NCBI RefSeq assembly: GCF_032191835.1 | Contig: NC_083236.1 | Span: forward strand, 39,618,001-39,682,000 | Direction of reading: 5' to 3' | From: Heteronotia binoei | Taxonomy: Eukaryota | Length of the DNA stretch: 64,000 nucleotides | Shown here: one piece after another, positions 1 through 64,000 of the stretch | How positions within the stretch are numbered: position 1 is the first letter of the stretch | Layout: each line of letters starts with the position of its first letter | Notes under the pieces: model-generated | What the model was told of the DNA's origin: nothing | The model's database searches: none | Seen by the model: only the letters and a program-made list of their open reading frames with translations | Position numbers and translations under genes: made by a program

Positions 1-256
1 CCCATAGCTAAGAAGGGTGGGGGGGCACGGTCACCCCATTCAACCCCCCCTTAAAGCTCTCTGGCCGCTCTGTTGGGCTGAGACCCCAGGCAGAAGCTGC
101 CCCCTCCCCCCTGCCAATCACCTGATCGGCGAGTAAAATGCAGCTACAGTGGCTGCCACCCCTCCCCTTCTGCTGCAGCAGCATTTTATGCCCCCCCAAC
201 TAAAAATGTATCCGCTGCCCCCCCCCCATTGATTTTTTTTTCTGGCTACGGGCCTG
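1..256. mobile_element. Right end of a non-autonomous TIR DNA element, truncated by the window edge
   Basis: A GC-rich block ends abruptly in TCTGGCTACGGGCCTG (241-256), resembling a C-A-G-G...-type TIR, followed by AT-rich DNA. The other end is not in the window. Confidence 0.4.
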
Positions 257-360
257 TGTACCATGCATTTGAAGGCTTTTTAAGGAAAGAAAAAACAGAA
301 CACATTTCTGGAATTACAAAACTTTTGCATGCAAAAAAATCTTCTGAGAAAATTATATCT

Positions 361-400
361 ATTGTTGTTGTTGTTGTTATTGTTATTATTATTACTATTG
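361..400. repeat. (GTT)n/(ATT)n microsatellite
   Basis: Directly visible trinucleotide run. Confidence 0.9.
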
Positions 401-1555
401 TGATACTTGAAACTGGTGCTGGTCTATGCAGATTTTAAATGTGTTTGTCAGATGCCATTAGTCACTCTGTGAAATCTCTCAGTAATAGTTAGCCCTTGAA
501 TTTGCTGCAGCTAAGGAGAATTTAACACTGATTGATGGGAGATCACTTAGCAAGTTGGCAGGCTTTCCAATTTACGGCAAGGAAATTGCTCTATTCTTTA
601 CGTTCTTTCTTTCTTCTGCAGGGGGACAGTAAGATATATGTGCCTGGGTGCACCAAACAGTGAAGATCTGATTGGCAATCCTGCAGGTCTTTTTTACAAT
701 TATGATTTTATCATTTTCAAAAATTGTATACTGAATGTCAAGTGTCTTGGGTGAAATGGTTGTTTTTAAATCTTTCTATTTATCAAGGGCAGCTGATAGG
801 TCTGCATCACACACACAGCCGTGCTGCACAAAGGGGAACGTGCTACCTTGGTAGATGAAAGGAAAAAAAGCACTCACCCTGTCACATATATTTCATTCCC
901 CATCGTTTCATGATGTTCCATTCATTCAAGGCCTAATTCCTCTGTATCTTCCATATAAGACCTCTTGCCATCATGGAAGCTTATTGATAGCCCACTCTAC
1001 ATACCACAGTTAATGGATGAAGCTGGGACTGCCTTATAACAACGTATCAAAACTTCCCTGAGACTGGCTAAGCCTCATAAGGGCCAGTAAAGCTTAGCTA
1101 GTACTACCCCTGTTGCCTTGTGCATCATTCTTTTAAACAAAGAGGAAACAAATTCATGCAAGTGGGAAGCATGGTTGCCAATTCGGACTTGGGAAATTCC
1201 TGGAGATTTAGGAGTAGTGCCTGGGGAGGGTGGAGTTTGGGGAGAGTGATCCATAAGGATATAATGCTATAGAGTTCACCCTCCAAAGTTGCCATTTCTT
1301 CCAGGGAAACTGATCTGTGTACTCTGGAGACCTGTTGAACTTTCGGCAGAACTCCACGACCTCCCTTAAGGTTAGGCATCCTAGTGAAAAATCTTCCCTT
1401 CCTTTAAGGAACACTTCCAGTGAAGTCCTAAGAACACTTGCCTTGAAGTAAGCCCCATTGAACAGATGTGGATGGAATTTTGAGTAGATCTGCTTAGGAT
1501 AGCTTTCTTAGTATAGTTTAAACACTAGAAGCACAGGAAGAAAATTGATTCATTT

Positions 1556-1738
1556 CAGGGCTTTTTTTGTAGCAGGAATTCCTTTGCATATTAGGTCACA
1601 TACCCCTGATGTAGCCAATCCTCCAAGAGCTTACAGGGCTCTTAGTACAGGGCTTACTGTGAGCTCCAGAAGGATTGGCTTATATCAAAGGGTGTGGCCT
1701 AATATGCAAAGGAGTTCCTCCTACAAAAAATCCCTTTG
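1556..1738. mobile_element. hAT-type palindromic MITE
   Basis: Long TIRs CAGGGCTTTTTTTGTAGCAGGAATTCCTTTGCATATTAGG / CCTAATATGCAAAGGAGTTCCTCCTACAAAAAATCCCT and a perfect 8-bp TSD ATTCATTT (1548-1555, 1739-1746). An 8-bp TSD is typical of hAT. Confidence 0.85.
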
Positions 1739-1749
1739 ATTCATTTAAA

Positions 1750-1962
1750 TGTAGTGTTAGAGGAGAGTCTTACAATATCACAGACAAACAAAAAGTCCAA
1801 AGAAGTGTGTTCTAGATAAAATCAAGTCTGAATTGCCTCTAAAATCCAAAATGGCTAAACTGTGGCTACTGAACTTTGGTCACATTGTGAGAAGACAAGG
1901 CTCATTGGCAAGACAGTAATGCTAGAAAATAATGAAGGCAGTAGGGAAAGAGGCAGACCCAT
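1750..1962 (+). mobile_element. RTE-BovB LINE 3' ORF fragment (degenerate)
   Basis: Frameshifted translation gives FGHIVRRQGSL..TVML...EGSRERGRP, the characteristic BovB/RTE C-terminal motif. Confidence 0.7.
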
Positions 1963-1965
1963 TAT

Positions 1966-2086
1966 AACCATGATGCATTCAGTGAAGGCAAAAATTGAGT
2001 GCCCGTCCTAGACAAGCAAGTTGGTTGTCTAGGTCTTGGAGGATGATGGGTATCCAGATTTTGCCTTCATTGAATGCATTATGGTT
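1966..2086. mobile_element. 121-bp foldback / MITE-like insertion
   Basis: 28-bp inverted repeats AACCATGATGCATTCAGTGAAGGCAAAA / TTTTGCCTTCATTGAATGCATTATGGTT (2 mismatches). No clear TSD. Confidence 0.5.
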
Positions 2087-3439
2087 GAATCAACCAATTA
2101 AGATAACAGTGAAGAATGGAAATACACACAAAACTAGCAGATTTTGAATCAGCTCATAGCAGCATTGCATCAGGCAGGGCAAATGGTATTTGCAGTAGGA
2201 TGGGCTACCTACTGGATCTATTTGCAATAGTAGTTTAATACAAATGTTGAATCAAAAGTTCATTTTGCACCATGGAAGAGGGATGCGTTTTGTCAACTTT
2301 ATGCTCCCAATGCAGACCCCACTTTCGTTCCGCATGCAGATCCTGTCTTCAGGAGCACTGGAGGGAGTTGAAGCAACCAGCAAAAATTGCCCCCTCTTCT
2401 GTTGGTGGAAGTGACCCATGCTGGTAGAAAATCTCTTTATGATTGAACCCAGAGCCTTTTCTGTGAGTCATTTTGGTATGTGTCAATTACCTTTTCTCTT
2501 GTTCTCTCTTCTGGAGCTTGACATGATTAAATATGTTTCCCAGCATGAAGTTACTTTGGGATATATTTAAAAACTTGGTGATACAGGCATGCCTCTTCAC
2601 CGCAGCAAAAAAAAAAAAAAAAAGGAAACAGAACTCAAGCGTCTTTTTTTTTTGTCCCCATTATATCTTACAAGAACAGTTTTGAGAGAGCTATTTGAAA
2701 AACTGCTGAGTCCACATGACTTTCCCCTAGTCAGAGAATTCTCTTCAAATGTACACACACCTGGGAAATGGTCTCTGCAAAAGAACGGTGTTTTCCTCAT
2801 AGAAATGCATCTAAAAATATTGCTGTTGGGCTGCAGATTTCATGCCCCACAGCAAAGCAAAACTGACACTTCCAAAATATAGACAGTAAGCACCGTAATG
2901 AAAACAAATGTGTTTAAAAGTGTGCTCTGGGGCCCAATTATGTACTCATTACAGGATTACAGTGGGATGCTCTGTATATGTTGTGTGGTTACAGAATGGT
3001 GGTCTTGGGGAATGAAATAATAGCAATGACGGCTTTCCTTGGCTTAGCAGGCAGGACACATTTGGCAACTTCTTTTCATGAAACTTTTCTCCCTGGTCTG
3101 AAGGCAAATTATTCCAGATCATGGCTGCAATAGATTGGCATGCATATAAGATATCAGCTCCACACCTGAATATCTATGTTTGTTTCTCCTTTAGCATCTC
3201 CCAGGTCAAAAGGTCTTGGGCACAGGACATCTAGGTCAGCTGTTCTGGACCCAGCTTTGGGGGGGGGGGGGCAGTGTCCCTGCAGTCAGTTGCTCTGAAG
3301 CACTGTCACATGACATGCTGAGGAGATGTTTGACTGGCTGGCTGGCAAAGTCCTGAAGATACTACATGTTGTAGAGGTGCCTGGTGGCTAGTCAAACTCC
3401 AAAGCTTCCTGAGCACAGCAGGTCTTCCCCCCCTCCTTT

Positions 3440-3642
3440 CTACATGCAGCTGCTGGGTGACCTTGGGTCAGTCACAGTTCTCTCAGAGCTGTTCTCTCAA
3501 GAGCAATTCCCTCAGAGCTCCCTCAGCACTATCTACCTCACAGGGTGTCTGTTGTGGGGAGAGGAAGGGAAGAAGACTGTAAACTACTCTGAGACTCTGA
3601 GTGAAGGGCAGGGTATAAATCCAATCTTCTCCTCCTCTACTT
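3440..3642 (+). mobile_element. tRNA-derived squamate SINE, 3' part
   Basis: Shares CTACCTCACAGGGTGTCTGTTGTGGGG...GGGTATAAATCCAATCTTCT with the other SINE copies in the window. Confidence 0.75.
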
Positions 3643-4269
3643 CAGGGGTCACCAACCTTTTCAACCTGCAGGCACTTTTGGAATTCTGACACAGAGGGGG
3701 GAAATCACAAAAAGGCAGAGTCAACCACAGCATGGCTGCCACCAGGCCTCAGATTCAGTGGGAGCTCACAGGAGCACAGCTCCTGAACCTTTCTGAAAGT
3801 TCCACTTCCTCCTTCTGAGAGTTCCACCTCCTTGTCCATTGAATAGTATGTGCAGCTGCATAACAATCCCTGGATGAGCTCCACCACCTATTTTTCTACA
3901 AAATGACTCCTGGCTGCCACAGACGGCACAGCCAACTACAAAATGCTAGGGAAAAAGATTATGCATAGCTCTAAATAACTTGTCAACATTTAGGCAGAAA
4001 TTCTGTTTAACAGGATGTCTTTTAAAATGAACATTTTAAACATTTTTTTTCTTGGATACACGGTAACACTGTGATGTTACCTGCGCTGTTCTGGACGCTG
4101 CTACGGAAGCAATTTTTAGAAAATTCAGCACAGCCAATCAAATCTCCAATGGAACTGCTGGCCAAACTCCCCACCTGACACTGCCCGCTTTTTAAGAACA
4201 CTTGATGCGGACCAGGAAAGGTGTCAGTGGGTACAACGGTTTCCATAGACACCATGTTGGAAACCTCTG
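3643..4269. mobile_element. hAT-type non-autonomous DNA transposon
   Basis: Termini CAGGGGTCACCAAC / GTTGGAAACCTCTG with a degenerate 8-bp TSD (CTCTACTT / CTCTAGCT). Internal GGAATTCTGACACAG and AAAATGGCTGCC motifs recur at about 12.9, 15.2, 20.0-20.3 and 62.7-63.1 kb. Confidence 0.7.
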
Positions 4270-5417
4270 CTCTAGCTGGTTCTTTCTCGCTTCCTCTCAC
4301 CTTCTTTTGGGGGGGAGCAAGGTCTCATCCTCCAGTTCTGCCTGGAGTCTCAGAATCACTCCTTGCGCCAACATGCCCATCCCTTGCTGTTGTTTAATGT
4401 TGTCATATGATTGTGCCCAGCACCAATAGGATCATGTCTGGGCCATTGGCTTTGGGAATCTCAGCCAATTAGTCAGGAGTTGGTGGACTGTTTTTATAAA
4501 CTAGGTTCTGCCCCCCCCCCTCCCCACCATTTTCTGCATGTTGTCTCCCCTGCCAGATATAATATTAACCAGTTGTTTAATGAGGCCAATGAAATTTGTG
4601 AAGGTGGCATGTAAATTAACTTTCTTTTGTCTGCTACACACAGTTGATAGAGTTGGGTTTCATTTAGCTAGGTCTGGTTTATGCGACAAGTTAGGTCATA
4701 ACTATGAAGTCAGGTATATTCAGGTGAATAGAGCATAGGAAGTCATACGTGGAGAGCACCCTGAGATATCCATTCCCAAGTCAGCCCATAATTGGCTTGA
4801 ACAGCTGGATGGGACCCCTTTGGCATTAAGCACAATCAGTGAAGTCCCATGGTACATGGGGAGGGACAGATGAGATTTAATACTTCTTAACACAGTTGTT
4901 GATGAAGGATGGATAAGCCAAACTGGTAGTAATACCATCCAAGTATGGAGCCAGGGTGGGTTTCCTCACAACATAGCTTCATACCCAGGAAAAGTTTTTT
5001 TTTTAAATTTAGAAAACAAATAAACAACAACAACAAATCCCAAATGTTTGATTTGCATGAGACAGAAATAAAACTGAAAAGGAAACTTTCAGATCAAAAC
5101 AAAAACAAAACAGAGGTGAGGAATTTGAAATCATCCCTAATCCAAATTTGAAATCTTCCCTAATCAGTCATGAGGAGACATTCTGTCCTGTTCCCAGGTT
5201 CTAATCGCCTTCAAAATCACCCTGCCAGCACTTTTTAAATGTTAGGCACACACCTTGGAACTTGCTGAAATGCTCATTTGACACATTTAATAATGTGAAA
5301 AAGTAAGGCTCAACTATAATCTCCTAATTCTATTCATGTCCAAGGAAGCTGAACTCAATAATTATGCATAAGGCTAAAATAAAGTCATAGGGTCTTTATT
5401 TTTTATCTGGACTTCAT

Positions 5418-5632
5418 AGAAAAAGAGGAGTTGGTTTTTATACCCTGATTTTTCCTACTCTAAGGAATCTCAAAGCAGTTTGCAATCACATTCACTTCCT
5501 CTCGTCATAGCAGGTACCTTGTGAGGTAGCTGGGGCTGAGAGAGTTCTGAAAGAATTGGGATTGGTCCAAGGCCACCCACTAGGCATCATATGGAAGAGT
5601 GGAGAATTGAATCTGGGTCTCTAGATTAGAGT
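5418..5632 (-). mobile_element. tRNA-derived SINE (degenerate)
   Basis: Reverse complement of the SINE body and tail seen elsewhere in the window. Confidence 0.6.
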
Positions 5633-5649
5633 TATGCCATAGATGTTAA

Positions 5650-5849
5650 CAGGGCTTTTTTTTGTAGAAAAAGCTCAGCAGGAACACATTTGCATATTAA
5701 GCCACACACCCTGATGTCACCATTGTTTCTCACATGGCTTTTTTGTAGAAAAAGCCCAACAGGAATGCATTTGCATATCAGGGCACACCCCCTGACACCA
5801 AGCCAGTTAGAACTGCGTTCCTGTGCATTCCTGCTCAAAAAAAGCCCTG
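5650..5849. mobile_element. hAT-type MITE (same superfamily as 1556-1738)
   Basis: TIR CAGGGCTTTTTTT / AAAAAAAGCCCTG with a perfect 8-bp TSD GATGTTAA (5642-5649, 5850-5857). Confidence 0.85.
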
Positions 5850-6984
5850 GATGTTAAATTCTCAACTCATGTCTTTCAAAAAAACTATAGTGTTTGGTAG
5901 GAAATACTGCTGCTATGCAAATTGATGAATATAGAAAGTCACTAGTAAAACATTAAAAAATAGTGTTTGAAAAATTGAATTTGGAGCTGTATATGATTTT
6001 CTGGATGGGGCATATTTTCAAGTATTTAGAATCTTTTACAGCGACCAAATTCAAAGAGAGGATAGAGATGCTTTGATCAAGCAAATAGGTCTTTAAGGCT
6101 GGGTTATAGTGGCTGGTGCTGGTTAGACTGTCAGATACTCAGCCCAAGGGCAGCAAGTATTTCAGAGGGAGGCATCTGAAAGCTGGTGAACCAAAGGTAT
6201 TCTAGCTCAGGTGTCCCCAATCTTGTTGAGCCTGGGGACACATTCTGCATTTTGAGAACAGGGAGTAACAGGTTTACTATCTGTCTACCTGCAGTGCAAC
6301 CCCACCCCCCAGTTGCCCACAATCCAAAAACGAGAGTATGTCTCAGATGCTGTGATATCATTCACTCCTCCTCCTCCTCAGATTCTACCCCTAAAAGCTT
6401 CCTTAGTCACAAAATGGCTGCCATGGGGTGCTCAGATCAGTTGCCAGATATTGGGAAGTTACAAGCCAAGCATCCTTCTTATACTACATACATCTTCCTA
6501 TGAGACCCAATGTGGATTAGAGCATTGGGCAAGAATCTAGGAGACCTGAGTTCAAAATCCATGTTCTGCCATGAAATTCCCTGGGTCTAGTCATCCTCTG
6601 TTTAGCATTCCTTATTCTGAAGATAAAATTGAGGAAGGGAGAATACCACTTTGGAAGAGAAGCAGGATAAAAGAGATGAAATACATAAAAAGCAATGGAG
6701 GCAGTGGTTTCTGAATAGGTGTTCCCTGCAGCTTCAAAAGTGATGCCTTCTGAAATACTTCCTTCTCAAATAAGGTGCAGAAAAGCCAGGACTGATTTTT
6801 TTTTTTTTTTAAGCTTTAGGGAAGAGATGCTTTGTCAAATATACAAACAGGCACTAAAAAAGCCATTGGCAGGCACCATGACACCCGTGGGTGCCACATT
6901 TGGGATCACTGGTCTACTTTGTCCTTCTTCAGTGGAAGACTCTTATTCTTTTCTTGGAGGACAAGACTCTTCCTTCAGACTCCT

Positions 6985-7740
6985 CACATACTGGAAGGAA
7001 TAGAACAAAATAGGAGTCAATTGCACCTTTAAGACCAACTTAGTTTTATTCAGAAAGTAAGCTTTCATGTGCATGCACACTTCTTCAGATGAAGAATGAG
7101 GTACAGTAAGCAGAGAAACATATAGCTTGTGGGGTTTGGAATGCCAAGTGGTACGAAGTTAAAATCCAATAGCAGAATAGTAAAATTAACAAATTCAGAA
7201 AACCTTTGATCTGGGTTGTATTAGCGTGGGAAACCATAAAACAGCAACATGTCAGAATGTGAGCATGCCTGTTAATTATTCTATTGCTAATAAACCTGGG
7301 TCAAAAAGAAGGCATTTCTTTCCCAGAAGTTTTTCCTGTCCAACTAATTTACCTTTTAACATGTGACATTCATCATTCTAGTTTGCCATTAGGAAAAAAT
7401 AGTGAAAGATTGGTTTAGTATATATAATGAGATAAACAGCCAATATCCCTTGTTTGAGTATGTCAATACCAAAGCATTATTCTGATACACTATCCTAAAA
7501 GAGAAATACATTGGGATACTGTGCATATATCACCATACTTGGTGAAAGTGGGTTTAGCATTTGTAATGAGGTTCAAAACAACAGCTCTGTTCAGTCCTAG
7601 GGAGGTTTTTGTTCCAAGTTTCATAATAGTTTGTAATTCAGCAATTCCCCTCTCCATTCTGTTCTTGAAATTCTGAGAGTGGGTTTAGCATCTGTAATGA
7701 GATAAAAAACAATATCCCTGTTCAGTCCTGGGGAGGTGTT
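6985..7740 (-). mobile_element. Penelope-like element, 3' part (end of EN ORF and pLTR region)
   Basis: The minus strand has GLNRD-like ORF termini and the pLTR motif CTGAAGAAGTGTGCATGCACATGAAAGCTTAC...GTTGGTCTTAAAGGTGC. It continues at 12131 across the inserted element. Confidence 0.8.
7058..7090 (-). ncRNA. Minimal hammerhead ribozyme motif of the Penelope pLTR (probably decayed)
   Basis: The minus strand reads CTGAAGA-a-GTGTGC-at-GCACAT-GAAA-GCTTA: CUGANGA and GAAA cores, stem II and a palindromic AGCT stem III. Confidence 0.6.
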
Positions 7741-7741
7741 T

Positions 7742-8139
7742 GCCCCCCCAGTCGGAATGAAGAGGCAGACACAGGAATTGGGTTTAAAACCGGGCCGCTT
7801 TATTAATCACATAACACTGTAACTGGCAGGGGGTGAAACCTGAACCAGACAAGCCCTGGGGTCAACACCTGGACCCCGCCTTGTCCAAAGGGCGAGCCAC
7901 CCTGCCCCCAGCACAAGCCCGCCGTATTCGGGTTGTAGCTGAGCGGCCAGGCCTGTAGCCATCACTATCTGGGCTGGCATCGATCCCCATGGAAAGATCC
8001 GACCAGGTGAGGCTCCCTGTGATCTGCATCACCGCACTGAGCCGTGTAGCCCATCTACGGTTCCTGCAGACCACCGCACCAACGGTGCTAGGCCATAGGT
8101 GCTCCCCTGGAAAACCCTGTGGCCAAACCTCCTCCAGCC
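7742..8139 (-). repeat. Split direct repeat B2 (398 bp)
   Basis: Copy of 8486-8883. It contains minus-strand AATAAA near the element's 3' end. Confidence 0.95.
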
Positions 8140-8305
8140 TGCGACCTTAACCATTACCGTAACAAAACTAAACTAACCGGTAGTACAAGGTAGGCAAAAA
8201 ACATCCCCACGATGGCCAATTGTGTGGAGATGAAAAAATTCCTACCTGGCCCCTAATAAGGCGACCAGCATACGCCTGTACTACCGAAAGGGACGGGTGG
8301 GCGGG

Positions 8306-8485
8306 CAGAGAGCCAAAGTAACTGCGTGCCGGGGAGCGGGGGCCGGGGCTTATATAGCCCCGGCTCCCGCCTACAACAAACACCCGTATGTGGGGTGATA
8401 TTGCCCCTCCCTCCTTCCGGGGCGGCAAAGGCGGCCCCCAGCCCGAGCGCCGGGAAGCCGGCTTGGCTGGGAGGGGCCGGACATT
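8306..8485 (-). repeat. Split direct repeat A2 (180 bp)
   Basis: Copy of 11951-12130. Confidence 0.95.
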
Positions 8486-8883
8486 GCCCCCCCAGTCGGA
8501 ATGAAGAGGCAGACACAGGAATTGGGTTTAAAACCGGGCCGCTTTATTAATCACATAACACTGTAACTGGCAGGGGGTGAAACCTGAACCAGACAAGCCC
8601 TGGGGTCAACACCTGGACCCCGCCTTGTCCAAAGGGCGAGCCACCCTGCCCCCAGCACAAGCCCGCCGTATTCGGGTTGTAGCTGAGCGGCCAGGCCTGT
8701 AGCCATCACCATCTGGGCTGGCATCGATCCCCATGGAAAGATCCGACCAGGTGAGGCTCCCTGTGATCTGCATCACCGCACTGAGCCGTGTAGCCCATCT
8801 ACGGTTCCTGCAGACCACCGCACCAACGGTGCTAGGCCATAGGTGCTCCCCTGGAAAACCCTGTGGCCAAACCTCCTCCAGCC
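8486..8883 (-). repeat. Split direct repeat B1 (398 bp)
   Basis: Copy of 7742-8139. It abuts A2 to form the internal end-to-start (circle-type) junction GGACATTGCCCCCCC. Confidence 0.95.
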
Positions 8884-9039
8884 ACCGCCAATGCCAAGCC
8901 TCTGCTTAGGCATTAGCGCCCCACCGGGTGGCCCAGAGCCAACCGAACCCCCTGCCCTAACCACTAAAAGGCCCGGCTGCCCAACTCAAAAACGCCATCT
9001 GGCCGATACCGGTCAGCCTACTAGCACAGCAGGGGCGTA

Positions 9040-9300
9040 ATCCCAAGACAGCAGTAGCCCCGCACTGAGGCCAGGTTGGGTGCCCCCCCGGACCGTCTGG
9101 CGAAATGGGAAAACATAAAACCGTGCTGCGCCCGCAGATGAGAACCGACGTCACTCACCGCGAGCCTAGCATCTGAAAAACAAACAGCAGTCAGCATAAA
9201 CAACAATACAACCAAAAGAGCCCCCTACCCCCACTAGGTAACCAGAGGGCAATGTAAGTTCGGCCGGCCGCAGAGCGCCGCCTGCTCATGTGCCAGATGG
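9040..9300 (-). pseudogene. Degenerate remnants of the YR C-terminus (9251-9298) and an SGNH-hydrolase-like ORF (about 9040-9150)
   Basis: IWHMSRRRSAAGRTYI resembles the YR end motif GRWxSxAYxxYIR. VLICGRSTVL...ARRSGG...TQPGLS (frameshifted) resembles the Ngaro hydrolase start as I recall it. Not database-verified. Confidence 0.45.
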
Positions 9301-10827
9301 CGGAGTGCCATCGGGCGGATGGGGGTAGGCCCCTTTACCAGGTGGCTGCTGCCCGCCCCCGCTGCCCCCGGGGGTCTTACCTCCCGGTCTGGATGTAGAT
9401 CTACTACAGGCCGAAAGTGCGTGGGCCCCGCTGCAGAGCGGGCACTCATGCCGGAACTTACAAGGTTTCCTGGGGCACGCACCCTTAGCTGCGAATTCCC
9501 AACATAATGGCCGGGACTGGGCTGACTGGCCCGGGGTATCACAGGCCCCTGTAGAGCACTGCTGCTGCTGCAACCTCTGCACCAGATGGCCACTGTCGGC
9601 CCTATCTCCAGCATTTGGTTTTGCCGGGGACATCAATTGCAACCACAGTTGCTGATTTATTTGGTCCCAGGGCATCCCAGGGTTCACAGCGGCCCTCATG
9701 CGGAAGGCCTCGTCGTACTGCAGCCATGCCGCACCGACGAAGTCTGTATAGGCCCTATAAACAATATCTATATATTGAAAAAGGGCCGCCGCACGTGCCT
9801 GCTGCGCTCTCGCAATGACTCCGGCATAGATGAGGAAACCGGGCAACCAGTTTGCCCAGGACCGATCTACCTTCCTGCGTTTTAGCTTTTCCTTCTCCTT
9901 GTCATCGAGCTCGTCCTTATTTTTCTTTTCGAGCTCTCTGAAAAGGAGGCTAAACACGTCCACATATTCCCCCCGGAGAATTCTCTCCCGCGTGGCGGCC
10001 GTCAGGTGATCGCCCAGAGGCAAGGAAGTATCACCATAGGGGAGAATATGGAAAGGGATATTCGCATAAGGGTTGGGGGGGTAAAACCACCCACTGCCTT
10101 GGACCGCTGGCCACGTCCCCTGAAATTGTCCCAGCTGCTGACCACCCCATGGCAAAACCCCAGGAGTGGGCAGGGAGGCGGGGGCAGTAGGTGGCGCCAC
10201 AGCGCCCACCTGCTGACCCACAGGGGAAAAAACTGAACTAGGCAGCGGGCCCGGTGTATGAAGACCCCAAGCCCACTGCTGAACAGAGCTCGACTGCTCC
10301 CCCGCTCCAAAATGCCCGGCCACCCCCGCTACTCCGCCCACCGGCGACGGGTGAGGAGGAAGTTGAATGGGGCCCCAAGGCCACCCCTGAACTGGCGGAA
10401 AGGGAGGCTTACCACCATCGCCCGGAAAGACACCAGCACCTCCAGGGGTCTGCGGCCCACCGCTGCCAGATGCGCCGCCACCCGATGGCACGCCCGAAGG
10501 GCCCTCCTCCGGATCCTCCTCCTGATCAGGTTCCGACAGTGCTTCAGGCTCAGACGGCCCACCCTGTAATGCAGATAACCGAGCAAGCAACTCCGATTCA
10601 AAAGTAAGCCGCGCCGACCGGCCGGTGGCACGGCGACGCCCCCCCCAAATGGGAGCGCCCCTGGCAACTCTGTCCTGTTCCAGGGCATCCAGCTGGCTCA
10701 TAATAGCCAGCCTAACCTGCTCACTTTGCCCCGCTTCGTTAGCTGGAGTTCCCTGTTGGCCCCGCCCCCGAGGTGGGCGGGCGGGCTGCTTCCCCTTTAA
10801 CTTGCCCTGCCCTTTTCGTGGTGCCAT
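9286..10827 (-). CDS. gag: Gag-like ORF1 of the YR retroelement (513 aa)
   Basis: Uninterrupted ORF with a basic N-terminus, LGDHLTAATRERILRGEYVDVFSLL, WLQYDEAFRMRAA and a C-terminal Cys/His finger CWEFAAKGACPRKPCKFRHECPLCSGAHALSAC, typical of DIRS/Ngaro ORF1. Confidence 0.85.
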   Translation of the reverse strand: MAPRKGQGKLKGKQPARPPRGRGQQGTPANEAGQSEQVRLAIMSQLDALEQDRVARGAPIWGGRRRATGRSARLTFESELLARLSALQGGPSEPEALSEPDQEEDPEEGPSGVPSGGGASGSGGPQTPGGAGVFPGDGGKPPFPPVQGWPWGPIQLPPHPSPVGGVAGVAGHFGAGEQSSSVQQWAWGLHTPGPLPSSVFSPVGQQVGAVAPPTAPASLPTPGVLPWGGQQLGQFQGTWPAVQGSGWFYPPNPYANIPFHILPYGDTSLPLGDHLTAATRERILRGEYVDVFSLLFRELEKKNKDELDDKEKEKLKRRKVDRSWANWLPGFLIYAGVIARAQQARAAALFQYIDIVYRAYTDFVGAAWLQYDEAFRMRAAVNPGMPWDQINQQLWLQLMSPAKPNAGDRADSGHLVQRLQQQQCSTGACDTPGQSAQSRPLCWEFAAKGACPRKPCKFRHECPLCSGAHALSACSRSTSRPGGKTPGGSGGGQQPPGKGAYPHPPDGTPPSGT

Positions 10828-11950
10828 CCTATAACCGCTATCGGCACGGGCTGCAACAGGACAGAGAATGGTACCCCGGCCACCAAGATTCCCTCACTGC
10901 CTCTCCCACCAACACTTGTATGGTGTTAGGACCGTGCAGCTAAAAAGGGGGGGGGGGTCACAAGCTCCCAATCAAGCTCAGGAACGGCAGCACAACCCCA
11001 CGACAGCAGCCTGCATCCACAGGCTCCCTGCCCCCAACGAAAGCTAAGGGGTGGGGGGGGGTAACCAAAGGACCAGCCCAGCCCCAAGCCACAAGCCGCA
11101 CTCCTGGAAGGCAGGCCCAGGCTATCCAGCCAGAGAAGAGAAAGCGGGGGGGGGGGGAGGGAGGCACGAGCTCCCTACCCACTAGGCGACCTAGCGCCCC
11201 GCCCCTCGCAAGGGACAGCAGCAATATAACGGGGCCCGGGGTGGCAGGAGGCACCACCAACCCGCAAAACCCCCACCCCGAAAAAGGCCTCTGCCTGGGA
11301 AACCGCCGGCCACTCGCGCTTCCGTTAATGAGGGGCCGCTGCGCGTTGCCCCTAAAGAGAAAAGGCTACCGCCCCACACAAAGCCGACCGCCCGCGTTCT
11401 CCCAACGAGGGGCCGTTGCGCACTGACCGCTCGAAGAAAAGAATGAGCGCCGAGAGCCCCAGCCACTAAAATGCCGCCCCGGCTCAGCCGCCCAAGGACT
11501 GCCCCGCCACGCAGCTGCCGCACTGGCCCTGCACTCCCCAGCTCGCCGCGCCGCGCCTGTAAAGGCCGCTGCGCGTTGTCCCCGAGGGAAAGGCTAGTGC
11601 CGTATAACTGTGAACCGCCTGCGCTTCCCCCCAACCGGGGCCGCTGCGTGCCGTCCCCCGAAGAAAAGAATAAGCGACGGTGGCTCCCAGTCGTCACACT
11701 GCCGCCCAGAAGCAGCCCCCCAGGGGCTGCGCAATAACAGCCGCCGCGCTGGCCCAGCCCGACTCGGCCACCCCAACGATACCGCCGACCCGCGACCAAA
11801 TCTCCAGCCTCGCCAGCGCCTGACAGCCGCCGCCCGCGCCTTCGCCCAGCGCCAAGACCAACGCCGCGCTGCTTTCGATGCTCCCGCCGCCGACGTCCCT
11901 TGACACTAAGGCCTCGCCGCGCTGGACCGCGATCGCACGTGGCTCTCGAA

Positions 11951-12130
11951 CAGAGAGCCAAAGTAACTGCGTGCCGGGGAGCGGGGGCCGGGGCTTATAT
12001 AGCCCCGGCTCCCGCCTACAACAAACACCCGTATGTGGGGTGATATTGCCCCTCCCTCCTTCCGGGGCGGCAAAGGCGGCCCCCAGCCCGAGCGCCGGGA
12101 AGCCGGCTTGGCTGGGAGGGGCCGGACATT
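11951..12130 (-). repeat. Split direct repeat A1 (180 bp) with TATA box
   Basis: Copy of 8306-8485. It contains minus-strand TATATAA about 30 nt before an Inr-like CAGTT. Confidence 0.9.
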
Positions 12131-12776
12131 GTTTCAAGTTTCATAATAATTTATAATTCAGCAATTTATCTCTCCATTTTGTTCTTGAAGTTCCTTTGCA
12201 GTAAAACAGCTACTTTGAGGTCACCCATTGAATGCTTTGGAAGGTTAAAGTATTCCCCCACAGGTTTCTCAGTTCTGTAATTCCTGATGTCAGATTTGTG
12301 TCCATTTATCCTTTGGCAGAGGGTTTGTCCTGTTTGCCCTATGTAGAGATCTGAAGGGCATTGTTGACATTTAATGGCATATATAATGTTGGAAGATGAG
12401 CAAGTGAATGAGCCTAAGATGGTGTAGTTAATGCTGTTAGGTCCAGTGATTGTGTTGTCTGGGTGTATGTGGCAGCAAAGTTGGCACTTGGGTTTATTGC
12501 AAGCTCTAGTGAGGAGTTGTTTGAGATTAGGGGGTTGTCTGTGCGCAAGAAAAGGTTTACCCCCCAGTACTTTTGAAAGAGAGCTGTCACTATTCAATAG
12601 AGGTTGTAAGTTGTTGATGATACGTTGAACTGTTTTCAGTTGAGAGTTGTGTGTGACCACTAGTGGTGTTCTGTTATTGTCTTTTTTTGGGTTTGTCTTG
12701 TAACAGGTTTTCTCTGGGTATCATTCTGGCTTTGTTAATCTGTTTCCTGATTTCATCAGGTGGGTACTTTAGTTCC
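12131..12776 (-). mobile_element. Penelope-like element: linker and GIY-YIG endonuclease region
   Basis: ORF 12166-12660 has FTCSSSNIIYAIKCQQCPSDLYIGQTGQTLCQRINGH, a GIY-YIG domain with the PLE CCHH motif. The element is 5'-truncated near 12776. Confidence 0.9.
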
Positions 12777-12859
12777 AAAAAGCTTTGTTGTAGATACTGG
12801 AAGGAAGTCACAGGTTATAATGTAAAAGGTACCCCAAAACTGAAAAAAAAAAATACAAC

Positions 12860-13277
12860 TTAACCTGATTTTATGAACCTGTGGGCACCTTTGGAATTCT
12901 GACACAGGGTGGTGGGCACAAACACAAAATGGTTGCCACAGGAGGTGGAGCCAGTCACAAAAGGGGTGCTTGGAGGAGGCAGAGCCACATGCACAGAGGA
13001 AGCTCAAATGCACAAGAAAAAGGGGGAGGATAACTTTTAAAAAATATATTGGAGAGGAGAAGTGAGATAGAAATAAACCAACAAAGTGGTGGCAGCTGCA
13101 ACTGAAGCATCATTTTAATCTGTCTAGCTAATCGGATCTCTACAGGACAATCAGAAACTCTGTGGGGCAAATGCCTGACCTGGCCTCACCTACTTTCTAA
13201 CAACACTTGTTGGATACCAGGAAAGTTGCCCTTGGACACTGTGGCTCCCACAGGCATCACATGGGGGACTCATGGTT
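12860..13277. mobile_element. hAT-type non-autonomous element (family of 3643-4269)
   Basis: Shared AACCTGTGGGCACCTTTGGAATTCTGACACAG start and GGCTCCCACAGGC end motifs. Confidence 0.55.
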
Positions 13278-13940
13278 TAACATTACTAGACTTCCATTCA
13301 TTTCATTGAAATGCACTTTCCAATCAATGTGTTCAGTGGCAGTCATCCTTAGTAATGTATGAGATCGCAGCCTTTTATTTATTTTCACACAGCTAAATGT
13401 GTGATGTCCATGCCAATCAGGGAAGCTGCAGACTCACTAAAGACCCAAGATGCTGTTTGCATGGAATATGTTGAACCTGTAATCTGAAAAAAAAATGAAA
13501 CTCTGAGATCAACAAAACACACTCACACATATATGCCACTGAACATCGAAGCCTGACTCTTTAGCAAAATGTCTTGTCTAGTAGAATCAGTCATGCCAGG
13601 CTTTTGTGAGAAATGTAATACAAAGTGATGTGACTGATGCAACCAGATGTGTCAACTCAAACCTGGCATGACAGTCTGAGAAATATTCATGTTTGACTTC
13701 TCCAGAAAAGCAAAAGGTCACAATCTGCTAAGAAGATCTGAGCAAGATGAAAAGGATCTGTGATAGGGCACTACCCATGAAATCCTAAAAACACTTTCCT
13801 GGGATACACCCCACTGAATGGACCTGTGTAGAAAATGCTTGGAATTGTTTTCTATGGCACTTTTGTTTAACTCTGATTCACTTTAATATTGATTGCCTAG
13901 GTTGTGGTCCCCAAGCTTTTTGAGCCTCTGGGCACCATTG

Positions 13941-14212
13941 GAGAGCCAGTTTGGTATGGTGATTAAGTGTGCAAACTCTTATCTGGGAGAACCGGGTTTG
14001 ATTCCCCACTCCTCCACTTGCACCTGCTGGAATGGCCTTGGGTCACCCATAGCTCTTGTAGGAGTTGTCCTTGAAAGGGCAGCTGCTGTGAGAGCTCTCT
14101 CAGCTTCACCCACCTCGCAGGGGGTCTTGTGGGGGGAGAAGGTATAGGAGATTGTAAGCCGCTCTTAGATTCTGATCCAGAGAGAAGGGTGGGATATAAA
14201 TCTACTGTCTTC
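13941..14212 (+). mobile_element. tRNA-derived squamate SINE
   Basis: Head GAGAGCCAGTTTGGT..GGT..TTAAG (A box) and GGTTTGATTCCCC (B box), with a tail ending in ATAAATCT...TCTTCT. Confidence 0.85.
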
Positions 14213-14229
14213 TGTGACAGGGTAGTGAG

Positions 14230-15200
14230 CTAGAGTTGCCAGGTCCAACTCAGGAATTATCTGGGGACTTTGGGGGTGGAGCCAAGAGCAAGGTTGTGAC
14301 AACCATGATTGAACTCCGGAGGGAGTTCTGGCCATCACATTTAAAGGGACCACACTCCTTTTAAATGTCTTCCCTTTATTGGAAATAATGGAGAATGGGG
14401 GCACATTGTGGGACTCATAGGCTGATTACAGACTGGCACTTTGGGTCAACTCAGAGACGCCTCTGAAGTTGACCCAAAAAATCTGTGCAGACAGCAACAT
14501 CTGCCACCCATTCTCCTCCCATCCTCACCCCGTCCTCCAGGCTCCTCCAACTGGCTCAAAAAGCTACCACTTCCAAAGTGGTAGCAAATATTTGAACCGC
14601 CCGTCAGTCACCTCTGGGCCAACTGGATGGGGAAGGGCACACATGAGGTGACTTGGCGGTGTGGAGCTGCCAGGTCACCCCAAGCTGCTCTGGGTTGTTT
14701 TTTTTTAATGAAACTAATCAGAGCACTGCTGCACTTGTGCACACCAGTGCTTTCCCCCTGAGGGAAAACAAAGGGAATCCGGCTTCTAGGGCTTCTTCCT
14801 ATGTAAAGATGGCCAGCCACCTCACAGACAGGATGGGACCACATTGTCAGGGACCATCTGGAGGCTCTGGGACTGCTCTTTTTGCACCATTCCAATTCGG
14901 GACACCTCCCAGCTGCCCCAGAATGGTATCAGCCATAGAGTTGGATCCCCCCAGTCCATTTTTTTTTAAACTGGGGGGGGGGCAGGGTTGAGGAGAGGCA
15001 CTAGATGTTATGCTGAAAATCTGGTGCCTCTATTTAAAAAAAAAACAGTCCCCCCCGATCCCCACAAATTGTTTCTCCATTATACTCTATGGGGGCCAGT
15101 CCCAGTGGACATTCCCCCCCCCCTGCTTTCTGATAACCCTGAAGTGGGGTGAGGGCCTCCAAACTAGGGGATTCCCTGCCCCCAACTGGGGATTGGCAAC
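14230..15200. mobile_element. Non-autonomous TIR element family with TAGGGTTGCCA-type ends (composite)
   Basis: Starts CTAGAGTTGCCAGG and ends GATTGGCAACC. Internal blocks match 27614-28074. Confidence 0.5.
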
Positions 15201-16929
15201 CACAAAATGACTGCTCCATGAGGAGAAACCAACAACAAAATGGCTGCCACAGGAGGCAGAAGGAAACTCAGCAGCAGGGGTGAATGGGAATAATTTTCAA
15301 AAGTACACTAGGAAAGTGGTGCACAAGGGAATAAAACCAAGACTGTGATGGCAGCTGCCACAGAAATAATGTTTATTTAATCTGCCCAGCCAGATGAAAC
15401 TCCAGTGGCCAATCAGAAGCCTCCACAGCCCTCACTTTCTAAACACTCTTCCTGGGAAAGGTATCTTCTTGTAATCCCAGGCTAGCCTCGTTGGAAGCCA
15501 AGCAGGGTTGGGTCTAGTTAATATTTGGATCAGGGATGGACAGGGTTGCTATGCATAGGAAGGCAATAGCAATCCATCTATGTTTGCCTCTTGTCTTGGA
15601 AACCCTTCAGGGTAGCCATTGGTCTGCTGCAACTTGGCAGCACATTGCGCACACAGTCGTACCAATCAACAGCTGGACAGTATTTGCTGCAGAATGGGGT
15701 AGGGTTCAGAGAGAGAGAGAGACCTAGTGAGTATGCCTCCCAGATCCCAGTTCACACACTCACACAAAAGACTTGCACCTAGAAATATGACATTTAATAT
15801 TCTTTTCTTAATTTCATCAGTTCCGGCTTTTCCCACAGTGGTATTCTCTAAGTGGTATTTTAATAGTCAAATATGAAAATGTTCTAATTTCAATAAGCAA
15901 GACTGAAACCTGAAATGGTGCCACATTCCTAATTGGTATGAAATGTCACCCAGTCTGGGCATCTCTACTCGAAGCAATGGAAAAGATATCCCAATATGAA
16001 ATCTCTCCTGGTTTGTTTGTTACAGGTATGCTTTGCAGTAGGCTAATAGTAACTTCATATTAAGTTAGTGAAAAATATTTTTGGTAGGATTGGCTTTTTG
16101 GTTTAGTTCCCTAAAATAAAGAACAGTCTTTTATTATTATGACTTGCTGTTGATATGAATTTTCTGTAATAAGGAGAATGGTTCAGAACATCTGCACATC
16201 ATCAAGATTCTAAGGCAGCATTGCACTCCATGGGTGTCTTACAATAATGGGATATTCCATGGAGGAATTGGATTATGGAGCAGCACAAATAATGAAATGG
16301 TTTTCAAGAGTACATAAATTGCACTGTAATTACTCATTGATTTTGTTGGATCTAAAGGAAAGGACTATTCTAATTCAATACGTGTGGGAGGAGCGAAAGA
16401 AAGGAGGGGGGTTAGGGTCTGTGGGGCAGGTGTTTGCAGCTACAGCTCTTATGCTTTTTACGAAAAGATATTGTGATCTTTTTTTAAAAAAAATAATGCC
16501 ACATTGGTGAGATGCAAAGTGACCTGGGGAGAAGGGCCAAGAGAGCAGAAGGAGTCATTTGTTTGTAAGTTATTACTGCATTAGCAGTTCAAGCCAATTG
16601 TAAAAAGCTTCCCCAATCTGACAAAATGATTTTAAAAAAAATGAGGGGGAGAGAGAGTGTGAAATTGTTCATTAAGATGCTGAATGGCAATCCTAATATA
16701 GCAAATCAGTTCAGAAGACTTCCAAAAGCATTAGCGCCAGCAATTTAATACCTTCCACACATTCCTCTGTCACTCATGAGCCTATCTGCCCTTGTTAAAA
16801 GAAAGGGTGGGGGGATTAACTAGATTCTTCCTCTTGATGGGCAACCATTTAGAGCAGACAAAAGTCTTGGTGTTGGAATCTGTTACGTTAATCATAATTA
16901 GCTCATGCAAACTCCTTGTACTTGAACAT

Positions 16930-17130
16930 GTAGCTACCTTATCCGGAGTCAGCCAGTTGGCCCAACAAGGTCAGTACTGTCTACTCAGATGGGCAGGGCC
17001 TTTCTCAGGTCTCAGGCAGAGATCTTTCTCATCAGCTGTCAACATCCTTTTAACTGGAGACACCAGGGACTGAACCTGGGACCATCTGCATGCCAAGCAG
17101 ATAGTTTGCCACTGCATATCGCCCCTCACC
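16930..17130 (-). mobile_element. Older tRNA-related SINE fragment
   Basis: GGACTGAACCTGGGACC (reverse B-box-like). The body matches fragments at about 29340-29470, 33990-34140 and 59510-59700. Confidence 0.5.
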
Positions 17131-17875
17131 TTGGAGCTCAAGTGTAATTTATTCAAGTTTAACAGCAGGGCCATACACAGGAATTTGGGGGGGGGGGGGG
17201 GTTAGGGGTTGCCTGGGAGGGAACTTGTGTATCATATTTATCCAATGGGAAATCCTCCAAAGAGGGGGCAGGCAGAGGAAAGATGGGGAGATACAAAGGA
17301 AGTGGGTGCAGGGAGGAGCCATGTGATGGACACAGGTTACCCCAGGCTCCTTAGCCCTCAGGAGAGAGGAGAGGAGAGAGACCAGCAGGCTGGGGGTAGG
17401 GGCAATCCTAATTCAAGAGGGGGCACCATCTCTAAAGCTCCACCACCGGCTATGACCTTGTTTAAGAGTAAGATACTCTGAATATATCAGGAGCTCCCAT
17501 CTACATGGAACACAACCTTCATGACAGTTTTCACCTCTATGGTTGCTCTCACAACAGTGTAAAATGAGCACACTACCTGGTTATTACACTGTTAACTGCC
17601 TCGATGTTAGGGCTATAAGGAGATATATAAATATTTTAAATACATTAATTAAATAATTACGGGGAAAACCATGGAACAGGTTGCTCATCTGACACTGTGT
17701 TGTTTGAAGCTGAGGGTTCCCAGGACCTGCTTATGAAATTCTCCTTAAACAAATGTCTGTCTAGATCTTGGAGTCTGGCATTACCTGGTCTTGTTTCTGA
17801 AGTGGAACCTGGGCATGAAAATGCATTATACAGCTAAAATCTGCAGTTACCTTCAGTTTCTTTGGTCTATATACA

Positions 17876-18248
17876 TCTTTACCACCTCTCTGTGATATGG
17901 GATGAGCATGTGTTCATTGATGAAACATTTTTTTAAAAAAAGCAATCTGGACTTGCAAAGCTGAGTTATTAACTGATCTATTGGCAAATGAATTAGAGCT
18001 AGGCATTTGCCAGTTTATTGATTGGGTTAATTGACAAATAGATGGGCTTATTGGGTTAACTGACAAATAGAGGTCTTTCCCACCTCTCTGTGTTATGGGA
18101 TGAGCATGTGTTCATTGATGAAACAATGCAAAAAAAAAGCCATCTGGACTTGCAAAATTGAGTTATTAACTGATCTATTGGCAAATTAATTAGAGCTAGG
18201 CATTTGCCAGTTTATTGATCAGGTTAATTGACAAATAGATGGGCTTAT
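17876..18248. repeat. Tandem duplication of about 175 bp (period 198)
   Basis: 17876-18049 and 18074-18248 align along their length with scattered substitutions. Confidence 0.9.
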
Positions 18249-19099
18249 ACAAGGCCAAACCCAAGGCAAACCCAGGGGAAGGGACACCCAGTACTGACTG
18301 TATGGTTCTTTTTTATCTCCCAAGATATTTGGAGTGCTGTGTTCCATTCTGTGACATCCATTCAGGTGTGTGAATCGAAGATGCATGAAGTCTAGTGGGA
18401 ACCATTTTCTGTTTGTGGTGTATCATTTAGTTGCCTAAAAACTGTGGGTTTTGTGTGTGTGTGCTGCACAGGTGCAGGTGCAGCCAAGAGCTGAATTATC
18501 AAAATTAACAAATGGAATGAAACTGAAGAACAAAACTTCATAAAGGCTCATTAGGCCTAATGGCAGGTGCAAAATGAGCATCTCAGTATTGTAATACCCA
18601 ACATCTCATCCTCTTGAGAGGCACAGTAGTCTTATGAAAAGGTAGCAAAATGTACTACATGGATTGAATTTTTGAATGCTCACACCCCCTCTTTCTGATC
18701 TTCACTTTTGATTTCCATATGGAAGAAACACCTTCAACTAAAGCTAAGAAATGCTCAATAGAATCCTAAATAGACTTAAATTTCTAAGACTTCAATGGAC
18801 TTAGAAGGGTGGATATGCTGGTAATACTTCAGAAGGAATTGACTGACTGCAAAACTGAATCCCCTTAAAACACCACTATAGTCCAAAGCAGATGACAGGC
18901 CCATGTGTTCATTGAATGTATGTGGAAAGAGAGTGGGTGCAAATGGCAAATGTGTTGACCCTGCCCCCTGGCACCATGTGATCACCTCGCTGTCTGTAGG
19001 ATGCCACCATGCAAATGACGTGGCCCTCCCCTCCCCCATTCATGGACAGGGTGAGTGTTGCCCTCTTCCTCCTTGCCTGCAAAGTGGCTGGCAGTCTGA

Positions 19100-19605
19100 G
19101 GGCGGTTTCACACAGGAGGTTTGGCCCAACCAAGCTCTGCCTCCCATTCGGATTAAAAGTGCATGATCACACGAGCACATCTGCTCTCTGAGCTGCACCC
19201 ATACTCACCCCGTCTCCAGATGCCTCCTATCTGCATGGAGTTTCCCAGTAGCATCCTCCTGTATCGGATGCTGTCTGAATGCCCTGGGGGACTCATAAGT
19301 GGAAGAGCTGTGTGAATGCACCGAGCCATTTCTGGCAAAGTCGGGTCCCCCCCCCCATCTCCAAGGTGCACTTCTCCGCTTCTCCAATTGAGCACACACA
19401 TTGGCGCCTTTTTTAAAGAGACAACCCTTTCCGCAGCAGGTCCGTGGTTGAGCCAGGCTAGCAGCGTGAATGGGCAACCACTGACTGCTGCCGGGATCCT
19501 GCCGCTTCAGCAGCAGCTGTCTGATTGCCCAGGAATGGTTCAAAGTTTAGCGGATTTTTTCTGAACGGGATAAAATCGTGTCAATTTCACAGTGTGAAAC
19601 CAGCC
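19100..19605. mobile_element. Harbinger-like MITE
   Basis: Termini GGGCGGTTTCACAC / GTGTGAAACCAGCC with a GC-richer interior. The TSD is uncertain (TGA/TGC). Confidence 0.45.
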
Positions 19606-19924
19606 TGCAACTGTAATCATAGAATGTCACCATCTGATTTTAGACTGTAAATAATTGTTAATGGTTTATGTCTGATTTTTTTTTTTTTTAAAAAATCTCT
19701 GTTGTACATTGCCCACAGCCCTGCTGTAGCAGAGATGGGTGATTCACAAATCGAATAAAAAAAATAAACCACAAGAAAAGGAATCCTCCCCCACCTCGAA
19801 AAGGAAAAAAAAGAAAAAGCCCAAGAAAGTCTGAGCATGCTCATTGCTCTCAGAATGCTGAAAGCAGCTGAGAGTCAGTTAAGGAGTCCTGGGAGAGTCA
19901 GCCCACTCAAGCCATTGAGAATAC

Positions 19925-20275
19925 ATAGGGGGTCCACAACATGGTGGTGCCTGCCAACACTTTTATTTGGTGCCTGCCAAGTGTTTTCAGCAAGTGGGCA
20001 TAGCCAGGTAGGGCTTCTGCCCAGCAAGCCTTCTGATTGCCGCTGGAGACTTGATTGCCTGTGCAGATTTTTTTAAAGGTTGCATTGGCAGAAGCTGCCA
20101 CCATAGCACATGGCTCTTCACTGTATGACTGCAGGAAAGCTGTTACTGCAGGCATTGTTTAAAACTGGTTCTGCTTCTTGCACCAGCCATTTTGTGACAA
20201 CTATTTTGTGGCCCACCACTTTGCATCAGAATTTCAAAGGTGCCCACAGGCTAAAAAAAGGTTGGGGATCCCTGA
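19925..20275. mobile_element. hAT-type element (family of 3643-4269), reverse orientation
   Basis: Ends AAAGGTGCCCACAGGC...GGTTGGGGATCCCTG, the reverse complement of the family start. Confidence 0.55.
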
Positions 20276-20660
20276 TGAAGAAAAAGAAGAATTTCCCATC
20301 AGTGGAAAATCTGTTTGGATCCAACCTGGTCACTAAATACTGACATATATGGTTACGTAGAGAGTCAGAAGGTGAAGATATCAGTATTAAGTAGAACAAG
20401 CTGGGGGGCTTTGAAGAAGAAGAAAACTGCAGATTTATACCCCGGTCTTCTCTCTGAATCAGAGACTCAGAGCGGCTTACAATTTCCTGTATCTTCTCCC
20501 CCCACACCAGACACCCTGTGAGATGGGTGGGGCTGAGAGGGCTCTCACAGAAGCTGCCCTTTCAAGGACAACTCCTGTGATAGCTATGGCTAACCCAAGG
20601 CCATTCCAGCAGCTGTAAGTGGAAGAGTGGGGAATTAAACCTGGTTCTCCCAGATAAGAG

Positions 20661-21146
20661 TGTCAGAACTTGTATCTTTACTGCTGGTTCCCTATAATGT
20701 GACCAATGCTGTATTGTACTTTTACTGTGGCTTAGAGCTGCTTTGTTACTGAACCAAACCGACTCTATGTTGTAACCCTTGCTTGACCCAAAGTGCTTGA
20801 ATAGTAATTAACCTTGCCCCACTGGTATCCAAAATATTTGGGGCTGTAGAATGAGTTATGTTATGTCTCTGCACATTCTCACACTGGGACCCTTTGAAGC
20901 CGAACAGCATGGCCTTCGGAGTAGGGAGGCATCCTCTCTACTGATAGTGATGGTGAGAAGACAGATGTGCCTGTAACGGTGTAAATTGTGGCTTTGTGAG
21001 ATGTTTGCTTTACGTGTATAAAATTGAGCTGGTGCTGGCTCTCGCCATCACTGTTATCTTGCCTCTTCCAGTGCTTAGTTCTCTCCAATAAAATCCTAAC
21101 TTTGTAACCAAGTATGGGATCCGTTTGAAGTTCTTAAGTTCTGACA
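20661..21146 (+). repeat. 5' LTR (486 bp)
   Basis: TGTCAGAAC...GTTCTGACA termini, TATAAAA at 21017 and AATAAA at 21087. Confidence 0.97.
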
Positions 21147-21148
21147 TT

Positions 21149-21159
21149 ATAACAGTGAT
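21149..21159 (+). promoter_or_regulatory. Self-priming primer-binding site
   Basis: ATAACAGTGAT is the exact reverse complement of ATCACTGTTAT (21047-21057), which starts 30 nt after the LTR TATA box. There is no TGG tRNA-type PBS. Confidence 0.8.
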
Positions 21160-21200
21160 CCCATTGTTTCGTGGCTTATCTGTACTGGAGGCTTGGCCTG

Positions 21201-22798
21201 ATGGCGGCAAAAGTGCCAGACGACGGAGAGCCCACCACCCCAACGGAGGACCCGCCGCTCGACCCAAAAGTGACGGGGGTTCGGCGCAAAATTAAGGTCC
21301 CAGCGCCTTTCTCAGTCGACGCGTTCCCCGCCCCGCGAACCTGGAGCCCGCGGAAGTCCACGGCAGCAATCGACGCCGCGGAGCAACGGTACAGAAGCAT
21401 GTTGGGCGAAGGGGGAGCCGGAGACGGCGACGACGACCAGGCAGAGGGCCCGGAGCCCCGAGGGGGAGACGACCAGATCCGGACCCTCCGCAACGACTTA
21501 TTCGACTGGGTGCGGGAGATCCACGACGACGTACATCGGTCCCGCGTGACGATGGCCGAGGAGATGCAGCAGAACCTGGGCGCGATTTACGACCAGCTCC
21601 GCACTTTGCAAACTGCGGTCCTGGGGGTCCCGGTTGGAGGGCTACCACTGGGGCAACCGCCCGCAGCCCCGCCGGCTCCACCGGCCCCAGCCCCGCAGGC
21701 TCCGGCCGCCCCGGCCCCGCCGGCTCCGGCCGCCCCGGCGCCGCCGGCTCCGCCTGCCCCGGCGCCACCAGCTCCGCTGGCCCCGGCCCCGCCGGCCCCG
21801 GCTGCTCCGGCGCCACCGGCTCTGCCCGTTCCGGGGCCCCCGGCGCCACCCGCCCCGATCCTGCCGGCCCTACCGGGCCCAGCGCCACCGCCGGTGGCGC
21901 CTCGAGCCCCGGGGGGGGGGGGGGCGAGGGTCGAGGAAGAGAGTTGAAGATTACTTTCGATGGGAATCCCGAGGACGTGGAGTACTTTACAATACAGTGC
22001 GACACGTTCTTCACCCACTGGGGTGCAGATTACCCGACCGAAGCCAGCCAAGTGTACCACATCGCGTCCCGACTGAGAGGCTCGGCCCGCAAGTGGTACG
22101 TGGGGCTCTTCATGGGGAGAAAGCCCGAATTAGCTACCGTGGCGGGGTTCCTGCACGCGATGCTCCGCCAGTATGGCGATCCTCTACGGGAGGAGAAGGC
22201 TGTCGCCGCCCTTCAGTGCATAGAGCAAGGCAACCGCTCCACTCGCGAGTATGCCACCGAGTTCCTGGGGTACTGCGCAGCAGCGAGGGGATGGAACGAG
22301 GTCATGAAATATACCGCGTTCATCAATGGTCTGAACCCGAACATCCTCGACCGCTGCTACAGCCAAGGGAGGCCCGACACGTTGGTCGGATGGATCCAAC
22401 TGGCCGGAGAAGTGGAGACCAACCTCCAACACGTGGGGATGCGGCGACAGCAGCTGGCGAAGAAGGGGGCCAAACACACCCCGACTAAAACCGAAGGGCG
22501 GAAGACCCCGGCGACCTTAACCCCGTCTCCCGCCCGCAAGTGCTTCAAATGCGGAGACCCAGATCATCTCGCCGCCAACTGCCCAGTGAAAGCGGGGTCC
22601 ACCCCACCCACGGCGAAGCCAACCACCCCGGGGCCGAAAAAGAAAAAGAGCAGCCGCTCGAAGGAGCCCAGTCGGGGCTCCGTCGCCACTTCCTTGGCGA
22701 CTGATGAGGATTTTACCACCGACCTGGCGACAGTGGAAGAATCGACCGAGGAGTCGGACGACACCGAGTCGGCGGGAAACGACAGCGACCTGCTTTAA
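21201..22798 (+). CDS. gag: Gag (split by a frameshift at the G14 run 21911-21924)
   Basis: ORFs 21171-21947 and 21944-22798 join at the G run. The product has a Pro/Ala-rich linker, a capsid-like region (ITFDGNPEDV...) and the CCHC knuckle CFKCGDPDHLAANC at 22541-22582. Confidence 0.88.
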
Positions 22799-22836
22799 TG
22801 GGTGCCACAAAGCAGGTCCAACAACAGCCGGCACTC
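22774..22836 (+). promoter_or_regulatory. -1 programmed ribosomal frameshift signal (G GGA AAC plus H-type pseudoknot)
   Basis: Slippery heptamer in the gag frame, a 6-nt spacer, stem 1 GACCTGCTTT/AAAGCAGGTC and stem 2 GGGTGCC/GGCACTC. The -1 frame is open into pol. Confidence 0.85.
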
Positions 22837-25800
22837 CTCACGGTGAGAGCCTCGGGGGGTTTACTATTTATGGCCGTTACCCTCCTTAACCCTAACCTAA
22901 AGAGATTCATGCACGCCCGAGCGCTGATCGACTCAGGGTGTAACAGGGACCTGATCACCCCCCGCCTAGTTGAGGCGTTGGGATTAGCCACCTCACCCCT
23001 GCCACAACCGATGCAGTTCCAGCAGATGGACGGGGGTCCCATGAGGGGGGAGCCATGTACTTTAGAGACTCAGGCGGTCCCGGTAGGAACCGAGGAGCAT
23101 TGGGGGATTGAGACTTTCGTAATTGCCCCCTCTTGCTCTTTCGACGTGGTGGTAGGCTCGGCTTGGCTCGCCCGCCACCAACCAGACATAAGGTGGGAGG
23201 AACAAATCGTCCGGTTCCCGGATTGGAGGTGTGAGCACCACCACTGGTGCCCCGAATGGGGGCCGCACGCTCCCCCCCAAAACATGCGGGCTTGCCTCAC
23301 ACTCGAGGAAGTCGCCTCAATCCCCAAGGAGTACCGGGATCTAAGGCTAGCGTTTAGCGAGAAAGAAGCGGACGAGCTACCGCCCCACCGCCCTACGGAC
23401 TGTGCCATTGAGCTGATCCCAGGGCAGCAGCTTCCCAAGGCGAAACTGTACTCCATGGGTTGGGCGGAGAAAGCTGAACTCCGAAAGTTTTTGGACAAGA
23501 ATCTTAAGCGCGGCTTCATACGACCGGCCACAGCCCCCCATGCCGCCCCCGTCCTCTTCCGAAAGAAAAAGGACGGGTCTCTTAGACTTTGCACAGATTT
23601 TCGTGCGATAAACGGGATTTCCATGTCCAACGCCTACCCGATCCCGTTGATAAAGGATTTGTTGAACACCGTAGCAAAGGGGAAAGTATTTACCAAGCTT
23701 GATCTCCGAGACGCGTACTTCCGCGTCCGCATCAAGGAGGGGGACGAGTGGAAGACAGCCTTCAACACCCCTCTGGGACAGTTTGAGTACCTAGTTATGC
23801 CCTTCGGACTGCAAGGGGCCCCTGGTGTATTCATGAACTTTATCAATGAAGTGCTACGGGACTTCCTTTTTAAGGGGGTGGTGGTGTACCTTGATGACAT
23901 CATTATCTATTCACAAGATCTAAAGTCTCATGTGCCCCTGGTCAGAAAAGTGTTAAGCACCCTTTGCAAACACAAACTGTATGCCAAATTGTCGAAATGC
24001 GAGTTTCACAAGACCGAACTGGACTACTTGGGTTTCCGGGTGTCGGGGGAGGGATTGTCTATGGACCCCGCAAAGGTCCAAGCGGTGCTAGACTGGGAGC
24101 GCCCTCGAACCCGCAAACAATTACAAAGTTTTATCGGGTTCGCTAACTTTTACCGCGACTTCATTAAGGGGTTCGCCACAGTCATGCTCCCCCTCACGGA
24201 ACTCCTCAAAACCAAAGGGAAGGGTGACGAGGCGAAAAAGCCAGGCGCGCGCCTAACGTGGACGCCTGACTGCCAAAAAGCTTTCACTGAACTGAAACGC
24301 CTCTTCACATCTGAACCCGTGTTGGCTCATCCCGATGAACTGAAACCCTTCGTGGTCCAATGCGACGCCTCCGACGCCGCAGTGGGAGCCATATTAATGC
24401 AGAGAGGGGAAAATGGGGTGCTCCGACCATGTGCCTATATCTCAAGGAAATTTTCCAATGAACAGAGAAATTGGTCGGTCTGGGACAAAGAGGCGTTTGC
24501 AGTCATGTTTGCCCTAAAAACCTGGCGCTCCTGGCTTGAGGGAGCGAGAGTCCCCTTTGAAATCTGGACCGATCATAAAAACCTTGAAGCCCTCACCAGG
24601 CGCCGCAAAATGACTGCAAAACAAATCCGGTGGGCAGGCTTCTTTGCTAAATTTGACTTTGTGCTGAAACACATCCCAGGCTCAAAGAACTTTTTGGCAG
24701 ACGCCCTCTCTCGCATGCCACAACACGACAGTCTCCGGGAGGAGGTAGTGGACTCACTAATTTCCCCCTCAGCCATCTCGGGGGGGGGGGGGGTCACTAC
24801 CCGCTCCGGCAAGCAGACCAGCCCTCCGGATTCAGACCTGCTGCCTCGATTCCTCTCAGAATATAACCAGGAGGCTGACCGCCCACCTAACTTGGTTAAA
24901 GCCGAAAACGGGCTCTGGCTGCACAATGAAAAAATCTATGTGCCCACTCCTCTCAGAAAAGAAGTCTTGGAACGCTGCCACTCGAGTCGCCTGGCCGGCC
25001 ACTTTGGCTATGTCAAAACCCTCAACTTGCTCACCCGCCAGTTCTGGTGGCCAAAAATTAAAAAAGATGTGTCGGAATTTGTTCTTTCATGTCCCACCTG
25101 CCTCATGGCAAAACGAAGGGGGGGTAAACCCCCGGGCCACCTGGTTCCCCTCCCTACAGCCACCCGGCCTTGGTCGGTAGTCTCCATGGACTTCATTGTC
25201 GAACTCCCACCTTCACAGGGCAAAACAGTCATCCTGGTCGTAGTCGACACATTTTCAAAGCAAGCCCACTTCATCCCGTGCAAACAGCTCCCCCCCGGCC
25301 AAAAAACTCGCCCAGCTCTTTTTCACCCACATTGTACGCCTACACTCATTCCCAGACAAGGTCATTAGCGACCGCGGGACGCAGTTCGTTGCCAACTTCT
25401 GGCGGGAGTTCTGCAAACTTGCTGGCATCGAGCAAGGACTAAGCTCTGCCTACCACCCCCAGTCGGACGGACAGACGGAGAGGGTTAATGGTCTTCTGGA
25501 ACAGTACCTCCGCTGTTTCATTAATTTCCAACAGTCCAACTGGGTGGATCTCCTCCCTTTTGCAGAATATGGCTACAACAATAGCCTCCATAGCTCGACC
25601 AAAACCTCCCCTTTTCAAATTATCAATGGTTACGAGGGCAAGCCGTTTCCCACACTCGCCCTCCCTGCCAGCCCGTCCGAACCCACATCCTGCCAACAAT
25701 GGTGGGAGGGCCTTCGTGAAGGCTGGAAGGGTATTCAGGAAAACCTGGAGGAAGCGAAAAAAGCCTACAAAAAGCAGTTTGACAAAAAACACTCCCCAGA

Positions 25801-26266
25801 GTGGGACCTAAAGGTGGGGGATACAGTTTTCCTGTCGACAAAAAACCTTCCCCTTCCCCAGTCCTGCCGTAAACTCGCACTGAAGTTTCTTGGGCCTTTC
25901 AAAATAAAAAGGGTAATAAACAAAGTAACGGTGGAACTCGAACTACCCAAATCTCTAAGTAAGATCCATCCTGTTTTTCATTGCAGCTTGCTTCGGAAAG
26001 ACCCTGGTGCTACGTCCTTCCATCCCAGGGCCCCACCGCCCCCTCCGACGACAGTGAGGGGTCAGAGTCACCATGAAGTCCAGGAGATCCTGGACTCCAA
26101 AGTCAAACGGGGGAAACTGTATTATTTGATCAGGTGGAAACATTTCCCCCCGAGCTGTGACGAGTGGGTCGAATCTCAGAACGTAGCTGCTCCGCAACTG
26201 CTGAAAAAGTTTCACCTACTGTACCCGCACAAGCCCAAGGCTGGCCCCGCGGGAGGGGGCGCTTAG
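22798..26266 (+). CDS. pol: Pol: protease, RT, RNase H, integrase and chromodomain (one +1 frameshift at the C7 run 25290-25296)
   Basis: LIDSG, YLDD, RNase H motifs (CDASD, WTDHKNL), HHCC zinc finger, SMDF...SDRG...TERVN integrase core and C-terminal EVQEILDSK...YLIRWK...DEWV chromodomain (about 26069-26230). Confidence 0.93.
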
Positions 26267-26277
26267 GGGGGGCAGTA

Positions 26278-26763
26278 TGTCAGAACTTGTATCTTTACTG
26301 CTGGTTCCCTATAATGTGACCAATGCTGTATTGTACTTTTACTGTGGCTTAGAGCTGCTTTGTTACTGAACCAAACCGACTCTATGTTGTAACCCTTGCT
26401 TGACCCAAAGTGCTTGAATAGTAATTAACCTTGCCCCACTGGTATCCAAAATATTTGGGGCTGTAGAATGAGTTATGTTATGTCTCTGCACATTCTCACA
26501 CTGGGACCCTTTGAAGCCGAACAGCATGGCCTTCGGAGTAGGGAGGCATCCTCTCTACTGATAGTGATGGTGAGAAGACAGATGTGCCTGTAACGGTGTA
26601 AATTGTGGCTTTGTGAGATGTTTGCTTTACGTGTATAAAATTGAGCTGGTGCTGGCTCTCGCCATCACTGTTATCTTGCCTCTTCCAGTGCTTAGTTCTC
26701 TCCAATAAAATCCTAACTTTGTAACCAAGTATGGGATCCGTTTGAAGTTCTTAAGTTCTGACA
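26278..26763 (+). repeat. 3' LTR (486 bp)
   Basis: No difference from the 5' LTR found by eye. Confidence 0.97.
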
Positions 26764-27613
26764 AAGAGTCCACACACTTAACCACTACACCAAACTGGCT
26801 CTCTTTAGGATGCTGGGAGGGCAAAGATTTGGGCAGGTGATTATCAGTCACTTACTACTCTCCCATATGGTTAGTTCAACTTGCAGTTGTTATTTTTAAC
26901 TAGTTTATTAACCAGAGATTTTTTTTAAAGTACTGCTAGTTAGAACTGTACAAAATAAAAACCTTCTTGTGATATTTCATTAGACTTTCCCCTAGTCTTT
27001 CTGGAAATCCCTTAATGCTTCATGTGAGCTTCAAATGTGGGTTTTTTAAAAAATTGCTTTAGACAAGGCCAGGGCCCATCTAGTTATAAGAGTACCTCAC
27101 CTGAGAAATTCCACTAGTCTGTTTCTCTTTTCAAAACACATTTTGGTTTTACTGTTTGTAGCGAACTGTTATAACTCTAGTTCTGCTAATATTTATAGGT
27201 GTTTGGAGGATTTTATTCTCTTTCATTCTGTTTTCCTTGAAGGCGATTCCCAGCAACCAGAGACACTTAGCTATCACACTGCAGATGGCTATTAAAGAAT
27301 GCATTCAGTGAAGTTAAATCCATCAGGCCAAGTAATTCCCTATCCCTTTTGCAGTTCATTAGAAACTCTATTTTTAATTGGGGTTATAATATTTATTTGA
27401 TAATTCTCACCTGTTTGAGGATGCTATATTCCTTCAGTAATTTCTCAAGTGATTTTTTTGCTCGGTTTTGTCTATTCTCTTCAACTTAATTCTCTGATAT
27501 TGTATAGCAAGGGCTGTTGCTAACTTTTTTGTTTATTTTTAGTTGTATTGATTATATATTTATACCTTGCTCTGCTTGCCAAAAGGGGCCCCAAACAGCT
27601 TACAACAGTATCC

Positions 27614-28074
27614 TCTAGGTTTGCCAGGTCTGGCTCAAGAAATATCTATGGATTTTGGGGGTGCAGCCAGGAGACTTTGGGAGTTCTGGTCATCACATTA
27701 AAGGGACCGACACCTTTTAAATGCCTTTCCTCCTTTTGGAAATACTGAAGGATAAGGACACCTTCTTTGGGGCTCACAGAATTGGACCCCCTGGTCCAAT
27801 CGTTTTGAAACTTGGGAAGTGTTTTGAGGAGAGGCACTCGATACTTTGCTGAAAATTTGGTGCTTTGACCTAAAAAAAAAAGCCCTCCCAAGCCCCAGAT
27901 ACTCACAGATCAATTCTCCATTATACCCTATGGGAATTAATCTTTATAGGGTTTAATAGAGTGCCCAGCAAACATTTCCCTCCCCCCCCACCTCTGCTTT
28001 TTGATGACCCTGAAGTGGAGGAGGGCCTCCAAACCAGGAGATCCCCTGTTCTCAACTGGGAATTGGCAATCCTA
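27614..28074. mobile_element. Non-autonomous TIR element (TAGGGTTGCCA-type)
   Basis: CTAGGTTTGCCA ... TGGCAATCCTAG termini. Homologous to 14230-15200. Confidence 0.6.
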
Positions 28075-28142
28075 GCATCCTGCTCTCCTAGCATTTTATC
28101 CTCACATTAACCATCCCATGGTGCAGGTTAGGCAGACACACA

Positions 28143-28406
28143 GACTGATTTTGCACTCAGCTTACCCCGCTGTCATGTTCCACTTCTCCATGCAACATCC
28201 TTCTGATTTCCCACTATCTGCTCTGGAGCTGCAGGAAACATTGCAGCTTTTGTGGGGCAAATGGAAACCACTAAAAACCAGTTTCCATTTGCTCCATGAA
28301 AACCAAGATGTTTCCTGCAGCTCCAGAGCAGATAGTGGGAAATCCAAAGAAAGCTGCGCGGAGAAGAGGAACGTGACAGTGAGGTAAGCTGAGTGCAAAA
28401 TTGGTC
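28143..28406. mobile_element. 264-bp hairpin MITE inserted into a CORE/MIR-like SINE
   Basis: Nearly the whole element is self-complementary (ATTTTGCACTCAGCTTACC / GGTAAGCTGAGTGCAAAAT and inner arms). Possible ACA TSD. The flanks rejoin into a SINE. Confidence 0.7.
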
Positions 28407-29639
28407 ACAGTCACTTGGCCCTAGGTCACCTAGTGATCATCTATGCCACAGTAAAGATTCAAACCAGGGCCTTCCAGATCCTAGTCCAGTGGTCTAACCA
28501 CTTATTCCACACAGGCTCTTTCCAGCATTTGGATGTCACTTTGCCTGAAAGAGGGGTAAGAAATTCTCCCTTCCTCTTTGCTTCAATAGACAAATTAAAC
28601 CATAAAGCACCATTCTAACCCCCACCTTCCAAAGTGCAGCCGTAAATACAGTTGCCATAGCATTTAAAGATCAAGCATGCATTTCAGAGGGTTGGGAATT
28701 TGCTTGTTCTCCTGTCAGATGTGAATTTATCTTTTGCCAGTTTGAATATATGCTACCAGCATGGGAGAGCAATGATTCAATATGTGGGGAAATATATCAC
28801 ATAATGGCTGCAGTGTTTGTTAGCTGAAAAGCACAGCCGGTTGCAGCATGATGGGGGCTTGGTTGTAAATCTCTGTTTAATAACAGTTACTGAATGGAGC
28901 AAGCCATGGTTTATATACTTTCATTGCATTGCTTCCTGCTTTTTGCATGAATCATGGCTAAGTAAAGGCTGTAGCTCACCAGACTTAAAAGTCATGCTTT
29001 AAATTTCAGTGTTGCAACAACAATTTGAGTGGACAGGTCATTATGACCTCACGTGAAGCATATTCAAAGAATGGAGAAGCTATCTGTAATCACAGGCCTG
29101 AAAGCTTTAATAGCCATAGGAGTTTGTCATTTACTTGGAGCTAGGCTACGCTAGGCAGATGCAGCCAAAAGCAACATCTAAAAATGATGAAGGATGACAC
29201 AGGGTTTGTCAGCTGAATGAGTTAAAATGATGATCTGATTTAAAAAAAAAAAATCTTCAAAGACCGTTGGGAAATTCTTTAATTGGAGGGGATAGTATTT
29301 TCCTGATATGCAAAAGATTTGAAGTTCATTCCCTAGCATCTCCAGTTGAAAGAATCAGGTATTATTTAATATGAAAGAACTTGACCCGAGACTGTGGACA
29401 GCCATAGTCTGAGTAGATAATACCGACACTGATGATCTGTTTTAGTATAAGGCAGCTTCAATTGCTCATATGTCTTGGACCATTGTTATTTATTTATTAT
29501 TACTATTATTGTTATTCAGAGAGTGGCCTGCTTGCTAACAAACAATATAATATAATAAACCTACAACAATAGAACAACAGAGTATTAATCTGTCCGGACA
29601 ACTTCAAGCATTCCTGAATGAAGTGAATTGTTTGCATCC

Positions 29640-30720
29640 TTTCCAATCTCATATCATGCCTGTTTATGGGACTGAAAAAAGCATTGTCACCCTGGTGAAT
29701 GACCTGCAGTGGGAGATAGAGGGAATATAATTGTGTTGGTTCTCCTTGACCTCTCAGTGGCTTTTTATGTAATCCATCATGGTATCCTTCTGGACTGCCT
29801 TTCCAACCTATGACTAGGAGGCTCCATTTTGCACCATTTCCCCAGGTCCTACCTGGAGAACAGGTTTCAGAAGGTGGTTCCACCTTGTCCCATACAGGTC
29901 TCTCTTACATTTCCGGCTGATTCCAGGGAGGCTACAAAAACCCTGAACTGGTGCTTGAAGTTAATTTAGGATTGAATGTGAACTAAAAAAACCTGAATCT
30001 TAATCGTGACAAAATAAAAATGCTGCTGGTGAACAAAAGCGCTGACATTAAGGTGTCATATTCTGGACAAGGTTGAAATCCTTTTGAAGGAACAGATCTG
30101 TAGTTTGGAGGTACCCTTGAACCCAGACCTCCTGTTAGAAAAACAAGTGGCCAGAAGTGACTTTTACTTGTTTCAATGGGCTAACCAGCTGCAGTTCTTC
30201 CTGGCCACTGTGGTTCATATCCTGGTGGTGTCTAGGTTTGAATTGTGCAGTGCACTTTACATGGAGCTGGTGCTGACCTTGGCCTTCAAAGCTGTATATG
30301 ACTTGGGACCAGCATACCTGAAGAACCACCTAAGCCTTTATGAACCCACCTAAATGTTACAGTTATCTTCAAATGCCCAGCTGAGGATCACCACTTTCTG
30401 AGATCAGGCAAGTAAAAACTTGTCAGACAACATTCTCTGCTGTGACATCAAAATGGTGAGTTCTCTCCCTAGAAAGACTTGCCTGGCCCCTCTTGCTGCT
30501 GTCTTTTCACCAGCAGATAAAGACCTTTTTGTTTTGCCTTCACAGTCTTATCTATGTGTATTTTATTGTACCATATGTGCATTTTAGCTTGGTTTTAAGT
30601 CTTATGATGTGTATTTGTTAGGTTTTAATGGTTTTCAAGGTGTATTGTATTGTGTATGTTTTTTATCTGTTAGCCATTTTGATGGCCCCGATGGAGGCAG
30701 AAAAGCAAGGTATAATTTTG
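29640..30720 (+). mobile_element. L2/CR1-clade LINE fragment (degenerate RT and 3' end)
   Basis: Remnants of GTEKAL.TLVNDL, LVLLDLS.AF..I.HGILL and LVLTLAFKA.YDLGPAYLK. Confidence 0.7.
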
Positions 30721-30960
30721 CAAACAAAACAATCTACCATTGATGGTAGTCATATTAGTTATTTAACACATTATTTTTTCAGAGGTAAAATTTTCGGTGC
30801 TATTCTCTGCCTCCAATAAACCAGATAAAATTTGCTATCCTTTGCTATAGAACATAACAGAGAGATGAACAGTTCAACACATGTTGATTTGGTGTGATTC
30901 TATTCTCAGGGCTGGATCCAAACAGCTTTTTCACAAACCAGATTATTGTAAATCATGCTT

Positions 30961-31195
30961 GAGAGCCAGTTTGGTTAAGTGTGCAGACTCTTATCTGGGA
31001 GAACCAGGTTTGATTCCCCACTCCTCCACTTACAACTGCTGGAATGGCCTTGGGTCAGCTTCTGGGCACAGCTCTCTCAACCCCACCTACTTTACAGGGT
31101 GTTTGTTGTAGGGGAGGAGGGTAAAGGAGATTGTGAGTCGCTCTGAGACTGTGAGATTCAGAGTGGAGAGCAGGATACAAAACCAATATCTTCCT
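30961..31195 (+). mobile_element. tRNA-derived squamate SINE
   Basis: Same head and tail as 13941-14212. Confidence 0.8.
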
Positions 31196-32048
31196 CTATA
31201 CCATTTTTATTGGATTGTTGCCTTTAAAAAAATAGTCTCTTGTTCCATTTTGACTGCATGTCTTGGGCTGTTTCTATTGCACTGGGCTAGATCCAGCACA
31301 GTATTTCTGCTTGCACTAGCACTTTTGTGTGGCAGAAACACAAGGAAAAGGCCACAGTAACCATTTGAACTAAGTGAAGCTTATTGTACTCTCACTTGTG
31401 TTCCCATTTGCACATGTTCTTGTGCAATCAATTTAGCAGTCTTGTGCAATTAGTAATAATATAGTGAGGAAAGTAGTAGGTGTTACCCAAGATCTTCTGC
31501 AAGTGAAACTGCATGTCTATTGATACTTCCATTTGCTCAGCACTGGATTCAGGCCAGTGTTTTTAAATTTTGTAATCCACCTCAAGACTCAGTAAATATG
31601 GCAAATTATAAATACCGCCCCCCTCCTTACAACAGCCTCATTTTGTATGATTTGTGATACTGAGAGGCGCTGCCTATTAATACGAAGCAGCCCGATACCT
31701 AGAGAGAGAGAGGGGCTCCTATTTCTGGAAACAAAATGGAGTCTAACCAGAAACAGGACAAAAAAAATACTCTGAACAAAATGGAGTAGACCTGTTAGTG
31801 AGTTTGTTCTGGTTACCACCTGAAGGCTGCCTCTCAGTGCAACCCCACCCAGTTCCTCTCCCCTTCGCCCTAACAGAATGCATAATAACAATGGGGACTG
31901 CTGGTAAGTATTGCTCACACTCTAATCTTCTACTACTGATCAATAGCCTCTCCCTTCTACCCATCCTCCCCAGCCAGCCACTTCTATTTACTCCCCTGAT
32001 TGGACCCACCCTGTCTTTCAAAGTCTTTGTCTATCTTAGAAGGTTTCT

Positions 32049-32330
32049 AAGAGCAAGTTTGGTGTAGCGGTTAAGTGAGCAGACTCTTATCTGGGAGGAC
32101 CAGGTTTGATTCCCCACTCCTCCACTTGCACCTGCTAGCATGGCCTTGGGTCAGCCATAGCTCTGGCAGAGGTTGTCCTTGAAAGGGCAGCTGCTGTGAG
32201 AGCCCTCTCCAGCCCCACCCACCTCACAGGGTGTCTGTTGTGGGGGAGGAAGGTAAAGGAGTTTGTGAGCCGCTCTGATAGTCTTCGGAGTGGAGGGCGG
32301 GATATAAATCCAATATCGTCTTCTTCTTCC
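32049..32330 (+). mobile_element. tRNA-derived squamate SINE
   Basis: A box, B box and a (TCT)n tail. Confidence 0.85.
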
Positions 32331-34144
32331 TGAGTGTCCAGCCCAAACGGTACCAAAACCACCCAGTTACACCCATCCATCCAGTGAATACCTGCAATTC
32401 ACAATCTATTATTCTTGAGTAAGTCTATTCAAAAGGGCCATCACCGGGCCATTAAGGACTCCTTAGTTACTGAGGGGTCTCCCACCCCTCAGAACTCTAT
32501 ATAACATGAGCTAAAGCCCATTTCAGTGTGCATTCTGTAGGGCGCCATTGCAGTCTGTACCCCCGTTACTCCTGAAATTGGGTCTATAGGACTTGCTATG
32601 CTGGTCGTGCTTGTCCATCTCTCCAGTTTTCCTGCTGAATGGACATCTCCTCTTCTGGATCAGGTGAATATTGCCCTCCTCAATGATCCCTAAATTCTCT
32701 ATCGATAACCTCTATCCTTCCTAGCTTCTTGATTGTGTATTGTGTATCTCTGTGTGTGAATGTATTCTTTTTTACATATTTTAAGTAAACATTATAAAAT
32801 ATGTTTGCCTGGAGCATTCTTGTCTGAAAACCAACCTCGGTATCATTGAAGTAAAGATCCTTTACTCCTCATTCGCTCTACCTAGTCTCCATATTTGCTA
32901 ATTTCCCCATTTTAAAAGGAGATGCAAAGCATTTCCCGTAACACTTGAATACAAGTAGCTCCCATGATCCCTATCCTAGCGTTTTGGGGACCCCTCATTA
33001 GTCAGCAGGAAAACTTGTGGGATCCAGCCCTGTATTCATATTTCTCAACAGTATAATTATGCACTCAAGAATTTGGAATGCAAGGAAAAGCAAACTTGTG
33101 AGGAAGATGTACTGTAATGCAAAACTGCAGGAATTTGTCAAAAGTTGACAGGTGTCAGTGTCATCTTGCTCCCTAGACTACAATAGCCCATATCAGTGTA
33201 GAGCTTTCATTAAGTAATCATATAAAATGAATGTGCTTAATATCAAATATGCAAATCTCTAAGGTGCTTTGTAGATATGCGCCAAACAATGCAAAAAAAC
33301 CCCACGTTTCCTTGACACTTTTTTTTTGTAGCAAATCATCACATCAGTTCCCAGCACCTTGATAATATGTGGAAATCCAGTAGCACTGTAATTCCACATT
33401 GACAGTTCTGTATAAAGCATTATATTAAAGGAGAGCATTAAAGTATTCCAGAAAATAGAGACTGTTGACAAGCACTCACCTGAGATGAAAAGAGTGGAAG
33501 TGGATTTGTCAAAGACATAACCAAGAGCTACTGCTTTTTAAAAAAAAAAGAAATTAATATTTTGGACGCTGGAAGTATGGGAAGTAGAAGGGTTGAGTGA
33601 ATAAGACCTACTTTCCCCGTTTCAGGCTTTGCTTTTTATATCTATGTCCTTTGAAATATGAAGCTGGAGCTGCAATCGATGGGGACCACACCACAGTGGT
33701 AGAACATCTGATCTCCATGTTACAGATTAAGGTTGCCAGGCAGTGTCTGGCAGCTAGCAAGAAGGTTGGGGGAACACAGCATTGTAAGATAAATCTTTGT
33801 TTTAATGCAGTCTCCTGTACTTACCAGAAGTTCTTACTATAAACTCTATGGCTTCTGGTGATTCCTAGAGCTGCCCTGTGTCAATTCTAGTAAGAACTTT
33901 TGGTAAATACACCAGGCTGCATTTAAAACAAAACAAAAATCTCCTGGCACTGCTCCATGTGGCAGTGGGAACAAGACCCCCACAGGGGCCAGTGGCTTGG
34001 CAGCCCCATTCTCAAGATCAGACTCTGGCATTGGATGTTAAAGGGAACAGGTAGCAGATGATGTCGAAGACCTCTACCGGAGATCACAGGTTGCTACTGT
34101 GAGTCAGATGAGATAAGGCTGAATTAGATAGACCAGTGATCTGA

Positions 34145-34425
34145 TTTTTTTATTTATTTATTTATTTTTATTTATTTAAGATTTATATCCCGCCCTTCCC
34201 ACAAGTGGCTCAGGGCGGCTTCCAATAGTAGATCCATCAAAATTACACATATAAAGGGATCCATATTTAAAACAGATAAAACAGATAAAACCCTAGTTAT
34301 TAATACACATAAATATTTCAGCTATATATAAAAGGAATCCAGCAAGTTACAGTAAAATTCTCAAGCTAAGTATAGGCTAGCCGGAAGAGGGTCGTCTTAC
34401 AGGCCCTGCGGAACTGAACAAGACA
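34145..34425 (-). mobile_element. LINE 3' end (L2-like) with (TAAA)n tail
   Basis: Reverse complement of 38725-39020 (GGGCCTGTAAGACGACCCTCTTCCGGCTAGC ... GCCGCCCTGAGCCACTTGTGGGAAGGGCGGGATATAAAT). Confidence 0.75.
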
Positions 34426-34429
34426 TCCT

Positions 34430-35730
34430 TCATGGCTTCGCAGTATGCAAACATTTTCATGGCAGATCTAGAACAGTGTTTTCTGAATTCCTACCCATTG
34501 GCATTCCTATCCTTTATTTGGAATTCCTATCCTTTATTTGAGATTTATTGGGATTCCTGTCTTTTATTTGAGAATTATTGATGACATTTTCATTGTCTGG
34601 ATCCAAGGCAAAGTAGCCCTTGAGAGATTTCACCAGGCTTTCAACATCTTCCACCTCACCATTTATCTAACTATCGGTGCGATCAGATGGGCAAGTTGCT
34701 ATGGCAAGATCTCAGCTTTTTTAAAAACACTGGATTTAGTGCCACTTCACATTGATTAGATGGCGGCCACTAAGCTGGTATCAGCACCAAGAGCCCATGG
34801 TTGGTTGGTTGCATCACTAACACACTGCAACCACAGATCCACAGCTGGGTTGGCACAGATCCACAACTGGGTTGGTTTTTTTTCCTAAGTCCCATTGTGT
34901 GCTGTGCAGAAGCAGACAAGCACACATGTGCTCCTGGCTGCCTTCTACAGAGGTGCTGAAATACATGTGGGAGTGGAGTTGGGGGGGGGGGAGAACATGC
35001 TGGAAACTGTGTGGAATGATCACACCACTCATGCATTTCCATGGTGCGTCAGGGTGATCAGATGACCAGAAACCCACCATAGAAACACTTCACCAAAGAA
35101 GCCACCCAAATTTGCCAGTGGCTATTTAATCAGTGTGGGAGTTATTTTAGCATGAGGTAAGGGTGAGTGGGGCACAAAAGCCAGATGTGTGCATGTGATC
35201 GTGCCTATTTAATCCAGAGGTGAGGGGTGGATATGACAGACCAAATTGCTCATCTGATCACACCCTATGAATTAGTCTACACAAGAAATAAACTTCCTGG
35301 ACACCACAGTATTGATACACAAGGGAATCCGACAGATTGGCAAATGTATCTACATATCTACATGCTCCCAGCTACCACCCCAACCACATGGCCAGGGCCA
35401 GTGCTATAGTTGGATCTGCTCCAACCCCTCAGACAGAAACACTCACTATAGCAGGCATTTTTGAAACTACAATATCCTCCTGATATGGTGAGAAAGTTGA
35501 TTGGGAAGTCCCAAATAATAACTAAGGAAAGCTGGCTACAAGCCAAGCCAAAATAAACTGACAACAGAACACCACTGGTGTTAAATACAGCTCACAACTC
35601 AAGCTAGTTCAATGTATTATTATCAACAAGTCCATGCTAGCTAGTGACACTTTCTTCACACAGGCACTAGGAATCAACCTTTTCTTGCCTGCTAACCTAA
35701 AACAACTTCTCACCCACATGTAACTATGAA
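34430..35730 (+). mobile_element. Penelope-like RT fragment interrupted by a MITE
   Basis: QYANIFMADLEQ, IIDDIFIVW and (after removing the insertion) LTMN.STQEINFLDTT are PLE RT motifs. Confidence 0.75.
34675..35265. mobile_element. PIF/Harbinger-type MITE (591 bp)
   Basis: TIR CGGTGCGATCAGATGGGCAAGTTG / CAAATTGCTCATCTGATCACACCC with a 3-bp TSD TAT. Removing it restores the Penelope reading frame. Confidence 0.75.
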
Positions 35731-35789
35731 GCCTCCTGAGCTCTTCTGAAAGAACTTCAGTTTCACTAAGAAAGCCAAGACTGGCTATT

Positions 35790-36145
35790 TAGAATCTCAG
35801 AGCTGGAAGGGGCCATACAGGCCATCTGGTCCAAATCCCTGCTCAGTGCAGGATCAGCCTACAGCATTGCTGACACGTGTTGCTTAAAGACTGCCAGCAA
35901 GGGGAAGATCACCTCTCCCTCAGTAACTGGTTCCATTGTTGAACAACTCTTGTTGTCAAAAAGTTTTTCATACTATCCACCCTTAATTTAAACCAATTAT
36001 TTTGAGTCCTCTCTTCAGCAGCCAACAGGAACAGCTCCCTGCCCTTCTCTAAGGGACAGCCCTTCAATCATGCCCCCCCCTCAGCCTTCTCATCTCCAAA
36101 CTGAACATTTCCAAGTCCCTCAGCCTTTCCTCATAGGGCTTGGTC
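35790..36145 (-). mobile_element. CR1 LINE 3' fragment
   Basis: AGAATCTCAGAGCTGGAAGGGGCC...GGCCATCTGGTCCAAATCCCTGCTCA is the reversed CR1 3' UTR pattern. Confidence 0.7.
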
Positions 36146-37859
36146 TTTGGAGAAAAATGAAAGAAGCAAAAGAGGAAAAGAAAGTGGAGGGGGGGGAGTG
36201 GGTGCCAGGAAATACATCAGCAGGCACTCTGGTGCCCAGAGGCACCAACCTGGGGATCACTGAATTAGCCAAAGCAGACTTACAGTGCGTAGCTGCTGAT
36301 GAAGCCTGCAAACAAAAATCAGATAACACTTTCCTGCAACCAGAACAGGGCCTGCATTTTTAAACACTGGCTGGTTTGCAAGAGCAGTGTCAACGCAGGA
36401 GAAAGAGAAGATTACAAAAGGAATCAGATGACTGGAGGGATTTGAAAAGATGAATATTTTCAGGGAACGACTTAATTTTATCTGCTTTCATAGATTTAAA
36501 TTTTGTAATCATCCAGCCTTCGTAAATGCAGCCTTGTCTCCTGTGTCTTTGGCAAACAAACATTGGAAGATGTTTGTTCTGATGTGAATATTTTCATAGC
36601 TAGAGTGTCCCCCCCCCCTCCCCCTTAACACTGCTATTGTCTGATTTATATATATTGGCAAAGTCGAGGGAAAGTCAGAGATGCCTTTCTTTCTCTATTA
36701 CTTCCTTAACATGAATGTGGTTTTCCTGTCCTCTGTCTTTGATGCGCTGGGTGCTCAATATTGCCAGCAATATAAATCCATGCTTCAATCTTATTTACAT
36801 AGACAGAAGTTATGTAGTGACAAGGTCTCTTCAAGGCTTGAATGGTTTGTTAATAACATGTACTAAATAGCATCTGGTATCAATCTTGTCCCAGAGATAT
36901 GCCTGTCATGATTTAAAGCTTTCATTCTTTGAATTCAAAATCTAATTTTTAATGCACTTTTTGTCAGCTATGTTCCTAGCTTTTAAATGAGATTCTGTCA
37001 TCTTGACATACTCCCAGATAAATTGAAATTTAACTAGGGGAAAATGGAGGTAAAAACCCTCCTAGAATATTATGTACACTCTATATTCGCTCTTTCTTGG
37101 CCCTCTTTATGCTATCATTTTTCCCCTCTGGAATTTGGGACAAATTTCAGCCTCAGGTTTGTTTACTGTTTCCAGAAGAGTCTCAAAGGGTATGGTCAGT
37201 TCATTTTTTTTAAATGAAAAGAAAGAAAAGAAAAATCCCTTTGGTGAGAACAGGGAATGTTAGCTCACCTTTCCTTCATTTAATGGGAAGTGATGTTTAA
37301 TATTTTATCTTATAGTGTTCAGTTAAGGTTGACTTTTTTAAAAGCTCAGCAACATGGACATTTAGAGATGTTCACCCTTCTATTCCTTTATCGCTCCAGA
37401 ATTTTCCTTGCATTTTTAATGGACGGAATTTCTAAGATTAGTTCGGGAGATATGAGCATGAACATTTGGAAGCAGGATTCAATTACATCACTTCATCTGA
37501 TTCTCTTCTCCTTTCCCCATTTTTTTTTAAAAAAATATTGGATATAGACTATTCTCCCCCATACTTGGGGCTCATGCATGCGAAATTACAAATGTGACCA
37601 GATTTAAAATAATTAAAAACAGGGGGTAGAAAACCATTTCAGTAATAATCGCAGGTGGCGTCTGAGTCAATTTGCTTATTCAAGGGGAGAACGAGCGAAA
37701 AAAGAGGTCAGGCTATTTTTTTTAAGAAGACTGCAGATTTATACCCCACCCTTCTCTCTGATGACTGATGATGGGGAAGGCAATGGCAAACCACCCCATA
37801 AAAAGTCTGCCGTAAAAACGTTGTGAAAGCAACGTCACCCCAGAGTCAGAAACGACTGG

Positions 37860-38046
37860 NNNNNNNNNNNNNNNNNNNNNNNNNNNNNNNNNNNNNNNNN
37901 NNNNNNNNNNNNNNNNNNNNNNNNNNNNNNNNNNNNNNNNNNNNNNNNNNNNNNNNNNNNNNNNNNNNNNNNNNNNNNNNNNNNNNNNNNNNNNNNNNNN
38001 NNNNNNNNNNNNNNNNNNNNNNNNNNNNNNNNNNNNNNNNNNNNNN
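37860..38046. other. Assembly gap
   Basis: N run. Confidence 1.
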
Positions 38047-38270
38047 CAGAGCAGCTTACAATCTGTTTTATCTTCTTCCTCCACAACAGACACCCTGCGA
38101 GGTGGGTGGGGCTGAGAGTTCTCTCCAGAAGCTGCCCTTTCAAGGACAGCTCTGTGAGAGCTATGGCTGACCCAAGGCCATTCCAGCAGCTGCAAGTGGA
38201 GGAGTGGGGAGTCAAACCCAGTTCTCCCACATAAGAGTCCACACACTTAACTACTGCACCAAACTGGCTA
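38047..38270 (-). mobile_element. tRNA-derived squamate SINE
   Basis: Reverse complement of the 13941 family. Confidence 0.8.
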
Positions 38271-38724
38271 TTGCTGGCCTCAACCGCAGGCCTGGCAGAA
38301 CATATCTGCCTTAACAAGCCCTATAGAACTGAACTAGGTCCCACTGGGCACAGATGTTATTTGGCAGAGAGTTCCACCAGCTCAGAACCAGAACTGAAAA
38401 GCCTTTGATTGAGGGCAGCCAATTTTTTTTTTTTTGGGGGGGGGGCAGGGATCACCAGAAGATTTTTACTCAACTGAGTGCAACACTCTTCATGGGGTGT
38501 ACTTGAGTGCACTGAAGTCTTGATAAAATGCTGAAAAAATGATGTGATCATAATGACTTGTTTTGGCATGGGATTAAACAATATACAGGAGAGCATGATG
38601 TAAAACACTGCATGGAAAGTGTATTGATGTATAGCTTGATACAACTGGATTATAGCAAACTTTGCAGTATTTTATCAAGGTTCATGTACAAACTAGGACT
38701 GTAGAGGAAAAAGGACACACTTGC

Positions 38725-39020
38725 CATAAGAGGGCCTGTAAGACGACCCTCTTCCGGCTAGCTTACACCTAGCTGGGATGAAAACTTGATGTAACTGGCC
38801 AGCCATCTGTTTATATGAAATGAAATGTTACTGGTTTTTAAGGTTTAATTGTTTTTATGAAATTGAAATGTTACTGGTTTTTAAGGTTTTAAATGTTTAA
38901 GTATCTAATTGTTTTATACTTAAAATTGTTTAAATTTTATGCTTGATCAATTGTTGGAAGCCGCCCTGAGCCACTTGTGGGAAGGGCGGGATATAAATCC
39001 CGAATAAATAAATAAATAAA
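38725..39020 (+). mobile_element. LINE 3' end (L2-like) with (TAAA)n tail
   Basis: Matches 34145-34425 in the opposite orientation. Confidence 0.75.
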
Positions 39021-40359
39021 TACATAATATGCATTGGTAAACACACACAAAGGAAGTAGCTTAAGTTCTAGGCTTACAAGCCTCCAGGTGGGGCCTGGAG
39101 ATCTTTGGCTTTTACAACTGATCTCCAGCTGGCAGAGATCAGCTCCCCTGGAGTAAATGACTGTTTCAAAGGGTGCACCATGCTGAGACCTCTCCCCCCT
39201 CCTTTCCAAATCCCACCCTTTCCTGGATCCACCTTAAAAGTCTTCAGGTATTTCCAACACAGACCTAGAAACCCTAAGCTTAACACAAATAAACACAAAA
39301 TCACATCAAGACTGATATCTGTGGTGTTTTATTTGCACATCAGTAAAACACCTGTTGTCATCATGGCCATTGCCGATCCCTTCCCCATGCTGTGGAGAAC
39401 AGCACTTGACATTAGGATGAATAGTTTTAGACAGGTTAGGAAATTTCCAGATATTTGGGGGGCATGCTAGGGAGGGTGGATTTTGGGAAGGTGGAAGCTT
39501 AGTAAGGATTTGAAAATTGCCATTTCTATGAGGGGAGCTAATCTTTGTAGTCTGGATTCCAGTAGTCTGTCATTCCAGGAGGGCTCTGGCCTCACATGGA
39601 GGTTGGCAAAGTTGCTTCAAACATGGCCACTCTTGCCATCCATCTCTAGGATCACTGCTTGTTTTCTACCCAAATCGAGAGAGAACACAATTTGGTGACC
39701 AAAATTTGAGCTGAAGTACAGAGACATCACAACAAGTAGGCATCCTACATCCTTCAGGCCATTTGTAGCCTTTGAAGAGATCCCATCTGGCCTCTCAGCC
39801 TGCTGGGCGCCATCTGCACTCTGGCAGCCTTCACCACCACCTGCCCTATTCTTCAACATCTATCCTTCTCTAAGTATCCTTGCAATGGGGATGCAGCAGT
39901 GGCTTCTGTTCATATACTGATAACATCCTCTACACAAGGAGGACACAGGATCCCAAAGTGGGTGGTGAAACTCGTGGTGTTAATATAAACTTTTAATTCT
40001 TCTTTGTCCATTTTCTCTCTGAAATCCATTTTTAAGGCATTTGGAGTCTGTTTCTAATCAATTCCAAGAGGCATTTGAAGATAGGAGAAGCGGAAAAGGG
40101 ATCCTGAAAATTTCCATATTGCATTTTGTAGATGCTTAGAGACAGCCTGTGTCTTTTCAACCTTCCTATCCTCTGCTAGATAACCACCTTGTGATGTGTA
40201 ACTTAACTGCAAGGGTTGAAGTTACTAAAGGGTACCTTGGTTTCTCTTCAAAGAGAAATGAAGGAGAAGTCTTCCTTTAGAAGAGAGAGAGAAAAAAGAT
40301 TAACAGGAATCAATGTGAGTAAAGTGCCATCAAATTGTAGCAGACTTATGGTGACCTGG

Positions 40360-40640
40360 TAGGGGCGTAGCTAGGGCTTTCGGGGCCCGGGGCCCAAGAT
40401 TTATGTGGGCCCCCCTACGTGTGTGCATGCCGCCGGAAACAGGAAGTGACATAACTTCCGGTGACGTCACTTCCGGTGACGTCATGCCACCGCCGGAAAC
40501 AGGAAGTGACATAACTTCCTGTGACATCACTTCCCCCAAATGACATTATTTCCCCCAAATGCCACTGCCGGAAACAGGAAGTGACTTCACAGCACTTCCT
40601 GTGACGTCCCCAAAAATCCCCCAAATATCACCGCTGGAAA
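40360..40640. mobile_element. End of a non-autonomous DNA element with GGAAGTGAC/TGACGTCA subterminal repeats
   Basis: Starts AGGGGCGTAGCT, with three CCGGAAACAGGAAGTGAC units. Confidence 0.5.
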
Positions 40641-41506
40641 CAATTTTGTTCTCAAATCCTGTATATACTTCATCAGTATATGGGATAAGGCACTTTCTCA
40701 ACTGTGCTGCAGAATGCAGCCTATTTATTTTGTCCTGTTTGCTCTGTTGGCTCTATCTGCGCCACCTTCATCACTTTCGGGGTGTGGATCCCCCAGTGGG
40801 GTGGGCTCCCGACTCCCTCCGCTGGCTGTTTCTGATAGCCCTGCGCCCCCTCTTTCAATTGATATGTGTCCCGTGCGGGTGCCACCCTCCTGCCGGGAGA
40901 TGCTGCAAAATGAGCCCCCTTGAGGCTTATGACGGCAGGGCTCGGGGGAAGCGAGCTAGACTGCTGTTCTTTTGAGGGGTTATAGAGTGTTTCGAGCCCG
41001 TCCCATCGGTCCCACCGAAGCAGCCTGTCACTAATAACACAGGTCAAGATGCAGGACAGGAACCCGGAAGTGACCAACAGGCTGCTTCAGCGGGCCGCTG
41101 CGCCGCCCCCCTGGGTCCCACAACGATGGGACCGATGCCACAGGGACGGGCTCGAAACACTCTATAACCCCTCAAAAGAACAGCAGTCTAGCTCGCTTCC
41201 CCCGAGCCCTGCCGCCATAAGCCTCAAGGGGGCTCATTTTGCGGCATCTCCCGGCGGGAGGGTGGCACCCGCACGGGACACATATCAATTGAAAGAGTGG
41301 GCGCAGGGCTATCAGAAACAGCCAGCGGAGGGAGTCGGGAGCCCACCCCACTGGGGGATCCACACCCTGAAAGTGATGAAGGTGGCACAGATAGAGCCAA
41401 CAGAGCAAACAGGACAAAATAAATAGGCTGCATTATGCAGCACAGTTGAGAAAGTGCCTTATCCCATATACTGATGAAGTAAATACAGGATCTGAGATCA
41501 AAATTG
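40641..41506. repeat. 866-bp foldback (about 375-bp inverted arms, 112-bp spacer)
   Basis: 40641-41014 is the reverse complement of 41127-41506 with about 10 substitutions and one small indel. Confidence 0.92.
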
Positions 41507-41663
41507 CACCAGAAGACACAAACACAAAGCTCCCTTACACTGAATCAGTGCTTGGGTCCACCAAAGTCAGTATTGTCTACTCCAGGGGTGGCCAGAGTTG
41601 CTTAACAAAAGAGCAACATAAAATAAAGGTCAGAAGTTTGAGAGCCGCAAGACATGAACATCG

Positions 41664-42525
41664 NNNNNNNNNNNNNNNNNNNNNNNNNNNNNNNNNNNNN
41701 NNNNNNNNNNNNNNNNNNNNNNNNNNNNNNNNNNNNNNNNNNNNNNNNNNNNNNNNNNNNNNNNNNNNNNNNNNNNNNNNNNNNNNNNNNNNNNNNNNNN
41801 NNNNNNNNNNNNNNNNNNNNNNNNNNNNNNNNNNNNNNNNNNNNNNNNNNNNNNNNNNNNNNNNNNNNNNNNNNNNNNNNNNNNNNNNNNNNNNNNNNNN
41901 NNNNNNNNNNNNNNNNNNNNNNNNNNNNNNNNNNNNNNNNNNNNNNNNNNNNNNNNNNNNNNNNNNNNNNNNNNNNNNNNNNNNNNNNNNNNNNNNNNNN
42001 NNNNNNNNNNNNNNNNNNNNNNNNNNNNNNNNNNNNNNNNNNNNNNNNNNNNNNNNNNNNNNNNNNNNNNNNNNNNNNNNNNNNNNNNNNNNNNNNNNNN
42101 NNNNNNNNNNNNNNNNNNNNNNNNNNNNNNNNNNNNNNNNNNNNNNNNNNNNNNNNNNNNNNNNNNNNNNNNNNNNNNNNNNNNNNNNNNNNNNNNNNNN
42201 NNNNNNNNNNNNNNNNNNNNNNNNNNNNNNNNNNNNNNNNNNNNNNNNNNNNNNNNNNNNNNNNNNNNNNNNNNNNNNNNNNNNNNNNNNNNNNNNNNNN
42301 NNNNNNNNNNNNNNNNNNNNNNNNNNNNNNNNNNNNNNNNNNNNNNNNNNNNNNNNNNNNNNNNNNNNNNNNNNNNNNNNNNNNNNNNNNNNNNNNNNNN
42401 NNNNNNNNNNNNNNNNNNNNNNNNNNNNNNNNNNNNNNNNNNNNNNNNNNNNNNNNNNNNNNNNNNNNNNNNNNNNNNNNNNNNNNNNNNNNNNNNNNNN
42501 NNNNNNNNNNNNNNNNNNNNNNNNN
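41664..42525. other. Assembly gap
   Basis: N run. Confidence 1.
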
Positions 42526-42970
42526 CAGCCCCCCCCGCTTTCAGCCCCCTCCCTCCCTGCCTGCCCTCCTTACCTGCATCCAGGGCGGCGGAGAGTCCGG
42601 CGGCGGCGAGGCGGCGAGTCCAGCGGCGGCTAGGCCGCTGGAGGGCCTCCAGCGACCAGCGCCGGCTTCTCCGACGCCCTCCCCGGCCTCCGCCTGCACT
42701 GGAGGCCCGCGCGCGGGGCCCTGCGGCGGTCGCGGAGCCGGGGAAGCGTCGGAGAGGCTGGCACTGGTCTCTGGAGGCCCTCCAGCGACCAGCGCCGGCC
42801 TCGCCGCCGCTTCTCCGGCCTCCGCCACCGCCGCCGGGCCCCGCACGCGGGTGGGGAAGGCGGCGAGTGCAGCCGGCTTCTGAGGGGCCCCTTGGCATTG
42901 CCAAGGGGCCCCCAGACCCCCCAGACCTGGGGCGGCCTGCCCTCCCCGCCCCCCCTTCCTACGCCACTGG
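42526..42970. mobile_element. GC-rich end of a non-autonomous DNA element with internal duplication
   Basis: GGAGGGCCTCCAGCGACCAGCGCCGGC occurs twice and the block ends CTACGCCACTG (TIR-like). Confidence 0.45.
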
Positions 42971-43218
42971 GGGGGCACACAATGCTTTGGAAGATGGACT
43001 CTGTTATAATATGCCCTGCTGACTTCCTTCCTGTCCCCAATTCTGCCTTCCCCTGGCTCTACCTCCCCCCCAAATCTCCAGGTGTTTCCCAGCCCAGAGC
43101 TGGCATGGCAACCCTAGCTATAGCTGCTTCCTTGCCTCAGCAAGTGCTGCATAAGCATCCCCTGACTCACTGAAGCTGGCCCACAGTCATGTTTACAAAG
43201 CTGGGACAAAAACAATGC

Positions 43219-43358
43219 NNNNNNNNNNNNNNNNNNNNNNNNNNNNNNNNNNNNNNNNNNNNNNNNNNNNNNNNNNNNNNNNNNNNNNNNNNNNNNNNNN
43301 NNNNNNNNNNNNNNNNNNNNNNNNNNNNNNNNNNNNNNNNNNNNNNNNNNNNNNNNNN
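43219..43358. other. Assembly gap
   Basis: N run. Confidence 1.
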
Positions 43359-45307
43359 AGGAATACCTTGAAATTTTTCTTTAGAGTTTCAATGAATGAA
43401 ACAGAGGGAAGCTATCAGGAATGTGCACCTCATCAGTAGCAATCTACTCTGCTGTATTAGACTATTTACTCACATTTATCTGACTTGGGATCAATGGAGT
43501 TATTAAAAAAAAGCCCCCAATGCTATTATATTTAATCATCATTAGTCAGGAAAAGTGAATACCATTTTTATTCATCTTGGAGACTAGAAATGTTCATTAA
43601 GCGGCTGTGAAAGAACCTGCTAGATTCTCCTTCAGCAATCAATCCTATTGGGAGGACATGTAGCAAGAAAGAGGATTTCAGCAATTTTATCCCTACACCA
43701 CTTCAACTTTAATTGCCACAATCCCCAGCACCTAAATTTATCATGCTTATGGCTGAGCAACTGTGCCCCTAGTGCCTATTTATAAGCATTTGAAAATTCA
43801 CATCTCCCCAGATCTTGATGGGGTAAATAAACAGTGTCAACTTTGCCCTTCCCCTTAATTTTCACTTACTTTTTTTTCTTTTAATCCACTCAGCACTAAC
43901 TTTTCACAAGGATCCCACACAGTGGCTCGGTTTGCTGTTTTTGAGTAGTGCAAACAATAATCACCACCAATTTTAAAATGAAATAATGGTCAGAAGGAGA
44001 GCTGCAACTCACTGTATCAGCTTTGTAACAATGCAAATCCTGCTTGGAAATTATTCCAAATGAAAGGAACAGAGTTTGTAAGGTTTCGCTGCAGGGCCCA
44101 AACTTGAGGGAGCAATGGGACAGGAGCCTTTGACCTGGGAACAGAACTCAGACTTATATTTGATGCTGCCAAAATAAATCCAATATTGATAATTCACATG
44201 CAGCTCATGGGATTATGTGTATGAGGAAGGGGGGGATGGCAACTGTGTGAACCAAGCTTAGAGAAAGGATTCTATTTATATGATCAAGCTACTGCGCTAA
44301 ATGTGCTCATTAGGAACCTGTACTAAAATAAAATTTGTTCCTATGAGGTCATCATTTCTGGGAGTTGGGGAAATGGTTTCATTTATGGAATTTTGGTACT
44401 TGTATAGAAGTTAACAGGTTTGCATTTTATAACCAGAAGGCTCCAAACATGAAGGTTCTGTTTAACTATTGCAATTAATAACAGCATTAGTCATAGCCTT
44501 TGTGCCAGGACTGGCAACCTTTTTCACCAGAGTGCCAAAAATTGTACAAAGTCTAACTAGGGATGCACAAACACTCATCAGTTCAGTTCGCATCCTGTTC
44601 ACAGGTCCCAAACAAGAAATAGAATGTTCAGTGGGGATGGGCACAAACTGCTTTTTTTGCTGAACCACAAACCAAAACACTGATTTGCAAACAAAACTGC
44701 TTTGTATCAGTTCATGAGCCATATAAAATTTAAACCCCTGATTTCTGCTCCCTGTGACTTTTTGTGGGGAGCAGAAAGCAAGAATTTAAATGGCTCTGAG
44801 CTGTTTAAAACAAACAACTGAGCCATTTAAACCAAGCAGCCATTTAAACCAAAAAGCTGAGCATTTCTTCTGCAGTTTTTCATGAAGATCAGAACTTTCT
44901 GCTCTTCACAAACCACTGCATACCTTCACAAACTGCATCAAATTCCTAAAAGTTCATGGTGTTTTTCCAGTTCATGAACATTGCTCCATGAACCAGGAAC
45001 TGCCCAAAATTTGCGATGAACTTTAATTTGTCAACTGGTTCTTGCCTATCCCTGATTTTCAGTTATGGGTTTATCTGCGTATTGACCTTTTTATGGAAGG
45101 TTGCTTCACTGTATTGCTTCCTAATAGAACAAACTAGTGCAACTTTTCCCTACTGTGCCACCAGAAGGGGGTTTTTGTGGTCTTAAAAGTCTAATTGCGG
45201 TTATGAAAATCTGTAATTGCTGTTATGAAAGCTCACACTAATATTCTAAGAATCTACTGCCACCATCTCTCAATTCACATCTTTCATTTAAAAAGAAGCC
45301 TACAGTC

Positions 45308-45445
45308 CAGGGGTGGCCAATGGTAGCTCTTCAGATGTTTTTTTTTGCCTACAACTCCCACCAGCCCCAGCCAGCATGGCCAATGGCTGGGGCTGATGGG
45401 AGTTGTAGGCAAAAACATCTGGAGAGCTACTGTTGGCCACCCCTG
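45308..45445. mobile_element. hAT-type palindromic MITE (138 bp)
   Basis: TIR CAGGGGTGGCCAA / TTGGCCACCCCTG with TSD CTACAGTC/CTATAGTC. Confidence 0.85.
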
Positions 45446-46553
45446 CTATAGTCCATTTCCTTGTAGAGTTATAATGGGAAATGTGCACTTTCCCAGTATG
45501 TCCCTATGCTCCATTTACTCTTCAAATGGCCTTTTTAAAGATGCTACTGTCTCCTATTCTTGTATAGCAATAGGTAAATCGTTTCCACCATAGGTTCGTT
45601 CCTGACAACTGAATGGCCTATCAGAGTGGATGTGAAGGTAGTACAGCATCTCCAGGTCTGCCCCCAGTTTACCTCTGGAATTCCCTTAATATTTTTTTTT
45701 ATTATTTATCTTTTATTAAATTTTATATATGTTACAACAAACAAATAATTCCCTTAATTTACACATGTTGTAATGTGTAAAGTTACACATTAATTCCCTT
45801 AATTTACACATGTTGCATCCCCAAGGGAAGTGACTTCTGTGCATATTCCATTGAATGATATAGCAGACTGACTGGAGTTCTGCTTGATATTTTAGCAGCT
45901 CTTTCCCCTACAGATAAGTTTATCTGGAGGGAAGAGGACCAATTCTTCGAGCTCACAGAAGACTGTTATTCCTCTGTCTGTTACAGTCACAGTCTCAGAC
46001 TTTACCCTCTTAGTCCCATTGTACTAGCCCAAAGGGATTCCTAAAGTGGGCAATCCTATGATCAGATATAAAGATGTTCAAATCAGTGAATGTTCTCGGT
46101 CTCTCCAGCAAGCCTCATGCTATTAAAATGGCACTAACATTGACACAAGAGAGTCTCAGTGTATTTAACGGGGCCACACAGGAAATACAGGTCTGACAAG
46201 AGAGACCAATGTGCAAAGAAAATTACTTCCCAGAGCATTGTGAGGTGATTGGTGGTGTATTACTTAAGAAAGCTGAGCATTTATGAGTGAACATGGCAAT
46301 AACTTAGTTCTTAGCCTTGCTGGTTTTCTAAGCTCTTTTATCTTTGTGGTCAGGGGAAAAAAAAACAAACCTCTGTAAGATTGCCTTAGGTGCAACGGAT
46401 TGATAAGAGAATTCTTGTCATACTGGAAACTGCTGAGAGCCATGTACCATCTCTGTGCGAGTAGGAGCATAGGTGGCTTGTTACACAAACAGGCACTGCT
46501 CTTTCCTTGATAAGCTAATGCAAATATGACTTCTCCAAGCTCTTTGATGTCTT

Positions 46554-46623
46554 ACAAACCTGCTCGAGCTTAAGATAGAAGAGAAGACAAACCTGCTTGA
46601 GCTTAAGATATAAGAGAAGACAA
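46554..46623. repeat. 33-bp tandem duplication
   Basis: ACAAACCTGCTCGAGCTTAAGATAGAAGAGAAG x2 with 2 mismatches. Confidence 0.9.
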
Positions 46624-46761
46624 GGTTATTTTGAGTCTATTGTTCAGGTGTGACAGTCCACTTTTAGTTCTCAGGGTCTTTGTTTTCCTTCCTTCCAAGA
46701 CAATGAAAGCTAACTGTTCCCAGAGTGATCCAAGTGGGCAGCCACGTTGGTCTGAAGTAGT

Positions 46762-46848
46762 TGAACAAAGCAGGAGTCAAGTCTCACCTTTAAGACCAAC
46801 CAAGTTTTATTTAGAACGTAAGCTTTCATGTGCTCTCTAAGCACATTC
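46762..46848 (-). mobile_element. Penelope pLTR fragment with a partial hammerhead
   Basis: GGAGTC...CACCTTTAAGACCAAC...GTAAGCTTTCATGTGCTCTCTAAGCACA matches 7010-7080. The CUGANGA core is missing. Confidence 0.65.
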
Positions 46849-49800
46849 CCAGAAGGAGTGGTCTTGGATTTTTTCTGTATCTACACAGTTGATCTTAGCC
46901 AAATGGACCATGTGTAAGATCCATGGAAAGTTTCCACCTTGTGCAAGGGCTTTGGAGCGAATAGAAACACAAGAAAATCATTGCAAGTAGCCTTTGCATT
47001 AAACCAGCTTGGCTGTATCCTGTCTTCCCTTTCTGTTTGCACAAGATACAATAATTTATATCACCCATCCATAGGGACACTGTAGTAGGGACTAAGAGCC
47101 CAGGCGCAGCAAAGGTTTGTTTACCTAAGCAGGGGCTTGGATGGGTGACTGCCAAGGAAGTCCAAGGTTTGCTACACTAAGGCAGGGAATGGCAAAACCA
47201 CCTCTGTTCATTGCTTGCCTTGGAAACACTACAGGTTCACCATCAGCTGACTGCAATTTGGGAACATTTTCCATCACCACAGTATACGTAGACCTGGTCA
47301 ACTAGTAAGGGAAATACTCTTAGTTGAGTACATGCGCCAACATAATTAATTGGGTTCCAAAACAACAACAAATAAATGTCTTTAGACTTCTGTTATATTT
47401 GACTGGCATCATAATTTACAGGGGTCTTTCATGTATGCTTCAGTCCCACCCATATTCTCCCCACCCCCAGCAAAATTCTCCTCTCTCTCTGCTCTTTATT
47501 TTAAAAAAAAAGTAATCTTGATTTTTATCACTACAGCACAGAGCAATTAGCCATAAGACAGACATATTTCTCACTCCACTATAGACTTTCAAAAGAGACT
47601 CAAAACTCAGAAAATATTATTCTATCCACAAAACTGGGAAAGCTATCAGATGTCAAACATCCAGGGAGATGGAGAACTATCTGTCACAACAGCACAAGAA
47701 ATATTTCATCATCCCCCCCCCATAATGACCTTCATCCACTAATGATATAGCACCTCCAAACTGAACTGTAATGTCATCAAACAGCCTTCTGCCTTTTGAT
47801 TTTTCTATGTGACAATACTGATCAGAAAGGGAAAAAATCAGCACTTGATCTTATAGTAGCTCTTAAACAAATGGAACTGTGTTACATAAACATTCTCTCT
47901 AGGGATGCTTGAACACTTGCTGGTTTTGGATCACATCATGATCAGGCAGCTGCATTTTTCTGAAGGTTTCTAAATGTTGGACAGAATGCTATACATGTGT
48001 GGTTTACCAATGCATTCCTCTACATTAACAAACTGCACCTGTGCACTAAAGAAAAGCAATATTCATGGGACTTCATGCATGCTGCATCAGATTTCTTATT
48101 ATCCAGTCTCTGACCAATGTATATCTGTACTTGGGGTTTACTCACACCAGGTAAGCTACCAAAGATTAATTGTGCCATCCTAAGAACACTTTAAGAGGGA
48201 AGGCAGCATGACATAGCCTGTTCTTATCAGATTTCCAAAGCTAAGCAAGGTTGGTACTTGAATGGAAGACCAGACCACCAAAGATTACAGAGGAAGGCAA
48301 TGGCAAACTACCTGTGGTTCTCACTCCTTTGAAACCCTCTTGCTAAAGTTGCCACATGACTCATTGGCATTTGGTTAGCAGTCATCTACCTAGTAACACT
48401 TTCCTGGTAAACCTCATTAAATAGACTCAAGTTGGACCTACTTAGCATTTTTTTTCTTAATTCCTTCAGGACATGGGCTATATTAGCTTTCATTATATAG
48501 GCGAGGGATACATTCCTTAAAAATTCAAAATGTTGCCACCAACCTTCTGGTTGTTAGATATGACATTTCACCAACAAGCATCACCGAAAGTAAAGGCAGC
48601 ATTGAGCTGTTGTTTATAAGAGCCCATTATAGTCTAGCAACCCATAGCAACCCATTATAGTTGCTATGTATGCAAGCTTATGAAAAGCTTTCTGGGGGGA
48701 AAAGGAACTTTAATTTGTTGAAAGTCGCTTCACCTACTTCAAAAGTATTTCCCTATCAAATCTCAGCATTAATGCCTTTTCCATAAGTGTTAATGCTAAG
48801 CCTCTTTAGTTTGACAATGGAAACATTTAACTTCACAGTTTGACAGAGAAATGTATTTGCAAATACCCTAGATGAATGTGTCATTTATTATCATTAAATT
48901 AAAACACTATCTGAGAGGCACTGAGCAAGAAGTTAGCAATAAATTCTCTCTCTCACTCATAACAAATCTACTTTTTTGCTTTCCTTGTCATAAATTGAGA
49001 AAACCAGCGATATTCAAATTAGTCTTCTTGAAAAAAGTTAATCAGGATTGGATTCTGGAGTGCCATAAATGTTAAGAAAAATTCCAGAGTATATTTACTG
49101 GGGATGTTATGAATAGCCATAATTTTCTACACCAAAAGCAAGAATGGTTTGTTCCTGTTTCTTCTTGTAAAGATGAGTGAATGCTCCTCAAAAAGAGCTT
49201 TTGTCCATGGTTTGCTGTTTTTTTCCAGCAGAAAAGCTAACTCCAAATGAACTCCCAAGCATTAAATAAATGTCAGATGTTTGGGAGCCTCAAGACATGA
49301 ACACACACTTTTATTTTAAAAAGTAATAATTTATTTGCGCAGACAGATAAAATACACATGTATGCACTTTACAACATGACCAAGCTAGAAAGAGACTTAA
49401 AAAAACCCTGGGAATAACAGTCCCTATAAGACCAGCATAAGGAAAAGTTATGGAATTATTTTTTTGGCACCAATGGGAGAAGGAATCACTGACCACCATT
49501 GCATCATTATGTGTGTCTCTTTGCCTTGACACCACGGTTAGAAAATGCAGCTCCTACAAGAGCTACAAAACTAAGGGGGAACCCTGTGCTGTCCTCTTTA
49601 ATTCCATCCCTCCTTCCAGTGGCTCCCTTGGCTCTTGCACTCTCTTTCCCCACTTTAGGTCTTCAGGTGACTTCTGTGGTGGAGGAGAAAAGCTTGAAAG
49701 CCTGCCTATTTCCCCCTTCTTTCCCACTGCACACACAGAAGAAATAGTCACTTACCTATGGGTCAGTGCTCAGAGGCTGGCTGAGGTTCCACTGCTAAGC

Positions 49801-50839
49801 ATGCTTATTTGAAAGTAAGCCTGCATTAAGTTCCTCCTTGATCTCTGGGAGCCTCACAATATGTGTGAAAAAGCCATGTGGGGCTCCCAAGTTGCAGTCT
49901 GGCCACCCCTGCTCTAGAGTCTCAGCTTTTCCAACCAGTTTCTTCTCTCTCCTATCAAGGTTACACTTCAACATGTTCTTTCTCAATGAGTTTATTGACA
50001 ACATTTCTATCCTGCCTATCTACCAATCAGGGCCACCAAGATGGCTGACTATTTAAAACAACATAATAAAACACACCATAAAACTAATTAAAAACACTTA
50101 AACTGTGTAACAAGGAGATAATATAACCAACAAAATACAACATAAAACCGATTAAAATGGAACTAAAATACATATGATACATATTCAGATAAATAAAAAC
50201 CACTAATTTCCACCATTTTCCCCATCAGGACTTGGGAAAATCTTGCAGTGGTGCCTGTACTGAGTTTCAATGAATACCACCACACAAAAAAACCCTGTAG
50301 AAAACAGAAGGCAGCAAACTAAAAACACAAGGCAGGAAGGAGGGATTGTTGGGGGAACCCCAGATGAAAGAAAAAGATCTTCACCTGCTGGTGGAAGACA
50401 GTTATAGTAGGGAATATAAGAAATCCCATAGGGAAAGAGTTACATGATTTAGGTGCTACAAGGTCTTCGGCCACTTGACAACAGCTTCCAGGCACTTTCT
50501 AACATTTTGGGTTTTTAAAACTTCATTTATGTTCCACTTTTTTCACCTATGAGGATCTATACAACAATGGGAACAACATTCTCCCCTTCTCCTTTTTATC
50601 CACACAACAGCCCTGTGGCGTGTGTTTGACTAAGAGAGTGTGATCGTTCAAGGTTACTGTGATTGGTTGGGAAGGCCTTTTGAAGTGGAGATACAGCCAA
50701 GATCTATCAAAAACCACAAACATATATTATAGTCACATACTCTATGGTATTGTTTGGCAGTGTTGTTTAATTCAGAAAGGCATTCACTATTTCACATTTA
50801 TAGCCTCTAATATCATATAGGTAACCATAAAGATATTAA

Positions 50840-51088
50840 AACCCTGTGGCGCAGAGTGGTAAGCTGTGGTATTGCAGTCCAAGCTCTGCACACGACCTGA
50901 GTTTGATCCTGGAGAAAGCTGGGTTCAGGTAGGCAGCTCAAGGTTGACTCAGCCTTCCATCCTTCTGAGGTTGGTAAAATGATTACCGAGCTTGCTGGGG
51001 ATAAAGTGTAGACTGGGGAAGGCAATGGCAAACCATCCTGTAAAAAAAGGCTGCCATGAAAATGTCGTGATGCGACATTACCCCAGAG
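50840..51088 (+). mobile_element. Sauria SINE
   Basis: tRNA-like head, AAGGTTGACTCAGCCTTCCATCCTTC core and GGAAGGCAATGGCAAACCA BovB-like tail. Confidence 0.8.
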
Positions 51089-51919
51089 TCCTTTTTTTAA
51101 CCATAAGGATAAAAGGCTAGAGGGAGGAAAAATCATCACTTCACTACTTTTACAGTACGTTTGGAAATAGTTCCTTGACGGTTCATAATATAAACAGAGA
51201 CTTACTGTTTGGCTAGTTAGTATGTTTTAACTTCTCAGACATTATATGAATGAGAAGAAATAAGACCAAAACGTGAAACTAAGGGTGGAAAGTCTTGCCT
51301 TGCTTTAATGCCAGCATGGTTGATGGGCTCAGCAGCATCTCAGGATAGCCAAATGTTTGCCTAGCTTCACTACAGTAAAGCATCCTGCCCACAATGACTT
51401 CCCCACCCCTGCTTCCTCACAGTATCATAGTTCATTCATTCACCTCCTCCAGTTCCTCGGGCTTTTCTCCAATCTTTCTCAAACCTACTTTTTATTGGAA
51501 ATTTTGGGAAAGATCACAGGGAAGCCTGGATACTGCTGCATGAGTGGGAAAATTCAGGTTTTCACCACCCAAATGGCAGCCATTCTCTCTGAGATTGTTC
51601 CCCCAGTGGTTATTTTGTTCCTCCATCACATGAAGTCTTTAATTATATATTAATTATTAATGTTATTACAAATATTTGAACTGGGTTCTCTGAATTTTCA
51701 GTGTTCATTTAAAAACAAAGTAAGTCTCTAGTACGTTCTTCTATAGGTAGATAAGGGGAAAGACATCTATCCACAATAGAAAGGGCTTGAGACTTATTTT
51801 TTTTTTTAAAAAAAAAAATAATAATCCAGCAATACAGAAAACCTAATACACATCAATGAAGTAAAATATTGCTTTATGCTGAGACAGAATATTGGTCTAT
51901 TAAGACTTTATTGTTTACT

Positions 51920-52130
51920 CTGACTGGGCCCTGACCGATCTTCCCAGATCTCAGAAGCTAAACAGAGTTGGCCCTGGCTAATATTTGTATGGGAGACATC
52001 CAATAAATACTAGGGTTGTGATGCAGAGGCAGGCAATGACAAACCACCACTGGATGTCTCTTTCCTTGAAAACCGGACAGGGTCTCCATAAATCAACTGT
52101 GACCTGATGGCACTTTCCATCACCACCACT
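51920..52130 (+). mobile_element. 5S rRNA-headed SINE with RTE-type tail
   Basis: GATCTCAGAAGCTAAACAG...ATGGGAGAC (5S ICR-like) followed by GGCAATGACAAACCACC. Confidence 0.7.
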
Positions 52131-53112
52131 CTAGCAGCTGCTCTCCAGGGTTAAAGGCAGAAGGGTTCTTTTATCACCTACTACTGATGCTGGGGATTGA
52201 TCCCCAGACCTTTTACAGGCAAAAGATATGTTCTGCCAGAGTCATGGGCCCTCTTCTCTTCTCATATATTTTTGTGTGCATTCTTTCTCCCAATTGTAGA
52301 TATTGCTAAAACCATGAAAAATTAGAATCAGTCACTTGAATATGGAAATTCAGGTCCACCATTGACTTTATCATCTTCCAGCCAGGGCTCTAGGAGTCTC
52401 TCTTCCCTTGGAATTGACTTCTGCAATGGAAAGGATGGGCGAGAAGCATGTTGGCTGCAGGACTTGTTCAATGTGCCAGAGTGAGTTAATGTTCAGAAAG
52501 GTAAAAGCAAAACAGCAATAACTCTTGTCAACTCTCCAAGATGGGGAGAAAGTCTGTGAGGGAACAGTAACTCAGAGAATCCTTTTTGTAGCCTAGGATT
52601 AGAAAATGAAAGTGGATTTTAAAACCATCTCAAGTCTTTGAAGGGATGCTCAGCATCTATGAAATGAACCAATTGGAGAAGTTTTAAAAGGATTATACCA
52701 ATGATTACACTGAAATGACACTGCCACTTAGAGATTGACTTGTACTATCTTAGAGGTTAAAGAAAAGCCAACAGAGAGACAGAAAGTTACTTCTATGCTA
52801 AAGGGCAGTTTTCACCAAGAGAAAGAGAAAGTTCAGGCTTCTCATAAAGATTGGAACCATCCATCGATTGCCAGCCTCAGTAAGCAGGTGGCAAGAGAAC
52901 TATAGAATGCAAATATATATATATATATATTACAAAATCATAATAATAAGACATAAACAACATGGCATACTTAAAAAAATATGGAAACAAAGGGTTTAAA
53001 TTGCAGAAACATCATAGACACAGAAAACCTTGACACCATGTTACATTTGTTGGCATCAAGATTCTTGTGCAGTGTTTGGCCAAATTTAAATGAACAACAT
53101 TTCTAAAATGGT

Positions 53113-53412
53113 GAGAGCCAGTTTGGTGTAGTGGTTAAGTGTGCGGACTCTTATCTGGGAGAACCGAGTTTGATTCCCCACTCCTCCACATACACCTGCT
53201 GATGTGATCTTGGGTTAGCCACAAGTACTCTCAAGGCTGTTCTGCTCAAGAGCAGTTCTGGGAGAGAGCTCTCAGCACCACTTACCTCACCGGGTGTCTG
53301 TTGTGGGGAGGGGAAGGGAAAGGAGATTTGTAAGCCACTCTGAGACTCCTTTGGCTAGCGAAGAGTGGGGTATAAATCCAATCTCCTCCTCCTCCTCCTC
53401 TTCTTCTTCTTC
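53113..53412 (+). mobile_element. tRNA-derived squamate SINE
   Basis: A/B boxes and a (TCC/TCT)n tail. Confidence 0.85.
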
Positions 53413-54857
53413 TCCACCTCTGAGACTGATTCCACTTTTGAAACATATACATTTCTCCACAGATGTCAGTTTCTTTACATCTTTGTTCTTTCCCTACACC
53501 ACTGATAACACTGCAAAACAAACAGACTTGGAAACCGCCATCTGCCTGCTGGGTTCGAGATTCTTCTTGTGTGGTGTTTTACCAAAGTTTTATTTTTATT
53601 TTTTTTTAAAAAATGTTCTAATACAGCTATACATAAAATCACATTACTTGTTCACAATGTTTTAGGAGTGCATATGTGTGCTTGGGAAACACAGAAAGGG
53701 GAAAAGATGCAACAGAAGAGACTGAATGTTACAAAAACTGTGATATGCATAGTTCCTGAATCTAAACATTATATTGTACATTGAATGTAAGCAGAATTTT
53801 ATGATTCCCTTATGTGATCTGCAGGTGTGGTAGCTTCTATATATAGAATCTATTTCATGGTGCCATTTCAATTCTCTTTCCCATTATATTTTGTTTTCAG
53901 GGGGGAAAAAACCCACTAGTCAACCTTCTTTGGAATGTTTAGAATTCAGTTTGTGTGCACCATCTTGCTAAGATGTTGGAATAGTAAGAAAAAAAAAACT
54001 CAAGTCTTGCACTTCTAGGGGTTTCTTTCTTTCTCTCTCAAGTGAAGATCTCGAAATGCCAACGAGGAGAGAGCCTGTGAATCTAATTGCTCGGTGCTTC
54101 TACTGAGGATTTCTAGATGGGATTTGTCCAAATGCCACAAACAGTCGAGGGCAAGTTGAGTGTAATCCGTCACTGACGGCTTGGGTAGTTGATAAAAAAC
54201 AAGCCCCAGCAGACTGATGGCTCTTCAAGAGTAGGTAGCAGAGAGTGAAATTAATTTAAAGCCACTAATTTGAGGAATTAATTGCCTTTCAGAAAGGCAA
54301 GCACAAACAAAATGAACATCTGGGCAGGGATCCAGATGTTGACACTGAACCGATAAGGATCTTGGACTTAGCTACTAGAGATTGACTTACATGTCTGTAG
54401 ATCACTTCTGCCCTGCATTTCAGGACAATAATCAAAAAGATAAAGCATTGAGAAGCAGTCTTAGAGAAAAAAAAATGTACATGACATAAATCAGATTATG
54501 GGTGCCTGACATGACTCTTCCTCATATATTAGTTCACTTGTTTACTAAATGAGGCTTTTATACCACCCTCCCTGCAAGCAGGCTCAGAGTGGTATACAAC
54601 AAAGTTCTATAAAATACATATAAGGTCATAAAGAATCTAAAATACAATTCTAAAAAATATCCCAAACCCTCATGGTGCCATAATACAATTTTAGTCCCTC
54701 AGTTTACTTTACTTTAACAATGCTTTAACAGTGGAGGGAGAGGGATAGAAGCAGTTAGAGTGCCAATTTCTGTTCATGACTGGCTAGACCATTAATGTTA
54801 AAGCCAGTTGATGTTAAAAAGCTGTAGCTGTTTAAAAAAAAAAAACATTGCTGGCAG

Positions 54858-55062
54858 CCCTGACTTGGGTAATCCAGGCAAGCCTGATCTCGTCAGATCT
54901 CGGAAGCTAAGCAGGGTCAACTCTGGCAAGTACTTGGATGGGAGACCTCCTTGGAACACCAGCAGTTGAGAGGGCAGGGGCAGGCTTTGTTCAACCACCT
55001 CCCTGAATAGCTTCCAGGCCCCACGTAAGGGATCAGTCACCAGAGGTCACCATGATTTCCAG
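54858..55062 (+). mobile_element. 5S rRNA-headed SINE
   Basis: 54882-54960 closely follows 5S rRNA from about nt 28 to 110 (GATCTCGGAAGCTAAGCAGGGTC ... GTACTTGGATGGGAGACC), but the 5' end and tail are not 5S. Confidence 0.8.
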
Positions 55063-55464
55063 GTGCGCACACACATGCACATATAAATACTTCTTCCTCC
55101 TCCTTCTCCTCTGGTTGTGGACATCTGGACACTCTTTGAGCCACAGATGTCAAATAGATTTTGATCACCTGAGCATAGTGCTCTCTGGGAGATATATGAG
55201 GGAGGGGGGAAGAGAGAGAGGTAAGGGAGTGAGATCATCATATGTATGTTCACGCAAGGACTGATCTTTAGAAACCTGTGTCACTTGACGCAACTCCAAA
55301 TATTGCAAGGGAGAAGGAGGAGCTTCAGTCTTCCTTCCCATTTCTTCTTCCGAAGAAGAAGAAGAGAAATCTTGCATGTGAAGGAGGGAAGAGGGCAAGA
55401 TCATCATAGCATGTTTCATGTGCGATCAGTTCTAAGTTCAAAGCCTGGCATCTTCAGTTGAAGG

Positions 55465-56245
55465 TTGCCCCCCCAGTCAGAATGAAGAGGCTGACACAAT
55501 ATGTTGGATAAACCGGGCTGCTTTATTAAATATAACTTAATGAACTAGAACGGCAAGGGGTATAGGCCTAACAGGACAAGCCCTGGGGTCAAACGCAGGA
55601 CCCCACCTTGTCCTTAGAGGGCTAGCCACCTTGCCCCCAGCACGAGCCCAATATTCTGGCTGGTGCTGAGCGACCAGGCCCAAACTCCACCTCCACCTAG
55701 GCCAGCATCAATCCCTCTGGAAAGATCTGCCCCGGTGAGGCTTTGCCGTGATCTGTACTCCCAGCATTGAGCTGTACAGCCCATCTGCAGTTCATACAGA
55801 CAACCTGCACCTACCGGTACAGGGCCATAGGTGCTCCCCTGAACAAACACTGTGGCCCATACCTCATCCTGCCCAGCGACCAAACTAATAAACTCCTCCC
55901 CAAAACTCCTAACACTATCAGGCAGTACAAGGTAGGCGAAAAACAAATTCACATGGGCCAATTCTGTGAAAATGAAAAAATTCCTACCTGGCCCCTAATA
56001 AGGCGACCAGTGATAACCTGTACTGCCAAAGGGTGGGCGGGCGGGCGGGCTGAGAGCTGAAAGGCAAGTGTGACACGTTGAGTGGGGCCGGGGCCTTTAT
56101 AGCCCCAATGCCACACCCGATGAGCCTTCCTGGCTGCCATATGAGGCAGGGCCAGCCTTCCCTCCTTCCAGGAGGGCAACAGCAGCCCCCAGCCTCTAGC
56201 CAGCGATACCAGCGATGCCGGCGTGGCTGGGAAGGGGCCGATCTT
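55465..56245 (-). mobile_element. Solo A-spacer-B unit of a related Ngaro/PAT-type element
   Basis: Collinear with 7740-8485 (TTGCCCCCCCAGTC.GAATGAAGAGG ... AAATTCCTACCTGGCCCCTAATAAGGCGACCAG ... GGCTGGGA.GGGGCCG) but diverged. It has no gag and no TSD. Confidence 0.85.
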
Positions 56246-57031
56246 CTTTGGATACAGGAGTTGGGAGAGGTCCATCTTTGTGTTCCTGTGCACTAGATGG
56301 GCCAGTCACCTGACTTTATATAAGGGATCTTCATAAGTTCACAAATTGTGTTATTTAATCTATGATCATTTACACAAGCACCCTGTGTCTTGAGGCAGCC
56401 ACATTTGGAAAACTGTATACAGTTCCATTTGCTGACTCTCAAACAGAACACTGTCTGCTACCATATAGCAGGAAAAGACAATCACAACAGTCAAGGAGTT
56501 GTGGCATCTTCCCTCCAAGAAAAGGCTAAATAATTTTAAAAAAATAGTTTAGACAAAGTTTGGCTAATAAAAGGCACAATTCTGATTATGTATGTTTTTC
56601 GGAAAGTGGATCAGGTTAACTGTTTCTCCCATAATCATATCATGTGAACTCCCAATGTAGTAGATAGGTAGTTGATTCTAGACAGGGCAAAGAAATAAAT
56701 TATTTGCTCAAATAGTAATCAGTTTGTGGAATTCAGAGTCAATGATCATGGTCCTTTAAAGGGGTATATATAGTATTCATTGAAATAAAATCCATTAATA
56801 CCTATTAACCATGATACCTACGTGGAGTCTCCCATATTCAAATGGCTGAGCCTGCCATCTTTGTTATGGGTGGAGTAATAAAGGAAGACCCAGCTGCTGT
56901 CCCCTTATTATAGATCTCTGGATATAATTTGGTTGGCCTCCTTGGAAAACAAGTTGTTAGACTAGATGGAACATTGATCTGATTCAGAATGGTTGCTGAA
57001 TCAAGTGAGAGATGTCCATGTGTGAACTAGC

Positions 57032-57235
57032 CTGAGGAGGAGGAGGTGTTTTGATTTATACCCCACCCTTCACTCTGAGTCTCAGAGCAGTTTACAATCT
57101 CCTTTCCCTCCCTTTCCAAACAGCAGACACTCTGTGAGGTAGGTGGGGCTGAGAGAGCTCTTTTGAGAACTGCTCTTGAGAGTACTGAGATCTGAGAGTA
57201 CTGTGGCTGGCCCAAGGTCATCCAGCAGCTACATG
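57032..57235 (-). mobile_element. tRNA-derived squamate SINE (3' part)
   Basis: Reverse complement of the 53113 family. Confidence 0.75.
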
Positions 57236-57384
57236 CGATTAGAGTTCATGATCTTGACCACTGCATCAAACTGGCTTCAGGTATTTGTGTGTGTGTGAAG
57301 TAATGACAAGTTGCAATTGCAATTGACTTACAGTGACTCATAGGGTTTTCAAGGCAAGTGATTGAGCAGAGGTGATCTGCCATT

Positions 57385-57485
57385 ACCTTCCTCTGCAAAG
57401 TCTTTTGTGGTAGTCTCCCATCCAAGTACCAACTCTGCTTAGCTTCTGAGATCTGACAGGTTCTGCCTATACTATGCTGTTCCAT
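57385..57485 (-). mobile_element. 5S-headed SINE fragment
   Basis: GTCTCCCATCCAAGTACC...GCTTAGCTTCTGAGATC is the reversed 5S ICR. Confidence 0.65.
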
Positions 57486-58054
57486 ATCCCCACAGGACAT
57501 TTTCTAAACTTTAAGAAAGTGCAAAAAGGAGGACATGAATACTTTATTGATTTACTTAACAACTTGTCTTAGGTTGCTTTTATACTGAGTCAGGAAGCAG
57601 TAAAGTCCCTGGTGCCCACACTGCTTCTCTTACTGGGCTTGCTCTAAGTTTTACTTCTTCCAGCAACTAGGAAGTGCAATTGAATCTGTGCATCCCAAAC
57701 ATCCCTTGCAATATACCACTGAGGTGCTTCACTGGCTCCATATCAGTTTCATATCGGTCCACTGGCACTCATTTCATCCTCAAGTGATATGATGAACTGT
57801 TTTCACAGCTGGGGCTAGCCCTGCTTTGATAATTAGTATTAAGGTTTGGGCAGTTTGATGCAAATGTACAATTTGTAGGCTGAAGAGAGAAAGCCCAGGC
57901 TAGTCTGCTTGGAAGTAAGTACAGTTTCATCCAAGAAAAAGTTCTTAGGACTGCAGCCAAAGTTTCTTTAGACAGTTTTGAGTACCTCCCAGGTTTTCCA
58001 TCACTAAAAACAACCCCCCCCCCGCACACACACATACATGCCTCTCTCTCATGT

Positions 58055-58290
58055 CCAGTGTGGTGTAGTCATTAAGAGCAGTGGGCTCAAATCTGGAGAA
58101 CTGGGTTTGATTCCCTCCTCCACATGAAGTCAGTTGAGTGACCTTGGACCAGTCATCATCCTCTCAGAACTCTCTCAGCTCCACCTACCTCACAAGGTGC
58201 CTGTTACAGGAAGAGGAAGGGAATGCGATTGTAAGTTGCTTTGAGACATGTGAAGGTAGAGAAAGGCAGGGTTATAAAATCTTCATCTTC
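58055..58290 (+). mobile_element. tRNA-derived SINE
   Basis: GTGGTGTAGTC (A box), GGTTTGATTCCC (B box) and the family tail. Confidence 0.7.
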
Positions 58291-60553
58291 CTTATTTCCA
58301 TCCATAGAATATATGAATGGATCTCAGTAGACTCACAATTAAAAACTATTCTGAACAGTGGATTCTCTCATAGAATTTATGCATAATGATTCAAAGTATA
58401 AATCAAATGGCCATACTTTGGGCAACTAATTCTCATTGTATTGCAGAATAGATGGGTCAGGTTGTCTCTGCAGTAATAAGTACGAAGAGTATTTGAATAT
58501 GAAAAATTAATTTGTAACAGCAGTGTCAGATTTTGGAAACTTCAGAATCATGTTTCATGAGTTCATAGATCCCTTCAATATCCAAAGTAATTAAATTTTA
58601 AAATGTGCACAAGTCATTTGGGTTCCTTTTTATGCCAAGGTTCATCTTCACCATTCCTTCTCAATGCAGAACATGATGGTTAAGCAAAATCTGGTTGTCC
58701 ATGATATACAAATGCAGATGTAAACAGAATTGGTTTTCCTTCTACTAGACAGGATCCTAAGACACAATTAAGCCTTGATTTGTTACACCAGCTGTCAGTT
58801 AAAAGTCCCTGACAAGGATTTGTTTCAGTCTTGTGGCTCAGTAACAGCTTATTGATTTTCCTAATATTATTGTCATTGTCGATGAATGGCTAATGGTCGC
58901 AAACATAGTCATATATTCACTATTCCATTGTTCCATGTATTCATATATGCATTTATGTATATGTATTCATGACTGTATTAACCTCTGTATTATAATGCCA
59001 ATATTTACTAACCTTTAAATATATTCATTATATTTCTTTGAGTTTATGTAGATTAGGAGGGGTAACATATAAGACCAAAAATAAGGGCAACTTATTGTGG
59101 GAAGCAAGGGTCTACTCTTGTCTCCCTGGAAACAGAAGATAGGTACCAACTGAAAATGTCTGCAAAGCTGGAATGTGACCTTGGAGGAAAGAAACACCAT
59201 GGTCTAGGAACTAATTCAAAGACTTTTGAGTGGGAGAGAGTTAGGCAGGAGAAATGATGAACTGTTAATCTGTAACCTATATCTTGACTGTATCTTTTGC
59301 CTACTATCAGTCTGGCAAAACAAGCACCTGCTACAAGTGTTTGCTGCCTGATTCTTCATTAAAAGCTTCTTTTGCATTTACTCAAGAAGTCTTGTGATAG
59401 ATTCTGGGCAAAACAAGCTGCATACGTGGGTGAATGTGAGTCATGGGGAGAAGGGGGAGGAATCTCACTCTGGTTAAGCAACATGTCCCACTTATATATC
59501 ATGAGCACATGAAGCTGCCTTATACTGAGTTAGACCTTTAATCTTTCAAGATCAGTCTTATCTACTCTAAAAGGCATTGGCTTTCCATTGTCTCAGGTAC
59601 ATGTCTTTCACATCACCTGTTATTTGACCCTTTGATTGGAGATGCTGAAGGATGAACCTGCATGTCAAACAGATGGTCTTCTATTGACTCAGGGGACCCC
59701 CCCCCATAGTTTGTCTCTGGACTAACAGTAGGAAATCTTGCATTGTGCTGCACACAACTCTAGGTTGGAGGAGTAAGGAACCAAGTGCACACATTGGCTG
59801 GATATCTGCATGAAACTGACATGCTGGGCTATCTTAACTTCCTGCTGAGCCTTGCTTCCATAAGAGGTAGGTGTGATATTCTTAAAGCAATGCCTGAAAC
59901 ATCAGAGCTGTAGATTCAGTTTGCCAAGAGTTGTTCAAAAAGTTCAGGAAACAGACGGTAGAAGGACAGTTATGTAGTGAAAGCATGAAATAACTCGCTG
60001 AGCAATACAACAGTTGTCATGCAGGCTCCTTCTAGTTTTATCCAAATTTTAAAAGTTTTATCCAATACAGTCAGTGTTTGGACTGAGCTGGTGACTCAGT
60101 TGACGAGAACAACAGCATGCTCATTGTTCTGCCTCCTCCCTTCCTCCAGTCAGAAATATTGCAATGTTCAAATGGAGCATCTGGTCCCTGTGAGTCTCAT
60201 TCTGTCACTTCTTAATGGATCTACACAACCTCCTAGACACTAAAGATTTGATAATGGAGTGAGAAGCTACTTATTGAAACATTCTGTCCCCTGAATTCTT
60301 GGGGCAGTGAACCCAGTCCTCACAACATTGTGAGGCAGGGTAGGTTGAGAGACCGAGGATGATGGCCTCGAGCTCATCCCACATATTCCATGGTTGTGGG
60401 GATATTTGAAAACAGGTCTCTCTGGATCTGGTCTGACTATTTAACCGTGATGCCACTTTGGCTCTCAATGCATTAATCAGCTGAGATTCTCAGCCCCTCA
60501 CCAAGAATGCGCAGAGAAATCGCACAACATTATACATTGGACAACGACATATG

Positions 60554-60750
60554 CAAGGCTTTTTTAGTAGAAAAAGCCCAGCAGGAAATCATTTGCATAT
60601 TAGGCCACACCCCTGACATCACCACTGTTTCACACATGGCCTTTGTGTAGAAAGGGGCAAGCGGGAATTCATTTACATATTAGGCCACACTCCCTGATTC
60701 CAAGCCAGCCAGAACTGCATTCCTGTGTGTTCCTGCTCAAAAAAGCCCTG
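60554..60750. mobile_element. hAT-type MITE (family of 5650-5849)
   Basis: Collinear with 5650-5849 and ends AAAAAAGCCCTG. The TSD is not preserved. Confidence 0.75.
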
Positions 60751-60887
60751 TAAACAAGTTTGTGAAAGGGATATTTTAAAGGGCTCCCCTAAACACAAAT
60801 ACAGTAGCACAGAGGATATGATAAGATGGTGAAAAATATTGTTTTGTAAAAAAAAGTACTAAAAATTCTCTCTAAGTACATATGGCC

Positions 60888-61065
60888 NNNNNNNNNNNNN
60901 NNNNNNNNNNNNNNNNNNNNNNNNNNNNNNNNNNNNNNNNNNNNNNNNNNNNNNNNNNNNNNNNNNNNNNNNNNNNNNNNNNNNNNNNNNNNNNNNNNNN
61001 NNNNNNNNNNNNNNNNNNNNNNNNNNNNNNNNNNNNNNNNNNNNNNNNNNNNNNNNNNNNNNNNN
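60888..61065. other. Assembly gap
   Basis: N run. Confidence 1.
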
Positions 61066-61895
61066 ACTTACAAATTTCTGTCTGTAAACAAAAATAACCA
61101 GGGCATTAAACAACTTTTCCAAATCTACTTATTTTGACACTGGGAGATTTTGTTTGGTATTGTTTGTTCCAGCCAGTGTAATGTGTTGGAATGAAAAGGG
61201 TCCCATTAGTTAGTTGCCAAGGAAAACAGATCCAGGGAAGCATTAAATTGAAGTGAGATAGTTGTTTGGAGGTTGGTATAAACAATGGACAGATTTACTT
61301 CACTACTTATAGATATGTGAATAGTGTCAAAAAATAACTGGAAACCATTCCTTTTTATTGCAGACTTGGCCTAATACGTCCCAAGTGAGCTGTCCGAGTC
61401 AGCATCCTTGCACCACACACAGCTCTGCTAAAAAGTGCCCATACCTATACAAAATTCTGATGCAACAGCAATGAATTCAGCATACTAAGATGCTCCTTTT
61501 TTTCAAGCCCGAAGCAGAGAGATAGAAGCTTAAAAAGCAATTCTGGACTTAACTGAGGGTGATAAGTAATGTAAAAGGCTCTGATAGCAGAGAAATTATC
61601 TCCGTTAGCTGGTCCTTCAGTTGAGCATTTCTGTATTAGTTATTTCTGCACTCAGCTCCAAATGATTGCTTTGTCACCAGCTAAGAAATACAATTTCAGC
61701 ATTCTTAAACAGAGAAAATAGATGAAGAAAGAGGTTAGTACAGTTTGGTGAGCAGAGGTGGGGGGGGGGGGGAAGGACAGTGCTCCCCTGAAGTCATGGA
61801 CTTTCTAGCAGGGATAAGCCAATATTTCTCATTTTATTTCTATTAAAACATTTGCTATTTTTAAAATCAAGTTCTTGTGGAGGTCAGGTGCTTAC

Positions 61896-61930
61896 TGGGT
61901 GGTCTTCGGCTCATCATGATCATCCTTGAT
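61896..61930 (-). other. Candidate 35-nt host micro-exon
   Basis: The minus strand reads ...TGTTCGCCTTCAG|ATCAAGGATGATCATGATGAGCCGAAGACCACCCA|GTAAGC, open in two frames, within non-repetitive CpG-retaining DNA. Confidence 0.35.
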
Positions 61931-62096
61931 CTGAAGGCGAACAGTTCAGATATTTCTCTTTTGTCAGACCTTTGGCTTGGTGGATTGATTTCTATTGCTG
62001 GAAAGGACCGATGTGGGTTTTATCCCTTAAACTGATTGTTCTTTTAGTGCTCATTTTATTAACATGCTTATACCCTCCTTTTCCTTTGTATCCAAA

Positions 62097-62195
62097 TAAG
62101 AACATAAGAGCATAAGAGAAGCCATGTTGGATCAGGCCAATGGCCCATCCAGTCGAACACTGTGTCACACAGTGGCCAAAAAAAAAAAAAAGAGT
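62097..62195 (-). mobile_element. CR1 LINE 3' end
   Basis: AAGAACATAAGAG...GGATCAGGCCAATGGCCCATCCAGTC is the reversed CR1 tail. Confidence 0.7.
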
Positions 62196-62219
62196 GCCAT
62201 CAGGAGGTTCACAAAATAG

Positions 62220-62410
62220 CTCAGCTTAGTCCAAGTTTGTGAGATAAGCAGGGCCAACCATGGTTGGTACTTGGATGGGAGACCACCAAGGAACACCAGG
62301 GTTGCTACATGGAGGCAGGCAATGGCAAACCAGCTCTGCTCATCTCTTGCCCTGAAATCCTGTGAGGGGTCGCCACACATCAGTTGCAACTTGATACCAC
62401 AGTCATCATC
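62220..62410 (+). mobile_element. 5S-headed SINE with RTE-type tail
   Basis: TAAGCAGGGCC...GGTACTTGGATGGGAGACCACC...GGCAATGGCAAACCA. Confidence 0.7.
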
Positions 62411-63129
62411 TTCATCTTTCCTCTGTGGCTTAAGGTAGCTGACATTTCCAAGATTAAAAACATTCCAGATGCAATAAAAATCCCTTTACCATGCACACCA
62501 GGAAAACGCCTGCAGCTTAAATCCAATGAAAAGCTTTCACACACGTGCAACCCCCCAATAAACGTCTTGTTTGTAAAAAATGGTGCCCCCCGCACTGGTG
62601 GTCTACTATACAAAGTGGGAACTGATATAGAGAAGTGTTTTCTTGTAGATGCCAAGTGGGGGAGCAAACATTACATTGGTTTTAATATTACATTTCATTT
62701 CCCAGGAACAGATGCTAATTAGGCCAGGGGGCCCCAAATAGTGGCTGTGGACACCATGACAACCATCAATACATTTCCTGGACCCTATCAAATGTTTTTA
62801 GAAAGTTGGAGGGGCCACGTTGGGCAGTTGCCCTGCTAAGTTTCTGTGCCGTCATTAGAAATTCAGTTGGCTGAGTAGATTACTTTAAAAAAATAATAAT
62901 AATAATTTAGGCAGCAGCTGCCACCACAGCACAAGCTGTATGAGTCAAGTTAAACTCTGAGAGCGCACAAAAAACATTTTAAACAACATGTTCATTTTCA
63001 AAGGCATCATGTTAAGCAAAGCTGCTGCTGAAATGTTACTATTAGACTTATGCATAACCTCACTCCCTGACATTTTGTGGTTGGCCCCACCTACAGCAGC
63101 AGCCATTTTGTAGTTGCACCAACAACCCT

Positions 63130-63275
63130 GTGTTGTTATCAAGATGAGTTTCTTGAACAAGAGCTAAATCTATTTTATTGGCCATTAAGATTCTTGAGAA
63201 GTATTGACATTTAGACTTGCTTACACCCTCTATATTCAGGCAGATTTGAATACTATCTCCTATTCCCCTTGTCAA
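63130..63275 (-). mobile_element. Vingi/Ingi-like LINE AP-endonuclease N-terminal fragment
   Basis: SIQICLNIEGVSKSKCQYFSRILMANKIDLALVQETH has the LNIEG and QETH motifs of an APE domain start. Confidence 0.6.
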
Positions 63276-64000
63276 ATAATCCTGAGAGGACTTTTTTGAT
63301 TGGTTGATTGTTTCTATGTGTGTAACGTAGCCAGGAGATCCTATGATTGTCAGGCAGCCAGAAGTTCTAGCTCTTTTGTGTTATCCAGGGTGCACTGTGA
63401 GGAGGTGAGCTAGAATTGCACCCCAGGTCTACAGAATTTGCCCATCAATGTTTGTGTATGATTACGAACTGCATGTTGAACTACATGTCGATGTGGATTT
63501 TCAATTGGTGAAAAGAAAGCAAAAGCAGCATCAAACTGGGTTTTCAGGCTGAGACAACATGGATGAGAAATCCAAAAACATCCCTTGATCCTACTAGTAA
63601 TGCCATTCATTGGCCTGTAAAATGTGAACAGCTATAATCTATATAAATATGAACTCCATAGTATTCACAGGAGTGTGGGGACAGCAATGATGAATACTTT
63701 TTGCAATAAAACAGTTCAATGGTAGCTCTATCCACCAACCAATTAAGCAGATTCAGTCCTATTGGAGATAAGGGAGCAATCAGATTCAATTCAGGTACTT
63801 TGGTTTAATTGTCTTTTAGATTATTTGTTCATTCGGAACAATGAAGGAAGTTAAAATACCTCCTTATAATCAGTGGTTGTTCTTTGGAAAGGCTCTTCCA
63901 GCAATGCTATTGTTTGGGTCACAGATCGTTCAGTGTCAGATAATTTTTGTGTGCGGCTGTCACAGTGTTCTCAGATATACATATTTGATTCAGTCTTGCA

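What the first reader, a model, noticed from the sequence alone, without database searches (positions are those of the whole stretch)
7740..12131. Recently mobile gag-only tyrosine-recombinase retroelement (non-autonomous Ngaro/PAT type)
Seen: complete split-direct-repeat architecture (A1-internal-B1-A2-spacer-B2) with A copies identical and B copies differing at one of 398 nt. The 513-aa gag with its Cys/His finger is intact, yet only about 400 bp lie between gag and B1. Known: autonomous Ngaro/PAT elements carry gag, RT/RH and YR (plus a hydrolase in some vertebrates) in that interval. Inference: the enzyme-gene remnants are heavily degraded while the repeats are near-identical and gag is open. 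This suggests a lineage that lost its enzymes long ago, still transposes using a partner's RT/YR, and keeps its own Gag (for example for cis-preferential packaging). I do not know of this being described for squamate YR elements.
Basis: partly seen in the sequence, partly recalled or inferred. Interest (0 to 1): 0.78.

Follow-up and report, generated by a model that had tools for sequence, protein, structure and literature searches.

The report
Young gag-only Ngaro-type retrotransposon copy
This is a very recently inserted 4.4-kb jumping gene of the tyrosine-recombinase (Ngaro-type) kind that keeps its end repeats, promoter, poly(A) signal and an intact Gag gene but has no enzymes, so it must have been copied and inserted by another element's enzymes.

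Summary
On the minus strand, 12131..7740 is a complete split-direct-repeat element. A1 and A2 (181 nt) are identical; B1 and B2 (400 nt) differ at one base. A 166-nt spacer separates A2 from B2. One 513-codon ORF is open, and 402 nt lie between its stop and B1.

An adjacent 131-bp tandem-repeat unit acts as an empty site. It shows a precise insertion with no target duplication, at a 3-nt core (TTG on plus, CAA on the element strand). The same core sits at the internal B1/A2 junction.

The ORF belongs to a very large family (6651 clusters). Some members are fused to a reverse transcriptase or a tyrosine recombinase, so calling it Gag is justified. I found no RT, RNase H or recombinase remnant.

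CpG content (0.46-0.89 against 0.07-0.09 in the flanks) and the near-identical repeats point to a young insertion.

This scan's unchecked notes report two further gag-only Ngaro-like elements (4215 and 4457 nt) elsewhere in this genome.

Verdict: a new variant of a known kind, of moderate interest.

The parts
11951..12131 (-). A1, the 5' split direct repeat (181 nt). It holds a TATATAA box at 12001..11995, about 45 nt before the end of A.
   Evidence: 100% identical to 8306-8486; TATA position; sequence.
10828..11950 (-). 1123-nt leader, G+C 0.67, CpG o/e 0.83, with no convincing ORF. An acceptor-like tract (ctctgtcctgttgcag) lies 24 nt before the gag ATG, and there is a 115-nt internal repeat at 74% identity.
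   Evidence: its ORFs have no Pfam hits.
9286..10827 (-). Gag-family ORF, 513 aa. The N-terminal half is disordered and P/G-rich; the helical core is at about residues 263-420.
9406..9504 (-). Zinc fingers: CCCH (C-x8-C-x4-C-x3-H, residues 442-460) followed by a CCHC-like knuckle (C-x2-C-x3-H-x5-C, residues 462-474).
   Evidence: The fingers are conserved in the homologues. CCCH Pfam families hit several relatives, and there is a weak MBNL1 match.
8884..9285 (-). 402-nt non-coding stretch between the gag stop and B1. It holds an acceptor-like tract ending in tttttcag (9180..9173) and a donor-like GGTGAGT at about 9159.
8484..8883 (-). B1 (400 nt), with AATAAA at 8548..8543.
   Evidence: 99.75% identical to 7740-8139.
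8306..8486 (-). A2 (181 nt), overlapping B1 by the 3-nt core 8484-8486. It holds a second copy of the TATA box at 8356..8350.
8140..8305 (-). 166-nt spacer. It folds into a long hairpin in which two U6 runs face each other in an internal loop between a GGUAGG/CCUACC stem and a 9-bp stem.
   Evidence: Fold energy -55.2 kcal/mol, z = -2.24. The region is 84% conserved in the second copy, with one compensatory pair.
7740..8139 (-). B2, the 3' terminal repeat. AATAAA lies at 7804..7799, followed by a TGTGTCTG downstream element. About 35-45 nt of B lie past the likely cleavage site.
7543..7739 (.). Left flank, made of 131-bp tandem-repeat units. Unit 7543-7673 serves as a paralogous empty site. 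The repeat continues at 12132-12193 on the other side of the element.
   Evidence: With the element removed and one TTG left, unit 2 is exactly 131 nt and aligns without gaps at 86% to unit 1.
55465..56250 (-). Related solo A-spacer-B unit (about 77% identical), with its own TATAAA and AATAAA and the same ...GGGGGGGCAA terminus.

Best explanation
This is a non-autonomous, gag-only derivative of a split-direct-repeat (Ngaro-type) tyrosine-recombinase retrotransposon that inserted recently.

Shown:
- The full A1...B1A2-spacer-B2 architecture is present.
- There is a TATA box near the 3' end of A, and an AATAAA with a GU-rich element near the 3' end of B.
- The gag-family ORF is intact and has two zinc fingers.
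- There is no RT, RH or YR.
- The insertion is precise, has no target-site duplication, and lies at a 3-nt core (CAA) that also forms the internal B1/A2 junction.

Inferred mechanism (the published Ngaro/PAT model):
- RNA starts about 20-25 nt before the end of A1 and is polyadenylated inside B2, so it lacks most of A and the tail of B.
- During reverse transcription the internal B1-A2 junction supplies the missing ends and gives a circle with one B-CAA-A junction.
- A tyrosine recombinase then crosses that junction with a genomic CAA.

The element encodes neither enzyme, so both must come in trans from an autonomous Ngaro of the same genome. The element supplies only the cis signals and its own nucleic-acid-binding Gag. 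Whether many copies share this structure, that is whether it is a true lineage, is likely but was not shown here.
For: - Repeats.
- Core and empty site. The junctions read GGTGT-TTG-CCC (left), GGACA-TTG-TTTCAAG (right) and GGACA-TTG-CCCCCC (internal). The reconstructed unit is 131 nt and 86% identical to its neighbour.
- Signals.
- Gag family: the profile search found 6651 clusters at E<=1e-3.
- Link to a recombinase: the ORF matches P0151 (gag core plus Phage_integrase) at 5e-26.
- Link to a reverse transcriptase: the ORF matches P0143 (gag core plus an RT-like C-terminus, Atlas RVT_1 and Dam/RT clusters with TM 0.76-0.87) at 5e-25.
- Full-length homologues of 416-561 aa in geckos and a cordylid share the start, the core and both fingers.
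- No RT/YR similarity anywhere else in the element or the window.
- Youth: 1 difference in 581 repeat positions; CpG o/e 0.46-0.89 inside against 0.07-0.09 in the flanks.
- The published model requires near-identical A and B pairs at insertion (PMC6681497).
- A diverged solo A-spacer-B with the same CAA ends shows that the family has been in this genome for some time.
- Unchecked leads: notes s1-321206 and s1-321269 report further gag-only Ngaro-like elements of 4457 and 4215 nt at other places in this genome.
Against: - No second copy with the same gag/B1 junction was examined, so a one-off deletion is not excluded.
- No autonomous partner with matching A/B ends was identified.
- A search with the Gag N-terminus (residues 1-135) found no Gag-N/esterase fusion of an autonomous relative.
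- An intact ORF in a copy this young says nothing about selection.
- B1 and B2 both lie in the genomic RNA, so their near-identity is not a clean clock.
- The Gag core model (pLDDT >90) matches no solved capsid or other fold. 'Gag' therefore rests on position, fingers and fused relatives.
- Superfamily placement (Ngaro versus PAT-like) cannot be made without an RT.
- No expression data could be obtained.
Confidence: 0.62

Rival explanations
1. This is a one-off deletion derivative. An autonomous Ngaro copy lost its RT-RH-YR (and esterase) block, either by template switching during the reverse transcription that produced this copy or by a deletion after insertion. On this view the locus is a dead end and not a member of a propagating gag-only lineage.
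For: Only one such copy is visible in the 64-kb window. Internal deletions are common among retroelement copies (general knowledge).
Against: The deletion would have to remove 3 kb or more while leaving the gag stop, all of B1 and every cis signal untouched, in a copy with only 1 repeat difference. No pol-like coding remnant flanks the junction. Two unchecked notes describe similar-sized gag-only Ngaro-like elements elsewhere in the genome.
Confidence: 0.22
2. This is a retrotransposed subgenomic (spliced) RNA of an autonomous Ngaro. The enzyme block was removed as an intron and the spliced RNA, which still carries both ends, was reverse transcribed and integrated. Such copies would arise repeatedly from the autonomous parent.
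For: Follow-up notes of this scan argue that Ngaro elements of this genome are spliced. The post-gag stretch contains a strong acceptor-like tract at 9180..9173 and a donor-like GGTGAGT at about 9159.
Against: According to those notes the donor lies 125-138 codons into gag, so a spliced RNA would lack most of gag, yet gag here is full length. A processed junction should have lost its donor and acceptor signals. No RNA data could be obtained.
Confidence: 0.06
3. This is a host gene derived from gag (domestication) that only happens to lie between repeats.
For: Relatives are annotated as multi-isoform 'uncharacterized protein' loci in Hemicordylus and Eublepharis.
Against: The element has a complete SDR architecture with its own TATA and poly(A) signals. 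It is a precise insertion into a tandem-repeat unit of a Penelope-like element tail, with a paralogous empty site. Its CpG content is that of a newcomer.
Confidence: 0.03

Closest known systems
Ngaro-like retrotransposons (DIRS order), e.g. DIRS-53_XT of Xenopus tropicalis
   Same: Split direct repeats A1...B1A2...B2, of a size comparable to DIRS-53_XT's A (236 bp) and B (152 bp), both 100% identical in that element (PMC9210276). A gag-like first ORF. No target-site duplication. Vertebrate host.
   Different: No RT/RH, no tyrosine recombinase and no SGNH hydrolase ORF. Only 402 nt follow gag. The leader before gag is 1.1 kb.
SIRE, the non-autonomous derivative of VIPER in Trypanosoma cruzi
   Same: A non-autonomous derivative of a split-direct-repeat YR retroelement that keeps the ends of its parent (PMC6681497).
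   Different: SIRE is about 435 bp and has no ORF. This element is 4.4 kb and keeps a full, open gag.
TR-GAG elements of plants (non-autonomous LTR retrotransposons with only a GAG ORF)
   Same: Terminal repeats plus a single gag ORF and no pol, presumed to be mobilised in trans (PMC4350172, abstract). This is the closest functional analogue.
   Different: TR-GAG elements are LTR/integrase elements of plants with a PBS and PPT. This one is a recombinase-type element of a reptile with split repeats, and it inserts without a target duplication.

Membership tests
Ngaro-like / split-direct-repeat YR retrotransposons (DIRS order) | Split direct repeats A1 ... B1-A2 ... B2, with A1=A2 and B1=B2 | tested here: met
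   A is 181 nt and 100% identical; B is 400 nt and 99.75% identical, in the canonical order.
Ngaro-like / split-direct-repeat YR retrotransposons (DIRS order) | Encodes a tyrosine recombinase | tested here: not met
   No Pfam hit in any ORF of the element. tblastn with the YR-bearing relative P0151 finds only the gag core.
Ngaro-like / split-direct-repeat YR retrotransposons (DIRS order) | Encodes RT/RNase H of the Ngaro clade | tested here: not met
   Only 402 nt lie between gag and B1, and there is no similarity to the RT part of P0143. The superfamily cannot therefore be assigned by RT phylogeny.
Ngaro-like / split-direct-repeat YR retrotransposons (DIRS order) | Gag-like first ORF homologous to ORF1 of YR retroelements | tested here: met
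   BLASTP gives 5e-26 to P0151 (core plus recombinase) and 5e-25 to P0143 (core plus RT-like domain). The family has 6651 clusters.
Ngaro-like / split-direct-repeat YR retrotransposons (DIRS order) | Insertion by recombination: no target-site duplication, and a short core shared by the target and the internal junction | tested here: met
   The paralogous empty site in the 131-bp tandem repeat holds a single TTG. TTG is also present at the left end, the right end and the B1/A2 junction.
Non-autonomous gag-only retroelement lineage (functional analogue of TR-GAG) | Several copies at different loci share the same pol-less structure | not testable with these tools
   The source genome is not searchable. 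There are only unchecked notes of two further gag-only elements.
Non-autonomous gag-only retroelement lineage (functional analogue of TR-GAG) | gag is under purifying selection among the pol-less copies | not tested
   No DNA of other copies was available. Protein-level conservation across species holds for the gag family as a whole, not for a gag-only lineage.

The most novel reading that the evidence does not exclude
Geckos may harbour a propagating, gag-only branch of Ngaro retrotransposons. It would have shed RT, RNase H, recombinase and esterase, and would survive by borrowing them, while selection keeps its own zinc-finger Gag, for example to package its own RNA in preference to the helper's. 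That would be a Gag-encoding parasite of a recombinase retrotransposon. I found nothing like it described for any YR retroelement.
Probability: 0.35. Interest if true: 0.6.

Novelty: new variant of a known kind. Interest (0 to 1): 0.42.

Why it matters
How tyrosine-recombinase retrotransposons replicate is known mostly from models. A young copy with an empty-site paralogue, a clear 3-nt crossover core, and readable promoter and poly(A) positions gives those models concrete, testable coordinates.

If gag-only copies form a lineage, this would be the first helper-dependent but Gag-encoding YR retroelement. It would also allow a natural experiment on whether Gag acts in cis in this poorly understood order.

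The Gag core is a confident helical domain shared by thousands of protein clusters, and it has no Pfam family and no solved relative.

Tried and rejected
No copy-number, junction or RNA evidence from reads was obtained, and read laying was not used.
- The metagenome scan gave five loci with the gag core only. None was informative about pol or repeats.
- The viral-contig scan found nothing.
- Pfam found no family for the ORF, nor for any other ORF of the element.
- The PDB sequence search gave only a weak CCCH match to MBNL1.
- The AlphaFold model was searched against the PDB. Foldseek found nothing at E<=0.001, and the best VIA-align hit had Z 5.1, a generic helical bundle. No capsid-like fold can be claimed or excluded.
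- The Gag N-terminus search found only a chimeric Heteronotia binoei model with an 88% identical piece.
- tblastn for RT/YR remnants in the leader, the post-gag stretch and the spacer found nothing credible.
- Rfam gave only sub-threshold chance hits.
- The exact ORF is not in the protein collection.
- One literature search was too broad to be useful.
- Lookups in the scan's own notes by sequence and by core/junction words came back blank, which means nothing.
Full report
**Anatomy**

A self-comparison of 7000-13000 gives two repeat pairs.
- 7740-8139 matches 8484-8883: 400 nt with one mismatch, G8710 against A7966.
- 8306-8486 matches 11951-12131: 181 nt, identical.

The only long ORF (10827..9286, 513 aa) lies on the minus strand, so the element reads 12131 to 7740:
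- A1, 12131..11951
- leader, 11950..10828 (1123 nt)
- ORF, 10827..9286
- non-coding stretch, 9285..8884 (402 nt)
- B1, 8883..8484
- A2, 8486..8306
- spacer, 8305..8140 (166 nt)
- B2, 8139..7740

This is the split-direct-repeat order A1...B1A2...B2 that defines Ngaro-, PAT- and VIPER-like elements (PMC9210276; PMC6681497).

**Insertion site**

The flanks are units of a 131-bp tandem repeat. They lie just downstream of a Penelope-type GIY-YIG ORF (12166-12660, minus; Pfam GIY-YIG E 2.7e-4, below the family cut-off).
- Removing 7743-12131 leaves a unit of exactly 131 nt that aligns without gaps at 86% to the neighbouring unit 7543-7673.
- The trinucleotide TTG occurs once in the empty unit. It occurs at both ends of the element and at the B1/A2 overlap (8484-8486).
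- On the plus strand the junctions read GGTGT-TTG-CCC, GGACA-TTG-TTTCAAG and GGACA-TTG-CCCCCC.

So there is no target-site duplication, and the internal B1/A2 junction looks like the joint of a circle that recombined with the target inside a 3-nt core. This is what a tyrosine recombinase would produce. It is an inference from the sequence and from the published model.

**Signals**

- A carries TATATAA at 12001..11995 and again at 8356..8350, about 45 nt before the end of A.
- B carries AATAAA at 8548..8543 and 7804..7799. It is followed by TGTGTCTG, and about 60 nt of B remain after the hexamer.
- A transcript from A1 to B2 would therefore lack most of A and the tail of B. Both are present in the internal B1-A2 junction. 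This fits the reverse-transcription model, which needs the repeat pairs to be near-identical at insertion (PMC6681497).
- These start and end positions are predictions.

**The ORF**

- Pfam gives nothing for it.
- A word search found 11 relatives. They include full-length 416-561-aa 'uncharacterized proteins' of Eublepharis macularius (55-59% identity) and Hemicordylus capensis.
- It also found 87-88% identical pieces inside chimeric gene models of Heteronotia binoei. The source genome is therefore probably a gecko.
- The alignment shows a shared start (M-x-x-K-G...KGK), a variable P/G-rich half, a strongly conserved core (about residues 263-420) and two conserved fingers: CCCH at 442-460 and a CCHC-like knuckle at 462-474.
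- A profile search of 1.84 billion representatives found 6651 clusters at E<=1e-3 and 2592 at E<=1e-10.
- Two hits extend past the core. P0151 continues into a tyrosine recombinase (Phage_integrase E 1e-3, with HxxR and a C-terminal Y). P0143 continues into a domain whose nearest Atlas clusters are RVT_1 families, including Dam/RT (feature score 0.94; TM 0.76-0.87). Pfam and the PDB sequence search do not themselves call that domain.
- The window ORF matches these two at 5e-26 and 5e-25 over 132-135 residues.
- This ties the ORF to the first ORF of YR retroelements, which is the basis for calling it Gag.
- An AlphaFold model built on 147 sequences is confident for the core and the fingers (pLDDT above 90). 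It has no convincing solved relative: Foldseek found nothing at E<=0.001 and the best VIA-align hit had Z 5.1 among generic helical bundles. A capsid-like fold is neither shown nor excluded.

**What is missing**

- No other ORF of the element hits Pfam.
- tblastn with all 157 collected proteins, including the RT- and YR-bearing ones, finds only gag in the whole window. It finds nothing credible in the leader, the post-gag stretch or the spacer even at E<=10.
The enzyme block is simply absent.
- The post-gag stretch does contain an acceptor-like tract (tttttcag, 9180..9173) and a donor-like GGTGAGT (about 9159). The leader ends in an acceptor-like tract 24 nt before the ATG. Their meaning is open.

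**Age**

- There is one difference in 581 repeat positions.
- CpG o/e is 0.46-0.89 in every part of the element against 0.07-0.09 in both flanks. That is a strong sign that the element has spent little time as methylated genomic DNA.
- With squamate neutral rates of about 1e-9 per site per year (my own knowledge), one difference corresponds to the order of a million years or less.
- B1 and B2 are both copied from the RNA, so their identity is not a strict clock.

**Family history in the window**

A second, 77%-identical unit at about 56250..55465 (minus) consists of A, spacer and B only. It has its own TATAAA and AATAAA, the same GGGGGGGCAA end, and a CAA at its 5' edge. It is best read as the product of A1 x A2 recombination, the analogue of a solo LTR. 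This shows an older, diverged subfamily with the same core.

**Lineage or one-off**

- The source genome is not searchable here.
- A search with the Gag N-terminus found no Gag-N/esterase fusion that would point to an autonomous partner with the same Gag.
- The scan's own index lists two unchecked first-reader notes on other pieces of this genome. One is 'Gag-only Ngaro-like element with intact split direct repeats and a recombination trinucleotide' (4457 letters, s1-321206). The other is 'Young non-autonomous Ngaro derivative that kept only an intact Gag' (4215 letters, s1-321269).
- Several follow-ups describe autonomous Ngaro elements with an SGNH esterase in the same genome.
- If these notes hold, the gag-only form recurs at similar length and helpers exist. 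I count this as a lead, not as evidence.

**Comparison with what is known**

- Non-autonomous derivatives of split-repeat YR elements are known (SIRE from VIPER, PMC6681497), but they carry no ORF.
- Gag-only non-autonomous elements are known among plant LTR retrotransposons (TR-GAG, PMC4350172).
- A full-text search for Ngaro with 'non-autonomous' and 'gag' returned 14 papers, none about a gag-retaining YR derivative.
- The element therefore works like a TR-GAG built on an Ngaro chassis.
- It fails the enzyme criteria of the Ngaro family and can only be filed as a derivative. Its superfamily is inferred from the repeat architecture and the host.

**Verdict**

It is a new variant of a known kind and of moderate interest. 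Interest would rise if the copy census and dN/dS support a selected, propagating gag-only lineage.

Noticed in passing
window 8140-8305 (-), core about 8190-8262: The spacer between A2 and B2 folds into a long hairpin in which two U6 runs face each other across an internal loop, between a GGUAGG/CCUACC stem and a 9-bp stem (z -2.24). It is conserved in the diverged copy at 55909-56045, with one compensatory pair. It resembles the ENE-like poly(A)-binding element that earlier notes of this scan report in Ngaro 3' spacers.
   Followed up: partly
window 55465-56250 (-): A solo A-spacer-B unit of a related subfamily (about 77% identical) with CAA at both edges. It is the split-repeat analogue of a solo LTR, probably formed by A1 x A2 recombination.
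   Followed up: partly
window 12166-12660 (-) and 7543-7739 / 12132-12193: A Penelope-like element tail. There is a 164-aa ORF with a GIY-YIG domain (E 2.7e-4, just under the Pfam cut-off), followed by 131-bp tandem repeats. The Ngaro-type element inserted into the second repeat unit.
   Followed up: partly
window 10828-11950 (-): An unusually long (1123 nt) CpG-island-like leader (G+C 0.67, CpG o/e 0.83). It has a 115-nt internal repeat (11334-11449 / 11564-11676, 74%) and an acceptor-like tract 24 nt before the gag ATG. It may be a 5'-UTR intron or a regulatory or packaging region.
   Followed up: no
proteins P0009 and P0011 (Heteronotia binoei): The annotated 'TRIM42' and 'semaphorin-6A-like' models begin with exons that are 87-88% identical to pieces of this Gag (residues 43-110 and 269-323). 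Copies of the family are thus being drawn into host gene models, or into transcripts, in another gecko.
   Followed up: partly
Gag core, ORF residues about 263-420 (window about 9568-10041, -): A confidently folded helical domain (pLDDT >90) shared by 6651 protein clusters. It has no Pfam family and no solved structural relative, and in relatives it is linked both to a reverse transcriptase with DIRS-type Dam/RT neighbours (P0143) and to a tyrosine recombinase (P0151).
   Followed up: partly
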